DNA of 63,805 nt, the filler included, from Neoconidiobolus thromboides FSU 785 (lineage: Eukaryota > Fungi > Entomophthoromycota), in the NCBI GenBank assembly GCA_025603075.1. It is 7 parts of 7 records of this genome, joined end to end, with 100 filler letters (N's around TTAATTAATTAA, not from the genome) between each part and the next. Parts side by side here need not be neighbours in the genome. Positions count along the whole stretch, not along the records: positions 21,767 to 45,171 come from MU626528.1; 6 more parts are not named here. One strand, written 5' to 3'. The position numbers and the translations under genes are program-made. Below are positions 1 through 63,805 of the stretch, one piece after another (the stretch's first letter is position 1; each line of letters opens with the position of its first letter). The notes under the pieces are model-generated. The model did not search any database and was not told the DNA's origin. It saw only the letters and a program-made list of their open reading frames with translations.

Positions 1-1100
1 GTGCTTATCATGCCATTACACGAGGCTTTATTTTAAATGAAATCGTAAGAAGAGTCCATCCAAAAGGATATAGTATTGGAATGATTCATGAAAATGAACT
101 TAATTTATTATTAAATAATGAATTTCATTTAGGATTAAGTAAAGAATTACAAGATAGACGTTCTAAATGGTATACTTATCCAATAGTTGACTTATTCTCT
201 GTATTTTTTCTACCAAAAGCTTTATTAGGTGATAAAAAGTATACATTTAATCCTAAACTCTTAGATAAAGATTCTATGCTTTCTAAAATCATGAAGTTTA
301 AGCTGGGTTATGGTAAAGATATTGAAAATTCACATTACTTTTCAGATCTTGAAGCTCCTTCTTCAAATGGATTTACCAATTCAAATTCTGTAAGTTATTC
401 TTATTTACTATTTTAAACGATATTGATTTATTATTAGTTAGCTAAAGCAGCAGCATGTTTAGCTAATAAAGGAAGTATTGATGGGGTTAAATTAATGAGT
501 GAAAATGGTGTACTTTCATCTATTAATGGAAAAGTATCACGCTTTGACCATGCTATTCAAATGGAAACTACAATGAGTCAAGGAGGTTTTGGTGTATTTA
601 AGTATCCCGAATTTGGTGAAAGATTTGAAAATAGTGAATTTTATGGTTGGTTTGGAGCAGGCGGCTCAATGGTGCTATTTAATCTAGAACATAACTTTGC
701 TTTTAGTTATGTTATGAATGCTCAACATTTTAATACTTTTTTTGAAGGTAGAGCTCATCATCTTTTTATTGAAGCTTTTAAAGTACATTCTGAAATATTA
801 CAAATTAATTAGCCATTTTATATATTATCTTCATGTAATTAAAGGATCTGTGTTATATGTAGTTTTTGAAATGTAATGTTTTACTAACTTCATTATTTCT
901 TTTTAAAATATACCTATTTTTATTAGAAATACTGTATAGAGAACTATTTTGTCATCTTTAAAATAAAATAAAATAAAATAGAACTGAATTTAAGTAGGTG
1001 ATAATGAATTACAAATTTAAATTATATAGCTTTCAAATGATTTTTAAAAGCTGGTACAATAAGCTTAGAAGCTCTTCCTTCTCCAAACATTTCATATTGA
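1..1100 (+). repeat. Left arm of 1.1-kb inverted repeat bounding contig A
   Basis: Reverse complement of 20567-21666 (position x maps to 21667-x). One mismatch seen: 265 A vs 21402, giving LLDKD vs LLGKD. Confidence 0.97.
3..812 (+). CDS. Beta-lactamase-fold serine hydrolase (family VIII esterase-like), 3' part, 5'-truncated at contig edge; exons 3-389, 438-812
   Basis: AYHAITRGFILNEIVRR and WFGAGGS motifs; 48-nt GT-AG intron 390-437 at the same position as in paralog 19198-20645. Confidence 0.85.
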
Positions 1101-1137
1101 TATTCATTTGTAATATATATAAAAGAAAAGTTATAAT
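1022..1137 (-). pseudogene. 3'-terminal remnant of the 19198-20645 hydrolase carried inside the inverted duplication
   Basis: Matches 20530-20645; identical up to 1100, then 5 transitions in the last 37 nt. Confidence 0.85.
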
Positions 1138-1230
1138 TTTGATTAAAAAGGAGTATTAAACTAGTAAAAACTCTGATAATAAATTTACTATTTAATAGCA
1201 CTTAAAAAATCGATAAATCAATGAAATTAA

Positions 1231-1335
1231 TATATAAGGATGTTTTTTTGGTTTCATATTAATCTTTCTCTTTTTTAAACACTATTTGAGTAGAAAAATT
1301 GTTAGTAAAATTCTCAAAAAAATACATCCCCATAT
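1231..1335 (-). mobile_element. MITE family 1 copy, preceded by a degenerate opposite-orientation fragment at ~1170-1230
   Basis: Matches family consensus; ends AAATACATCCCCATAT. Confidence 0.8.
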
Positions 1336-1524
1336 CTATTTTCAACCTATTTTTTTAAACTTTATCAGTTTTAACTGCAATTTCTGCTTTTAATAATTCT
1401 ATTTAATTGACAAATAATTGTATTTAAAAATATTCATTTTAAATATTTAAAAAAATAAAATAACAATAACTAATTTTAATCCATTTTTCAATTCTTAATA
1501 ATTATTAAAAAATCAATAATAAAA

Positions 1525-1889
1525 ATGGGCTACACTGCAAGTTATGGAGAAGATAAAAAAAGAAATAAACTCAATGATGATGGCAAATATTCAACAAGTA
1601 AAAGTTTATTAACTCAATTAAAAAAATATTCAGAAGATGATCCATTCCTTAGTTTTGATAACGAAGGTAATTAACTTTGTTGAATAAAATCATAAAATGG
1701 AAGTAAAATTATCTAGATTTTGATACCGATAATAACCTAATTAATGAAAATTGGGAAGGTATTACTAATAAAGTAGAAGATGATGATTTTTTAGAAAGAT
1801 TAAGGTAAATTCAAATCACAATTATTTATTATTATTATAATAACTTATTATATTTAATTGTTAGATTTGAGTTTAATGGCAAAGATTAA
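1525..1889 (+). CDS. SEM1: SEM1/DSS1-like small acidic protein, 84 aa; exons 1525-1666, 1717-1804, 1865-1889 (absent from ORF track)
   Basis: Spliced product ...EDDPFLSFDNEDF...ENWEGITNKVEDDDFLERLRFE matches the DSS1 pattern EDDEFEEF..EDW / ENW...VEDDF...LRAE; two GT-AG introns. Confidence 0.65.
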
Positions 1890-2036
1890 TTGTATTCTTT
1901 TAAATAAAATTATCTATTTATATATATATGAATATAAAAATAAAAATAGGAATAAAAATAATAATAAGTAAAATGATATTAACTACAAAAATTAAATTAA
2001 TTTTAATAATCTATAACTATAACTAATATAAAGACA

Positions 2037-2627
2037 TTATTGAGGTGCCATAGCAACTACATCAAAAAAATGAAACATTTCTTGACTATCATACACTCCT
2101 ACTTTAGCTGAACAATTTTTACAATGTACTGGAAAAAAAGTATTATTAGTTTCTAAGAGTTCTGCTGGATCGGATACATTATTGATTTGTTCAATATTGA
2201 AATTTTGTAATTCTCTAAAATTATTATTACTCTTTTCCTCAGAACTATAAATTAATTTTAATCCTAAATTTAATTCTACATTTTCTACCACCATTGCTCG
2301 ATATTGTCCTTTATATTTAACATGTCTAATTAATATTGAAATTATTTTAATCAACTTAATATTAAAATCATAATAATTTTACCTTTGACAACTATAACAT
2401 ATTGGTATTAAACATAAAGGACATAACAAAGTAGCATCTGATTGATTATCTTTAACTATTTTTTATAATCTTTTTCAATAATTCAACAGTTTATATATAA
2501 AAAACTTACACTTTTGAGTCATAAATTTACTGTCTTCTTCATCTAATTCAGAATCATAAAGTTCGTCTTTTTCATAATTAATTTCTTCATCTGAACTTAT
2601 TTCCTTTATATATTCATTTTCTTCCAT
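2037..2627 (-). CDS. E2F-associated phosphoprotein (EAPP)-like protein, 3 exons
   Basis: DELYDSELDEED, DATLLCPLCLIPICYSCQR, QYRAM and PVHCKNCSAKVGVYDSQEMFHFFDV; GT-AG introns. Confidence 0.8.
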
Positions 2628-4094
2628 TGTTTAATTTTTAGAAAAGATGTTTACTTTTTTATTTGAAAAAATTCATCTTGTATTCTTTTTGTTGAAGTTC
2701 CTTTTTTTAAAAGGAAATTCAAAATTTAACGAAAACTAAAAAATATTAATAAAATAAACTTAAAAATTAAAAGCAATAATTTTCAATAATTTAAAATTTT
2801 AATTTAATTGTTTAATTTAAATTATTATAAAATTAATAAATGGTATAAATAATTATGTGGTAATAAAAATATTTTTAATTATTATTTTATTTTTATTTTA
2901 TTTTTATTTTTGTTTTTATTTTTATTTTTATTATTTTATTTTATTAATTACTATTAAAATTAATTTATTTCTAAACAAAAAGTAAAATTTAATAATTTAA
3001 TAATAACAGTAACAGGATGATATACTATTATTCATTAAATTTAATCATGAGAAAAGATAATATGATTTATCATTTAAAAAAAAAGAATTAAAATAAATAA
3101 TAAAAATGAAACTTGAAAATCATAAATAAATTGTTTACTTATTATAGAGTTTATTCTGTTAAATGATAATATATTCAAAATTTAATAATAAAATGGCGTT
3201 TTTAATAATTTAATTTATTAAGTCAATTTTAATAAATATAATTGTAATTGTATTATTTAATATTTTAATTATAATAATATATTTGATTTACTTCAAATTT
3301 AAATATTACATGAGTTTAAAAATCAATAAAACAAATGTATATTTAATACATAGATTAAATTATATTATTATTTCAAAGTTTTATCTAAAACTTAATAAAT
3401 AAGTAAAAATAGTAAGTAAAAAAAGTTTAATTGTATATTAAAAAAGAATTATTTTAATCCACACACACTTTTTGAAATATTTGGACTTTTTTCCTCAATA
3501 AATTTTTTTATCCCTTAAAAAAAGGAGGTTATAATAAAAATAGATGTAAAAACTTGACTTAAATTTCAGAATATATAACATATAGCATACAGAGGTCATT
3601 TAGAATTCATTCGAAATTCATTTTATTTGAAAATTAAATTAAATTAAACTAGATTAAATTAAATTAAATTAAATTAAATTTCTTATCTTTTAGTTAATAT
3701 AATTTCAGTTTACTAAAGTATTAGTAAAGTTTGATAATTAAATTTTGTTAAATAAAAGTAGTAATAAAAATCAAAAGTTTAGAATATTTAGAATATTTAA
3801 AATATTTAGAATATTAAAATTACTATTTATAAATTAATATAATTGTTTTTTTGTATTAAATGATATCCTTATATTTTAAAGAATTACACTTATGATCAAC
3901 TTTAATATTGAAGTTCAAAGATGGTAATGAAAATGATTGGTTGTTTTAAATCATGAGAAAACAATTAAATTGGAACCATTATTATTAAAATAAAATTTAA
4001 TAATATAAATACCACTAAAATAGAATTCTAAAATAAAATAATTTTAATAAATTTATTAAAAATATAATAATAATAATAATATAAAAATTAAATA

Positions 4095-5014
4095 ATGTTA
4101 ACTAATTTTATTAATTTTGTTTTATTTTTCTCTGTCATTGTATTAGCTCAAGATAGTCGAATCATCAATGGATTTACTGTTGAGCCTGAATTTAAATATC
4201 CATGGATGGCTACTATTTTTCGATATGGTGAATACTTTTGTGGTGCTACATTAATAAGAGACGATATGATTATTACAGCTGCTCATTGTGCTGGGGGATT
4301 AATTGCACCATTAGATACTTTTGAAGTTCAATTACATCGTCATAATTTAACTAAAAGTTTAAGTCAAGAAAATGGTAAAGCTTACAAAGTAATTAATCGT
4401 TGGGTGCCATTAGATTATGATAGAGATACTTTATATAATGATAGTAATATTATTTCATTATGTTATGTTCTATTATTTATTTCTATTTTATTATTTTAGT
4501 TGCTATATTTCAATTTGATAATCCAAGTAAAAAACGTAGTAATGTTTGTTTAGATGACCAATTAGATCATAAAGAAGGGATGAGAGTAACTGCTTTAGGT
4601 TGGGGTGCAACTAAATTACTTGGTGCTAATACTGATGTATTACAAGAAGTATGGCTACCTTTAGCTAGTAAAAAAACATGTATTGATGTTTATAAACAAC
4701 AATTAAATTATACGATAATTAAAACTCAAATTTGTGCTGGCTATAGACAAGGTGGTAAAGATACATGTCAAGGAGATTCTGGTGGTCCATTATTTAGTTA
4801 TATTAATGACAAACCCTTATTAGTTGGTATTACTTCTAATGGTATTTCTTGTGCTCAAGCTAATACACCAGCTGTAATATTATAATAATAATATTATATT
4901 AAATATGCTAATTAAATTATTTAGGTTTATACTCGAATAGCTAGATTTTATGGTTGGATTCAAAGTGTACTAAATGGAAAATTAAAACCTAATCCTATCC
5001 CAACAAGAAGATAA
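4095..5014 (+). CDS. Secreted trypsin-like serine protease (S1A); exons 4095-4443, 4500-4873, 4925-5014
   Basis: Signal peptide, activation site DSR|IING, TAAHC, ND-IAI, GKDTCQGDSGGP (Asp189), PAVYTRI. Confidence 0.95.
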
Positions 5015-5091
5015 TAATAATAATAATAATAATAATAATATTGTAATAATAATAATATAATTATTACATTATAATTATTATAATATTATTA

Positions 5092-6327
5092 TTAAATAAA
5101 ATTGGTATTTGGCATTAAATTCTTAAATTTCATAAAAAATTTCAAATAATATAAAGAAGCATTATAAGCTGCTTCAGAACATGGAATAATTTCTTCTTTA
5201 GGTAATAAAAACCCAATTTTATCATCATTAGGACATAATTCAATCGTAAATGCTTGAAAATTTAATTCAGCATTTAAAAAATCATCCATTGCCCCACCTG
5301 CTGGATATAATCCTGCTGATAACTCAGATTCATAATTATAATTATATTTCTTAAATACTTGTTGCATTCTATCTCCTAATACTTTTAAATATTTTTCATT
5401 ATTAGACGCTAAATTCGTTTGATATCCCCAAGGTCTTAATATCATTTGACCATAACTATGCCAATCAATAGCTGCATATCGATTTGGTATTGTTTTTGCA
5501 AATTTAATTAAATTACTTGTTTCCAATTCACTTAACGGTCCTTCTCCATGATATATTTCACTATTTGTATTATTAGAACTACCAATTGTCCCCCATTTAA
5601 ATCCAAAATTACGATTTAAATCTACGCCAAATGTACCATCTTTATTCTTACTTCGATTTTTTCGCCATAATCTATCTTTATTTCGACTAAATTCATACCC
5701 ATCTGGATTACTCAAAGGTGTAAAATATAAATCAAACTGACTTAATATTTCTTCATTTAATTTGTCTTGTTCTTTTTTTAATTTACAAAACTTATAAATT
5801 TGATACATAACTAATGCCGGTGAGATCCATTCCCTTGCATGTAATCCCCCATTAAACCAAATTGATTTTTTATTATTGATTTGTTTATTATTACTAATCT
5901 TTATAGCTAATAAATCTCTACCTTCATGTGTATTTCCAATATTAATTATTTCCATACATTTATCAAATTGTTGATTCCATTTATTTAATGTTGTTTTGAG
6001 TTCTTCATAACTTTTAAAATCCTCAAAATAATTGTCTTCAATTAATATTGAACTTTTATTAATCTTTCGATTTTGATGAATTAAACTTAAATCTTTAACT
6101 ATTAATTCACAATTCTTTCCTTTTATTTTATTTTCTCCTTCTGAATCTTTGATACGTAATATTATATATTCTTTTGTCACTTTTTGTATATCACCCCAAA
6201 TTTGTATATCTTCCATTAATTTATTTTCATATTTACATTGATATAATTTATGACCTTTCAAAGTAATTAAGGCATCACTTAATATTAATGATAAATTAAA
6301 TGATAATAATAATAATAATAATAGCAT
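5092..6327 (-). CDS. Secreted zinc carboxypeptidase (M14A), predicted carboxypeptidase-B-like specificity
   Basis: Signal peptide, HAREW, RKNR, NRNF, DWHSY, LYPAGGAMDDF, TIEL; intronless 411 aa. Confidence 0.93.
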   Translation of the reverse strand: MLLLLLLLSFNLSLILSDALITLKGHKLYQCKYENKLMEDIQIWGDIQKVTKEYIILRIKDSEGENKIKGKNCELIVKDLSLIHQNRKINKSSILIEDNYFEDFKSYEELKTTLNKWNQQFDKCMEIINIGNTHEGRDLLAIKISNNKQINNKKSIWFNGGLHAREWISPALVMYQIYKFCKLKKEQDKLNEEILSQFDLYFTPLSNPDGYEFSRNKDRLWRKNRSKNKDGTFGVDLNRNFGFKWGTIGSSNNTNSEIYHGEGPLSELETSNLIKFAKTIPNRYAAIDWHSYGQMILRPWGYQTNLASNNEKYLKVLGDRMQQVFKKYNYNYESELSAGLYPAGGAMDDFLNAELNFQAFTIELCPNDDKIGFLLPKEEIIPCSEAAYNASLYYLKFFMKFKNLMPNTNFI

Positions 6328-6778
6328 TTTAAAAAATAATATTTTATTTTTATTTTTATTTTAAATACTATTTTTTAACTTTTTTTAAAATTTAAGTTTG
6401 AGAATCTTTGTTTTTTGTATCATCTTTTCTTTTTAATGTTTTAGAAGTTTGTTTTGGATTTTAAAAGTTGTCATTAATTAAATTTTCAATAAGTTATTGA
6501 TATAACTATTAAAATTATTATTATTATAATACAATAGAATTAAATTATTATTATACAAAGATTGAATAATAATAAAATAGAAATAAATAATCTGATAACA
6601 ACTTAATTAATTAAATCTCATTTAAATTTCAATTAATCAATTACTATAGAATAAAGTTATTTAGTCTAACGAATCAAATCCCATAAAAATTAGTGATCCC
6701 ATTAAACTACCAACACATCAGAATTAAAAACTAATTCAAGCAAACTAAACTTTTTTATAAAAAATTAAGTAAAGAAAA

Positions 6779-7034
6779 ATGGCCTTCAGTTGGAGATCCG
6801 CTAACATTACGTAAGTGTCTTTTTTTTAATAAAGCTCTTTGAAAAATATTGAATTTTTTTTGTAGCTACCTCAAATATTCCCAAATTTGCGCACAAGCCG
6901 TTCGTAATTCTTTAAAAAAAGAATTAAGAGAAGTAGTAGCTATTCGTAATGAACAAGGTATTAAATTCGCTAAATGGCAAAATGGAAAATCAGGCGAATA
7001 TCAATTTATTCAACCTCAAAAGAATGAAGAATAA
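6779..7034 (+). CDS. ATP15: Mitochondrial F1 ATP synthase epsilon subunit; exons 6779-6810, 6866-7034
   Basis: MAFSWRSANITYLKYSQICAQAVRNSLK...KWQNGK. Confidence 0.92.
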
Positions 7035-7521
7035 ATAGGAAGCAAGGATATGAAATAAATGATGAATTTAAAAGGTTCAAATTTATTTTTTTAAATTGGA
7101 ATACTTTTTAAATAAATTCAAGAATATTTTAAATTTATAATGATTATTATTTATTTATTTTTATGTCATTGTAATTTATTGTTTCAACTATGATCCAAGT
7201 TGTTTCTATACCTTGTTTTTATAATTTAGTTTTATTAAGAATCAAATGATTATTGAGATAAAGAAACTAAATTTTAATTATTAAAATTATTAAAATCTTT
7301 TATTAATCTTATTTACTATATTAAATTGAGCTGATAGATAGCTAAAAAAATTAAATAACTATTAATTTCAAATTTTATACTCATCCCCATTTTAAAATAA
7401 AGAATTTATTTAATATAATATAATAGACTAAAATTAAGTGACTTAAATTATTGCTATTTATTATTGAGTTTTTTTTCTATTAACTTCATGTTAAAATTTT
7501 AATTGAATTTAAATCATTATA

Positions 7522-7623
7522 TGGGAATGTTTTTTTTTGACTTCATTATTTTTTCCATTTTTTAAGCACTATTTAAGCGGAAAAATTGTTAGTAAAATTC
7601 TTAAATACAAAAATACATCCCCA
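7522..7623 (-). mobile_element. MITE family 1, near-consensus copy
   Basis: TA|TGGGAATGT...ACATCCCCA|TA: imperfect TIRs and a TA target-site duplication. Confidence 0.88.
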
Positions 7624-7836
7624 TATGCTACAAAATAAAAATAAAAATAAACATATAAAAACTAAAATAAAATAACTATATCAAATCTTTAATAATGTAT
7701 ATATAAGATATGATTTTATTCATTAAAAAAAGAAATTGGAAGCTATAAAAGTAACTATTAAACTTTAAATCATATATAATAATACTTTTAAATTTTATAT
7801 TTAAGCTATGAAAAATTGATTCAAATAAAAAAAATC

Positions 7837-10660
<2,824 letters not shown>

Positions 10661-11642
10661 CTATTTATAATAAGAAAAATATTTAAAAATTGAAAATAAG
10701 TTTACTATAAAATTTTTAAATCAAAAATGTTTTTAATAATTTAATAATTTGCTATAAAAGTTTATAGATCAAATTGTTAGTGTAAACTATTTTACAGTTT
10801 CTTTATTTGACCAAAAAAGTTCTATAATTCTCGATGATTATTTGGTGATTTAACATAACTTATGGGAACAAAAGAATTAAGGGATGGAAATTTTTTAAGA
10901 TATTTTATAATTTATTAAAGTTGAAAAAAATTTGATTGCTGATACTATCTTTTCTGTTGCTTAATTACATTTACTGGTACTTGATCAATCAAATTTACAT
11001 TTTCATATTCTTTATACTCAATAGCTATGGTTGCTTTTATCAATACTTAATTTGCTACTTTTACCGATATTTGAGACGAGCACTATTTCATAAATTGTTT
11101 TCTACAGCCACTGATGTAAATTAATTACCTTTAAATAAACCTCAAGTCTAACTTTTGGTAGTCATTTGTTGCTAGTTTGATAATTATACCCAAGGCTAAT
11201 TTTTTTAAAAGTTTACTTCTACCATTATTTATAGAAATTTTAACGCATGCAAAGTTGAACAATATCATACTCCTTTTAAGAAGTAAGTTATGCCTTCAGT
11301 GTATGTCTTATCAGCTTGTTGTATAAATTTATACTTTTTATGCTATGATTATAATGAACTAGTATAAAAATTATCTTTTAAATAATTTACCCCTAAATAG
11401 AAACTGAATTTATTAAATATAGTTAAAAATTGAATTCAAATATGGTACATTAAAAAATCTACATAAATTTTGATTAAAATTTTACTGTTACTGAAACACT
11501 TTAATAGTTATTAAAAAATTCAAATATAATATAATCAAAAATTAATAATTTGAAAAGAACTCTTTATAAAATTAGAATTAAGATGCAATCACTTGAAATT
11601 AGCTAAAGAAGGGCAGTTGAAACCTGAACAATAAATAATTAA

Positions 11643-13744
11643 TTACATCTTATTGTACATAGTATCCAATTGTTGCTTGAATTGGTCTCCAATGGGTTTA
11701 CGCTTAAGTTTTTGAGAAGTTGTTAATAAACCATTATCAGCAGTCCATTCAACATCAGTTATAAATACATCAGCAATAAGTTCACTTCCACTAAATCCAT
11801 TCTTCTTAGCTTCGCTTATTAATGCTTTGTACACTTCTTTTTTAATCATTTCGTTTCCACTCACGTCACTCAAATCATGGACATCAGGGTGATTGTTACT
11901 GCGTAAGAAATGCTTAATAGCATCCATGTTGGGTTGAATAAGGGCAACGGCCTTAGGTTTTAATGAATTAGCACATACACAAATATTTTGAACATATAAA
12001 ACATTGCGGTAAATGTTTTCCAAACGTTCCAAGGCAATATACTCTCCATTTGCTAATTTGACCAAGTTCTTTTTACGATCAATTATAGAAAGTGTATAGT
12101 TATCATTTAATTGGACAATATCTCCTGTTTTGAACCAACCATCTTCAGTAAAAGCTTCTTTAGTTGCTGCTTCATTATTATAATAACCTTGTGCAACCGA
12201 GTTACCACGGAACCAAAGTTCACCTTGTGGTAGTTTATTGGTATGTGAATAACCTGCTTCTGGAACATCAACTAATTTAAATTCATTACAAGGGGATATT
12301 TGCCCAACTGCATCTGCAACTTTACAATCTGGGGTATTGACACATGCTAAACCACACACTTCGGTCAAACCATAACCTTGTAATAAGGGACATACAGCGT
12401 TGCTAAAGAACTCTCTGACTTCATCAGAGATAGGAGCACCACCAGTTACAGCAATTCTTACTCTACCACCAACTTGTTCTCTAATTTTATTGAATACAAG
12501 TTTGTCTAACAAGAAGGTAGGTAACCCAACCTTTGAGAAGCCATTTTTAACTTTCATTGAGACATCAAATACACCTTGGGCTACGGCTCCTGCTTTGTTG
12601 ATTTTATTTAATACACCTTTGCGAATTGAATCATAAATTTGTGGTACACCAACCATAAGGGTTGGGCGTGCTTCACATAAATCACCACGGCAATTTCTTA
12701 CAGAAGCATCGGTAAGAGTCCTTGGAGAACCATAAGCAATCTTAATACCTCGTTGAAGACAATAAGCATCAGCACTAAAAGCTAAGATGTGTGCTAATGG
12801 TAAGAAAGATACATAAGTTTCTTGTAAAGGAGTGACAAGAGGATCAATTAATCTAGAAACACCAGCAACTATAAATTTGATTAATTAAAATTTACTATAA
12901 AATTAAAAGAATACTTACTAACTGCAATAACATTTTTGTGAGTTAATATAACACCTTTTGGATTACCTGTAGTACCACTTGTATACATAATTAAAGCGAT
13001 ATCATCTGGAGTAGAGGGGTTGAGTGGGCTTGGGTTATTTTTGCCTAATTCAATCATTTCGTCAAAGGTATAGAATTGAATTTGATCATTGTGGCCAAGG
13101 ATTGTTTGTTTTTGTTTCTCATCAATCTTTCCATCACAAATAATGTTTTTGAGAGTTGGTACGTCTTTTACAACAGAGGCAATAACTTTAAGTTGATCAG
13201 CTCCTGTGAATACCGTTGTGATAGCACATTCGTTAAGTCCATGTTTAAGTCCTTCAGCACCGAGTGTATCATAAATAGTAATAGAAGTAATGTTTTGAGA
13301 GTAACCAGCATTAACCATGGAGGTCCAATAGGAACTGGTTGGTGCAAATAAAGCTAAACGTTTATCACCGCCTAAACCTAAATGTTTGAGTCCAGCACCG
13401 ATGTCATTGGCATTTTTTACTAATTGATTATAGGTGAACCATTTATAAGGCGAAAGTTGATAAAACTTCCAAGTTTTCTTTTCTTTTACGATATTACCAT
13501 CTACTTTCTTTTCGATTTCCTTAACTTCTTCAATAATATCATCTATAGATCTTGATCCGATAGCTTCAGTATCACCGTATTTTTTGGCAGCATTGACCAA
13601 GTTTTCATAAATAGTTGTTGCACCGCTTTCTGGAATAGTCGTTAATTCACCACTCTCTTTGGTTGCATAATTACGATAAACTGGAGAATGATCTTTCTCA
13701 CTGGATTCACTTGCAACGTAGGATTTCAAGTAAGGGGGGGCCAT
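11643..13744 (-). CDS. Long-chain acyl-CoA synthetase (FAA1/FAA4-like); intron 12869-12918
   Basis: YTSGTTGNPKG, QGYGLTE, GWFKTGD, IIDRKKNLVKLANGEY. Confidence 0.95.
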
Positions 13745-15690
13745 TGTTTAATATATTAAATTTACTTTAAAGAAAAGCACAAAAAGTGATTTTTAGGTTA
13801 TTTATACTTTATTTTTTGTATAAGTTCAATTAAAACCGAAGCTTTCATTATTTTATGGAATTAATGACCTTTAAAAATGATGTCATTTTTTTCAAAATCT
13901 TCTTTGATAATCCTATCTAAATATTTAGCTGGGAATTTAATTCGTCAAGTTCTTTTTATTTAGGTAAGGTTTATCTTTAGTCCCTATACTAAGCAATCAA
14001 ATCAAAAATATAGTAAAAAGTAAATGTCCGATTTGATTGGCCTGTGTATGCCATATTTGCGTTTGTCTAAGGCTTAATATGATAAATGATCCTTTTTATT
14101 GGCTATTTTTGTCACTGTTTTATCCCCACTTGATCTTATAGAATATTCTTGTTATATTTTCCCCCCTAGTTTGATTAATACCACAGTACTAAAGCGGAAA
14201 TGTCATTAAATAATATAACACAACAATAAAAAAGAGGCCATGAGATGCTTAATTAAACCACATTAACCTATAAAAAACATCAGAATGCTTCTTTATTATA
14301 AACTACTTGCCTGAGACAAAATAAACTACAATTTAATTTTAATTTTCAAACTTTATATCTGGAACTTATTTTCCCAAGGCATTTCTATAATTTTTGCTAA
14401 TTAATTATGTTTAATTAGCTGCCTTTAATTGCCGAGTTTACAAAACCAATCACATACATATTTCAATTTGGGTACAGGAAAATTTTATTAAGATAAAAGT
14501 GCAATATTATGCGTCGCTTGATGGTATGAAAATCAAATAGGATGATCGTTGACCCCTTGAAGTTGAGTGGGCCTACTATTTTTTATAATCTATTATTTAG
14601 GATTCGATTTTTAATACACATTAGTACTGAATTATCAATTGAATCCGCTTATCAAAATTAAACTGGATTAAATATTACTAATATTTATGAAAATAAACCC
14701 AAACTATAAAAGCTGTAAAATAAATTTGTGAAAAACATACTACCACAGGTATGTATTTCCTAAAAAGAAGCTTAATACTGGCTCTAAAAGCTATAAAATT
14801 CTCACACCATAACTTAATTTTCAATAAACCTTAATATCAGGTATAATATACTTTGGAGCATCGGGCTTTCAAACTATATATAAACTAGTTTCTTTTATTA
14901 CTTTTAAGTTGCAAGCATTTATTCATTATAGTCAAAGATTTTAAAAAATTATTTAAGCTTAAAGCTATATATTTTTCTTTCCCATCATAATTTAGCATGC
15001 AATAATCAAATAGTAAATATTTAAATAGGTTAAAAAATTAACAGTGTTAATTTGTTAATTTAATATATTAGAGTTTTTTAAATCGTGTTACTTACAACTG
15101 TATTTATAAATTTATCCTAATAGATTTTTATTTGAATTTAATAAGTTACAAAAATAAAATAAAAGATGTTTTTAAACAAGCTAATTTACCAAAATTTATT
15201 AAAAGCACGAAACCTTATTTTTTTTATTTTTTAACATACACTAATGATATCTATATTTTATCAAACCTTGATTTTCGGTGTTTATTTACTCATTTATTTA
15301 TTATTAGAGATAGTCAAGCATTTTAACTTCGTTTATCAACAAATTATTTGATAAAATACTACGAATGTATTATTAATTTATTTAATTTATGGATGACTAA
15401 TTGCTATCAAAGTTATAATAGCTTAATCAGAATAAATTTCAAACATGTTAAGTAAAAAACATTAGTTAACTGGATGTATTTTAATAACGTGGGATTTTTT
15501 AAAATATTCTAAAACTTAACATTAGATCGATAAGCATTATAACAGGAAAATATATTTATAACGATATTAGCTTTGAATTTTTATAAAAATTTAGGAGGGG
15601 ATGGGTTCTCAAGTGGTTCAACTAAAGGTAAAAATAGATAAAAAATAAGGCAGGGGAGAGTGTTAAAATAACAATGAGAAATTTTGCTTA

Positions 15691-15838
15691 CATTCATAGT
15701 TGTGCTCAAACATGTCTCTCGTTTCTTGACTTTATTTAGTAAATTACGAAAGTAAGTATATCAAATAAAGATTCTTTCTTTTGGAGTTTACTAAATGAAG
15801 GCAAAAAAGAGAAACATATTTAAGCACAACTATGAGTG
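15691..15838. mobile_element. Fold-back MITE family 2 (~148 bp, long TIRs, TA-flanked)
   Basis: TA|CATTCATAGTTGTGCTCAAACATG...CATATTTAAGCACAACTATGAGTG|TA; ~55-bp imperfect arms. Confidence 0.75.
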
Positions 15839-16733
15839 TATAGACTGATTCATTATTTATTCCATTTACTTCGGTTTTTTTCACAGATAGACTTTTAATA
15901 AATTATTAGTGAATTGTTAAAGTTTATAATTCTATTTTATATAAATTTAGAAGACAAATTCTCGAAATCGCCATATGAAAATTAGACATTAAAGTTACTA
16001 TATATAACGATATTAGTTGATTCCGCATTTATTGGTTTAGCAATCATAGCATGCTTAATATATGTGAATACTTTGCTCCAAACTTTTGTGCACTCTAGGG
16101 ATTTCAAAATTGAATAAAAAACTTTCAATCTTTTGATAAAACCCACTTAGGATAGCTTTTGACTTTCAAGGTTTAAAAATCCACTTATATACAAATAAAG
16201 TATTCATAAACATTTAAGTCGCCATTTTGTTTTACTATTGAAACTTCGTAATTATTAGTAACAAGCATTATATATCATTCTAATTAAGATAACTTTTTAG
16301 CTAATACACCAGGGTCTAAATATTATGTCTTACAATTTGGTAATTTAAATAAAACAGGTAATTAATTCAGTTGTTGTAGAAAATAGGCATAATACTTAAC
16401 TAAATTATTAAAAGCTTATCATCCCATATGTAGAGGCTTTTTATGTATTTTCCTTTAGAAATAATAGTTTTGAGATACTAAAGATTATATTTATAGTACT
16501 TGTTGAACTTTCAGTAATTTCCACTCTATAGAAATATTAAGAACAAAAATTATTTTTAAATAATAATCCAGCATGGTACAGTAATAAATTAATACTATAG
16601 GCTAAATTTGATTTGAAAATAAGTCAATTGTCAATAGTTATTTGTTTACTTTTTACTTATTTAATTGGACATTAGATTTTCGAACAATAATTGTTATACA
16701 AAATAGTTTATCACTTTATTTGCTTTTAGTTTT

Positions 16734-18497
16734 ATGAACCAGGGGAATAACACTGAATTAAAAAGAAGAGGCCACAGATGCGACCAATGCTGTAAAAGCC
16801 ATAGTAAATGTGACAGGTTGTTACCTGAGTGTTCAAGGTGCATAAAAAAAAACCTAAAGTGTACTCTTAATAGAAAAATTGTATATAATAAAGATGAGGA
16901 TACTGAATATAAGCCAAGGAGAAAGTCAACTCCATCTAAACCTAAAATTAGCTCAAAGGACGATATGCTTTATGTAAACGAAAATGTCTCAAGCTTGAGA
17001 CAGCATTATTCGGAAGAGGTTAAGTATCGGTTATTAAAGCTACCGAATAATTATAATTTCTCATATAATACTTTAGGGCTTTTTAACCAATTTCAAAGAA
17101 AGTCTTTATTAGAGAATTTGTTGAATTTTATCCAAAATCCATCCCCTTTTTTTCCTAGCAAAGGTTTAAACCTTTTTATTATATTAACTGATAAACTAGG
17201 CTTATTAACTTATAAGCCTAAAAAGACTACTTTTATATTTGAACTGATACCAAAAGGAACAAAAACCAATGTTGGAACCATTTTGAAACAAGCTTTGGCA
17301 AACTATTTTAAATTTGTTAATAAGGCCTTCCCTTTGTTTGATGAAATAAGATTTGATTTTCTAGCATGTTCTTTTAACTTGAAATCAGCAATTCTTTTGA
17401 GTGGACTTTTATATATGGAGCAAACTGAAATTGTCAAAAATTTGATAAAGTATTTTGAAGGGAAGCTTTATAACCTTGTCAGTAATGTTCCTAGAATCAA
17501 GTCTAATTTAGAGAACATACAGATCATACTCATATTAATTGGTGGTATACCTTACTTTCCATGGATTAATAGTCTCAAAGAATTTCTTCTATTTCATTGT
17601 TATAGAATATCATTTATTATAGGTTTGAATCAATCTCCAAAAAAAGTATCTAATAAGGCTAATATAGAACGTGTTTATACTTATTGTGTCTTGAATTTGT
17701 ATTACAATGGAATGTTATTGCTTTTTGGAACCTATGTAGCCGAACCCACTTTCCCTTTAATGATTAAAAGACTAGATAAGCACTACACGCATAAGTACCA
17801 GAATCAATTAGATTTTAATAGAAATAGTGTATATGTACAAAAACATTGTTTTTTAAAGTTACAAGAATTTTATTATATATCGAGTACTATATTTTTTGAT
17901 TTGCGAATTATTAAAGAGAGAAGTACAAGGGAGAAGGAAGATCAATTAAAACTTCAAGGCATTTTGAAGAAAATTTCATTTAAAATATTTGCAGTTAAAG
18001 AGAGATATGTTGGCATAATGCAGGATATTTTATTGAAAATAAAAGATCAAAGCTTAAAAACAATCCTCAATGATTACCAAAATAGTATTGCTTACTTTTT
18101 TCAACATATCAACTTTTGTATTCATTCTATTCAGTTTAATATATCCAAAGAAAAGAAACTTTATGAAATGAATGAATATGGAGTTGATACAAATATGTAT
18201 ACAGATAGACCAACTCGTATTAAAACTATCCTCAAACAGTGCTATTCAGTAATCGATAGCACTATCGCAAATAACCATAAATACACTCTTACTCTTGATT
18301 GTCCAATTGTCTCTACATGCTTAGTTTTTATTATACGATATGGAGGATATACAGAAGAGAATATAAGGTATATTCACAAAGGAAAGGGATTTTTAAAATC
18401 ATTATTAGGTACTCCTTCTGCTTTGAGGATATGCGGAATCAATTTGAAACTGATTGAAATTATCATTAAATCTTTAAATAATATCAAAATAAAGTAA
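16734..18497 (+). CDS. Zn(II)2Cys6 binuclear-cluster transcription factor-like protein
   Basis: C-x2-C-x6-C-x6-C-x2-C-x6-C (CDQCCKSHSKCDRLLPECSRCIKKNLKC); intronless 587 aa. Confidence 0.85.
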   Translation: MNQGNNTELKRRGHRCDQCCKSHSKCDRLLPECSRCIKKNLKCTLNRKIVYNKDEDTEYKPRRKSTPSKPKISSKDDMLYVNENVSSLRQHYSEEVKYRLLKLPNNYNFSYNTLGLFNQFQRKSLLENLLNFIQNPSPFFPSKGLNLFIILTDKLGLLTYKPKKTTFIFELIPKGTKTNVGTILKQALANYFKFVNKAFPLFDEIRFDFLACSFNLKSAILLSGLLYMEQTEIVKNLIKYFEGKLYNLVSNVPRIKSNLENIQIILILIGGIPYFPWINSLKEFLLFHCYRISFIIGLNQSPKKVSNKANIERVYTYCVLNLYYNGMLLLFGTYVAEPTFPLMIKRLDKHYTHKYQNQLDFNRNSVYVQKHCFLKLQEFYYISSTIFFDLRIIKERSTREKEDQLKLQGILKKISFKIFAVKERYVGIMQDILLKIKDQSLKTILNDYQNSIAYFFQHINFCIHSIQFNISKEKKLYEMNEYGVDTNMYTDRPTRIKTILKQCYSVIDSTIANNHKYTLTLDCPIVSTCLVFIIRYGGYTEENIRYIHKGKGFLKSLLGTPSALRICGINLKLIEIIIKSLNNIKIK

Positions 18498-19197
18498 TAC
18501 TAAAGTTGAGTAATTTATATGATTGTTTTTTTGTATAATAAACAATTTGTAGTTATTTTGATTTTGGTTTATTATTGTCAATTGTAATAAGTGTCATTTT
18601 CGTACTATTTCCAAGTGTTAGACTCTTTTATATAACTTGATCACTCTATTTAAATGACAGTCATTACTCACTTTTGTTGATACTGTATATATAGGGGCAT
18701 TTTTTAATACCCGTGAGAGTTTTTTGCTTTTTAGGTTTAGAAAGTGGATAAAATACTTTATGAAAATAACATTTTCAGTCATTTGATTCAAGGATATAAG
18801 GTAGCGTTATTTTGGTATTTAAAGTAATGTTTCCTTTATATTTATTGCAACTGTCGTATATAAATTTACTAGACTGTTCCTGATTATTTATAATAAATAA
18901 GCAGCTATATAACAACTTACAAATAGCTTTTACTTTTGGTAACTAGTAGAGAATAATCTTATATATTAATATAAGCCAATTATATAATAAATATATTCAT
19001 TCAAACTATCTAAACTCCAGTTCAAAGCATTAATTAAATAATGCTTTGGATTTAGTGTTTTACTTTTCAAGTTTTGAAAAAAAGCGATACTCTATAGTCC
19101 TCAATTCAAATTTGGTTTATTTTTACCTATTTAGGCTACAAAAGAGCTATAAAATGGAACAATAAAATTGTTACTTTTTACTTTTTAAATTCAAACT

Positions 19198-20645
19198 ATG
19201 ACAATTCCAACAAAAGCGATAGCTTCTGCATCTATTATTTCTGCTTATTTGCTTTATGTAGTAAGTAAGAAAAGCGATTTTTTACCCTGGTATACCAGAC
19301 TATTTGGGATGTTTAAGCCAAATTACAAAATAAAGGGTGACGTCAATGAAGAATTTAAGACTGTTGAAGAAGTTTTTAGCAAAGGGTTCACAAACGGAGA
19401 AGAAGTAGGCTCTTCAGTTTCTGTTTACTCTAATGGTAAGCTCGTAGTTGAGTTATATGGTGGGTTTGCGGATTTTGAAAGCGGAGAAGAATATACTTCA
19501 AATACTCTTAATTTGGTATACTCTAGTTCAAAGTTTATGGTAACAGTCATATATATACATAAAAAATAGAACTATATATTCATAGACTAACTGTGTAATG
19601 GCGAGATTGGTAGATCAGGGATTATTGACTTATGACCAAAAAGTAGTTGAAATTTGGCCTGAATTTGGTAAAGGTGGAAAAGAAAAGGTGACTATATCAG
19701 ATGTACTAAAACATGAAGCTGGAGTACCTTATTTCGATGATCCTCAACCATCTTTAGAAGAGGTATATGATCATAAAAAATTAAAACTAGCTTTGGAAAA
19801 CCAAAAACATGTATTTGATGGAGAAAGGGTTCGGTGCTATCATGGTACTACTAGAGGTTTGATATTAAATGAAATAGTTCGCTTAGTTGACCTTCAACAT
19901 CGATCAATTGGACAAATTTATAAACAAGAAATAAACAAAGAATTCGATATCGAATTTTATCTTGGATTAAATAACATTCAATTAGAAAGAAAAGCTAAGT
20001 GGTACATGCCACCTATAGTAGATGTCTTGGCCGCAGCTTTTTTGCCTAAGAAATTGATCGGTGATAAAGCTATTAAAATTGATAAAAGAACAGGCGGAAA
20101 TGACTCAAATGTGAGCAAAATTGCTAAATTTAAATACTCCAAAGATCAAGATGTATCGAATGCAACGGATTGGCACAAGATTGAGCTACCAAGTGTAAAT
20201 GGGTTTACCAATTCAAAATCGGTAACTTATGTTTATTATTAATCGCAATTTATTAAATATGTTTATAACCTTTTAGTTAGCTAAAATGGGGGCATTTTTT
20301 GCAAATCATGGTAAGTTTGATGATAAGGTATTCATATCCGAGAAGACTTTTGAAAATTCTATAAGCGAGCCAACAAAGGCTTTAGATCAAGCTGTTTATT
20401 TAGACTTTGTTTTAACTAAAGGAGGATTTGGTGTATTTACTTTTGATGAGCTTAAGGATGAAAAAGGCGAAAATATACCCTTCTATGGTTGGGGTGGTTT
20501 CGGTGGCTCAATGGTCCTTTTTAGTCCAGATTATAACTTTTCTTTTGCATATGTTACAAATGGATGTCAATATGAAATGTTTGGAGAAGGAAGAGCTTCT
20601 AAGCTTATTGTACCAGCTTTTAAAAATCATTTGAAAGCTATATAA
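19198..20645 (+). CDS. Beta-lactamase-fold serine hydrolase with N-terminal hydrophobic anchor; exons 19198-19539, 19586-20221, 20277-20645
   Basis: SxxK (YSSSKF), WPEFG..GKEKVTI.DVLKH.AG, CYHGTTRG, GWGGFGGS. Confidence 0.9.
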
Positions 20646-21666
20646 TTTAAATTTGTAATTCATTATCACCTACTTAAATTCAGTTCTATTTTATTTTATT
20701 TTATTTTAAAGATGACAAAATAGTTCTCTATACAGTATTTCTAATAAAAATAGGTATATTTTAAAAAGAAATAATGAAGTTAGTAAAACATTACATTTCA
20801 AAAACTACATATAACACAGATCCTTTAATTACATGAAGATAATATATAAAATGGCTAATTAATTTGTAATATTTCAGAATGTACTTTAAAAGCTTCAATA
20901 AAAAGATGATGAGCTCTACCTTCAAAAAAAGTATTAAAATGTTGAGCATTCATAACATAACTAAAAGCAAAGTTATGTTCTAGATTAAATAGCACCATTG
21001 AGCCGCCTGCTCCAAACCAACCATAAAATTCACTATTTTCAAATCTTTCACCAAATTCGGGATACTTAAATACACCAAAACCTCCTTGACTCATTGTAGT
21101 TTCCATTTGAATAGCATGGTCAAAGCGTGATACTTTTCCATTAATAGATGAAAGTACACCATTTTCACTCATTAATTTAACCCCATCAATACTTCCTTTA
21201 TTAGCTAAACATGCTGCTGCTTTAGCTAACTAATAATAAATCAATATCGTTTAAAATAGTAAATAAGAATAACTTACAGAATTTGAATTGGTAAATCCAT
21301 TTGAAGAAGGAGCTTCAAGATCTGAAAAGTAATGTGAATTTTCAATATCTTTACCATAACCCAGCTTAAACTTCATGATTTTAGAAAGCATAGAATCTTT
21401 ACCTAAGAGTTTAGGATTAAATGTATACTTTTTATCACCTAATAAAGCTTTTGGTAGAAAAAATACAGAGAATAAGTCAACTATTGGATAAGTATACCAT
21501 TTAGAACGTCTATCTTGTAATTCTTTACTTAATCCTAAATGAAATTCATTATTTAATAATAAATTAAGTTCATTTTCATGAATCATTCCAATACTATATC
21601 CTTTTGGATGGACTCTTCTTACGATTTCATTTAAAATAAAGCCTCGTGTAATGGCATGATAAGCAC
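20567..21666 (-). repeat. Right arm of 1.1-kb inverted repeat bounding contig A
   Basis: Reverse complement of 1-1100; both contig ends stop at the same base. Confidence 0.97.
20855..21664 (-). CDS. Second copy of the truncated beta-lactamase-fold hydrolase, convergent with 19198-20645
   Basis: Identical to 3-812 except one D/G change. Confidence 0.85.
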
Positions 21667-21766
21667 NNNNNNNNNNNNNNNNNNNNNNNNNNNNNNNNNN
21701 NNNNNNNNNNTTAATTAATTAANNNNNNNNNNNNNNNNNNNNNNNNNNNNNNNNNNNNNNNNNNNN
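21667..21766. other. Artificial contig linker (44 N + TTAATTAATTAA + 44 N)
   Basis: Same 100-bp layout six times; the core gives stops in all six frames. Confidence 0.97.
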
Positions 21767-22201
21767 GCTTACGGAGTAGAAAGAGATGTCACAAAAGAAG
21801 AAATTATCCATGTAGCTAAAATGGCTAATGCACATGATTTTATCATGGATCTTCCAGATGGTTACAACACTTCATGTGGTGAACGTGGTGGTAGACTTTC
21901 AGGTGGTCAAAAACAAAGAATAGCTATTGCTAGAGCACTCATTAGAAATCCAAAGCTATTACTACTTGATGAAGCTACTTCCGCTTTAGATTCTCAATCT
22001 GAAAAAGTCGTACAGGATGCTTTGGATAAAGCTTCAAAAGGTAGAACTACAATTACTATTGCCCATCGCTTGTCCACTATTCAAGATGCCGATATAATTA
22101 TTGTTATGAAAGATGGTAAAAAAGTAGAAATGGGCACTCATGATAATCTTTTAACACTTAATGGATTCTACACATCTTTAGTTCAAAATCAATCTCTTTG
22201 A
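21767..22201 (+). CDS. ABCB/MDR transporter, C-terminal nucleotide-binding-domain fragment (5'-truncated)
   Basis: [34 protein letters not shown]. Confidence 0.93.
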
Positions 22202-22256
22202 TTCAATCAATGAGTGCTTTCCTTTCCTTTAATATAATGAAAATAATCTAAACAAT

Positions 22257-22355
22257 ATATTGAGGTTTTTTTTGATTTCATCACTTTTTCCATTTTTCAA
22301 GCGCTATCTGAGCATAACAGTTAATGAAATTTTCTAAAAAATCCACCCTCATATA
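22257..22355 (-). mobile_element. MITE family 1, degenerate copy
   Basis: TTTCATCACTTTTTCCATTTTTCAAGCGCTAT core; ends CCCTCATAT. Confidence 0.7.
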
Positions 22356-22654
22356 TTTTTTACAAAGTTGTATTTTTTTTATACTTATGATTATCTAATT
22401 CTTTAAAAATATGGACATTTCATTTATCATTCTCGTTTTTATTTAAATGGTTTAAAAAATACTATGATAATAATAATTTAATTTAATTTAATTTTAAGCA
22501 TTGGTATTTAAGTTATCTTCAGTAACTAGTACAAAAAACAATAAAACTAAATATTGAGTGTTGATTTTTATTAAAGAGTATATTGAAAGCGTAAAACACA
22601 ATACAGTTTTTCAACGTATATTTTATAGAACGACAGAGTTTATAGTGTATCCTC

Positions 22655-25600
22655 TCACTTATCAAAATAAGGCTCTCTAGGTTTAACATGGATAGCAGAC
22701 CCAACCTCACTAGCAGTATTTTGGCTTAAGATATCCTTAGAACTAGGTGGGGTAGGCTCTCTACCCAACAAATTCGTTAAACTAAAAGGGTTAGAATCTA
22801 CTTTGTTTTCTTTTGATTCTGTATTAAATTTCTTTACTCTATATTTTGGATACTTTGGTATCTTTTCTTCCTCAACTGAAAATACTAAATAGTCATCTCT
22901 AAGCCTAGATCCAAGCTTATGTTTGACGATATCAACATAAGCACACTCATCCACCTTGGTATGGATCAGAAGATAAAGCGCAGTGATTACATCAGGTAAG
23001 CTAATATCCAGGCTTTGTACAATCCTTAATAGATCCTTTAAACGTTTAATACCAACTTTGTTCACTCCAGTAGCTAATATCTCTGTATAAATATCATGAC
23101 GGAACTTAAGCAATAAATTAACAATATCTTCCATCAATGTAAACTCTTCTAACCGTTGGGCTTCTTGGATATCTGTAGCTGCATCAATCACTTCTATAAA
23201 TGTAGCCAAAGTGGGTCGTTTTGGTCGAATATTCCCCTTGATACTAGCGTCACATACTGGGCAGATGCAGTAATCAGTATCAGTTTCAAAGCCTTTAATA
23301 CAATTGGAATGGTAATTGACCCCACATACTTGACATAATAGATTACTTTCTTTAGCATGATGAAAGCAAAAACAAGCGCCTTGAGAATACTTTAAGTTAT
23401 GTCCCTTTTCGACCTTTTTCTTCATCTGAGTTAGTTTAGTTGAAAATGGCGCATGCCTTCCCTTTGGTGTAATTAGTAAACGTAAGCTTTGGTCGTACCA
23501 CTCTTTGACTCGAGCTTGAGACGAATTAGTAGCATTACTCTCAATGATATTTAAATTAGTTGATGACAGCTTTCGTCCTAAACCAATATCTGGGATTGAT
23601 ATATTAGACTCACTCACAAATCCCCCTGGTAAAAGTGGTACATGAGCATTGTTTGCAATGGGTAATGGGGATGCCTCGAAAATAGTCTCTGTCTCTTCTA
23701 TGTTAGCTTGTTGCTTTACTCGCTCACCTTTTAATTTTTTCGCTTCATCTAAATGGTAATTAACGAACTTTATTTTAGGTTTAGTACCAATGAAGGAAGA
23801 CGAAAAGGAATTTAGTTTATCAGTTGAGTAAACAAATGGCGACCCTTCATCTTTTTCATTGTTTAAGATTGGTAAGTTTTCATTAGGCTGTTCACTATTT
23901 AGGTTAGGTAAGCTTTCATTATGCTCGCTACTTAGGGTTATTGTACTTACATTATGGGGTTCATTATTTGAGACAGTCAATCTATCTCGGTTTTGATTAT
24001 TCCTTGGGCTGGTCAGATTAAATGGAAGTTGTCTTTCGGTATTAACTCGATGTTGATTATAAACAGCAGGCTCTTCAACTAAGTTATGGGTAATACTATT
24101 AGAATGAGAATAAACTGGATGTACTTTTTGACTATTAATAGAATAAAAATTGCTTGACAGGTCTGATTTATACTTCTCTAAACGAGTTGGTTCATAAGCT
24201 TGTAAATTGTCTGATTTACGCGTTTCTAGATGGGCTGGCACATAGTTTGGTTTGACTGGATCATAAGTTAGTTTTACTGGATCATAAACTGATTTGATAG
24301 TATCACAAATTTGTACTTCATCAGATCTATAATCTTTCTGTTTTACAGGTTTGTAGTATTGTGCTTCCCCTGGCTCATAAGTTTCAACATCAATAGGCTC
24401 ATGCACATCCATTTCAACTTTGCTTCTGTTTTCTTTTTCCAGCTTATCTTTCAACCCAATCAATTTCCTCATCACACTATCTTCAAAATAAACATTACAA
24501 GCCTCTTCTTTTAACTCAATAATTGCTTTAAGTGATGGTTTATTATGATTTAATAGTAATTCTACTTTATATTGCCAATCAAGACTTTCGTTGATCTTGT
24601 TTAGTAATTTAATGAGCATTTTATTATCTTTTGGAATTTGAAATTCGCTTGCTAAATTACAAAGCAATACCAAATCACTAAGTGGATAGTAGGTTTCTAA
24701 TAGAGCAATAGCTCTTTGGTTCCATTCCCATTTAATTAATAACTGTTTCACTTTGTCATTCCCCATATTAAAATTATACTTCTGGCTGATTTTTTTGATA
24801 GAAAGTATTTTCGTATAATCCATTTCCTTCTGATTGAGTAATTGATTCAATTGATCTGTATAATTAGCTAAAGCTTCATAAAAATGCAAAAACCCATCAA
24901 TTTCCGTTGAAGCAATTTTAAAGCTCAGTGCTTCGTTTGCCAACTCCTTTACGTAGTTAAAGTACTCCCATTCATACTCAAATTTAAGCTGATTCTTATT
25001 TCCTGTCTGGTTCATACCTCTAAGAATCGCCGATGATTTATTAACCCACTCCTGATATTTATCCAGCATATGTTTCAAATTGATGCTCTCTGGAATAACA
25101 CATTGTAAACTAGACGCACTATCAATCAGATTCATCAACTCAAAATACTGGATCCTGTCGTTCTCTTTAAATAAATTAAGATACTTTTCCTTCCACCGCA
25201 TCAAAGGTAAACTCATTCTTTCCAATTTAACAATCGTGTTTTGCAAATGAGCAGTAGTAACATGAATAACCAAACATTTTATACTACCTTCACACTGACA
25301 TAATGTGGTAGCATGTGAAAGGCAAACAATCTTGTTTGTATTATTTCCACACATACAATAAACATGTGAAAGATAACAAAAAGTATTACATACAGCACAT
25401 TGGGGAATCTCAACTTGTCTATGATCTCTCAAAGCCTCTTTAAATATCTCTTTTGGTCCAATGCGCTTGGTTTGTTTCCTAGCTTCCAACTCTTGAAGAG
25501 TTATCTCTTTTAGTGAAGGTAATAGATGATTAGCTTGTGAAACAGTAAGGTTATTGTTGCTTAGATACAACAACAATTCCTCGAAACAAAACACAGGCAT

Positions 25601-27514
25601 TCTGTTTTGAAGTTGATAATCTATTTTGGATTTCAATCCAAATGAAATCCAATCATAAGGCGCGTAATAGATTGACTCATTAAAACTAAACCCATTGGAA
25701 TACCAACAAGAATAAGATTGCGGTAAAGTAATAACAAATTCACCTGCCTTTTGTTCACATGTATAAATGGGAATCCCTGCTTTTTGGATGTCTTGGGGAG
25801 ACACCATTGTTATTAATTGGTACATTAATTCAGGATCATTTTTAAAAAGAGAAGGTGCCAACTGTTTAAAGAAAGCTTCAAATTCATAAGCTGCATTTGA
25901 GGGTATACTATAATACCTTTTGCTCTCTCCCCAATGTTGATAGTTAATGGAATAAGCAAAGTGATCATCTGTATGCCAACAATGGGTAGAAAATAACATG
26001 GTAATATATGCCCATGGGACATTCATGCCTGAATGTTTATCTTGTAAATTTGATAACACATTACTTGGGCTATTGCCAATATTATTAAGATTCCAAGGAT
26101 GAGTAGCGATTGGATCATGTGGATTAATTTCAGCTGTGGTAAAACCAGAGCCCTGATAAGAAGATTGCAAATCATTGGCTGTTTCAACTTGTAAATCTAC
26201 TACTGGGTTATCGATGTGATGCCAAAACTCTTTTTCTTTGTTTAATGGTAACACTTTATTATTTCTTTTGTTAGATTGAGAGTCTGTTATCCTTAATTTT
26301 TGTATTAAATATTCTTGATAAAAGTCATTTGCTTTCGTCATAAATTCATTAAGATAATACCCATTGCCACTATCAAACCCAAAACTTGGCTCATAGTTTT
26401 TAAGGCATACTGGACAAAAGAAAGGAGGTAAAAATACAACATTTATCTTCAACTCAAAACATCCTAAATGATAATAATCTTGACATGTTTCACATTGGAC
26501 CATTGCATCAGTCTTAAGCTCGCCACCTAAACAGAGCTCACATTTTTTACCCATATTCTTTCTCACTCTCTTTTTATCTTTGATAGCTTGAATTTTATCG
26601 GCTAAATTCATATATTTGTTGTATGGTAATACATAATTCTCATATATATTTTTTAAAGAATGAGAGAGTGAGGTGCAATCGGCCGGATTATAGCCTAAAT
26701 TTCTACCAATTTGTGCCCATTTTTTGGACTTTACAACCTAAAAAATAAATTAAATATTAACTTCAACGCAAAAAGATGTATCAAAAGGCTGAACTTTACC
26801 GCTTCAAACCCACCCATCCCTTGTACCGTATTATTTAAATGTAATAAGTTTAAAGTCTTAGTATAAACTGTAGGTACCCGAAACAAGTTACCAAACTGTT
26901 CATTAAAAGTCTTTAACTTTTCATTGAAGTTTAGCTGTTCCCTTGACTTTGCTCCAAGGTAATTAATCTTTTGAGTATACGTTTTGAATTGATATTTCTA
27001 AAAATTAATAATTATAAATAACCAGTTTCACTAGCTTCTACTATTAACAAACCTCGACTTCGATTCCGAAATTCACTTTAAAGTTAGCTGGCGGTACAAC
27101 CTTACACATCCCATATCGCCCCGCTTTCAAAGTTAAAGCACCAATGAGTTCACCCATGTTATTGAATTCTTCTTCAGTGGGGTAGAAAGTGGGTACTTCT
27201 TCGAGCTTAAAATGGTTATCTGAAGATGCTGCTTCACTACCATCCATCTTTAGTTCCAAATTATTTATACCATGGCATGAACTCTCTTTAATGAACTCTT
27301 TCAATTCTTCATTTGTTACAGCGGTCGATGTATAAACTTCAGTTGGCTTTGAGTTTAAGCTATCATTAGTGACACTAGAAGGTAAAGGTTGAATTTCAGA
27401 TTGAGTTCGCTTTCTCCCAGGTTTGTTACGCTTGTTGATGGACTGTGGTGTGCTAGGGTCTTGATTGGATTGTAAAGTGATTTTTTTAGTTGATTTTTGT
27501 TTTCTCTTTACCAT
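22655..27514 (-). CDS. KDM5/JARID1-family chromatin protein (JmjN-ARID-PHD-JmjC-C5HC2-PLU1-PHD), 3 exons; third Fe ligand absent
   Basis: EVPTFYPTEEEF, ARID KKWAQIG, PHD CELC..C..C..H..C..CPVC, CWHTDDHFAYSINYQHWGESK, EFVITLPQSYS. Confidence 0.9.
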
Positions 27515-28740
27515 TAAATAAGTAGCTTGGTGCGATATTTATTAATTAAAGGAGGTTGATGTTGGGTTTGTTTTAGTTGGAATAAAGCGTAATTTTTTTT
27601 TAAAATGGTGATGCTATTTTTGGTTGTTTTTATACCTGTGATTTTAAAGTGAGAATACTTTGGTTCTAAAAAAAGTTTTAAATCGTTGAATAATCATTGG
27701 TCTAAATTGATTTTAAAAATTTTAAAAAGAAATTTATTAAGATATTTTTAACGTTTAAGATAAAATTAAGTTTTATATGACTTAAGTTGTTATACTATTT
27801 TATTTACTTATAAATAAACTATATGATTCACTAGGCCATACATGTATTGTTACATTTAGCTATATTTACCTCATTTAAATTTAAGCAACATGAACTCAAA
27901 ATCTAAAACCTATGATATTTAAACTTATACAATTTAACTACACTTCTATGTTCACATTCTAACTATACATTACTAACCTTAAGATTGAAATTATCATTGT
28001 TCCTTTATTTTATAATTTTGTTAACTAATTGACTATGCTAGCATATTTCAATAGTCCCCAGTAGTTCTATATTAAAATTTAAAGATTGCTGCTTTAGTAT
28101 CCAATAAAATAATATAACTTTCCTTTTTTAAATCAAAAATAAACCAATTCTTAAGCTAAATATTAAAGGATTCAACCCTAACATATAGTTATTAAAATAC
28201 TTAATTTTATATAGTAGCATTACTTTGCTTTTTTTCATATGTATATAACAGTAGTATATACCTAATGGTACCAATTAGAGAGGCTTTATACATTAACATT
28301 GAAGCTGCTAGCTCTCATTTGGTAGCAAAATTGTTATACTAGCGAATGCTTAGCCGATCAATCACATACTCTTTAATAATTTGAGGAATAGCTAGCTAAG
28401 TTGAAAGTTGATAAAGCTATCCTTCGAATGACGCTATATACCAGGAGAAGTTATTTAAAGAGTAGATCATAATAATATATTGAATGTGATTAGCTGGTAA
28501 TTGTGCAACATTAGAGATACTAGAGTCATTGACTGTCATTTTTGGTTTGAATTGAAATGTTTATTAGTAAAATATGAAATGATTTAAAGTTGGCTAAAAT
28601 AAATTTAAGCATTTCAATTTAAATTATTAATATATCTTAAAAATAGTAATGCTATCAATATGCTATTAGCTAAAAACTTAAACTATTTGGTTGCTGAATT
28701 TTATATACATGTTGTTGAATGCTGAATAAATTTGTAAATG

Positions 28741-28842
28741 ATATGGGGACGTCTCTTTTTATTTGAGAAATTTACTAACATTTATTCGGCTCAATAGCGC
28801 TTAAAAAAAGAAAAAAGTGAAATTAAAAAAACACCCCCATAT
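28741..28842 (+). mobile_element. MITE family 1 copy
   Basis: ATATGGGGAC...TACTAAC...AATAGCGC...CCCCCATAT. Confidence 0.8.
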
Positions 28843-29383
28843 AATAAATTTAAAGTACATGTTATGTTAAAACTATATAGCTACAATAAAAATATTTACG
28901 TTTATAATTGATACAACATTTTTTTTATTTGATATATACAAGTTGTTATAAAAAGTAAAGTAGTTTATTAATTTTAGCTAGAAGACCATAAAAAGTTTAA
29001 TCAAAATTCTATATCGTATACATAATATTAAAAAATCATGTTAAGAAACCAGATTATTAAAAAACAATACTTTCTCATAAAAAAATAAGAAAACCATATA
29101 CAATAATGAATGATTTGATTTAATATTTGTGGCAAAGCATATTTATATATAAGCTATTTTGTTTTTTTATGTAATACTGTTGTTGTTTTTTATTTATCAG
29201 GTGGATTGTTACATTTGATACAAACTATAAAATTATACTTTAAAATTAAATTATTGATATGGTTACAGATTTTAGTTCAAATGCTTTAAAGAACATCAAT
29301 AATTGATTAATTTTAAAAACAGATGGTTGATTAGAAAATTGATTGTAAACTTATTTTGTAATTTTTAATAAATTTATTGTATT

Positions 29384-32300
29384 CTAATTGGTACTAGCAT
29401 AATATAAGAACCCTTTTCTAATAGTGGCATCGACTCCAGATTGAATTTGACTATCAACTTCTGTTTTCTCAGCATCATTTACTTTACCGTAAGATGCTAA
29501 AAGGAACCCTTGTTCTTTAACGAATTGTATTAAAAGAGGCACTTTAATTAAAGGCGTAGCTTCAGCAATAATTCCTAATAAGTTATTTCGTTTAGCAAAT
29601 TGTACTGCTGATTTGATACTATTAATTTCTCTAGCATCCTCTTCATTTGAAAAACCTGCTCCTGTAGATATAAATACAGCATCTATAATTTGTTAATATT
29701 ATATATATAAATAAATAAATAGCATACAATTAGGTTGCTTCCAATTGAGAGCGTTACATATAGGTGGATAAAAAGATGAAAAGATGAAAGAGCGTTGAAT
29801 TTTAGAACTATTGGCCATTTCATAAATCTGGTCTAATACTGTGTCAGTAAAGGTATTAATATCCGGCAAATGGATATCCTTCATGAAATGTGGATATTTA
29901 ATATCTAGACATAAACCTAAATCATGGGGTAGCATGCCCATGATTTCTCTTAAAGATAAATGCTGGTCATTTATGTTTTTAATCACTGTATCTCTATCCA
30001 TTTCATTCAATTGATTTATAAACTCGTCGCTGTTACTAGTATTATTTGAGCTATTTTTAAATTGCTCAAAAGTCATTGTAAATGGCGAAATTTCTAATTG
30101 CTGAATAGAAACAGTCCAGTCAGAATAAACAATCGGCACTGAATCCTTAGTTAGTTGGACTCCTAATTGAATATATTCTTGAGCTAAAGAAGAAGCGGTA
30201 ACTAAAGAAGCTATAGAACCATTAGTACCAATAAATGTTTCTTGTACCGGGGCTTTCCAATATGTTTGGATTTTACCACCAACTTCCAAATTTACGTTAT
30301 TGTATGGTTTGACTAAATTAAACGAAAAGTTGACTTCTCCAACAACCTTAAGATGTGAATCAAACAGTGGGATGCACATGGATTTACTTTCTTTATAATT
30401 GAAATGAGAAGATAAAGCCACTCCTTTGCCTATCACCTTTGAACCAAAAGTAGGGAAAATACTAAACTCCAGGCTGAAGTTATCTAGACTATTTACCTCG
30501 AAGTTGATAGTTTCATGGTCTTCAGCTAAAGGTAAGATTACAGACTGCGATTCATTTATTATGTTATTTTCTACATGGTGTTGTTTTGGATTCATGATTA
30601 ACTTTAGAGATGTTATTTTACTGTTACCATACAAATGAACTGCGGGCCTATTGCTTCCCCAACCAAGTTTAACTTGAACTAAGTACCTTTTATCCAAGTA
30701 ATTATGACCGTAAATACGAAATGGTAACAGCGGTGGTGGTAACAAAAGAGAAGGTATTTCATCAAGGATTTCATTACCATTCGTGTGTTCTTCTATCGAG
30801 AACTCTTTTTGATTTTTTTCACCATTTATATTGGTATTAACTTGATTTGCCTGCATAGAGTTGGGACAGCCTGAGCTTAAGAGTAATTCAACGCACTCTG
30901 AATGGCCTTCATATGCAGCATAATAAACTGGGGTCAACCCACTTTCATCATAAACATCTTTGTTGCAACCAGCCTCTAGCAATATCTTTAAGCAAGATAG
31001 ATGTCCATCAGAAGCAGCATAAAATAAAGGTGTCCAACCCTTATCTGAGTCAATAGCATTCAAATCAGCTCCGTGCTCAGTTAACAGTAAACAAATCTCC
31101 TGATGGCCCTCACGACAAGCTAAATGTAGAGGGTGAAGCCCATTTTGATCGCCAATTAATAATGTTGACATATTTTTAATTTTGTTTAGTAAAAGTATTA
31201 GGATGTCTTTATGTCCATGTTGGCTGGCTAATGACAAAGCCTGATTCACGTCTTCTTTTAATTCTCCAATTTCGTTTAATAAAACTTCAACACAATCGGT
31301 AAAACCCCCAGAAACAGCATATAATAAGGCGGTAAAGCCTTCATGATCTAAAGGATGCGCATCTGCTCCAGAACTCAACAACAATTTCATAGAATTTAAA
31401 TTTCCATAAATAGAAGAATAATGTAAAGCAGATCTACCATAAATATCTACTAAGTTAAGGTCTGTTTGATGTTTAATAATTATAGGTATCAAATTTAAAT
31501 TCCCATTGATAGTAACTTCGTGTAAGCAACTTCTATAAGATATATCATCTACATAATTAAAGTTGATTAACTGTTTGTATTTTAACAAAATGGTGATTAT
31601 TTCCATTGAACTATTTTCTGAACAAGCTCTCCAAAATATACTAGACATATTAAATTCTTTATTAGTTTGTAAATGGCTTATATCATTGAGTTTTTCTTCA
31701 AGTAAACTAGGGATACCGCTTAATATTGCTTGGAATAATTCTTCTTCTAAATTATCAGTATTTTCATCATTATCTCCCTCTAATATTTCAATCTCATTTT
31801 CATCTTGTTGGTTTATGTTGTTGCTAGAGCTACCGTTCTCTATATAACTTTGGATTTCCATTAAATTAAAACTACAACTATCTGCTAAGTCGGCCATCAC
31901 TTCTTTGTTGAAACATTTTTGCACTTTTACTTGCCTTGATAAATAACTATCCTTCATTGATTGACGGTTTACTTTATCCCATTTTTTCAAAATCTTGCGG
32001 AATCCAGTACCATTGATCTCAACAAATTGCTATAGTAATCGTTTTTAATAAAAATCATTGAATTTCAGCATACAAATTACCTGCAATTTGTCTAAATCTT
32101 GTTGATACTTTATAAATGCCTCTTGTAAATTTTTCCATACACCTAATTGTTTAGAAAAATCCTTTTTGTTTGAAATCACCTTTTTTTTGTCTAATAAACT
32201 TCGCAAACGTACTTGTAGTTCATTCTCTTTTTTCAAATAAAATGAATTTACCTAAGTAAATAGATATTAATTATTACTACTTCAAAGTATCAATAGTTTA

Positions 32301-32565
32301 CTTTTTCCAATTCTCTATCCAATCTAAAAAAAAAAGTAGCTGATTGGCTGCTCTTTTCTTCATCTTCAGTAATTTCACTGTTTAAGCTAGCAATAGTTAT
32401 TACACCATGACTTATTTGATTTGGTTTTCCGATGATTTTCTTCAAACCTTTATAATTCATATAATGGTGAGACCATTCGGGAAAGGCTTGGTCTTGAATT
32501 TGCTTTCCGAACTAATAAAAATAAATAAATCAGCTTATAGGTAAAAGAAAGTGAACTACCTTCAT
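29384..32565 (-). CDS. PHO81: Pho81/NUC-2-like SPX-ankyrin-GDPD-like CDK inhibitor, 5 exons; apparent 1-nt frameshift near 32239-32243
   Basis: MKFGKQIQ...PEW..YMNYKGLKKII, ATFFFRLDRELEKV, TGFRKILKKWDK...YLSRQVKVQKCFN, ankyrin repeats, FRIYGHNYLD, QTYWK, TASSL. Confidence 0.85.
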
Positions 32566-33208
32566 TCTATCGAATATTTAGCTTTATTGAACCTTGATCC
32601 TTATTTATATTATCGAAAAAGCACTCAGGTTCAAATCTGAAAATTCAAATAATTCTAAAAGTTTCAAAATTTCACTTTATTATTATCACCTTGATATAGT
32701 ATAACAAGTACTGCGTTCCTCTCAAAAAAGTTTTTACGACTTTTTGCTAACTTTATCTTTCCCATTTTAGTATAGTAATATGATTGATCTCTATTCCTTT
32801 ACTAACGTTAAAGAACCTATCATCAAAAAATGTGGCTGTAAAGTGTAAATTTAATTGGCTAGCTTAAGTTATGATATTTTCGAAATTGTAATCACCATTG
32901 GTTAAAATTTATCAAGGTGAGATTACAAAAATAAATATAATTGGCTTTTAATTGAAAAAGCAAATAAAATCAAAGGAGCATGTGGCAATTTCTTGAGATT
33001 ATACAACTATTCTTATATGAATTTTATTTTTTTTCAAAAATGGTTACTGATTTAAAATTTTATTCATTTCTTAATAAAGGACTTTATCCTAACACTTTAA
33101 GCTTCTTGCATAGCTAAATTTCTCTCTATTTATGATTTAAATTTACGAATACATTGCTATAGTTTGATCTCAACTTTTTATTTTGTATATTTCACTTTGG
33201 TCATTATA

Positions 33209-33361
33209 GATAGGTAGATTTATGCTGAGAGGGTTATGTGATTTTAAGAGAAATAAAAATCCAGACATAACAAACAAAAAATTTACTATTAAATATTAAC
33301 TGAGTTGTTAGTTTTATTTCTTCTAAAACCACATAACCTCTCCAGCATAAATCTACTTACC
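33209..33361. mobile_element. Fold-back MITE family 3 (~153 bp)
   Basis: TATA|GATAGGTAGATTTATGCTGAGAGGGTTATGTG...CACATAACCTCTCCAGCATAAATCTACTTACC|TATA. Confidence 0.72.
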
Positions 33362-33649
33362 TATACCTAAACTTTATCCTTTCATTCATCCACTATTAGT
33401 TGAGACAAAGCGCTATCAACTTTAAAAATTTAGTAGATTTTCAAGGATTTATAAATTAATTAAATTAAAATGTTAGGGAATATCTTTTCATCTACTACCA
33501 TTACCCTTTTTCTCTACTATTTTAAGATTTAGAGATTAACTAACCCAACTATTCAAGTTTGAATATGTCCTGACAAATGATGGATTTTATAGCCAATTAT
33601 TTGTTCCATCATACTGGTTTGCGACTTATTTAATTTTTATTTTAAAATG

Positions 33650-33785
33650 AACAGCTAGCTAGTATACATCCAAGCTTGAGCAGCATACTAACTGATTGTT
33701 TTTTTTTGCTGTTTTTAATTTAAAAATCAATCAGTTGGCGAAAACATCTCCGCTATTTGAAAATGGCTAGCCAGCATTTCAATAA
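33650..33785. repeat. Degenerate inverted repeat / possible old fold-back element
   Basis: GCTAGCTAG / CTAGCCAGC and CTAACTGATTG / CAATCAGTTGG nested arms. Confidence 0.4.
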
Positions 33786-33967
33786 ATATCAACTCAATAA
33801 AAATGAGTCATCAAAGGAATTGTGGATTTCGTAAAAAATGTAGCATAAAAATATAAAGTTAATAATGCCTATTATTTATTTAAACTAAAATACATTGAAT
33901 TTACTATCCTTATTGAAATATTTAGTTATGACTCGGAAATTTTTTAATAGCTCCCAGTAAGTTATTT

Positions 33968-35380
33968 TTAGTTTACTTCATCATCAAGATTACTGTCAGT
34001 TTCTATATCTGGACTTAAAATCACCCCAGTAAACTCCTTACGCTGAATACAGGCTGGATAGTATTTCAAAGTTTTATTTTCATATTGTTTGTATCGATCC
34101 ATTAAAGTAGCATTGTTTACGACCTTTTCAACGTTTTCAACTAATGTATCTAACTTGTTATTTTCATTTTTTATAATCTCTGTTTTTATAATTTTCCAAA
34201 AACGCTCCATTGGGTTAAGAAATAAAGAGTAAGCTGGTAATTTTATATATTCAATCCCTTTTTTGTTTATGCTATCTTTGATTTCGTCTGATAAGTTATA
34301 AATTGAAGTATTCCCCATAATAAAAACCGCTTTGGAATTAGGTTCGAATATGCCTATAAGATTAGTTAAAAAATTATGAAATTTTTCACTGTTATATCCA
34401 TTTTTCCTCAATCCCACTATATTATCAAGCTCGTAGTGTATCACACCTCGTTTACTACTAATTGCTGTTACTAGAGTCAATGAAGTTAAATATTTACCAT
34501 GTGTAGTTTTATAAGCTACAGTAGTATCTTCCAAAATCCCAAATTTTCGGACTAAATCTAAATTAAAAAACAACTTGTCAACCCAAATTTTTTCAAAATC
34601 TGCGTATTTATCCATAGCATTTGCAAATTCAAAACGTTGTTCAATAATATCTTGAGTATTCCACTTCTTTGGGATTAGCTTAGTTTCTTTCCAAACTGTA
34701 TCTAAGTTTTTCAAAATGGTAGAAATAATATTTACTTTTAAGTCACCAAAATTATTATCATATAAATGCTGGTGGATTTTTTTATAACTTGAGCTACTAC
34801 TATTTTCGACAAAAATACCGGCTTCAACTACCATATCATTATTAATTATTTTGTTTACAGGAGGAGGACGTGATCCTTTAGCGATACCCTGCACATTAAG
34901 TGCCCTATTTAAAGTCGATTTGTTAAGACTATAAAGTTTACACGCTTCTATTTGAGTCATTTCACATTGAGTAACTTTTTCAACTGCTATTTTTAATGTT
35001 TCTCGATCAACTTTTTGTCTCTTAGCTGATTTACTACTTGAGCTTTTAACTAGTTTACTACTTGAGCTTTTGGCTGATTTATTACTTGGACTTTCAACTT
35101 GTTCTCCCATTTCTTCTTTACTAACAACAACATCTAGCTTATTTTGCTCCTCTTTAAGTCGACCATTTAAAAGTCTATACTCGATTTCTTCTTCAGTCGT
35201 TTTATTAAGTAAATATTCATATACGCCGTAAAGTTGGTTTGCTTTATCGAGCATTTCTTTATACTTAACGTAAAATATATCAGTTTCTTTTTTATTTTCG
35301 GCGATTTTCCTCTCATACTCTTGCATGTTAGCTTTTATTTGCTGCACTGATTCTTCCAAGATTTTACGTTCAGGAGTCAT
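33968..35380 (-). CDS. IS630/Tc1-mariner (DDE_3) transposase-derived protein with N-terminal coiled coil and HTH; second catalytic Asp replaced by Gly
   Basis: HTH MTQIEACKLYSLNKSTL; KIWVD; LTLVTAISSKRGVIHY; FIMGNTSIY (vs MDNAxxH); LPAYSLFLNPME (vs LPPYSPxLNPIE); 35-residue spacing; intact 470 aa. Confidence 0.82.
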   Translation of the reverse strand: MTPERKILEESVQQIKANMQEYERKIAENKKETDIFYVKYKEMLDKANQLYGVYEYLLNKTTEEEIEYRLLNGRLKEEQNKLDVVVSKEEMGEQVESPSNKSAKSSSSKLVKSSSSKSAKRQKVDRETLKIAVEKVTQCEMTQIEACKLYSLNKSTLNRALNVQGIAKGSRPPPVNKIINNDMVVEAGIFVENSSSSSYKKIHQHLYDNNFGDLKVNIISTILKNLDTVWKETKLIPKKWNTQDIIEQRFEFANAMDKYADFEKIWVDKLFFNLDLVRKFGILEDTTVAYKTTHGKYLTSLTLVTAISSKRGVIHYELDNIVGLRKNGYNSEKFHNFLTNLIGIFEPNSKAVFIMGNTSIYNLSDEIKDSINKKGIEYIKLPAYSLFLNPMERFWKIIKTEIIKNENNKLDTLVENVEKVVNNATLMDRYKQYENKTLKYYPACIQRKEFTGVILSPDIETDSNLDDEVN

Positions 35381-36218
35381 TGAAATTTAAAATCATAAAA
35401 ATTAAATTACCAGCTTGAATAAAAATTAACTGATAAATATTACGTAATTCTATGATGAAACTTCCAACAAGTTTACAGAATTTGTTAAACATAACTTTTT
35501 TTTCCCCAAAAAAGATCCAAGCTGCAACTTTGACTATTTAGGGCAGAAACTAATTTTTGAATTCAACAGCTGTTGACGTTAAATAGCTTATATTAAAATA
35601 TCTCAACCAATAAATTAGCTTTCAAAAATAAGGGATAATTACTAGTAACTTCAATTTTTCCCAACGTTTAATATTTTATAACATTTATATAACTATTTTT
35701 TTTACCTAAAGCTTGGTCTTTTAATTAAAATATGTAAATATACACTATAATGTTTGATGCCTTAGCCTTGTAATAGTTTTAATACATTATCTAAATCATT
35801 GAAATTTAAACTTTATTAGCATTTAATCAGTTTTCAAGGATTGATTTCATTGGCTAAACACCTTTGGTATGGCAGTAATGAAATTCAGCTAAAAAAACTA
35901 GTAACTCTACCTACCTGTGTAAGCGAATGAGTTATATGGTTAAACTAGACCAAGGTAAGCTAAATAAATGGTATAGAGTTTTATTTAAATTGAGCTATGC
36001 TATGCTTACTTTTATAAGTAATCGTCGTATTTGTTGATAAATAGCTTTCTACATTACATTACATTACACTGGATAAAAATTTCAATTTTAAACAACCTAC
36101 TATAATAAGAACATAAAAAATAAGCCAATCAAAGAACCGTTATTATGGGAGAGATTGATTACAAAGGGATAAAACTAAAGGATCAAGAAAAATGTGTCCT
36201 TTATTTTATAAACAAAAA

Positions 36219-38536
36219 ATGTCTGCATTAGGATGGGATAAAAATCAAATCTTTAGTACTTCAACTAAACAAAATGGCGATTACAGTGAGAATGACTCAG
36301 ATGCTTTAAAAATTGAACAAAAATTTTTAAATTTTATTGAAGGCTTTAGGCAAGATAATCTTTATGTTTATAGGTAATTTAATGTTTTTAATATTAACAT
36401 TTGACTTAATTTTCATATGTCTAAATAGAGACCAATTAGTAAGCAATATCAAAATGAGATATTTCGGCCTTAATGTCTACATAACTGATATTATTAGCCA
36501 CAATGATAAACTTGCACAAGAAATGCAAGATGATCCTAATGAGTATTTAAAATGTTTTGAGGCAGCAGTAACTGAAGCTGCAAAAAAATTAAAAATAAAT
36601 GAAGAGTATTCAGATGAAATTGACTTGCCTGTTAGAGTACCGCAATTTCAAGTTGTGTTAAAAAGTACTAGCACCATGCAATATATTAGAGATCTTAATG
36701 CAAACACTATTGGTAAATTAGTTAAGATAACTGGTATTGTAATTTCAGCATCATCTTTAAGCTCAAAAGCAACTAGTTTATTTATCAGATGTAAATCCTG
36801 TGGCCATAGTAAGCGCTTACCAGTTAGAGCAGGTATTTCCGGCGTTCAGATACCACGTAAGTGCGACAATGAAGCCAAAGAAGCTAATCAAGAAGCATGT
36901 CCTTTAGATCCTTTTACAATTGACCATGACAGATCTTTATTTGTGGACCAGCAAACCTTAAAATTACAAGAAGCTCCTGACATGGTCCCAGTTGGTGAAC
37001 TTCCAAAATATTTATTATTATCAGCTGACAGATGTTTAGTAAATCAAGTTGTTCCTGGTACAAGAGCCACAGTTATCGGTATTCATTCCGCATTTGATTC
37101 TTTTTCAAAAAACAATAACGGCAAGCAGTCGGCCACCCGTACCCCTTACTTGCGTTTAGTTGGTTTGAGTACCGATATAAAAGGATTAAATCGCGGTGTA
37201 ATTAGCTTTACTGATGAAGAAATCAGCAGTATGGAAGAAATATCACGCGAGCGCAATCTTTATGAAAAGCTTGCTAAATCTATCGCTCCTTCTATTTATG
37301 GGTCAGAAGACATTAAGAAAGCAATTGCATGTTTGTTATTTGGAGGCTCTTTAAAAAGGTTGCCCGATGGCATGCGTTTACGTGGTGATATTAATGTACT
37401 CATGTTAGGTGATCCATCGACTGCCAAATCTCAGTTATTGAAATTTACAGAAAGGGTAGCACCCATTTCAGTTTATACTTCTGGTAAAGGTTCTTCTGCT
37501 GCAGGTTTAACAGCTTCTGTAGTAAGGGACCCTAGTACAAGAGAATTTTATTTGGAAGGTGGAGCTATGGTCTTAGCTGATGGCGGTGTAGTATGTATTG
37601 ATGAGTTCGATAAAATGAGAGATGAAGATAGAGTTGCTATTCATGAGGCTATGGAACAACAAACCATTTCCATAGCTAAGGCAGGTATTACTACTATGCT
37701 TAATTCGCGTACCTCAGTATTAGCAGCGGCAAACCCAATTTATGGCAGATACGATGATTTAAGGACACCAGGAGAAAATATTGACTTCCAAACAACCATT
37801 TTATCAAGATTTGATATGATTTTTATCGTTAGAGACCTTTTAGATAGGGAAAGGGATATTACCATCGCTAAGCATGTGATGAACATTCATCTTAACAAAA
37901 GTATTAAAGAAAATAACCAAGATGGCGATGTTTTTGATATCAATAAGATGAAGAGATATATCGCTTTTGCTAAAACCAGATGCTCTCCAAGGCTTTCTCC
38001 AGAAGCAGCAGATGCATTGGCTACAAATTTTGTAGAGCTTAGAAGCACAGTATCAAAGCATGAAGCTGAATTAGAGCAGCGTTCACCTATTCCAATAACT
38101 ATACGGTAATATATTTATTCAATTAAAGTGATTAATTAATTTATTTATTTTTAGTCAATTGGAAGCTATTGTAAGAATTTCTGAATCATTAGCTAAAATG
38201 ACTTTATCACCATTAGCAACAGTAGATCACGTCAAAGAAGCAGTAAGATTATTCCAAGCATCCACAATGCAAGCAATTGGAGGGGATGTAGAGGCTAATA
38301 GTTACCAAGGTCTTGGTAGAAAGGACGTATTGGAACAAATGCAGAAAATTGATAGAGAAATTCGAATGATAGTACCATTAGGAAACACCACTTCGGTCCA
38401 AAAACTTAAGAATGAAATTGGTTCTATAGGCGAATATAGTGATATTGTAATTGATAGAACCATAAACAACCTTGTAAGACAAGAGGTTTTGCAATTCCGT
38501 AACTTTAGAAAAACCGTTTTCCGTGCAAAGCCTTAA
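36219..38536 (+). CDS. MCM5: DNA replication licensing factor MCM5; exons 36219-36373, 36429-38105, 38155-38536
   Basis: LPDGMRLRGDINVLMLGDPSTAKSQLLKF, STREFYLEGGAMVLADGGV, PIPITIRQLEAIVRISE. Confidence 0.95.
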
Positions 38537-38670
38537 ATGACATATTTTATTGAACACAACTATATTAGTTAACTATTAGCCATCCTATTTAAAATTCAAT
38601 TTAACCAATAAAATGTGGCTTCACCAAATTTAAATAATTTATTTTTTAAATTTTTAATTCTCTTTTTAAA

Positions 38671-39278
38671 ATGAGTGAAAATACTAATAAAGACCAAAAA
38701 GATAACAATAATGATAATAATAAGAGTGAAGTAAATGTATTCGACCAGTTAAAGGTAAGCTAAGCTATTGTTAAATATAACAATATATCATTTTGACATT
38801 AAGTCTTTAAATTTATTTATTAAGACATATTAAAGCCTTATTAGTTTATTTTTTAATAATATAGGAAATTAAACTTTCAGACTTTAAAAATATATTTCAA
38901 ATACCATGTACAAGGACAGGTCTATTATATGGAGTAGGAGGTGGTATGAGTTTAGGTTTATTACATTTTATGATTAGTTGGAAACGTAAAGGAGCAATAT
39001 TAAAGGAGTTTATAAATTCTAAAACAGTAATGGCATCATGTCATAGAGCGGTTGGTGGCTTTGCGTTTGTATCAATCCTTTCATGGTATTTATGATATAA
39101 GTTTATATAGATAAAGTATTAAGTTTATAGGGAAAAATGTAAGTATGATAGGAAAGTTGCAGCTCAAAAAGTTCAATTGGTTGCTGAACAATTCAAAAGA
39201 ATGGAAAAGAAAAGAGCAGAAAAAGAAAACGAAAATGAAGAGAAAAACGTCGACTCTACGAAAAATACCAATACATAA
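38671..39278 (+). CDS. COX20: Cytochrome c oxidase assembly protein COX20, 3 exons (absent from ORF track)
   Basis: IPCTRTGLLYGVGGG...RAVGGFAFVSILSWEKC; two GT-AG introns. Confidence 0.85.
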
Positions 39279-39713
39279 TATATATGTATATTGTTAACAT
39301 TAATAATAAAAAATATAAACTAGAACAAAGTTTTTGAGATGAATTTTATTTAGAGTTTGAAATTAACCAAACATAGATAAATATTGAATAACTTTATAAT
39401 ATACTTTATTAAATAATGTTTTAATATAATTTCTCATTGGTATCTATATTAATATACATCAAGATATATTTTATTTTTATATACCTAATATTTACTAGAA
39501 TGCTTTAGGACATTAAATTTATTTGCTAGACAAAAAGCTAACTAATGAAATTTATTAATTGTAGAGTCTTAAGCCATTTGATTTGCAGAAAAATTAAATT
39601 AGGTAAAATCTTAAGATTTAATTATGTTCAAGTAAAACTAAAGAATTGTCGGGACACGAAATATCTCCCTCTTTGAAGAAACTGTTAAACTAGCAGCTAA
39701 AGGATTAATAAAA

Positions 39714-40536
39714 ATGAAGTTTCTTAAACCAGGAAAGGTATGGAGGAAAAACAAAAGACAATCAATATAAAATAACAACATATAAAACTGAAGAAATAAA
39801 GTCGAAACTTATTAAAAAAAATAATCAAAAAGGAAATTGGAACTAAAATTAATCAACTAGGTCGCCATTGTTCTCAAAGGACGTTATGCCGGTAAGAAAG
39901 TTGTTATTGTAAAAAATACCATATGAACTATTCACAAAAGCTAAAAGCTGAATTTGAAACTCAAAATTTAATGCATCCAACTTATAATTCCGGGTAATTA
40001 TTTGATGGATGCATTTCATTTATTTTTTTATTATATTATTATTATTTATTTATTTGGAATTGCGAGTTCCATATGACTACGATTTTTTTATTTTTTTTAT
40101 ATAAACACATAACGACGATGGAACTAAAGAACATCCTTACGGTCACGCCGTTGTTGCTGGAGTTGAAAGAACCCCACTCACCGTTACCAAATATATGAGC
40201 GAAAAGAAGATCGCCAGACGTACCCGTGTCAAAGCTTTTGTTAAAGTTGTTAACTACAACCACATTATGCCAACTCGGTAAAAAAAAAAAGAGTATAATT
40301 TTAACTTTCACTAATACCTTATAGTTATGGACTTGAATTTGATAACCTTAAGAAGCTTGTTAACGCTGATGCTATTGCTGAACCAACCAAGCGTAAGGAA
40401 TCTAAGAAAGCCGTTCAAAAAGCTTTCCAAGAACGGTAAGTCGTTTGCTAAGCTATTATAATTATACATGTTTAAATCTTTATATAGTTTCAAGAGTGGT
40501 AAAAACAAGTGGTTCTTCACCAAGCTTCGTTTCTAA
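39714..40536 (+). CDS. RPL27: 60S ribosomal protein eL27; exons 39714-39737, 39861-39920, 40114-40277, 40325-40435, 40488-40536 (absent from ORF track)
   Basis: [28 protein letters not shown]|[16 protein letters not shown]...[11 protein letters not shown]...[12 protein letters not shown]. Confidence 0.96.
39921..40113 (+). other. AT-AC intron (RPL27 intron 2, 193 nt, phase 0)
   Basis: acc|ATATGAAC...CACATAAC|gac joins KNT to DDG; no AG is available at this position. Confidence 0.85.
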
Positions 40537-41211
40537 ACTATTAATAACTTATTAAAAGAAGCTAATTAAAATTAAAATGTTATTTATAGACATTATATTG
40601 GAATTTGAAGTTTAATTAGATGTCATAAATGAGATACAAAATTTTGCAAAATTTATACTAATGTGTTAATCAATTCAAGAAAACAAACGAAAAGAAAATG
40701 AACACGGAATTAATGCAGATTTTTAATATTTGAAAAAGTGTATAATAATAGTTGTGAGCAATATTTCAATAGAATTTCACCAAAGTTAATATAGTAATTC
40801 TTTACTACGATGTTTTCTAAAATAATGATTTACTATATACGACTTACATAATAGGTAGGTAGTTAAAATGGTAACTATTACTATTTTATATTCAAAGAGA
40901 GATATAAGAATTACCCGATTACTCTAATCTATATTTCCCAAGCCTTATCTGTAGATGTAAATATCAATAAATATTTTCAAATTATTTTGTAAGTTTTAAT
41001 TTGCTTTTGTTATAATTAATAAAAATAACCATATAAGCTATATATTTAATAGTTTGTTGGTGAGTCATTAAACTTTTAAGATAGTTTAAGACCCCAAGCA
41101 TTTTATTTTGAGAGATTAAAAAAATTATTAAATTCCTATACTTTTTTATTGATTTACTAATAAGTTAAGTTATAGCTTATATATATTATGAAATATTATT
41201 CTATTAAACAT

Positions 41212-41319
41212 TATGAGGGAGTATTTTTTTTGACTTCATTATTTTTTCCATTTTTTAAGCGCTATTTGAGCAGAAAATTTGTTAGTAAAATTCTTAAACA
41301 CAAAAAGACGTCCCTATAT
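41212..41319 (-). mobile_element. MITE family 1 copy
   Basis: Near-consensus; TATGAGGGAGT...ACGTCCCTATAT. Confidence 0.85.
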
Positions 41320-41329
41320 TTTCAAGTTT

Positions 41330-42420
41330 GAAAAGAGGAACAAAAAGTATATAAAATCTTGAATTAATGATTTGATACTACAAAATTCAATTTCTTTTAC
41401 AAACTCACATTGAATTAACTTACGCTTACCAATATTATTGTAATATTGAGGATTTGTAAAATTACTATTATCTAAATCAAAAAATTTGAGTCGAAAGGTA
41501 TTATGAGAACTCTCCATATCAAAAACCAAATGATTGAAATAAACTTTTTTAATATTTGATGTTGATAAAATAGTTAATAATGCTTCTTTTGATAATATCT
41601 GACTAAACGTGTTTTGACTCTAATGATTCTCTAAAATTATGGTCATATATCTCTGAGATAACGTAATCTAAGATAAAGAAATTGGCTTTTATAATTATAT
41701 TAGAGTTAAATTAATAATAATACCTTATACTATTATTTCGTGTCTATTTTTTTTACGTCATCGAAACAATTAAAATCAAAAAGACCTTAATACATCCATA
41801 TAATTCTAATTTCAATTGTAAATCGAAATTCAAGTTAACATCAAACCCAAATAGCAGTTCAACAAATTCTGAATCTAAGCTTAATAGTTCTAATTTATGG
41901 AATCTTCTTAACTCTATCTAATTCATCAAGCTCCAAATAATACCCTAAGTACAATTTGAATACTTTTGATTTTTCTGAATTTAACATGTCAAAAATATCA
42001 AAAATATTCTCCTAGTTCTTTCAATTTCTGCAAATTCAAATTGTTTAATTAATTTTTGAAAAATTCTAAACTAGTCCAGCAAAAGTATTTATAGGACATA
42101 ATTTTAACTTTTTTAAATTTGCAAGATCAAGTGTTGGGGGATTTCCTCATGGTCACCACGTAGGAAGTCATATAAACAATAAACTGAAGTTATGTTTGGA
42201 AAGCTATCCAGTAACTCATTTACATTTAAATATAAATTCAAATGCTTCATCATTGGTCCATTTTCTATAATAAATGTGCTTTGGTATTGTTCAATTATTT
42301 GTTTCCGCCTGAGGTATTGGAAATGGTATTGTATAGATAATAACTCAAATTGTACTTGATAATTTTGTTAACAATGGGGTTGTTTGAATTAGCTTCATTA
42401 TTTTATCAAATTTTTAAAAA
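41330..42420 (-). pseudogene. Degraded coding remnant, possibly LRR/F-box-like
   Basis: Broken frames such as LDLANLKKLKLCP, LNLQKLKELG and FHKLELLSLDSE; many stops. Confidence 0.3.
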
Positions 42421-42765
42421 ATATGTATTAAAAACTTTACTTAAAATTCTATAAAATCAAATGTTTTATTAAAACAAAAGTACCCGAACACAGTTCTAAA
42501 TCATTCTATTATAGTTTATACTATAAGTTAGTTGGATTTCTACTAGATCTTAAATACATATTCTTATGAAACTTTATTGAGAAATATTTATTATTGACCA
42601 TTTTATAACCAACATTGTAGATTTGTTTGATAACAAATAAACTATTCCGATGTCATAATTACATTATCAATATATTGCCAAGTTAATAAATAGCTGCATA
42701 CGAGGGAGTGGTTAGCCCCAAAACTATGATTAACCATCTCTGTATAGTACAAGTAATAATAGTTT

Positions 42766-43971
42766 TTACATATTATTACAGCTACTTGTTCTTTGACTAT
42801 TTATTAACTTAGCTATTAATAATATATTTCTATCATTCAACAAACTACTTACTTGCTTAGTAAATATCGAAAATTTTAAATTCTCTGTTATCTTCGTAAG
42901 GTAAGCTGGGATTGATCTTTTAATTTTTCTATTTTCTATAGACTCTATAACTTTAATTGGAACTATATCGCTTTTTTTTGATGTATCAGATATTGGATAA
43001 CAATGTAGTTTATTGTTATCTTTGATAAAGTGTAAATACTTCTTAATACCTTGCATCTCTGTTATTCTTTTTGTATTTTTGTTTCTTTTATACTTTTTAA
43101 AAATTACATCTGTTTTCCCATTATTAATAGTCGAGTTATTAATTTTATTATGCTCGCAAATAAAAGCCTGAAATCTTGAAATTAACTGATTGATATATTC
43201 TATTTTACCTAGTGCTTCAAAGCTACTTTTCCATTTTGAGAGATTTCCAAAATGTCCACCAACTATACTTTTTCCATGATGCTCAACAAAAAAATTAAGG
43301 TTAATATTTAAACTGCTATTTATTTTATGAATTTCTTTGAACATATAATGTAGGAGCCCTTGTGATCTAAAATGATTTCCTGTATCTGCCCATATATTAG
43401 TTTTTGTAAACTTTTTAAATAAAAGCTCTATAGAGATTAAATCGATTAAACAATCTCCTGCATATGCTGAATCATGATTTAATACTCCAGATAAATAATC
43501 GAAGTAAACTTTGCCTATTGTTTCATCATCTTTTAAATATAATACACCAAAACCTAATACTGATATAGCTTGTTTATTATAATATCTAAATTTATTGAAT
43601 CTGATCTTGTTCCTATTTCCATATTTTGTTTAAAATCTAAAATTATTATATAACTTTTATTGCTTAATTTTTTAATAGTTTCATTAAATGTGTTTTTTTG
43701 AGCATCAACGCAGAATTTATGTAATTTGCATAATTTTTCTTCATTGAAAATTTCTTCAATCTCTACTTTGTTTTTTATTGCTGTATTTATTTTATTTTCA
43801 AATAACTTTTTTCTAACTGTATACTGAGTACATATATGACATAAATCCGTTTTTCTTGCTGGATTTTTGAAATTACTTGGTATGTATTTAAAAAATGTTG
43901 ACCTAGCTACTGCTTTATCTTTTAAATCATTAAAATATTTACTGTATATCATTCTTCTACTTTTATTTAGT
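42766..43971 (-). pseudogene. DNA-transposon transposase pseudogene (Sola-like DDD type), frameshifted near 43585 and interrupted by a MITE
   Basis: TDLCHIC, IILDFKQN, frameshift, YYNKQAISVLGF, HDS, WADTGNHF, FFVEHHGKSIVGGHFG (expected D is G). Confidence 0.6.
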
Positions 43972-44062
43972 ATATGGGAATGTTTTTTTTGGTTTCATTA
44001 CTTTCTCCATTTTTTAAGCGCTATTTGAACAGAAAAATTGTTAGTAAAATTCTTAAACACAA
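43972..44062 (-). mobile_element. MITE family 1, one end truncated, inserted at a TA in the transposase ORF
   Basis: Frame ILNKSRRMIYSK is open up to the element's TA. Confidence 0.8.
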
Positions 44063-44316
44063 GGACCTGTCTTCACAAACTAAATAGTGTATACAGTAAA
44101 TTCAATGTGATGAAAGAAACATGTAGGATAACTTTTTTAACCACTGATCGTTGATTTTATGCTTTGATTCTTTATTTTTAATAAAATATTATTCATAGTC
44201 TAAATGCTTTTCTCTTTAATTATATTTGAACGAGTTTTTTTAGAATAGTATGGATTTTATTGATCTTCGCCTTAATACTTTTTTCTTTAACTAGATGTAA
44301 AAAAATAGTACTTAAT

Positions 44317-44414
44317 ATATAGGGATGTATTTTTTAAGAATTTTACTAACAATTTTTCTGTTCAAATAGCGCTCAAAAAATGGAAAAGATACTAAAAAAA
44401 ATATATCCCCATAT
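44317..44414 (+). mobile_element. MITE family 1 copy
   Basis: ATATAGGGATGTATTT...TACTAAC...AAATAGCGC...TCCCCATAT. Confidence 0.82.
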
Positions 44415-44721
44415 AATATAAAAGTTTTATGTAATTAAAATCTCTCATTAAAATCTTACATTAATATGTATACTTCACTATCATGGTTATGAATACGAAA
44501 AGAAACTATGGAATTCTCTTTAAAGTTCTAAAAGAACTCTTAAAACAAGTAACTAATATAAAATCAGTTTAATAAAGCAATCATTGAAACAGTAGAATAT
44601 GATAGCGATAACAGCATATGAAGTATAAATAAGTTTTCTAATTGATAGCTTTTTAATAGTGATGATAAACAAAAATAAAAAATGATTTCAAATATCAAAA
44701 TATAAGAAATTTTTAATTAAA

Positions 44722-45171
44722 TCAAAGTGATTGGTTTTGAACCAAAGATGTATAGAAACCATTAAGCGCTAAAAGCTCATCATGAGTGCCCATTTCTACT
44801 TTTTTACCATCTTTCATAACAATAATTATATCGGCATCTTGGATAGTGGATAAACGATGGGCAATGGTAATTGTAGTTCTACCTTCTGAAGCTTTATCCA
44901 AAGCATCTTGCACAACTTTTTCAGATTGGGAGTCCAAAGCAGAGGTAGCTTCATCTAACAATAGTAATTTTGGATTACGAATAAGTGCTCTAGCAATAGC
45001 TATTCTTTGTTTTTGACCACCTGAAAGTCTACCACCACGTTCACCACATGAAGTGTCATAACCATCTGGAAGATCCATGATAAAATCATGTGCATTAGCC
45101 ATTTTAGCTACATGGATAATTTCTTCTTTTGTGACATCTCTTTCTACTCCGTAAGCGATATTATCCATAAC
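44722..45171 (-). CDS. ABCB/MDR transporter C-terminal fragment, close paralog of 21767-22201
   Basis: Same motifs; 4 amino-acid differences over the shared 144 aa. Confidence 0.93.
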
Positions 45172-45271
45172 NNNNNNNNNNNNNNNNNNNNNNNNNNNNN
45201 NNNNNNNNNNNNNNNTTAATTAATTAANNNNNNNNNNNNNNNNNNNNNNNNNNNNNNNNNNNNNNNNNNNN
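45172..45271. other. Artificial contig linker
   Basis: 44 N + TTAATTAATTAA + 44 N. Confidence 0.97.
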
Positions 45272-45366
45272 TTTATCACTTTTAACTGCCCTTTCTTATT
45301 CTTTTCATGATATCTAGCTTAAATTTTAGTTTTAATATATTTCAACTATTATCTACAAGTGTAAAA
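45272..45366 (+). repeat. 95-nt inverted terminal repeat of contig C (left)
   Basis: Exact reverse complement of 47429-47523. Confidence 0.95.
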
Positions 45367-45497
45367 AGTAATTAAAACATACTTTTATATACACTATATT
45401 CAGCACAGTTAGCTTAAGAAAGAACTCAAATCAGCTTATTGAATTCTCTTTAGGATAGTTACAATGGGTTGAAAAGAATGTATGTCATTGTTTTAAT

Positions 45498-45600
45498 TGG
45501 GGATATATTTTTGTATTCAAGAGTTTTACTAACAATTTTTCTACTTAAATAGCACTTAAAAGATGGAAAAAGTAATGAAGCCAAAAAAATACTTCCATGT
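45498..45600 (+). mobile_element. MITE family 1 copy
   Basis: TGGGGATATATTT...TACTAAC...AAATAGCAC...TTCCAT. Confidence 0.8.
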
Positions 45601-45798
45601 TTTTTCTGAGCATTTTTGATACTTTAAAAAGGTTGCTTAGTTAATAAAATTTTGAAATATAAAAAAACATTATTATATTATCAATCTATGTTCATAAACA
45701 ATCTATTTAACAGATCATGTATATTGTAAGATAGCTATTTTTGGCATAATCAAAACCAAGTACTTTGAAATGATAATTAATTCCCGAAATTAAAAATA

Positions 45799-45871
45799 TG
45801 GAGTAGCAGGGTTTCGATCCCCGTGCCCCTCGCATGCAAAGCGAGTACTCTACCGATTGAGCTACTACCCC
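45799..45871 (-). tRNA. tRNA-Ala: tRNA-Ala(UGC), 73 nt, intronless
   Basis: GGGGTAG/CTACTCC acceptor stem with G3:U70, anticodon arm CTCGC-TTTGCAT-GCGAG, T-loop GATCGAAA. Confidence 0.95.
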
Positions 45872-46148
45872 ATTAAGGCTATCAATAACTGTTTTAAAAT
45901 TATATATATTATTAATTAAAAGAACAAGTATGGTATTTGATTATAGATATATCAATAACGTTAAAGTATAAGTAATGTAATAAATTACACTAAATTATAG
46001 ATATAGCTTTGATTTTCAAAAAATACCTATATCATGATCTATCTATATATTTAATAAGTTTCTAAAGTCAGCTATTGTATTTGCTTAAAATTGTTTATAA
46101 TTTGAAATAAAGCTTAAATTAAAATTGACTGCAAAACAATATGGGAAT

Positions 46149-46255
46149 ATATAGGAGTGTTTTTTTTGACTTCATTATTTCTTCCATTTTTTAAGCGCTA
46201 TTTAAGCGGAAAATTTGTTAGTAAAATCCTTAAACATAAAAATACATCCTCATAT
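46149..46255 (-). mobile_element. MITE family 1 copy
   Basis: Near-consensus; preceded by an extra ATGGGAAT TIR fragment. Confidence 0.85.
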
Positions 46256-46273
46256 TTTTTGTTTAAAATTATA

Positions 46274-46344
46274 CTAATAATTTTTCCACTCAAGTAACGC
46301 TTAAAAGATAAAAAAAATAATGAAACCAAAAATCATCCCCATAT
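46274..46344 (+). mobile_element. MITE family 1 partial copy, inverted relative to 46149-46255
   Basis: TTTTTCCACTCAAG...TGAAACCAAAAATCATCCCCATAT. Confidence 0.7.
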
Positions 46345-47428
46345 ATTGATAGTATTACTAAAGTGATGTAAAGTGACAATAATTGAATAAAAAAATATTA
46401 AAGTTAAAAAAGGCACACATATATCTTTAACCAAAATGAAGAGCAAGATATTGGCGTGAGTGCTCTTAGTTTTTACGTAGTATTTTTTATACAAAGACTA
46501 ACAGCCTTCATATTAAGGTCAAAATCCTTGCTAAATGAAGTTTATTAACTACTTGAAAAAAGAGCAAAAAATAATTTATATAATTGTTTCAAAATCTGAG
46601 ATTATTTACTAAATAATTATAACAATTATTTGTAAAATTTAGATATAGCTTTAGTATTAGTGTAATATTCATATATTATAATAATGTGGCAATAAATAAA
46701 GATTGTTTGTTTTACTTATTTGAGAATTACTTAGTGAAGAAACTATTGATATTATATTTAATAGCATCAAACTGTTCGAAACAAGTGAAAATTAAAGCTA
46801 CAATGAAATTACTTAACTTTTTTTTCAAGCCTTGTTTTTCAACCAGCCCTTAGGTCATCTGTTGTTACTATAATAAATCATTAACTGAAGATGTTTCAAC
46901 TTCAAATCCTGCTGTAACCACACTACCTACCTTGGATTACCCATGTATGAACCATAACATGAATCTGTAAAATGCAGTCTTATCGTATTTGAGGCTGGAA
47001 ATTTTGAATTCGATTTGCTTCCAACAACCAAATAATCTTTTTTTGCTTTCTTCTTAACCTTAACTTTTAAATCTTTATTTTATTGCATTTTCTCAATAGT
47101 AAAAATACTCGAGACCTATTTCCTTTATTTTTTTTTAAAGTAGCTTAATTTAATATATTCTATAAATGTTTATGACTATAAAAAAACTAATTAAAGTGAT
47201 TGTAATTCTTATAAATACATTACTAATTTAAAATGAATTAAATCAACCTTAAATCAACCTTAAATCAACTTTTAAATAAAACCTTCACTTTTATATTGAT
47301 AGCTTTTTTATAATGTAATAGTATTTTTAATACGGTACTATCTTAAGCTCAAAACATAACATATAAATAAAGTGTGATTACATCTTAGTATAAGTATATA
47401 TAATTATATACTTAATCTTTACATTTAC

Positions 47429-47523
47429 TTTTACACTTGTAGATAATAGTTGAAATATATTAAAACTAAAATTTAAGCTAGATATCATGAAAAGAATAAG
47501 AAAGGGCAGTTAAAAGTGATAAA
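47429..47523 (-). repeat. 95-nt inverted terminal repeat of contig C (right)
   Basis: Exact reverse complement of 45272-45366. Confidence 0.95.
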
Positions 47524-47623
47524 NNNNNNNNNNNNNNNNNNNNNNNNNNNNNNNNNNNNNNNNNNNNTTAATTAATTAANNNNNNNNNNNNNNNNNNNNN
47601 NNNNNNNNNNNNNNNNNNNNNNN
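47524..47623. other. Artificial contig linker
   Basis: 44 N + TTAATTAATTAA + 44 N. Confidence 0.97.
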
Positions 47624-48115
47624 CCCAATTGATCCTTGAAGTTTATGAATTGGTATACAATACATCCCCGATGCCATTAACCTTGTATTTCCTTTAAGTG
47701 AAGCTGTTATAAATATAGCCAATATAAAAGCAATGATTATAATTGAAGCAACAGTTGACGTGCTGTTTTTTACTGCTCTCATTTTTACAATAGTTAAATA
47801 TCTTACTATTGATAGTTGGGATGCTAAACCTAAAGCAACAATAACTGAGGAGTCAAATAACATAGAACTAATCAAGCACCAATCACCATATACAAAAGTC
47901 AAAGGTGTTGTTGAAATCCATTCAATAAGTTGAGATATTATTGTAAATGCTGAAACAAAGGCATCAAAAAAAGCAATTAATCCTATCAATTGAGAGTCAA
48001 TCGCCCTTTTTCTTTTATCTCTTGTTACTGTAATCCAAATCACTAAGCTGTTTAAAGTAAATGCTAAAAGAGCTACACAAAACACTACTATTTTAAAAGC
48101 TGGATTTAATTCCAT
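47624..48115 (-). CDS. Class-A (rhodopsin)-like GPCR, TM1-TM4, 3'-truncated at contig edge
   Basis: LNSLV, LIAFFD, SIVRYLTIV, LMASGMYC; paralog of the two receptors below. Confidence 0.8.
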
Positions 48116-50836
48116 TTCATTGACCCTTGATTTCTATTATTTTATTAAAAAAGATAAAAGATAAGATATGTAAAACCAACTTTCAATAAATAATTTGAGT
48201 ATTATTGTACCTGATTTGATAATAATATATGATTTAAATTAAGTTCAAATTAGAACTAAAATAATAACTTATTACTAGCATTTTATCTTAGTTACTTTTT
48301 CGAATGATTTATATACATATGTCGACACAAAATAACGAGTTACTTTAATACGTTTTAAAATGATAATTTTAATTTATCACAATCCAAAGGATGTGTGTTA
48401 TGTTGTATTTAACTTTAGTTTATATAACGTATAATGATCTTAATTTTATTCATATTTGTTCCCTAGTAAGTTCAATTTCCTTTTTAAGAAATTAAAATCA
48501 TCTTTATATTCAATTATAACGTTATTTTAACAAAACTACAACAATAATACGAGATTCAAAGCAGGTAAGAGTAGTTACTAAAATTTTTACTGATAAATTG
48601 TCCTGGTTTTATATAGAAGCACGTAAATTGTATTTTTATTTATATTTCTTGCTTTCTTACAGCTTTAAGTTAACTATAGCTTTTTTAATCAAAAATTTGG
48701 AAAATCCCGTGGTGTTCATTTTAATAAAAGTAGTAAACGTTTAAAGAAGTATGACATGATTGACCTTTTGAAAATCAAATTACTCTAAAGAAAGTAATAA
48801 GCCTATTTTTTGTTCTACTCATAGTTGTTTTCACTTACAGTAGCCACAAATTGCTCCAATGGTTATAGGAAGTCACCTTTTAAAATTAATAAAAAATAAA
48901 AAATATATAAAATTCACCTTTCATAACGGTTTGAGTAGGATTTATATTAAAATCGGTGACTAAAAATATATATTTTTTAGACGACTCATCGAAAAGGGTA
49001 AATAGTAATTTTATTTAAAGGAAGATAAAGCCTTATAAAAGTAGACAAAAGTAGAGTTTAATCACAGTCAAGGGGGAATCTTAAGGAGCTGGAGCAATAA
49101 GTTTTTTTAGGCCCTGGTTGAGAGAACTAGGGGGTATTTTAATTCCCGTTTGATTAGGGTCTTCTATTCAAAGGAGAACGCTAGGATAGCAAAATGGCTC
49201 TATATTTTTGAAATCAAGGTAATAAAAGGTTATATACAGGATCCATATCACCGATTAAAAGTATATTGAGACGATTTGTAGATTTTTATGTGAAGATCAT
49301 GAAAGTGAGAAATGTAATTTTTTACAAAATTTGTGTCAAAAAACAAAATAATAAAAAATAACAAAAAACATTAAGCTAAATACTCAATACAAGTAATTAA
49401 CCAAATAGGCTACCAAAAACCATTAATGTAACTATCTGCGGTATTTTATAATGCACTGTATACCATAATCATAGTTTAAATACATAATTAATAATCATGA
49501 TAAAAATTAAATTTTTTAATGGTAACAAAATAAATTTTTAATTTGAATAAATGGACAAAAATGGCAAAAAGTAGTCTAATTGCTTATTAACTTAATGGAC
49601 TTTTATACTTCTATTATATTTCTTAAAGGAAGCAATCCTCTCTTGATAAATAAATTTTTATATAAATACTAGAGATTAAAAGTTTGTTGTACTTTCTCCA
49701 CTCTTGCTATAATGGGTCTTTTATTAAAAAAACAAAGACCTCCAGACTTTGACTTCGTAGAATAAAGTATTAGCGTTGTCTAATACCAGTAATTGAGTTG
49801 TTAATGAGTACTCTGAATTAGGGTAAAAAGAAACAAATAATTGATTTAAATTTATTTATAAACTAGTTGGAAGCTTTTTCAAAAAATATAAAAAATACAG
49901 AACTTAAATAAAATTAATGCTTTGACTTTGAACCAGGGATGCTATCTTAAATAGAGCAACATTACATAAATTTATAATTTGTACACCCTAGTTTTTAAAC
50001 ATCAATTGGTTTTATTTGTATTTGTTAAATATAAGTTAACCACAAAGTAATTGTTTTATTTTAATTAGATTTTCATATTCATTCATTTAATAATTCCCTC
50101 CTTTAAAACATTTATTATCCATTTGAATAATCCACCTCTATTTTTAAAACATCAGAATAAGTTTATGAAATAAACAAAATGTTGTCTCAAATGATCAATT
50201 AACTTTTATACTATGTTTGTACTATTATTGTATTGAAAAACCAACCAATAAATATTAAGATAAGGGTGTTCTCCGATTAATATCAAAGTAACATTAAAAG
50301 TTTACAATATTTCCACTGAAAGGGAAAATAAGTCCAACAATCAAAAATGTTTCAGGTTAAAACCTTAAGGAGTGTTGAAAATAATATGAGAATGACTTGT
50401 TTCATTATTCTTTCTATTTATGCATTCTAAAATTGAGAAAAGCTATTTATAAATTGTTGAAAAAAAAAGACTAGCCCTTAGATTATTCACCATATTTATC
50501 ACATCCCTTTAATTATACTACACTTTAGAAAAACGTGAAGCTCGTGTTTTTATTATAGTAGTTAATTGAGACATTGTTTTATTATAGGTTTACCTAATTA
50601 ACTATGTTTTTTAAAAATTTCTTCAATTTAAAAGTTGAGATGTTTATCAGAAAATACACATAAAATAACACAGAGTAATAGTACACCAATCTGCCTTAAG
50701 AGAATTACTAAATGAAGAGTAAGTCGCATTAAATTGTGATTGATAGATTACATCCGATGAGTTGGGGAAATTTTTAAGATTTAAAAAGAGAGGTGTTAGT
50801 AAAATTAATCTTTTTTAATTAAATTTAGTCTTAACA

Positions 50837-51769
50837 ATGGATATTCTTACCAGTGATAAAGTAGAATTTTCTCTTGCTTTGGCCATTATCGTATTTATTA
50901 TTGGTATAATTTCAATCGCTTTGAATGGATTAGTTGTGTATATCTCCAGTTCAAAAAACAATATAAAATATAAAATAGATTATCAGTTAATTCTTTTAAT
51001 AGCTATTTTTGATATTATTTCATCTCTATTTGTATTAGTATCCCAAACAATAGAATGGAATTCTTCAAACCCATTGGATTTTAGGACAAGCAGTTGGTGT
51101 TTATTGAGCTCAGCTATTTACGTTCCTGCTACAGTTGCTGCATTATGTTTGACAAGTCAGTTAGCAATTATGAGATATTTGGTTATAGTTAAATCACAAA
51201 AAATATCTACCAAGCTTAATGTAGCAATTTTCACTATATTATTATGTACTATATTTTCCATTCTTGTAACTACGTCAGTTTTCCAAAACTTAAAATTAAT
51301 GCCATCTGGTCTTTATTGTATACCAGTTAATAAAGTGACAGGCTCAGCTGGAGACATTATATTTGGAATATTTGGAGTAATATTAGTAGCATCCAATTTT
51401 TTCATCATTCCTATTGCTTATCTGTTTATTTCTTTTCACTATAAAAAAGTAACTGAGAGTTTGAATGTAATTGATAAAAGATACTTAAGTTTTTCACAAA
51501 GATATTCCTCAATTCTTGGATTAGTAGGATTTTCCTTCTTTTACGTAATCTGTCTCCTACCTGAGCTTATTATGATTGCTTTTGAATCTGTCAATAGTCC
51601 CATAATAAACTCGCATGGTATGGATAGCTTTGCCTTCATAATGTTCTTTTTAGTAACAATTTTAAATCCGCTATTTGTTCTAACGCTGCATTCAGAATCC
51701 CGTAGTGAAATATTATCCTTATTTATGACCCATTATCGTGCTTTTAACTCAAGGGTAGAGTTAAAATAA
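50837..51769 (+). CDS. Class-A-like 7TM GPCR, 310 aa, intronless
   Basis: Seven hydrophobic segments; LNGLV, LIAIFD, AIMRYLVIV, LMPSGLYC, YVICLLP, ILNPLFV. Confidence 0.85.
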   Translation: MDILTSDKVEFSLALAIIVFIIGIISIALNGLVVYISSSKNNIKYKIDYQLILLIAIFDIISSLFVLVSQTIEWNSSNPLDFRTSSWCLLSSAIYVPATVAALCLTSQLAIMRYLVIVKSQKISTKLNVAIFTILLCTIFSILVTTSVFQNLKLMPSGLYCIPVNKVTGSAGDIIFGIFGVILVASNFFIIPIAYLFISFHYKKVTESLNVIDKRYLSFSQRYSSILGLVGFSFFYVICLLPELIMIAFESVNSPIINSHGMDSFAFIMFFLVTILNPLFVLTLHSESRSEILSLFMTHYRAFNSRVELK

Positions 51770-52423
51770 ACTAATGTTCCATAATTTTTCTAATATAAAA
51801 TAATATCAATAATTCATGTTTTGTTTTAAAAATAAAAGGTAGTACAAGCTTATTTAAATTAATGTTTTTAAAATTAAAAACTTGTAAAGAGTAATATCAA
51901 TATTGATAAAAATTATTATAGTAGTATCTGGACGCTGAAGTCGAATTGAAATCAAAGTATGTTACATAAATTTGTTATTTTGTTTAAGGATTTTGACTTT
52001 TAATATAAACCTAGTTAACCTTATTGCTTCTGATTGAAACTATCTAAGATTTTTTGATTAGCTTAAAGGAACAACTGTAATAATACTTAAATAAAAAATC
52101 GGGCAGCTATTTATTGAAAAGACTGAAAATTTGTTGATCAAAAAGCAAATATTTTTAGCCCAATTTAAACTTAATCAAAATACCAATGTTCCTAGTTCTA
52201 ATCAGGTTTTTATTTAATAAATAGGAAGCATCATGTTAAGCTGCTCAAATCGTCAAAAAAAACTGGAGGCGCTTTTAAAAACATAATATTAAAAACAAGT
52301 ATCATTTATATGACAGCGAATCTATTTTACTGACATTATTAATGGTGGTTTGCTCCTGTACGATTTAATTTTGTTATTTCCCTCATTTTCACCAAATTCA
52401 ATTGGGATTGAGTTTATTTCATT

Positions 52424-52525
52424 ATATGGGAATATATTTGTGTTTAAGAATTTTACTAATAAATTTTCCGCTCAAACAGTGCTTAAAAAATTGAAAAAAT
52501 ATGAAGTCAAAAAAAACACTCATAT
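52424..52525 (+). mobile_element. MITE family 1 copy
   Basis: TATATGGGAAT...TACTAAT...AAACAGTGC...CACTCATAT. Confidence 0.82.
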
Positions 52526-52820
52526 GTTAGAGCAATTATAGAGCTAACTAATTATATAGCAATGTAAATAGCTTAAGAGACAATAAATATATTTTTAAGA
52601 TTATTTTAAATACATGGCTGATTTATTAAACACTAAAATATGATGAGCTGATAGTTTGTTATTTAAATCTTATACAAGACTCTAGATATCGTTGATTTTA
52701 TTTTATATAGCTATTTTGATTTATACTTGTTCATAATAGTTTATTCACAAAATTGATTGTGGATAAGGTAAGCCTCAAGGAAAGTGATAACAAATACGAT
52801 AATATTGTTCAATTCATTAT

Positions 52821-52921
52821 TTGAAGATGTTTTTTTGGCTTCATTATTTTTTCCATCTTTTAAGTGCTACCTGAGTGGAAAATTTGTTAGCAAAATTCTT
52901 AAATACAAAAATACATCCCAT
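52821..52921 (-). mobile_element. MITE family 1 copy
   Basis: Family core; ends AAATACATCCCA. Confidence 0.8.
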
Positions 52922-53866
52922 TTAATGCTAATTTTTAGAATTTTTAGATAGAATCATCTCAATATTTTCATGAATACTAAGCAATATTTTTAGTTTTTAT
53001 TTTGGGCAATAATATATGAATTTGACTAAGAATTTAGGGATTGCAATAGATCAATTCAAAATTTTAAAAGTTAAGTAGTCAAAGTTTGTATACAAATTAT
53101 TAACAAGTATTATTCTATTATTTAAAATAAAGTAATAACAGGATACAAGTCATGTTGGTCTGTTCTTATGATTGAATATTATTATTGCTAAAAATCAACC
53201 TAATTTTGAATATTATAATATAGTATATTTTTTATATATTAGAAGGCTTTTTAGTTTATGAAATATGTAACAAAATATTTCTTTAATACTACTTTTAAAA
53301 GCATAAGTTAAAAGCAGTTCTAACAGGTTTAATTTAAATTGAAAATTTTTCAAAAAACTAAATATTTTTTGTCTCATCTAATAGCTTCTTTATCTGCTTG
53401 AAACAATATATGATTTACTTTCATTAATACTATTTAGAAGCGATATTATAAATAGTACTTTTCAAATAATAATATATCATTTGTAATAGAAATTTGGATA
53501 CTATTATAATTTCAAATTTATTTAATAAATGTCTTTTCTTAAATTTATAGAAATTCTAAAAAAGTAAAACATGGAAGTCAAAATTGGATGTAAAAGTATT
53601 AGGAATAGATAATAAATAATCGATTTTGAGCATCATTTAAAGCCTTTAAGAATGTATCATAAGCTAAAGGCAATTGTGTTTAGTAAGATAATTCAGTTAC
53701 TTTTTAACTCAAGTGTTAAAGTATTTGAGTATCCTAAATTTATGGACCAAATATCAAAGGAAGGTAGGTATTTTTATATGATATAGATAAAGGAGTTTGT
53801 AAGTTAAAGTGCGTGATTTAAATTTTGTATAAGTTCAACTAAAATTTAAAAATATCAGCCCATATT

Positions 53867-54802
53867 TTATTCTAATTCAAATTTTATATTAGAAGAATTG
53901 TATCTTTTTGTAAATAATGATAGTAACTCATTCCGAGATTCAGAGTGCAACGTCAAGACGAATAGAGGGTTTAAAATCGTAATAAGATAAAATAAAGCAA
54001 AAGAAAAGCAATCCATAATATGTGAACTTAACACAAAGCTATTAGTAGATTCGAAGCTAATAACAAGTAGCTCTGGTAATATACACAATAAGTAGAAAAA
54101 AGCAAATATTACTAGTCCGATAAATGATGAATACTTTTGAAAAAAACTTCGTCGAACTTTGATATGCTCTGCATTTAAATTATTAGTAATTTTCTGATAG
54201 TACCAAGAGATAGAGGTGTAGCAAATTGGAATAATGAATACATTAGGTACAACAGTTATTAAACAAAAGACTCCGAATAACAAATCACCAATTGAGCCTA
54301 TCACTTTGTTGATTGGGACACAATAAAGTGCAGATGGCATCAACTTTGAATTACCATAAACTGTTGTAACGGTAAAGATAATTAATATAGCTGAGATTAT
54401 AATAGCTGAAACAATCGTACTAGAGACTGTTGATATTTTATAAGATTTGACTATAATTAAATATCTCATAATTGATAATTGACTTGTTAAGCATAGTGCA
54501 ATAATTGTAGATGGATCATAAATTATCGAGCTTGCATGGCACCAAGCGCTTGTCCTAAAACTTAATGGACTGGTGGAACCCCATTCAATCATTTGGGAAA
54601 TCACAACAAATAAAGATGAAATACTATCGAAAACAGCTATTAAAAAGATCAATTGGGCATCTATTTTACTTTTCACATTGTTCTTTAAATTAGTTATATA
54701 TATCACTAACCCATTTAATATAATGGAAGCTACTCCAATTATAAATACAATAACTCCTAGTAGAAGGGAAAACTTTACATCATCTTCAACCAATACCTCC
54801 AT
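53867..54802 (-). CDS. Class-A-like 7TM GPCR, 311 aa, convergent paralog of 50837-51769
   Basis: ILNGLV, LIAVFD, SIMRYLIIV, LMPSALYC, YLLCILPE, ILNPLFVLTLHSESR. Confidence 0.85.
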   Translation of the reverse strand: MEVLVEDDVKFSLLLGVIVFIIGVASIILNGLVIYITNLKNNVKSKIDAQLIFLIAVFDSISSLFVVISQMIEWGSTSPLSFRTSAWCHASSIIYDPSTIIALCLTSQLSIMRYLIIVKSYKISTVSSTIVSAIIISAILIIFTVTTVYGNSKLMPSALYCVPINKVIGSIGDLLFGVFCLITVVPNVFIIPICYTSISWYYQKITNNLNAEHIKVRRSFFQKYSSFIGLVIFAFFYLLCILPELLVISFESTNSFVLSSHIMDCFSFALFYLITILNPLFVLTLHSESRNELLSLFTKRYNSSNIKFELE

Positions 54803-56653
54803 TTTTATTTATTAAATTAAAAAAGCTCTTTTGTTGGACTGCCTTTTTATATAAGCTAATATAAACCTTATAAAACTTAGATTGTGTAATAATTCAATTT
54901 ATACTACTAATAGCCCTCAGAGCTTGTTTTAATTTGTTGATTTCCTGTTTTATTTAGTATTCCTAATTTTAACCTTAGATCTAAATTTAATTTATTGTCA
55001 GTGTTTATGACACCAACCCGTATAATTAAAACTCCCTATTTAATATTTAATATATGAGTTTAATATAAAAAGAAATATCAATTTGATAGCCTTAGTAAAA
55101 AAATCAACGTTATGTACTAAGTATAAGTCAATAAACCAATAGTAATTCTTACTTATGAGTAAAAGGAAAAGTAATAATTATACCAAAAGAAAAAGAGTGT
55201 AAATTATTATGCTTAAATTAAAGAAAAACTCTCTTCTTTTGTAACTTTATTTTTACTATAGATTTTTATTAAAGGCAGTGAATCAAAAATTTAACAGCCA
55301 AATTCAAAAAACCCTATTTAAAATTGACATCACTTGACAATAAGTCAAACACATTAAAAAAACAGGTATTCTGAACCACTTTAATATAAAATTGATTTTT
55401 TGTTCTAAAGGGATGTATATACTTTGATTTATATTAAATGGGCTAATGTCTTTAGACGCGATTTTACATAGGATGTTGATATTAAGGTCTTGTAATTTTA
55501 TATTAAGCTAAATTAGAAATGTTCCATAAAAGTATATTATCATTTTCATTTAATGATGCTTTATTATTATAAATATATTAAAAACAATAGCTTGTATTCA
55601 AATATAGTATTTTGTTAAATGATATTGAATTTTAACACTTTGATTTAAACCATAATTTTGACTCTAGCCTAACCTCTGAAAATATAGCCACATGTGTAAC
55701 ATAATAGATCCACAGTCGTTGCAATCAATATATAAATCTAATCTTACATTTTAAAAAAGCAATTATTATATTAATTATATACTGTCCTTTTGTAAAGGAT
55801 ATATATTAAGTATTTATTTCTATTATTAATAAATTGGATTGTTCATTTTGGGCAAGCAACAAAAGTGAAAAAATAGACTAAAATTTTAATTATATCCAAG
55901 TTAAGCAACAATTAAAACATGCATTCTTAAAACAGGAAATATACGGATAGTCAAATTGCTGCTTTCATAACTTTATACTTTGGGTTGTAGTTATTCCATA
56001 GCTTTTGAATTCAAAATGGAGAATTATAAATATTCGTAAGCAAAATTAACAATCTTGTATGAAAATAGCATTGTCATGTAAATGACATATTTTAATATGT
56101 ATAAGTTTTTAGCCTTCTTTAAGAAATTTTGACAATAAGATGTTTATGAAGTATAATTATATAATTATAGCAAACAATGAAATGCTATAAAATAAATCCA
56201 AGTATACATATCTTGATGAAAATATGTAATCGTAGCAATTACTGGTATATATCGATTATAATCTACTTTAAAAATTGTACAAAGAGTGGATGTTTAAGAT
56301 AATGTCTATACTTAATCAATTGACTAGAATTGAATAAGATTTAACACCATTACAAATAAATGTTTAAATAGTAAATTGATATACAAGAATTTCGTAATAT
56401 ATAAATACTTAGCCCTATAATTCATGAAGGTAGATTGTAACAAGTAAAAGATACTAAAGATTTGAAAATATAAACCTTTTAAAAGTCAGTAAATTTCACT
56501 GCAAATTAAACTTTGACAATTATATACATTGTTAAGTTTGCTATAGGCAGACTGTTCATTAAGGATAAATACCATACAAATTTCGCTAAAGCTTAGATTA
56601 TGCTTTGGAAAAAGCAAGCACAAATAGTAGCCTAGGAAATTTTGTGAGAAACT

Positions 56654-56758
56654 ATATGGGGATGTATTTTTGTGTTTAAGAATTTTACTAACAATTTTTC
56701 CGCTAAATAGTGTTCAAAAATGGAAAAAATAATGAAGTCAAAAAAAACACTCCGATAT
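56654..56758 (+). mobile_element. MITE family 1, near-consensus copy
   Basis: TATATGGGGATGTATTTTTGTG...TACTAAC...AAATAG. Confidence 0.87.
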
Positions 56759-56863
56759 ATTTAAGCTTTAACAGCTATCTGATAGAGAAGTGGCTAAAGT
56801 AGATGTTTCGTCATAATAAATTTTAATTTCAATTTTAAGTATTACTTTTTATTTATCAATAAA

Positions 56864-57148
56864 TTAGTGGTATGGGGTAGCATTGTCATAACCATTGAAG
56901 TTAGTACCAGCACCAATGACACCAAGTCCAGTGGATGAGCCATAGTTATTAGAAGAGCCAACAGATCCAGCTCCAGTAGCAATGATACCAACACTGTTAC
57001 CTGCATTAGTACCTGAATATGGACCAAGAGATTGACCATAACTGGTACCTGAACCAGTGACACCAGATTGATTAAAGATGTTACCTTGAGAAGCTTGGAA
57101 GTTGGTAGATGATCCAAAACCAGCAGTTCCTAAAGTGACACCAGAAGT
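56864..57148 (-). CDS. C-terminal 94 aa of a Gly/Ser/Thr/Asn-rich protein (5'-truncated)
   Basis: TSGVTLGTAGFGSSTNFQASQG...GTNFNGYDNATPYH*; strong GGT/TCT/ACT codon bias; the track ORF 56842-57117 is the wrong frame. Confidence 0.7.
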   Translation of the reverse strand, partial: TSGVTLGTAGFGSSTNFQASQGNIFNQSGVTGSGTSYGQSLGPYSGTNAGNSVGIIATGAGSVGSSNNYGSSTGLGVIGAGTNFNGYDNATPYH

Positions 57149-57149
57149 A

Positions 57150-57249
57150 NNNNNNNNNNNNNNNNNNNNNNNNNNNNNNNNNNNNNNNNNNNNTTAATTA
57201 ATTAANNNNNNNNNNNNNNNNNNNNNNNNNNNNNNNNNNNNNNNNNNNN
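57150..57249. other. Artificial contig linker
   Basis: 44 N + TTAATTAATTAA + 44 N. Confidence 0.97.
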
Positions 57250-57402
57250 GGATCGGCAGTATGTATTGCTGGTTTTTTAGGTACAGGTTTAATAATGTCT
57301 TTATTCTGGTTTAAATTTGGTATTGATGGTAAAAACAAGTCACTTGAAGAAATGAATGATGATCAAGATTCTATAGAAAAAAAAGCACCAACTCTTGCTT
57401 AA
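57250..57402 (+). CDS. MFS-type transporter 3' end (last TM + cytosolic tail, long variant), 5'-truncated
   Basis: GSAVCIAGFLGTGLIMSLFWFKFGIDGKNKSLEEMNDDQDSIEKKAPTLA*; resembles the PETKGKSLEE tail motif of MFS transporters. Confidence 0.6.
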   Translation, partial: GSAVCIAGFLGTGLIMSLFWFKFGIDGKNKSLEEMNDDQDSIEKKAPTLA

Positions 57403-57523
57403 TCTTATATACTAACTATTTGATAACTTATAGTAAAATTATCAGCTATTTATCAATATGTTATTAATAAAATAATTTAAAAGAAAGTCTGTTTCATTCA
57501 TTTACTCCATAATTTTAAAATAT

Positions 57524-57623
57524 ATATGAGGATGTTTTTTTTCATTACTTTTTCCATTTTTTGACTGCTATTTGAATAGAAAGATTGTTATTAAAATTCT
57601 TAAACAAAAATACATCTCCATAT
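57524..57623 (-). mobile_element. MITE family 1 copy
   Basis: ATATGAGGATG...ACATCTCCATAT. Confidence 0.8.
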
Positions 57624-57722
57624 GGTATTTAAATTAACAATAAATCTTATATTTCAGAATTTTAAAATTACTCTTAACCATTATGACTATAAACTTAAAC
57701 ATTGATATATTTAAAAAAAAAG

Positions 57723-57813
57723 TGAAGGTGTCTTTTGACTTCACTTTTTCATTGAGCGCTGTTTGAGTAGAAATTGTTAGTAAAATCTTTGAACAGAAAA
57801 TACACCCTCATAT
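57723..57813 (-). mobile_element. MITE family 1 copy
   Basis: TTTTGACTTCAC...GAGCGCTGTTTGAG...ACACCCTCATAT. Confidence 0.75.
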
Positions 57814-57846
57814 AAAAATACTTTAGTTTCTCGAAAGGTGAGCAAA

Positions 57847-57954
57847 ATATGAGGCTGTATTTTTGTGCTTAAGAGTTTTACTAACAAATTTTCCACTCAA
57901 ATAGTGTTTAAAAGATGGAAAAAGTGATGAAGCCAAAAAAATGCCTCCCTATAT
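57847..57954 (+). mobile_element. MITE family 1 copy, inverted relative to 57723-57813
   Basis: ATATGAGGCTGTATTT...TACTAAC...AAATAG...CTCCCTATAT. Confidence 0.82.
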
Positions 57955-58483
57955 TGAGATAAAAGATTCATTTGCAATTTGCTTGAATAAGTTTTATCTT
58001 TACTATAAAAAACAATGCATATTAAAATCATATACTAATAGAGAATGTAATGCCAAAATGAAACAAAAGCTAAATATAATCAACACTTTACATATACAAT
58101 ATAATGCTTTGAAATATTATGTATGTATAGCTTTAAATCAATTTTTTTGTTCTTATTAATGTTTCATGGTTTGTTATTTAAATAATATAATAAATATTTA
58201 AAAACTTTACTCACATTTAAGCGATACATAGTAATACTAGCTTTTTGACCTATCGTACTTTATTATTTCTTATTTTTTATTTCTAATTTGGCCATTAAAG
58301 TGCTAACAAATTATGTATTATTTTCTGAATCAAGTTCAAATATTTTGTTATTAAAAGGATGGAGTAAACTTTAATAATACACTGTCATTTAAAAGTCATA
58401 GGATTTTACTTGAACTAAATTAAATTAAATTAAATAAATTAAACTAAATTAAACTAAATTAAACTAAATTAAACTTTTTAAAC

Positions 58484-58590
58484 ACATGGAAATGTATTCT
58501 TTTGTTTAAAAATTTTACTAACAATCTTTCCACTCAAATAGCGCTTAAAAGATAGAGAAAATAATGAAACCAAAAAAATCATCCTCATAT
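58484..58590 (+). mobile_element. MITE family 1 copy, next to an (AAAYT)n microsatellite
   Basis: ACATGGAAATGTATT...TACTAAC...AAATAGCGC...ATCCTCATAT. Confidence 0.82.
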
Positions 58591-59710
58591 TTAGATACTA
58601 AATCCCAATGATAAAAAAATTTCACATTGTAACTTCAAATTAGTATCAATGTCTATTGTAATATAACAAACAAGTAAGAAAAGGTGGCTTAAATCCTTGT
58701 TAAATGTAACTGTAGCTAATCATTCTGATTCATATAAACAATGGACTATATATTTAGATTATCAGTTATGCCACAATCTTTGAACATAAAAGTTAAACTA
58801 TTAAAATTATATTATATGGCATTCAAATTATTGTAAGAACTGCTTATCATTTCGGTGGATATTTTATCAATTAAATTTGAATTCATCACTTCCGCTTCAC
58901 CCATCCCTCCTTTGATTTTAGAATAACAAGCACTGACGAGGCTAAAAATTAAAATACTAAAGCACCTTACCTTGACTTTAGGTATTAGATCCACGTTAGG
59001 GGACCAATGTACCAGTTTGATATCCTTATTATTAGGCGTAAATACTAAACGATTCTCTGGGTTTTAGATGATTCCCCTTTTAAAAAGTCATTGCTTAAAT
59101 CAAAACTATATAGCTGGTTCATCTCAATTGAAAATAAATAGTAATATTTTTTAGGGTTGACTATTGGTTGGTTGGTTTTTTTCACCTGTTAGAAAATCAA
59201 TAATGTACTAAAGGTCATAGTATTAATCTAAAAGATTATTTATAAATGTAACTTGGCATGCTATCTTTTCAATTTTCATATTGCTACTATCTTTTTATCA
59301 TATTCATGATGTTGAATTATAATCAATTAAAGATTTTTAAAATAAAAATTATGAACTATAATTTTAAAACAAAAGAAAGCTAAAACATTTGAGAATTTTT
59401 GGTTTTATATTTCAAATTTAATAGCATAAAAGCAATTTATCAGTAAATTATGATAAACTAATGGGGAAAACCCAGTTTAAGTCACTTTACAAACTATATT
59501 ATTGTGTAAAAAATTGATAACTAAAAATTTGGGCTTAATTTCTATTTAAAATGAGTTCCTATTTTCAATTCGATGAACAACCAGGTTAAGTACATTAAAA
59601 AAAAGATGTAATAGATTTGAAACAAGAATACGATTTAAAAGCTGTAATTAAATATTATTTGAATTTAATGATCAAGTCTCAACAGGTCACTCATAAATGT
59701 TTTTCGGTAA

Positions 59711-59862
59711 TAAATGGTTTAATGAGGGGAAGAAGCTGATTGACGACTGCTTTGCGGCCAATATGATAATACATACATGATAAAGGTTAAAGTTAAGCCC
59801 AGAGCTTCATTTTTAATACGTCAATATGGACTAATCAGCTTTTGCCCCCATTAAACTATTTA
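59711..59862. mobile_element. Fold-back MITE family 4 (~152 bp)
   Basis: TAAATGGTTTAATGAGGGGAAGAAGCTGATTG...CTAATCAGCTTTTGCCCCCATTAAACTATTTA. Confidence 0.62.
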
Positions 59863-59924
59863 GGGTTTTTTCAAATCCAGGTCTTATTCAGAAAAAGATT
59901 TCTCTATATTAATCATATATTTAT

Positions 59925-60005
59925 TGAGGAATTTATAAGCATTTTTCCCCTAATAGTGCTTGAGAAATGAAAAAAGTGCCAAAGCCAAAAAAGACATTCC
60001 TATAT
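59925..60005 (+). mobile_element. MITE family 1, deleted and degenerate copy
   Basis: TAATAGTGCTTGAGAAATGAAAAAAG...ACATTCCTATAT. Confidence 0.6.
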
Positions 60006-60296
60006 GTATTGTAGAAAGGTTGTCGTATACTGTTTGTTATTATTTTGCAGCCCAAATAATACGAACATCTATTTATTGAATAAATCGTTACCAGTTGATC
60101 TCAATGTTTAATTGTTACTGATGTACAAAGAAAGATACGTTTAGGATTATTGCTTTGTACTAAATTAAAAGAATCCAAAATGAGTGGCTTTATTAGGAGG
60201 CTATCCCTTACTATCTATTTTAAAGCTTAAAAGTTAAACATAAGCCTAAATTAACACATTCAAAGCATACTGTTACACTTTGTTGATAGCACATTT

Positions 60297-60419
60297 TTAG
60301 TCAACTTCTTCATTCATTTCTTCGAGTGACTTGTTTTTACCATCAATACCAAATTTAAACCAGAATAAAGACATTATTAAACCTGTACCTAAAAAACCAG
60401 CAATACATACTGCCGATCC
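60297..60419 (-). CDS. MFS-type transporter 3' end (short-tail variant), 5'-truncated
   Basis: First 95 nt identical to 57250-57344; ends ...KNKSLEEMNEEVD*. Confidence 0.6.
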   Translation of the reverse strand, partial: GSAVCIAGFLGTGLIMSLFWFKFGIDGKNKSLEEMNEEVD

Positions 60420-60519
60420 NNNNNNNNNNNNNNNNNNNNNNNNNNNNNNNNNNNNNNNNNNNNTTAATTAATTAANNNNNNNNNNNNNNNNNNNNNNNNN
60501 NNNNNNNNNNNNNNNNNNN
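60420..60519. other. Artificial contig linker
   Basis: 44 N + TTAATTAATTAA + 44 N. Confidence 0.97.
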
Positions 60520-60617
60520 TGTATTTTTGTGTTTAAAAATTTTACTAACAAATTTTCCGCTTAAATAGCGCTTAAAAAATGGAAAAAATAATGAAGTCAA
60601 AAAAAACACTCCCACAT
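60520..60617 (+). mobile_element. MITE family 1 copy at the start of contig F
   Basis: Near-consensus; the contig break falls inside it. Confidence 0.87.
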
Positions 60618-61693
60618 AATAATTTTAATTTGCTCATTTTTGATTTTTCTTTATATTTTTAATAATAGATTATAATATTAATATTTTATTATTGATTATT
60701 CTTAAGTGACTTTATTTATTTGTATTCATATTAAACCTAAAACTCTTACATTTGCCAAAAAGACGTATTAAAACTATACTTGATAATAATACTATCTATT
60801 AGTTTTATTTTTTTTCTCCTCTAAAGTATTAATTTTGTACATTGCTTGATTAAATTTATAACTATTATTAATAAACTTTAATAAGCTATTATTATTATAA
60901 AGTGCTATAAACTTCGAGTGATTATAAATAGTTTTTAAAATAACATAAATGAATTATAATGTTTATATACTGTGTTTCTTGTTATACTAAAATTTTCAAA
61001 AATCATGTTTTAAAGTTTAGTTATAGAAGCTTTATTTTGTTTTATTTTTTGTTAAAATAAAAACAAGATAGCTAAATGTTTATATATTATATGTTTATCA
61101 AATATTCAGTAAAGCTATTTTAGACATTTAATGAAAATAATACAAAATACATACTTAAAAAATCAACTGTTTGAAAAAGTTAAATTTAAGCTTTTTGAGT
61201 CTAATTAATTATATTAAGGATTTACAAAGTTAGGCTTAAGTTTTATTTAAGGTTAGAGTAACTTTATATTATTAAAATAAGTCACTACTCTATTTTCTAA
61301 AAACTTAACATATTTATAAAAAACACATCCCCATTTATTTTCATTCATAGTACTGTGAAATATCACTTTGTTAGCTTCTTGATTGTTATAACATAATAAT
61401 CACTTAAGTTGCTGTATTCTCGAGTTCAGGTACAATTAGCCCCAAACTCCTATTTTGATTTGCTATCAGAATTTTTGTCATATGACCCCAAAGGACATTT
61501 ATCTTCCTGTTTTAATATCCATACTTGTTGAACTATAAAAGAGATTTTAGAACAATAATAACTCGAGACTTTTTAACTAAATTATTCCCTGATATCTCGA
61601 ACATTTAATAAAGCCATTAAATCTTCTTAATAGTATTTTACGTAGATTTTACATTAATATTGTCTATTATATTTATCTTACATAGTTTATAGC

Positions 61694-61796
61694 ATATGGG
61701 GATGTTTTTTTGTGTTCAAGGATTTTGCTAACAGTTTTTCCACTCAAATAGCGCTTAAAAGATGGAAAAGGTGAAGTCAAAAAAACATCATCATAT
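61694..61796 (+). mobile_element. MITE family 1 copy
   Basis: ATATGGGGATGT...TGCTAAC...AAATAGCGC...ATCATCATAT. Confidence 0.82.
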
Positions 61797-62377
61797 TATG
61801 TGATATTCTTCATAATTCAAGTATATCTTAGTCACATAAACTAAGATATTTTGACTTACAGTTAATGAACAAAGCAAGAACTGCTTTTGACTCTAACACT
61901 GAGTGCCAGATTTTATATGTACTAACCTATTTGTTTATGTTTGGTATATGTTGTAATTATAACTTTTTTCAACATTATTTTTAGTTCTTATTGTTAAAAC
62001 TTTTAGTGATACCTATTACTAATAAACTTTTTGCTACATAAAAATGGACAAGATAATAAAATAAATAATATTAATTCGTTAAACTTTTAAAAAAACAAAA
62101 AAAGTATTAATAATATATAGAAATGCATTAATAATATAAAATTCATCACTCTTATAAAATTCTTCTATCTCGAATAGGAGAAAGTCTAGGAAGCGATATC
62201 CATCAAATTTGTGGTTAAAATTATTCTTCAAAAAAAGTAAATTTCAAATTAAACTTGGTCATAATTAAATTTTAGATTGATCTAAAATTACGTGATGGTT
62301 GACACATTTTTGTCGATGGTCTTAAAAAAGTATATAAACAAAGCTCAATAATTCATTTTTAATTATATCTGTTTATA

Positions 62378-62477
62378 NNNNNNNNNNNNNNNNNNNNNNN
62401 NNNNNNNNNNNNNNNNNNNNNTTAATTAATTAANNNNNNNNNNNNNNNNNNNNNNNNNNNNNNNNNNNNNNNNNNNN
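62378..62477. other. Artificial contig linker
   Basis: 44 N + TTAATTAATTAA + 44 N. Confidence 0.97.
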
Positions 62478-62478
62478 C

Positions 62479-62571
62479 TTAAATGCTTGCGATTGGAATC
62501 ACAGAAGTGACAGATGGGGTCTTAATGGAGATTGTGATTGGGGTTCTTGCTGCTGTGGTGCAGATTGCTAA
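62479..62571 (+). CDS. C-terminus of a Cys/Trp-rich small protein (5'-truncated; absent from ORF track)
   Basis: LNACDWNHRSDRWGLNGDCDWGSCCCGADC*; GC-rich open frame against AT-rich downstream DNA. Confidence 0.6.
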   Translation, partial: LNACDWNHRSDRWGLNGDCDWGSCCCGADC

Positions 62572-63805
62572 ATTATATAGTAGTGTATTTGTCTATTCTG
62601 TATTTTGAAATATTGCTTTATGTAATGCCGGATTTTCTTAATATTATCCTATTAAAGAAGTTATCTTTACTGTCAAAATAATCGATTGTATTGTTTATAG
62701 TATCAATTTAATTTCAAATTTAATATTTCAAATTTTAACCATTCGTATTTTAGTTTACCAAAAGCTAAAGGGTTTTTATTCTTTCAATCTATACATTATT
62801 TAAGATTGAACGATGTAATATACCATTGCTTTATTTTATAATATTTAAATCATAAACAAAGGATCATAAATAAATGAATAAAACTTTGACTTAAATAATT
62901 ACTATTTCTTTTAACAGTATAGCTCATAATTATAGCAGTTAACGTTTGATTCTATTATAAACATTATAAAAAACTATTTACAAAGAAATTAATCAACCAT
63001 AAATCACTCATACAATTCATTTGCTCATGATATTAATAGAAATCAAAAAAGTATGAACTAAAGTTGCAAATTCAAACGTGTTTTGTAATAAAAATATAGT
63101 ATAAGCTTTAATATTATAGTAAGATAATTTATATCAAAGCTGATCGTTTCTAATAGTAGAACCTTTACTTTGAATAATGTAATCTTTATTGAAAAAGTAT
63201 ATTGTCATTTGGTTGATAGTGTTCAGGAAATATCAGCAGAAAATTTATAAAATTACATTTTATTTTTACACTTATGCAATAGAAGGCAGGCTTTAAAAAA
63301 TAGATGTCTCTTAGTTTTTATTAATAGGGTATAATGAGTAGGAAGTAGTTAAAGTTTATTAAAATAGGGAGCAACGTTATTAACCTTATAATAGTTCTCC
63401 ACGTTGATGTTATCTCTGACTCTTTCACCTACCTCCAAATTCTATTTCATAATCAATTTTATAAATAGAAAATACGTCACAGGATATTATAAAATTTTAA
63501 AAAAATTTATCAAATGAAATAAGAAAAGGAGTTGACAGGTTAAATGTTAAAAATTCAATAAAACAAATTTTGATTTAAAAGCAAAATGATTCACTCCAGT
63601 GTTGTCGCAAACTATATAAATGGAGTTAACTTTATTTTAAGCTAAAATGACATGTAAATTTTCAAACATAGCTTAACCTTAAATATTGATATCGTCAACC
63701 CTATATGTTTATCCTTGAATACTGATATCATCAGTTCCATATAGTATATTCTTAAAAAATAGTATAAATAATGTACAAAATGATACACAAAAGTTATCAA
63801 CAATA

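Follow-up and report, generated by a model that had tools for sequence, protein, structure and literature searches.

The gene for ribosomal protein eL27 (RPL27) of the fungus Neoconidiobolus thromboides FSU 785 carries, as the second of its four introns, an intron with AT-AC ends, and these ends are verified in RNA from four runs. The intron was already implicit in the GenBank coding sequence of N. thromboides; what appears to be new is the deep conservation of an AT-AC intron whose donor fits neither of the two spliceosome consensus sequences. The literature searched contained no description of an AT-AC intron in RPL27, and nothing on minor splicing in Conidiobolus.

The RPL27 locus of N. thromboides

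N. thromboides belongs to the Entomophthoromycotina (Zoopagomycota). The locus lies on contig MU626528.1 (GC content 29%) of assembly GCA_025603075.1, and positions given here count along the window, that is, the whole stretch of 63,805 nucleotides (filler included) that was analysed. GenBank lists a 135-residue Ribosomal_L27e product spanning exactly 39714-40536, the called gene matches Pfam PF01777, and the deposited protein (P0272) is 79% identical to Entomophthora eL27 (P0121) across a 120-aa query; Massospora eL27 appears among the matches of the search that paired these two proteins. The predicted product is a member of the eL27 family (Ribosomal_L27e, PF01777) and an orthologue of fungal eL27. 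The gene is built as follows.

39714..40536 (+), eL27 (RPL27) gene from start to stop codon, five exons, 135 aa (exon assembly, GenBank gene call, protein P0272)
39714..39737 (+), exon 1, encoding MKFLKPGK (RNA joint 39735/39859, cut +2)
39738..39860 (+), intron 1, GT-AG, 123 nt, phase 0 (RNA contigs and exon assembly)
39861..39915 (+), exon 2, ending GTAAAAA, i.e. V, K and the first base of N27 (RNA joint; unique mapping of P0272)
39916..40108 (+), intron 2, AT-AC, 193 nt, phase 1 in codon 27 (RNA joint 39915/40109 in runs X5, X6, X9 and X11)
40109..40277 (+), exon 3, completing N27 (RNA contigs; mapping of P0272)
40278..40324 (+), intron 3, GT-AG, 47 nt (exon assembly and RNA contigs)
40325..40435 (+), exon 4 (exon assembly; mapping of P0272)
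40436..40487 (+), intron 4, GT-AG, 52 nt (exon assembly and RNA contigs)
40488..40536 (+), exon 5, including the stop codon (exon assembly; mapping of P0272)

Introns 1, 3 and 4 are thus confirmed as GT-AG, as a preliminary description of this DNA, made from the sequence alone, had reported.

Several neighbouring genes were noted on the same contig. A Cox20 gene (150 aa; 38671-39278, +) lies between MCM5, whose ORF shows 100% identity to an N. thromboides FSU 785 protein, and RPL27, an order for which no synteny was found in Massospora or Entomophthora. Farther upstream, an intact 470-aa open reading frame (ORF) at 33968-35380 (-), with DDE_3 and HTH_psq domains and annotated as a gene in GenBank, is a Tc1/mariner- or pogo-like transposase. 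The interval 22655-27514 (-) holds a 1318-aa ORF with JmjC, PLU-1, C5HC2 and PHD domains and, upstream of it, a 156-aa JmjN ORF; the two are called as separate genes and look like parts of a single KDM5-type demethylase gene that an intron, or the annotation, has divided.

The intron 2 junction

Contigs from public RNA runs were aligned to the RPL27 locus. Those of X5 and X6 join 39915 to 40109 and skip 193 nt with the ends AT..AC, three bases (ATA) at the joint being compatible with both sides; loose contig ends reading ...GTTATTGTAAAAA also abut 40109 on its 5' side. X9 and X11 each yield a single contig (484 and 460 nt) that spans exons 1, 2 and 3 with 0 mismatches and carries both the GT..AG joint 39735/39859 and the AT..AC joint 39915/40109, the shorter side measuring 57 nt. 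Run X9 had been tagged 'DNA?' by guess and was treated as cDNA-like because it holds the fully spliced form and has the same word share as the RNA runs. The ends of the intron are these.

39916..39921 (+), 5' splice site ATACCA, the same in Basidiobolus meristosporus and unchanged in related strains X3 and X4
40107..40108 (+), 3' terminal AC (RNA contigs)

Intron 2 begins ATACCATA (ATACCA) and ends AAACAC; from the joint 39915/40109, therefore, the mRNA reads AAA AAT AAC GAC (K N N D). The deposited protein agrees, since P0272 reads VKNNDDGT and maps uniquely with an intron at 39916-40108 when GT-AG, GC-AG and AT-AC ends are all allowed. The relatives agree as well, with VKNNDDGT in Entomophthora eL27 and VRNNDEGT in that of Massospora, which has no intron at the site.

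The RNA joints and the deposited protein thus bear out the initial proposal of a plus-strand eL27 gene with an AT-AC intron, and revise its position. The preliminary description had placed the junction at 39921-40113, a solution that by coincidence is also AT-AC and 193 nt long, with the intron starting ATATGAAC and ending CATAAC and the mRNA reading AAT ACC GAC (VKNTDDGT). According to the RNA joints, P0272 and the relatives, that placement is 5 nt too far downstream on both sides, and no joint 39920/40114 was found in seven runs, six of which have mRNA rather than genomic DNA. Its statement that the site has no canonical solution was upheld: when donor ends 39900-39935 were paired with acceptor starts 40060-40125, no in-frame, stop-free GT-AG or GC-AG junction resulted, and the last AG upstream of exon 3 does lie at 40065-40066.

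With ATA repeated at both ends, the boundary of intron 2 could slide 1-3 nt rightward, to TA-CA, AC-AT or CC-TA. Two of these options, AT-AC and TA-CA, are common to all six orthologous introns described below, and of the two AT-AC alone belongs to a known class. Recursive splicing or a twin intron that hides a canonical GT-AG is ruled out: whichever of the allowed registers is taken, removal starts with A, T, A or C and never with G. RNA depth within intron 2 is zero in X5, X6 and X8, and there is no sign of retention in these contigs, which are not quantitative.

The apparent intron could in principle be an artefact arising from a second, canonical RPL27 copy, from an assembly error at the termini, or from a reverse-transcriptase jump between the ATA repeats. 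The 3-nt repeat that flanks the joint 39915/40109 would suit such a jump, and the best DNA run (X1) may be the assembly's own source. Yet X1, which matches the window exactly and as a single copy across 39500-40700, yields only one contig at >=90% likeness; DNA of the related strains X3 and X4 has the same AT, ATACCA, ATGAC, AC and flanks; the reading frame demands removal of exactly these 193 nt; and the same junction recurs in four runs, as does the same intron in other genera. We consider an artefact to be largely refuted already and scarcely credible.

Fully spliced N. thromboides RPL27 mRNA (39690-40340) was also recovered, with 0 mismatches, from runs labelled as several other organisms (X6-X8, X9, X11 and others), poly-A metatranscriptomes included; N. 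thromboides or a near-identical relative is present in these samples or contaminates them.

Conservation of intron 2 among fungi

Searches that started from the exon 3 peptide, followed by the Entomophthora protein, led to further eL27 loci; these were mapped, and a metagenome scan was added. In Basidiobolus meristosporus, RPL27 has the same four intron positions, and its intron 2 (L005 1658-1766, 109 nt) is AT-AC, lies in phase 1 within the same Asn codon, follows an identical exon end (GTAAAAA) and opens with ATACCA, as in N. thromboides; the product of splicing (KNFDEGT) is identical to that of a B. ranarum paralogue that is intron-free at this site. The metagenome scan gave three further loci (L064, L068 and L035), each broken at residue 28/29, that fit an AT-AC intron in the same phase. 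In L064 and L068, which share 96% and 90% identity with Mortierella hygrophila eL27 across 51 residues, the intron begins ATAGCA and ends in ATTAC; in L035, from an unplaced fungus, it begins ATACTG and ends in CAACAC. M. hygrophila itself (GCA_015680625.1) has the same arrangement at L087 1771-2703 (933 nt). The comparison with related fungi that the preliminary description had proposed therefore locates the same intron in B. meristosporus and, from DNA, probably in Mortierella, for the AT-AC junctions of the Mortierella-type loci (M. hygrophila, L064 and L068) and of L035 are predicted from homology and reading frame.

The AT-AC intron is absent from Massospora, the B. ranarum paralogue, Syncephalis and a Glomus copy, and the loci examined include no Dikarya example of the AT-AC intron. 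On the present sequences, the RPL27 AT-AC intron appears to be conserved across fungal phyla and not to be a local quirk of N. thromboides; because it is shared, it would predate the split between Entomophthoromycotina and Mortierellomycotina, provided that the predicted Mortierella junctions hold.

Two related observations concern gene models and a neighbouring intron. The M. hygrophila model P0348 (L087:1501-3434) continues past the AT-AC donor into the intron (…VKNSNPTTCSTF…) and so misses the true junction; at 182 aa against an expected ~136, it is a misprediction caused by the non-canonical intron, which in practical terms breaks gene prediction. An unplaced metagenome eL27 (L070:510-1156, L071:1-192) has instead an intron of 401 nt with GT-AG ends (GTAAGT...ACAG), in phase 0 following codon 28, which lies 5 nt downstream of the AT-AC site and so exactly where the N. 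thromboides intron had originally been placed; conversion, sliding or independent gain could account for it.

Splice signals and the two spliceosome classes

Six orthologous AT-AC introns, those of N. thromboides, B. meristosporus, M. hygrophila, L064, L068 and L035, were scored against the consensus sequences of both classes. The U12 donor ATATCCTT (/RTATCCTT) is matched at only 4-5 of 8 positions in all six, the N. thromboides donor ATACCATA reaching 5/8, and positions +4 to +6 vary among them (CCA, CCA, GCA, GCA, GCA and CTG). A U2 donor with A at +1 (ATAAGT or ATATGT) is matched at 3 of 6 positions in all six, and G at +5 is never present, so that these donors fall outside the type II definition (PMC1557818). 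The intron 2 donor fits neither class. The preliminary description had likened a donor ATATGA to the GTATGN donors of this genome; the real donor, ATACCA, is unlike GTATGN or GTAAGT (3/6, no G at +5), and with that likeness lost, the main argument given there for a U2-type reading falls away.

For the U12 branch site, TTCCTTRAY at ~10-26 nt from the 3' splice site, the best N. thromboides candidate matches at 6/9 positions and lies at 35 nt, outside that range. B. meristosporus alone has a 7/9 match, CCTTGAT at 20 nt from the 3' end, which is not conserved in the other five introns. The lack of a U12 donor and branch signature noted at the outset is supported by consensus scoring. What all six introns do share is ATGAC, placed at the 5' edge of a long pyrimidine (U/C) tract and 25-73 nt from the 3' end; a shared non-T-rich 5-mer arose in 1.3% of shuffles (last 80 nt, four independent lineages). 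The corresponding elements of N. thromboides are as follows.

40073..40077 (+), ATGAC, candidate branch site; its putative branch A, at 40076, precedes the 3' splice site by 32 nt
40083..40098 (+), U tract (T7 A T8), downstream of the candidate branch site and ahead of the 3' splice site

The TGACTAC at 40074-40080 that had been pointed out earlier, followed by a T tract upstream of the AC, is indeed present and overlaps the conserved ATGAC. ATGAC fits U-R-A-Y, and all six orthologues have a predicted yUnAy branch site with a pyrimidine tract; use of the A as branch point is likewise a prediction. In a 30-nt window whose end lies 3 nt short of the 3' splice site, the pyrimidine fraction is 0.67-0.87 in the six AT-AC introns versus 0.30-0.60 in the GT-AG introns of the same genes. 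U12-type introns are without a pyrimidine tract and need a short spacing between branch site and 3' end. Here a tract is present in all six, and the 3' half of intron 2 looks like a U2 layout and unlike a U12 one. U2-dependent AT-AC introns are an established class (PMC1557818).

A degenerate intron that is still U12-dependent, kept only in lineages that retain U11, U12, U4atac and U6atac, must nevertheless be weighed. Its AT-AC ends and phase 1 would suit such a dependence, as minor introns have a phase bias that phase 1 fits (PMC10639083); so would its occurrence in Mortierella-type fungi as well as Basidiobolus and Neoconidiobolus, but in none of the Dikarya loci examined, the richness in minor introns of B. 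meristosporus, Basidiobolus being the fungus with the most of them, and the CCTTGAT of the B. meristosporus copy. The U12 donor, however, is the most constrained feature of that class and is missing in six orthologues, whose +4 to +6 positions are unconserved; CCTTGAT is not conserved in the other five, the conserved element being ATGAC followed by a pyrimidine tract; and fungal minor introns otherwise follow the standard consensus known from animals and plants (PMC10639083). We regard continued U12 dependence as decidedly unlikely. A search for other U12-type introns in the contig returned two ATATCCTT sites (22731 and 29874) antisense to minus-strand ORFs, which were rejected, and the total count equals the chance expectation.

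The initial interpretation therefore survives in part: an AT-AC intron that departs from GT-AG, lacks a U12 signature and has a U2-like branch element and U tract stands, and its junction and its donor argument do not. The U2 dependence of intron 2 is something we infer from the remaining features.

Additional elements within intron 2

Two potential RNA structures are found between the donor and the candidate branch site.

39970..40015 (+), hairpin with a perfect 10-bp inverted repeat (39970-39979 / 40006-40015) and an inner 6-bp stem
40055..40071 (+), small hairpin TGGAA / 7-nt loop / TTCCA, directly 5' of the candidate branch site, read from sequence

Strains X3 and X4 have the long hairpin unchanged as far as 40009, and the 109-nt Basidiobolus intron does not show it. 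In the three Mortierella-type introns, too, a hairpin (GGAA/TTCC stem) is found upstream of ATGAC. The fold z-score of intron 2 is -2.6. When the introns are aligned on ATGAC, Basidiobolus and Mortierella share 13 of 15 surrounding bases. Searches for a snoRNA or other known RNA in intron 2 gave no Rfam match at gathering score (best E-value 4.7), and the 23.4-kb contig as a whole gave none.

The sequence CCATATGA occurs twice in intron 2, at 39919-39931 on the donor side and at 40069-40081 at the candidate branch site, and because its core CATATG is palindromic, the donor and branch regions are predicted to pair. The N. thromboides donor region can pair with bases upstream of ATGAC at a marginal level (p = 0.036). 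As a conserved feature such pairing was rejected, being marginal also in Basidiobolus (p = 0.054) and absent in the other four orthologues. In strain X4, a G -> A change at 39925 would break one of these pairs.

DNA contigs of the related strains X3 and X4 carry many single-nucleotide polymorphisms (SNPs) and indels in introns 1 and 3; intron 2 has two SNPs and single-T length changes, and the RPL27 exons are unchanged, synonymous sites included. Intron 2 has 2 SNPs in ~296 compared nt and introns 1 and 3 together have 17 in 340 nt (Fisher p = 0.0016), a hint that more than the splice signals is under constraint; these numbers are small and drawn from contigs.

These features raise the possibility of a separate kind of AT-AC intron, in which the splice sites are chosen not through ordinary donor recognition and instead through conserved elements (the ATGAC region and the hairpins) or through a bound protein, possibly eL27 itself in a feedback loop. 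A donor that fits neither consensus, the low rate of strain changes in intron 2, the bases common to Basidiobolus and Mortierella around ATGAC, and the potential of the N. thromboides donor region to pair just upstream of that element would all be in keeping with it. Against this, the donor-branch pairing is not significant in 4 of the 6 orthologues, the long hairpin is absent from Basidiobolus, there are neither Rfam matches nor visible retention, and the SNP comparison has the limits just given; we think this unlikely. A bolder form, similarly improbable in our estimation, would make the RPL27 intron of early-diverging fungi an AT-AC intron of a third kind, whose donor (AUA and then variable bases) neither U1/U6 nor U11/U6atac reads in the ordinary manner. 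Its use would rely on the invariant exon end AAAAA and the ATGAC element (~15 nt shared between Basidiobolus and Mortierella), possibly also on a dedicated factor or eL27 feedback, and it would date from before the split between Zoopagomycota and Mucoromycota.

A model for the removal of intron 2

The reading that we favour, as reasonably probable though by no means assured, is that intron 2 is a spliceosomal AT-AC intron of ancient date, which has kept its position and phase and is efficiently removed by the major spliceosome. Several features would favour its removal by the U2-dependent machinery, as a divergent type II AT-AC intron: it lacks the U12 donor and has a pyrimidine tract, its candidate branch site lies far from the 3' end, and fungal minor introns keep the standard consensus.

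In such a pathway, U2 would pair with the yUrAy-like branch site AUGA*C, and the long U/C tract could recruit U2AF and so compensate for the absent AG. In yeast, the suppressor pair of G1A and a 3'-terminal G-to-C change points to a contact between the first and last intron bases. At the second step, the first A and last C of intron 2 may stand in for the usual G-G contact between the intron ends. Past +3, the donor has no match to U1 or to U6; the cleavage point is therefore perhaps set largely by the exon end AAAAA, and we speculate that this invariant exon end might pair with the complementary U-rich loop I of U5.

Several points speak against removal by the major spliceosome. The donor fails the working definition of type II introns, which calls for a good U2 donor apart from +1; the carriers are early-diverging fungi, in which the minor spliceosome survives, with no Dikarya example seen; and phase 1 and the CCTTGAT of the Basidiobolus intron, as described above, fit minor introns.

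Significance and comparison with known AT-AC introns

RPL27, the host of intron 2, is essential and expressed at a very high level, and the contigs included no unspliced form. The position, phase and end bases of the intron appear to be kept in at least two fungal phyla though its donor matches neither consensus, and it therefore offers a natural test of how the 5' cleavage site is selected where neither donor consensus is available. The intron may also bear on the interconversion of minor and major introns.

AT-AC introns outside the minor class are very rare, with 24 among ~610,000 introns of five model species, and those known look like ordinary major introns apart from the two end bases (PMC1557818). 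The RPL27 intron resembles these type II introns (as in human SCN4A and SCN5A) in having AT-AC ends, in lacking the U12 donor and branch motifs, in combining a pyrimidine tract with a branch-like element of U2 type, and in borders conserved over long evolutionary distances (PMC1557818). It differs from them in its donor: known type II introns depart from a good U2 donor only at +1 (ATAAGT-like), whereas the RPL27 introns have ATACCA, ATAGCA or ATACTG and no G at +5. It differs also in its host, a highly expressed ribosomal protein gene of early-diverging fungi, and its dependence on the major spliceosome is inferred.

Yeast double mutants that combine G1A with a change of the last G to C demonstrate that an A...C end pair can pass the second step of the major spliceosome, in an engineered intron that is otherwise of consensus sequence and is spliced inefficiently. 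The RPL27 intron, in contrast, is natural and conserved, and was seen with no retained contigs. With the U12-type AT-AC introns, finally, it has in common AT-AC ends, phase 1, great age, a position that is kept, and lineages in which minor splicing persists; unlike them, it has neither the ATATCCTT donor nor a conserved TTCCTTRAY at 10-26 nt, and it combines a pyrimidine tract with a long spacing between the candidate branch site and the 3' end.
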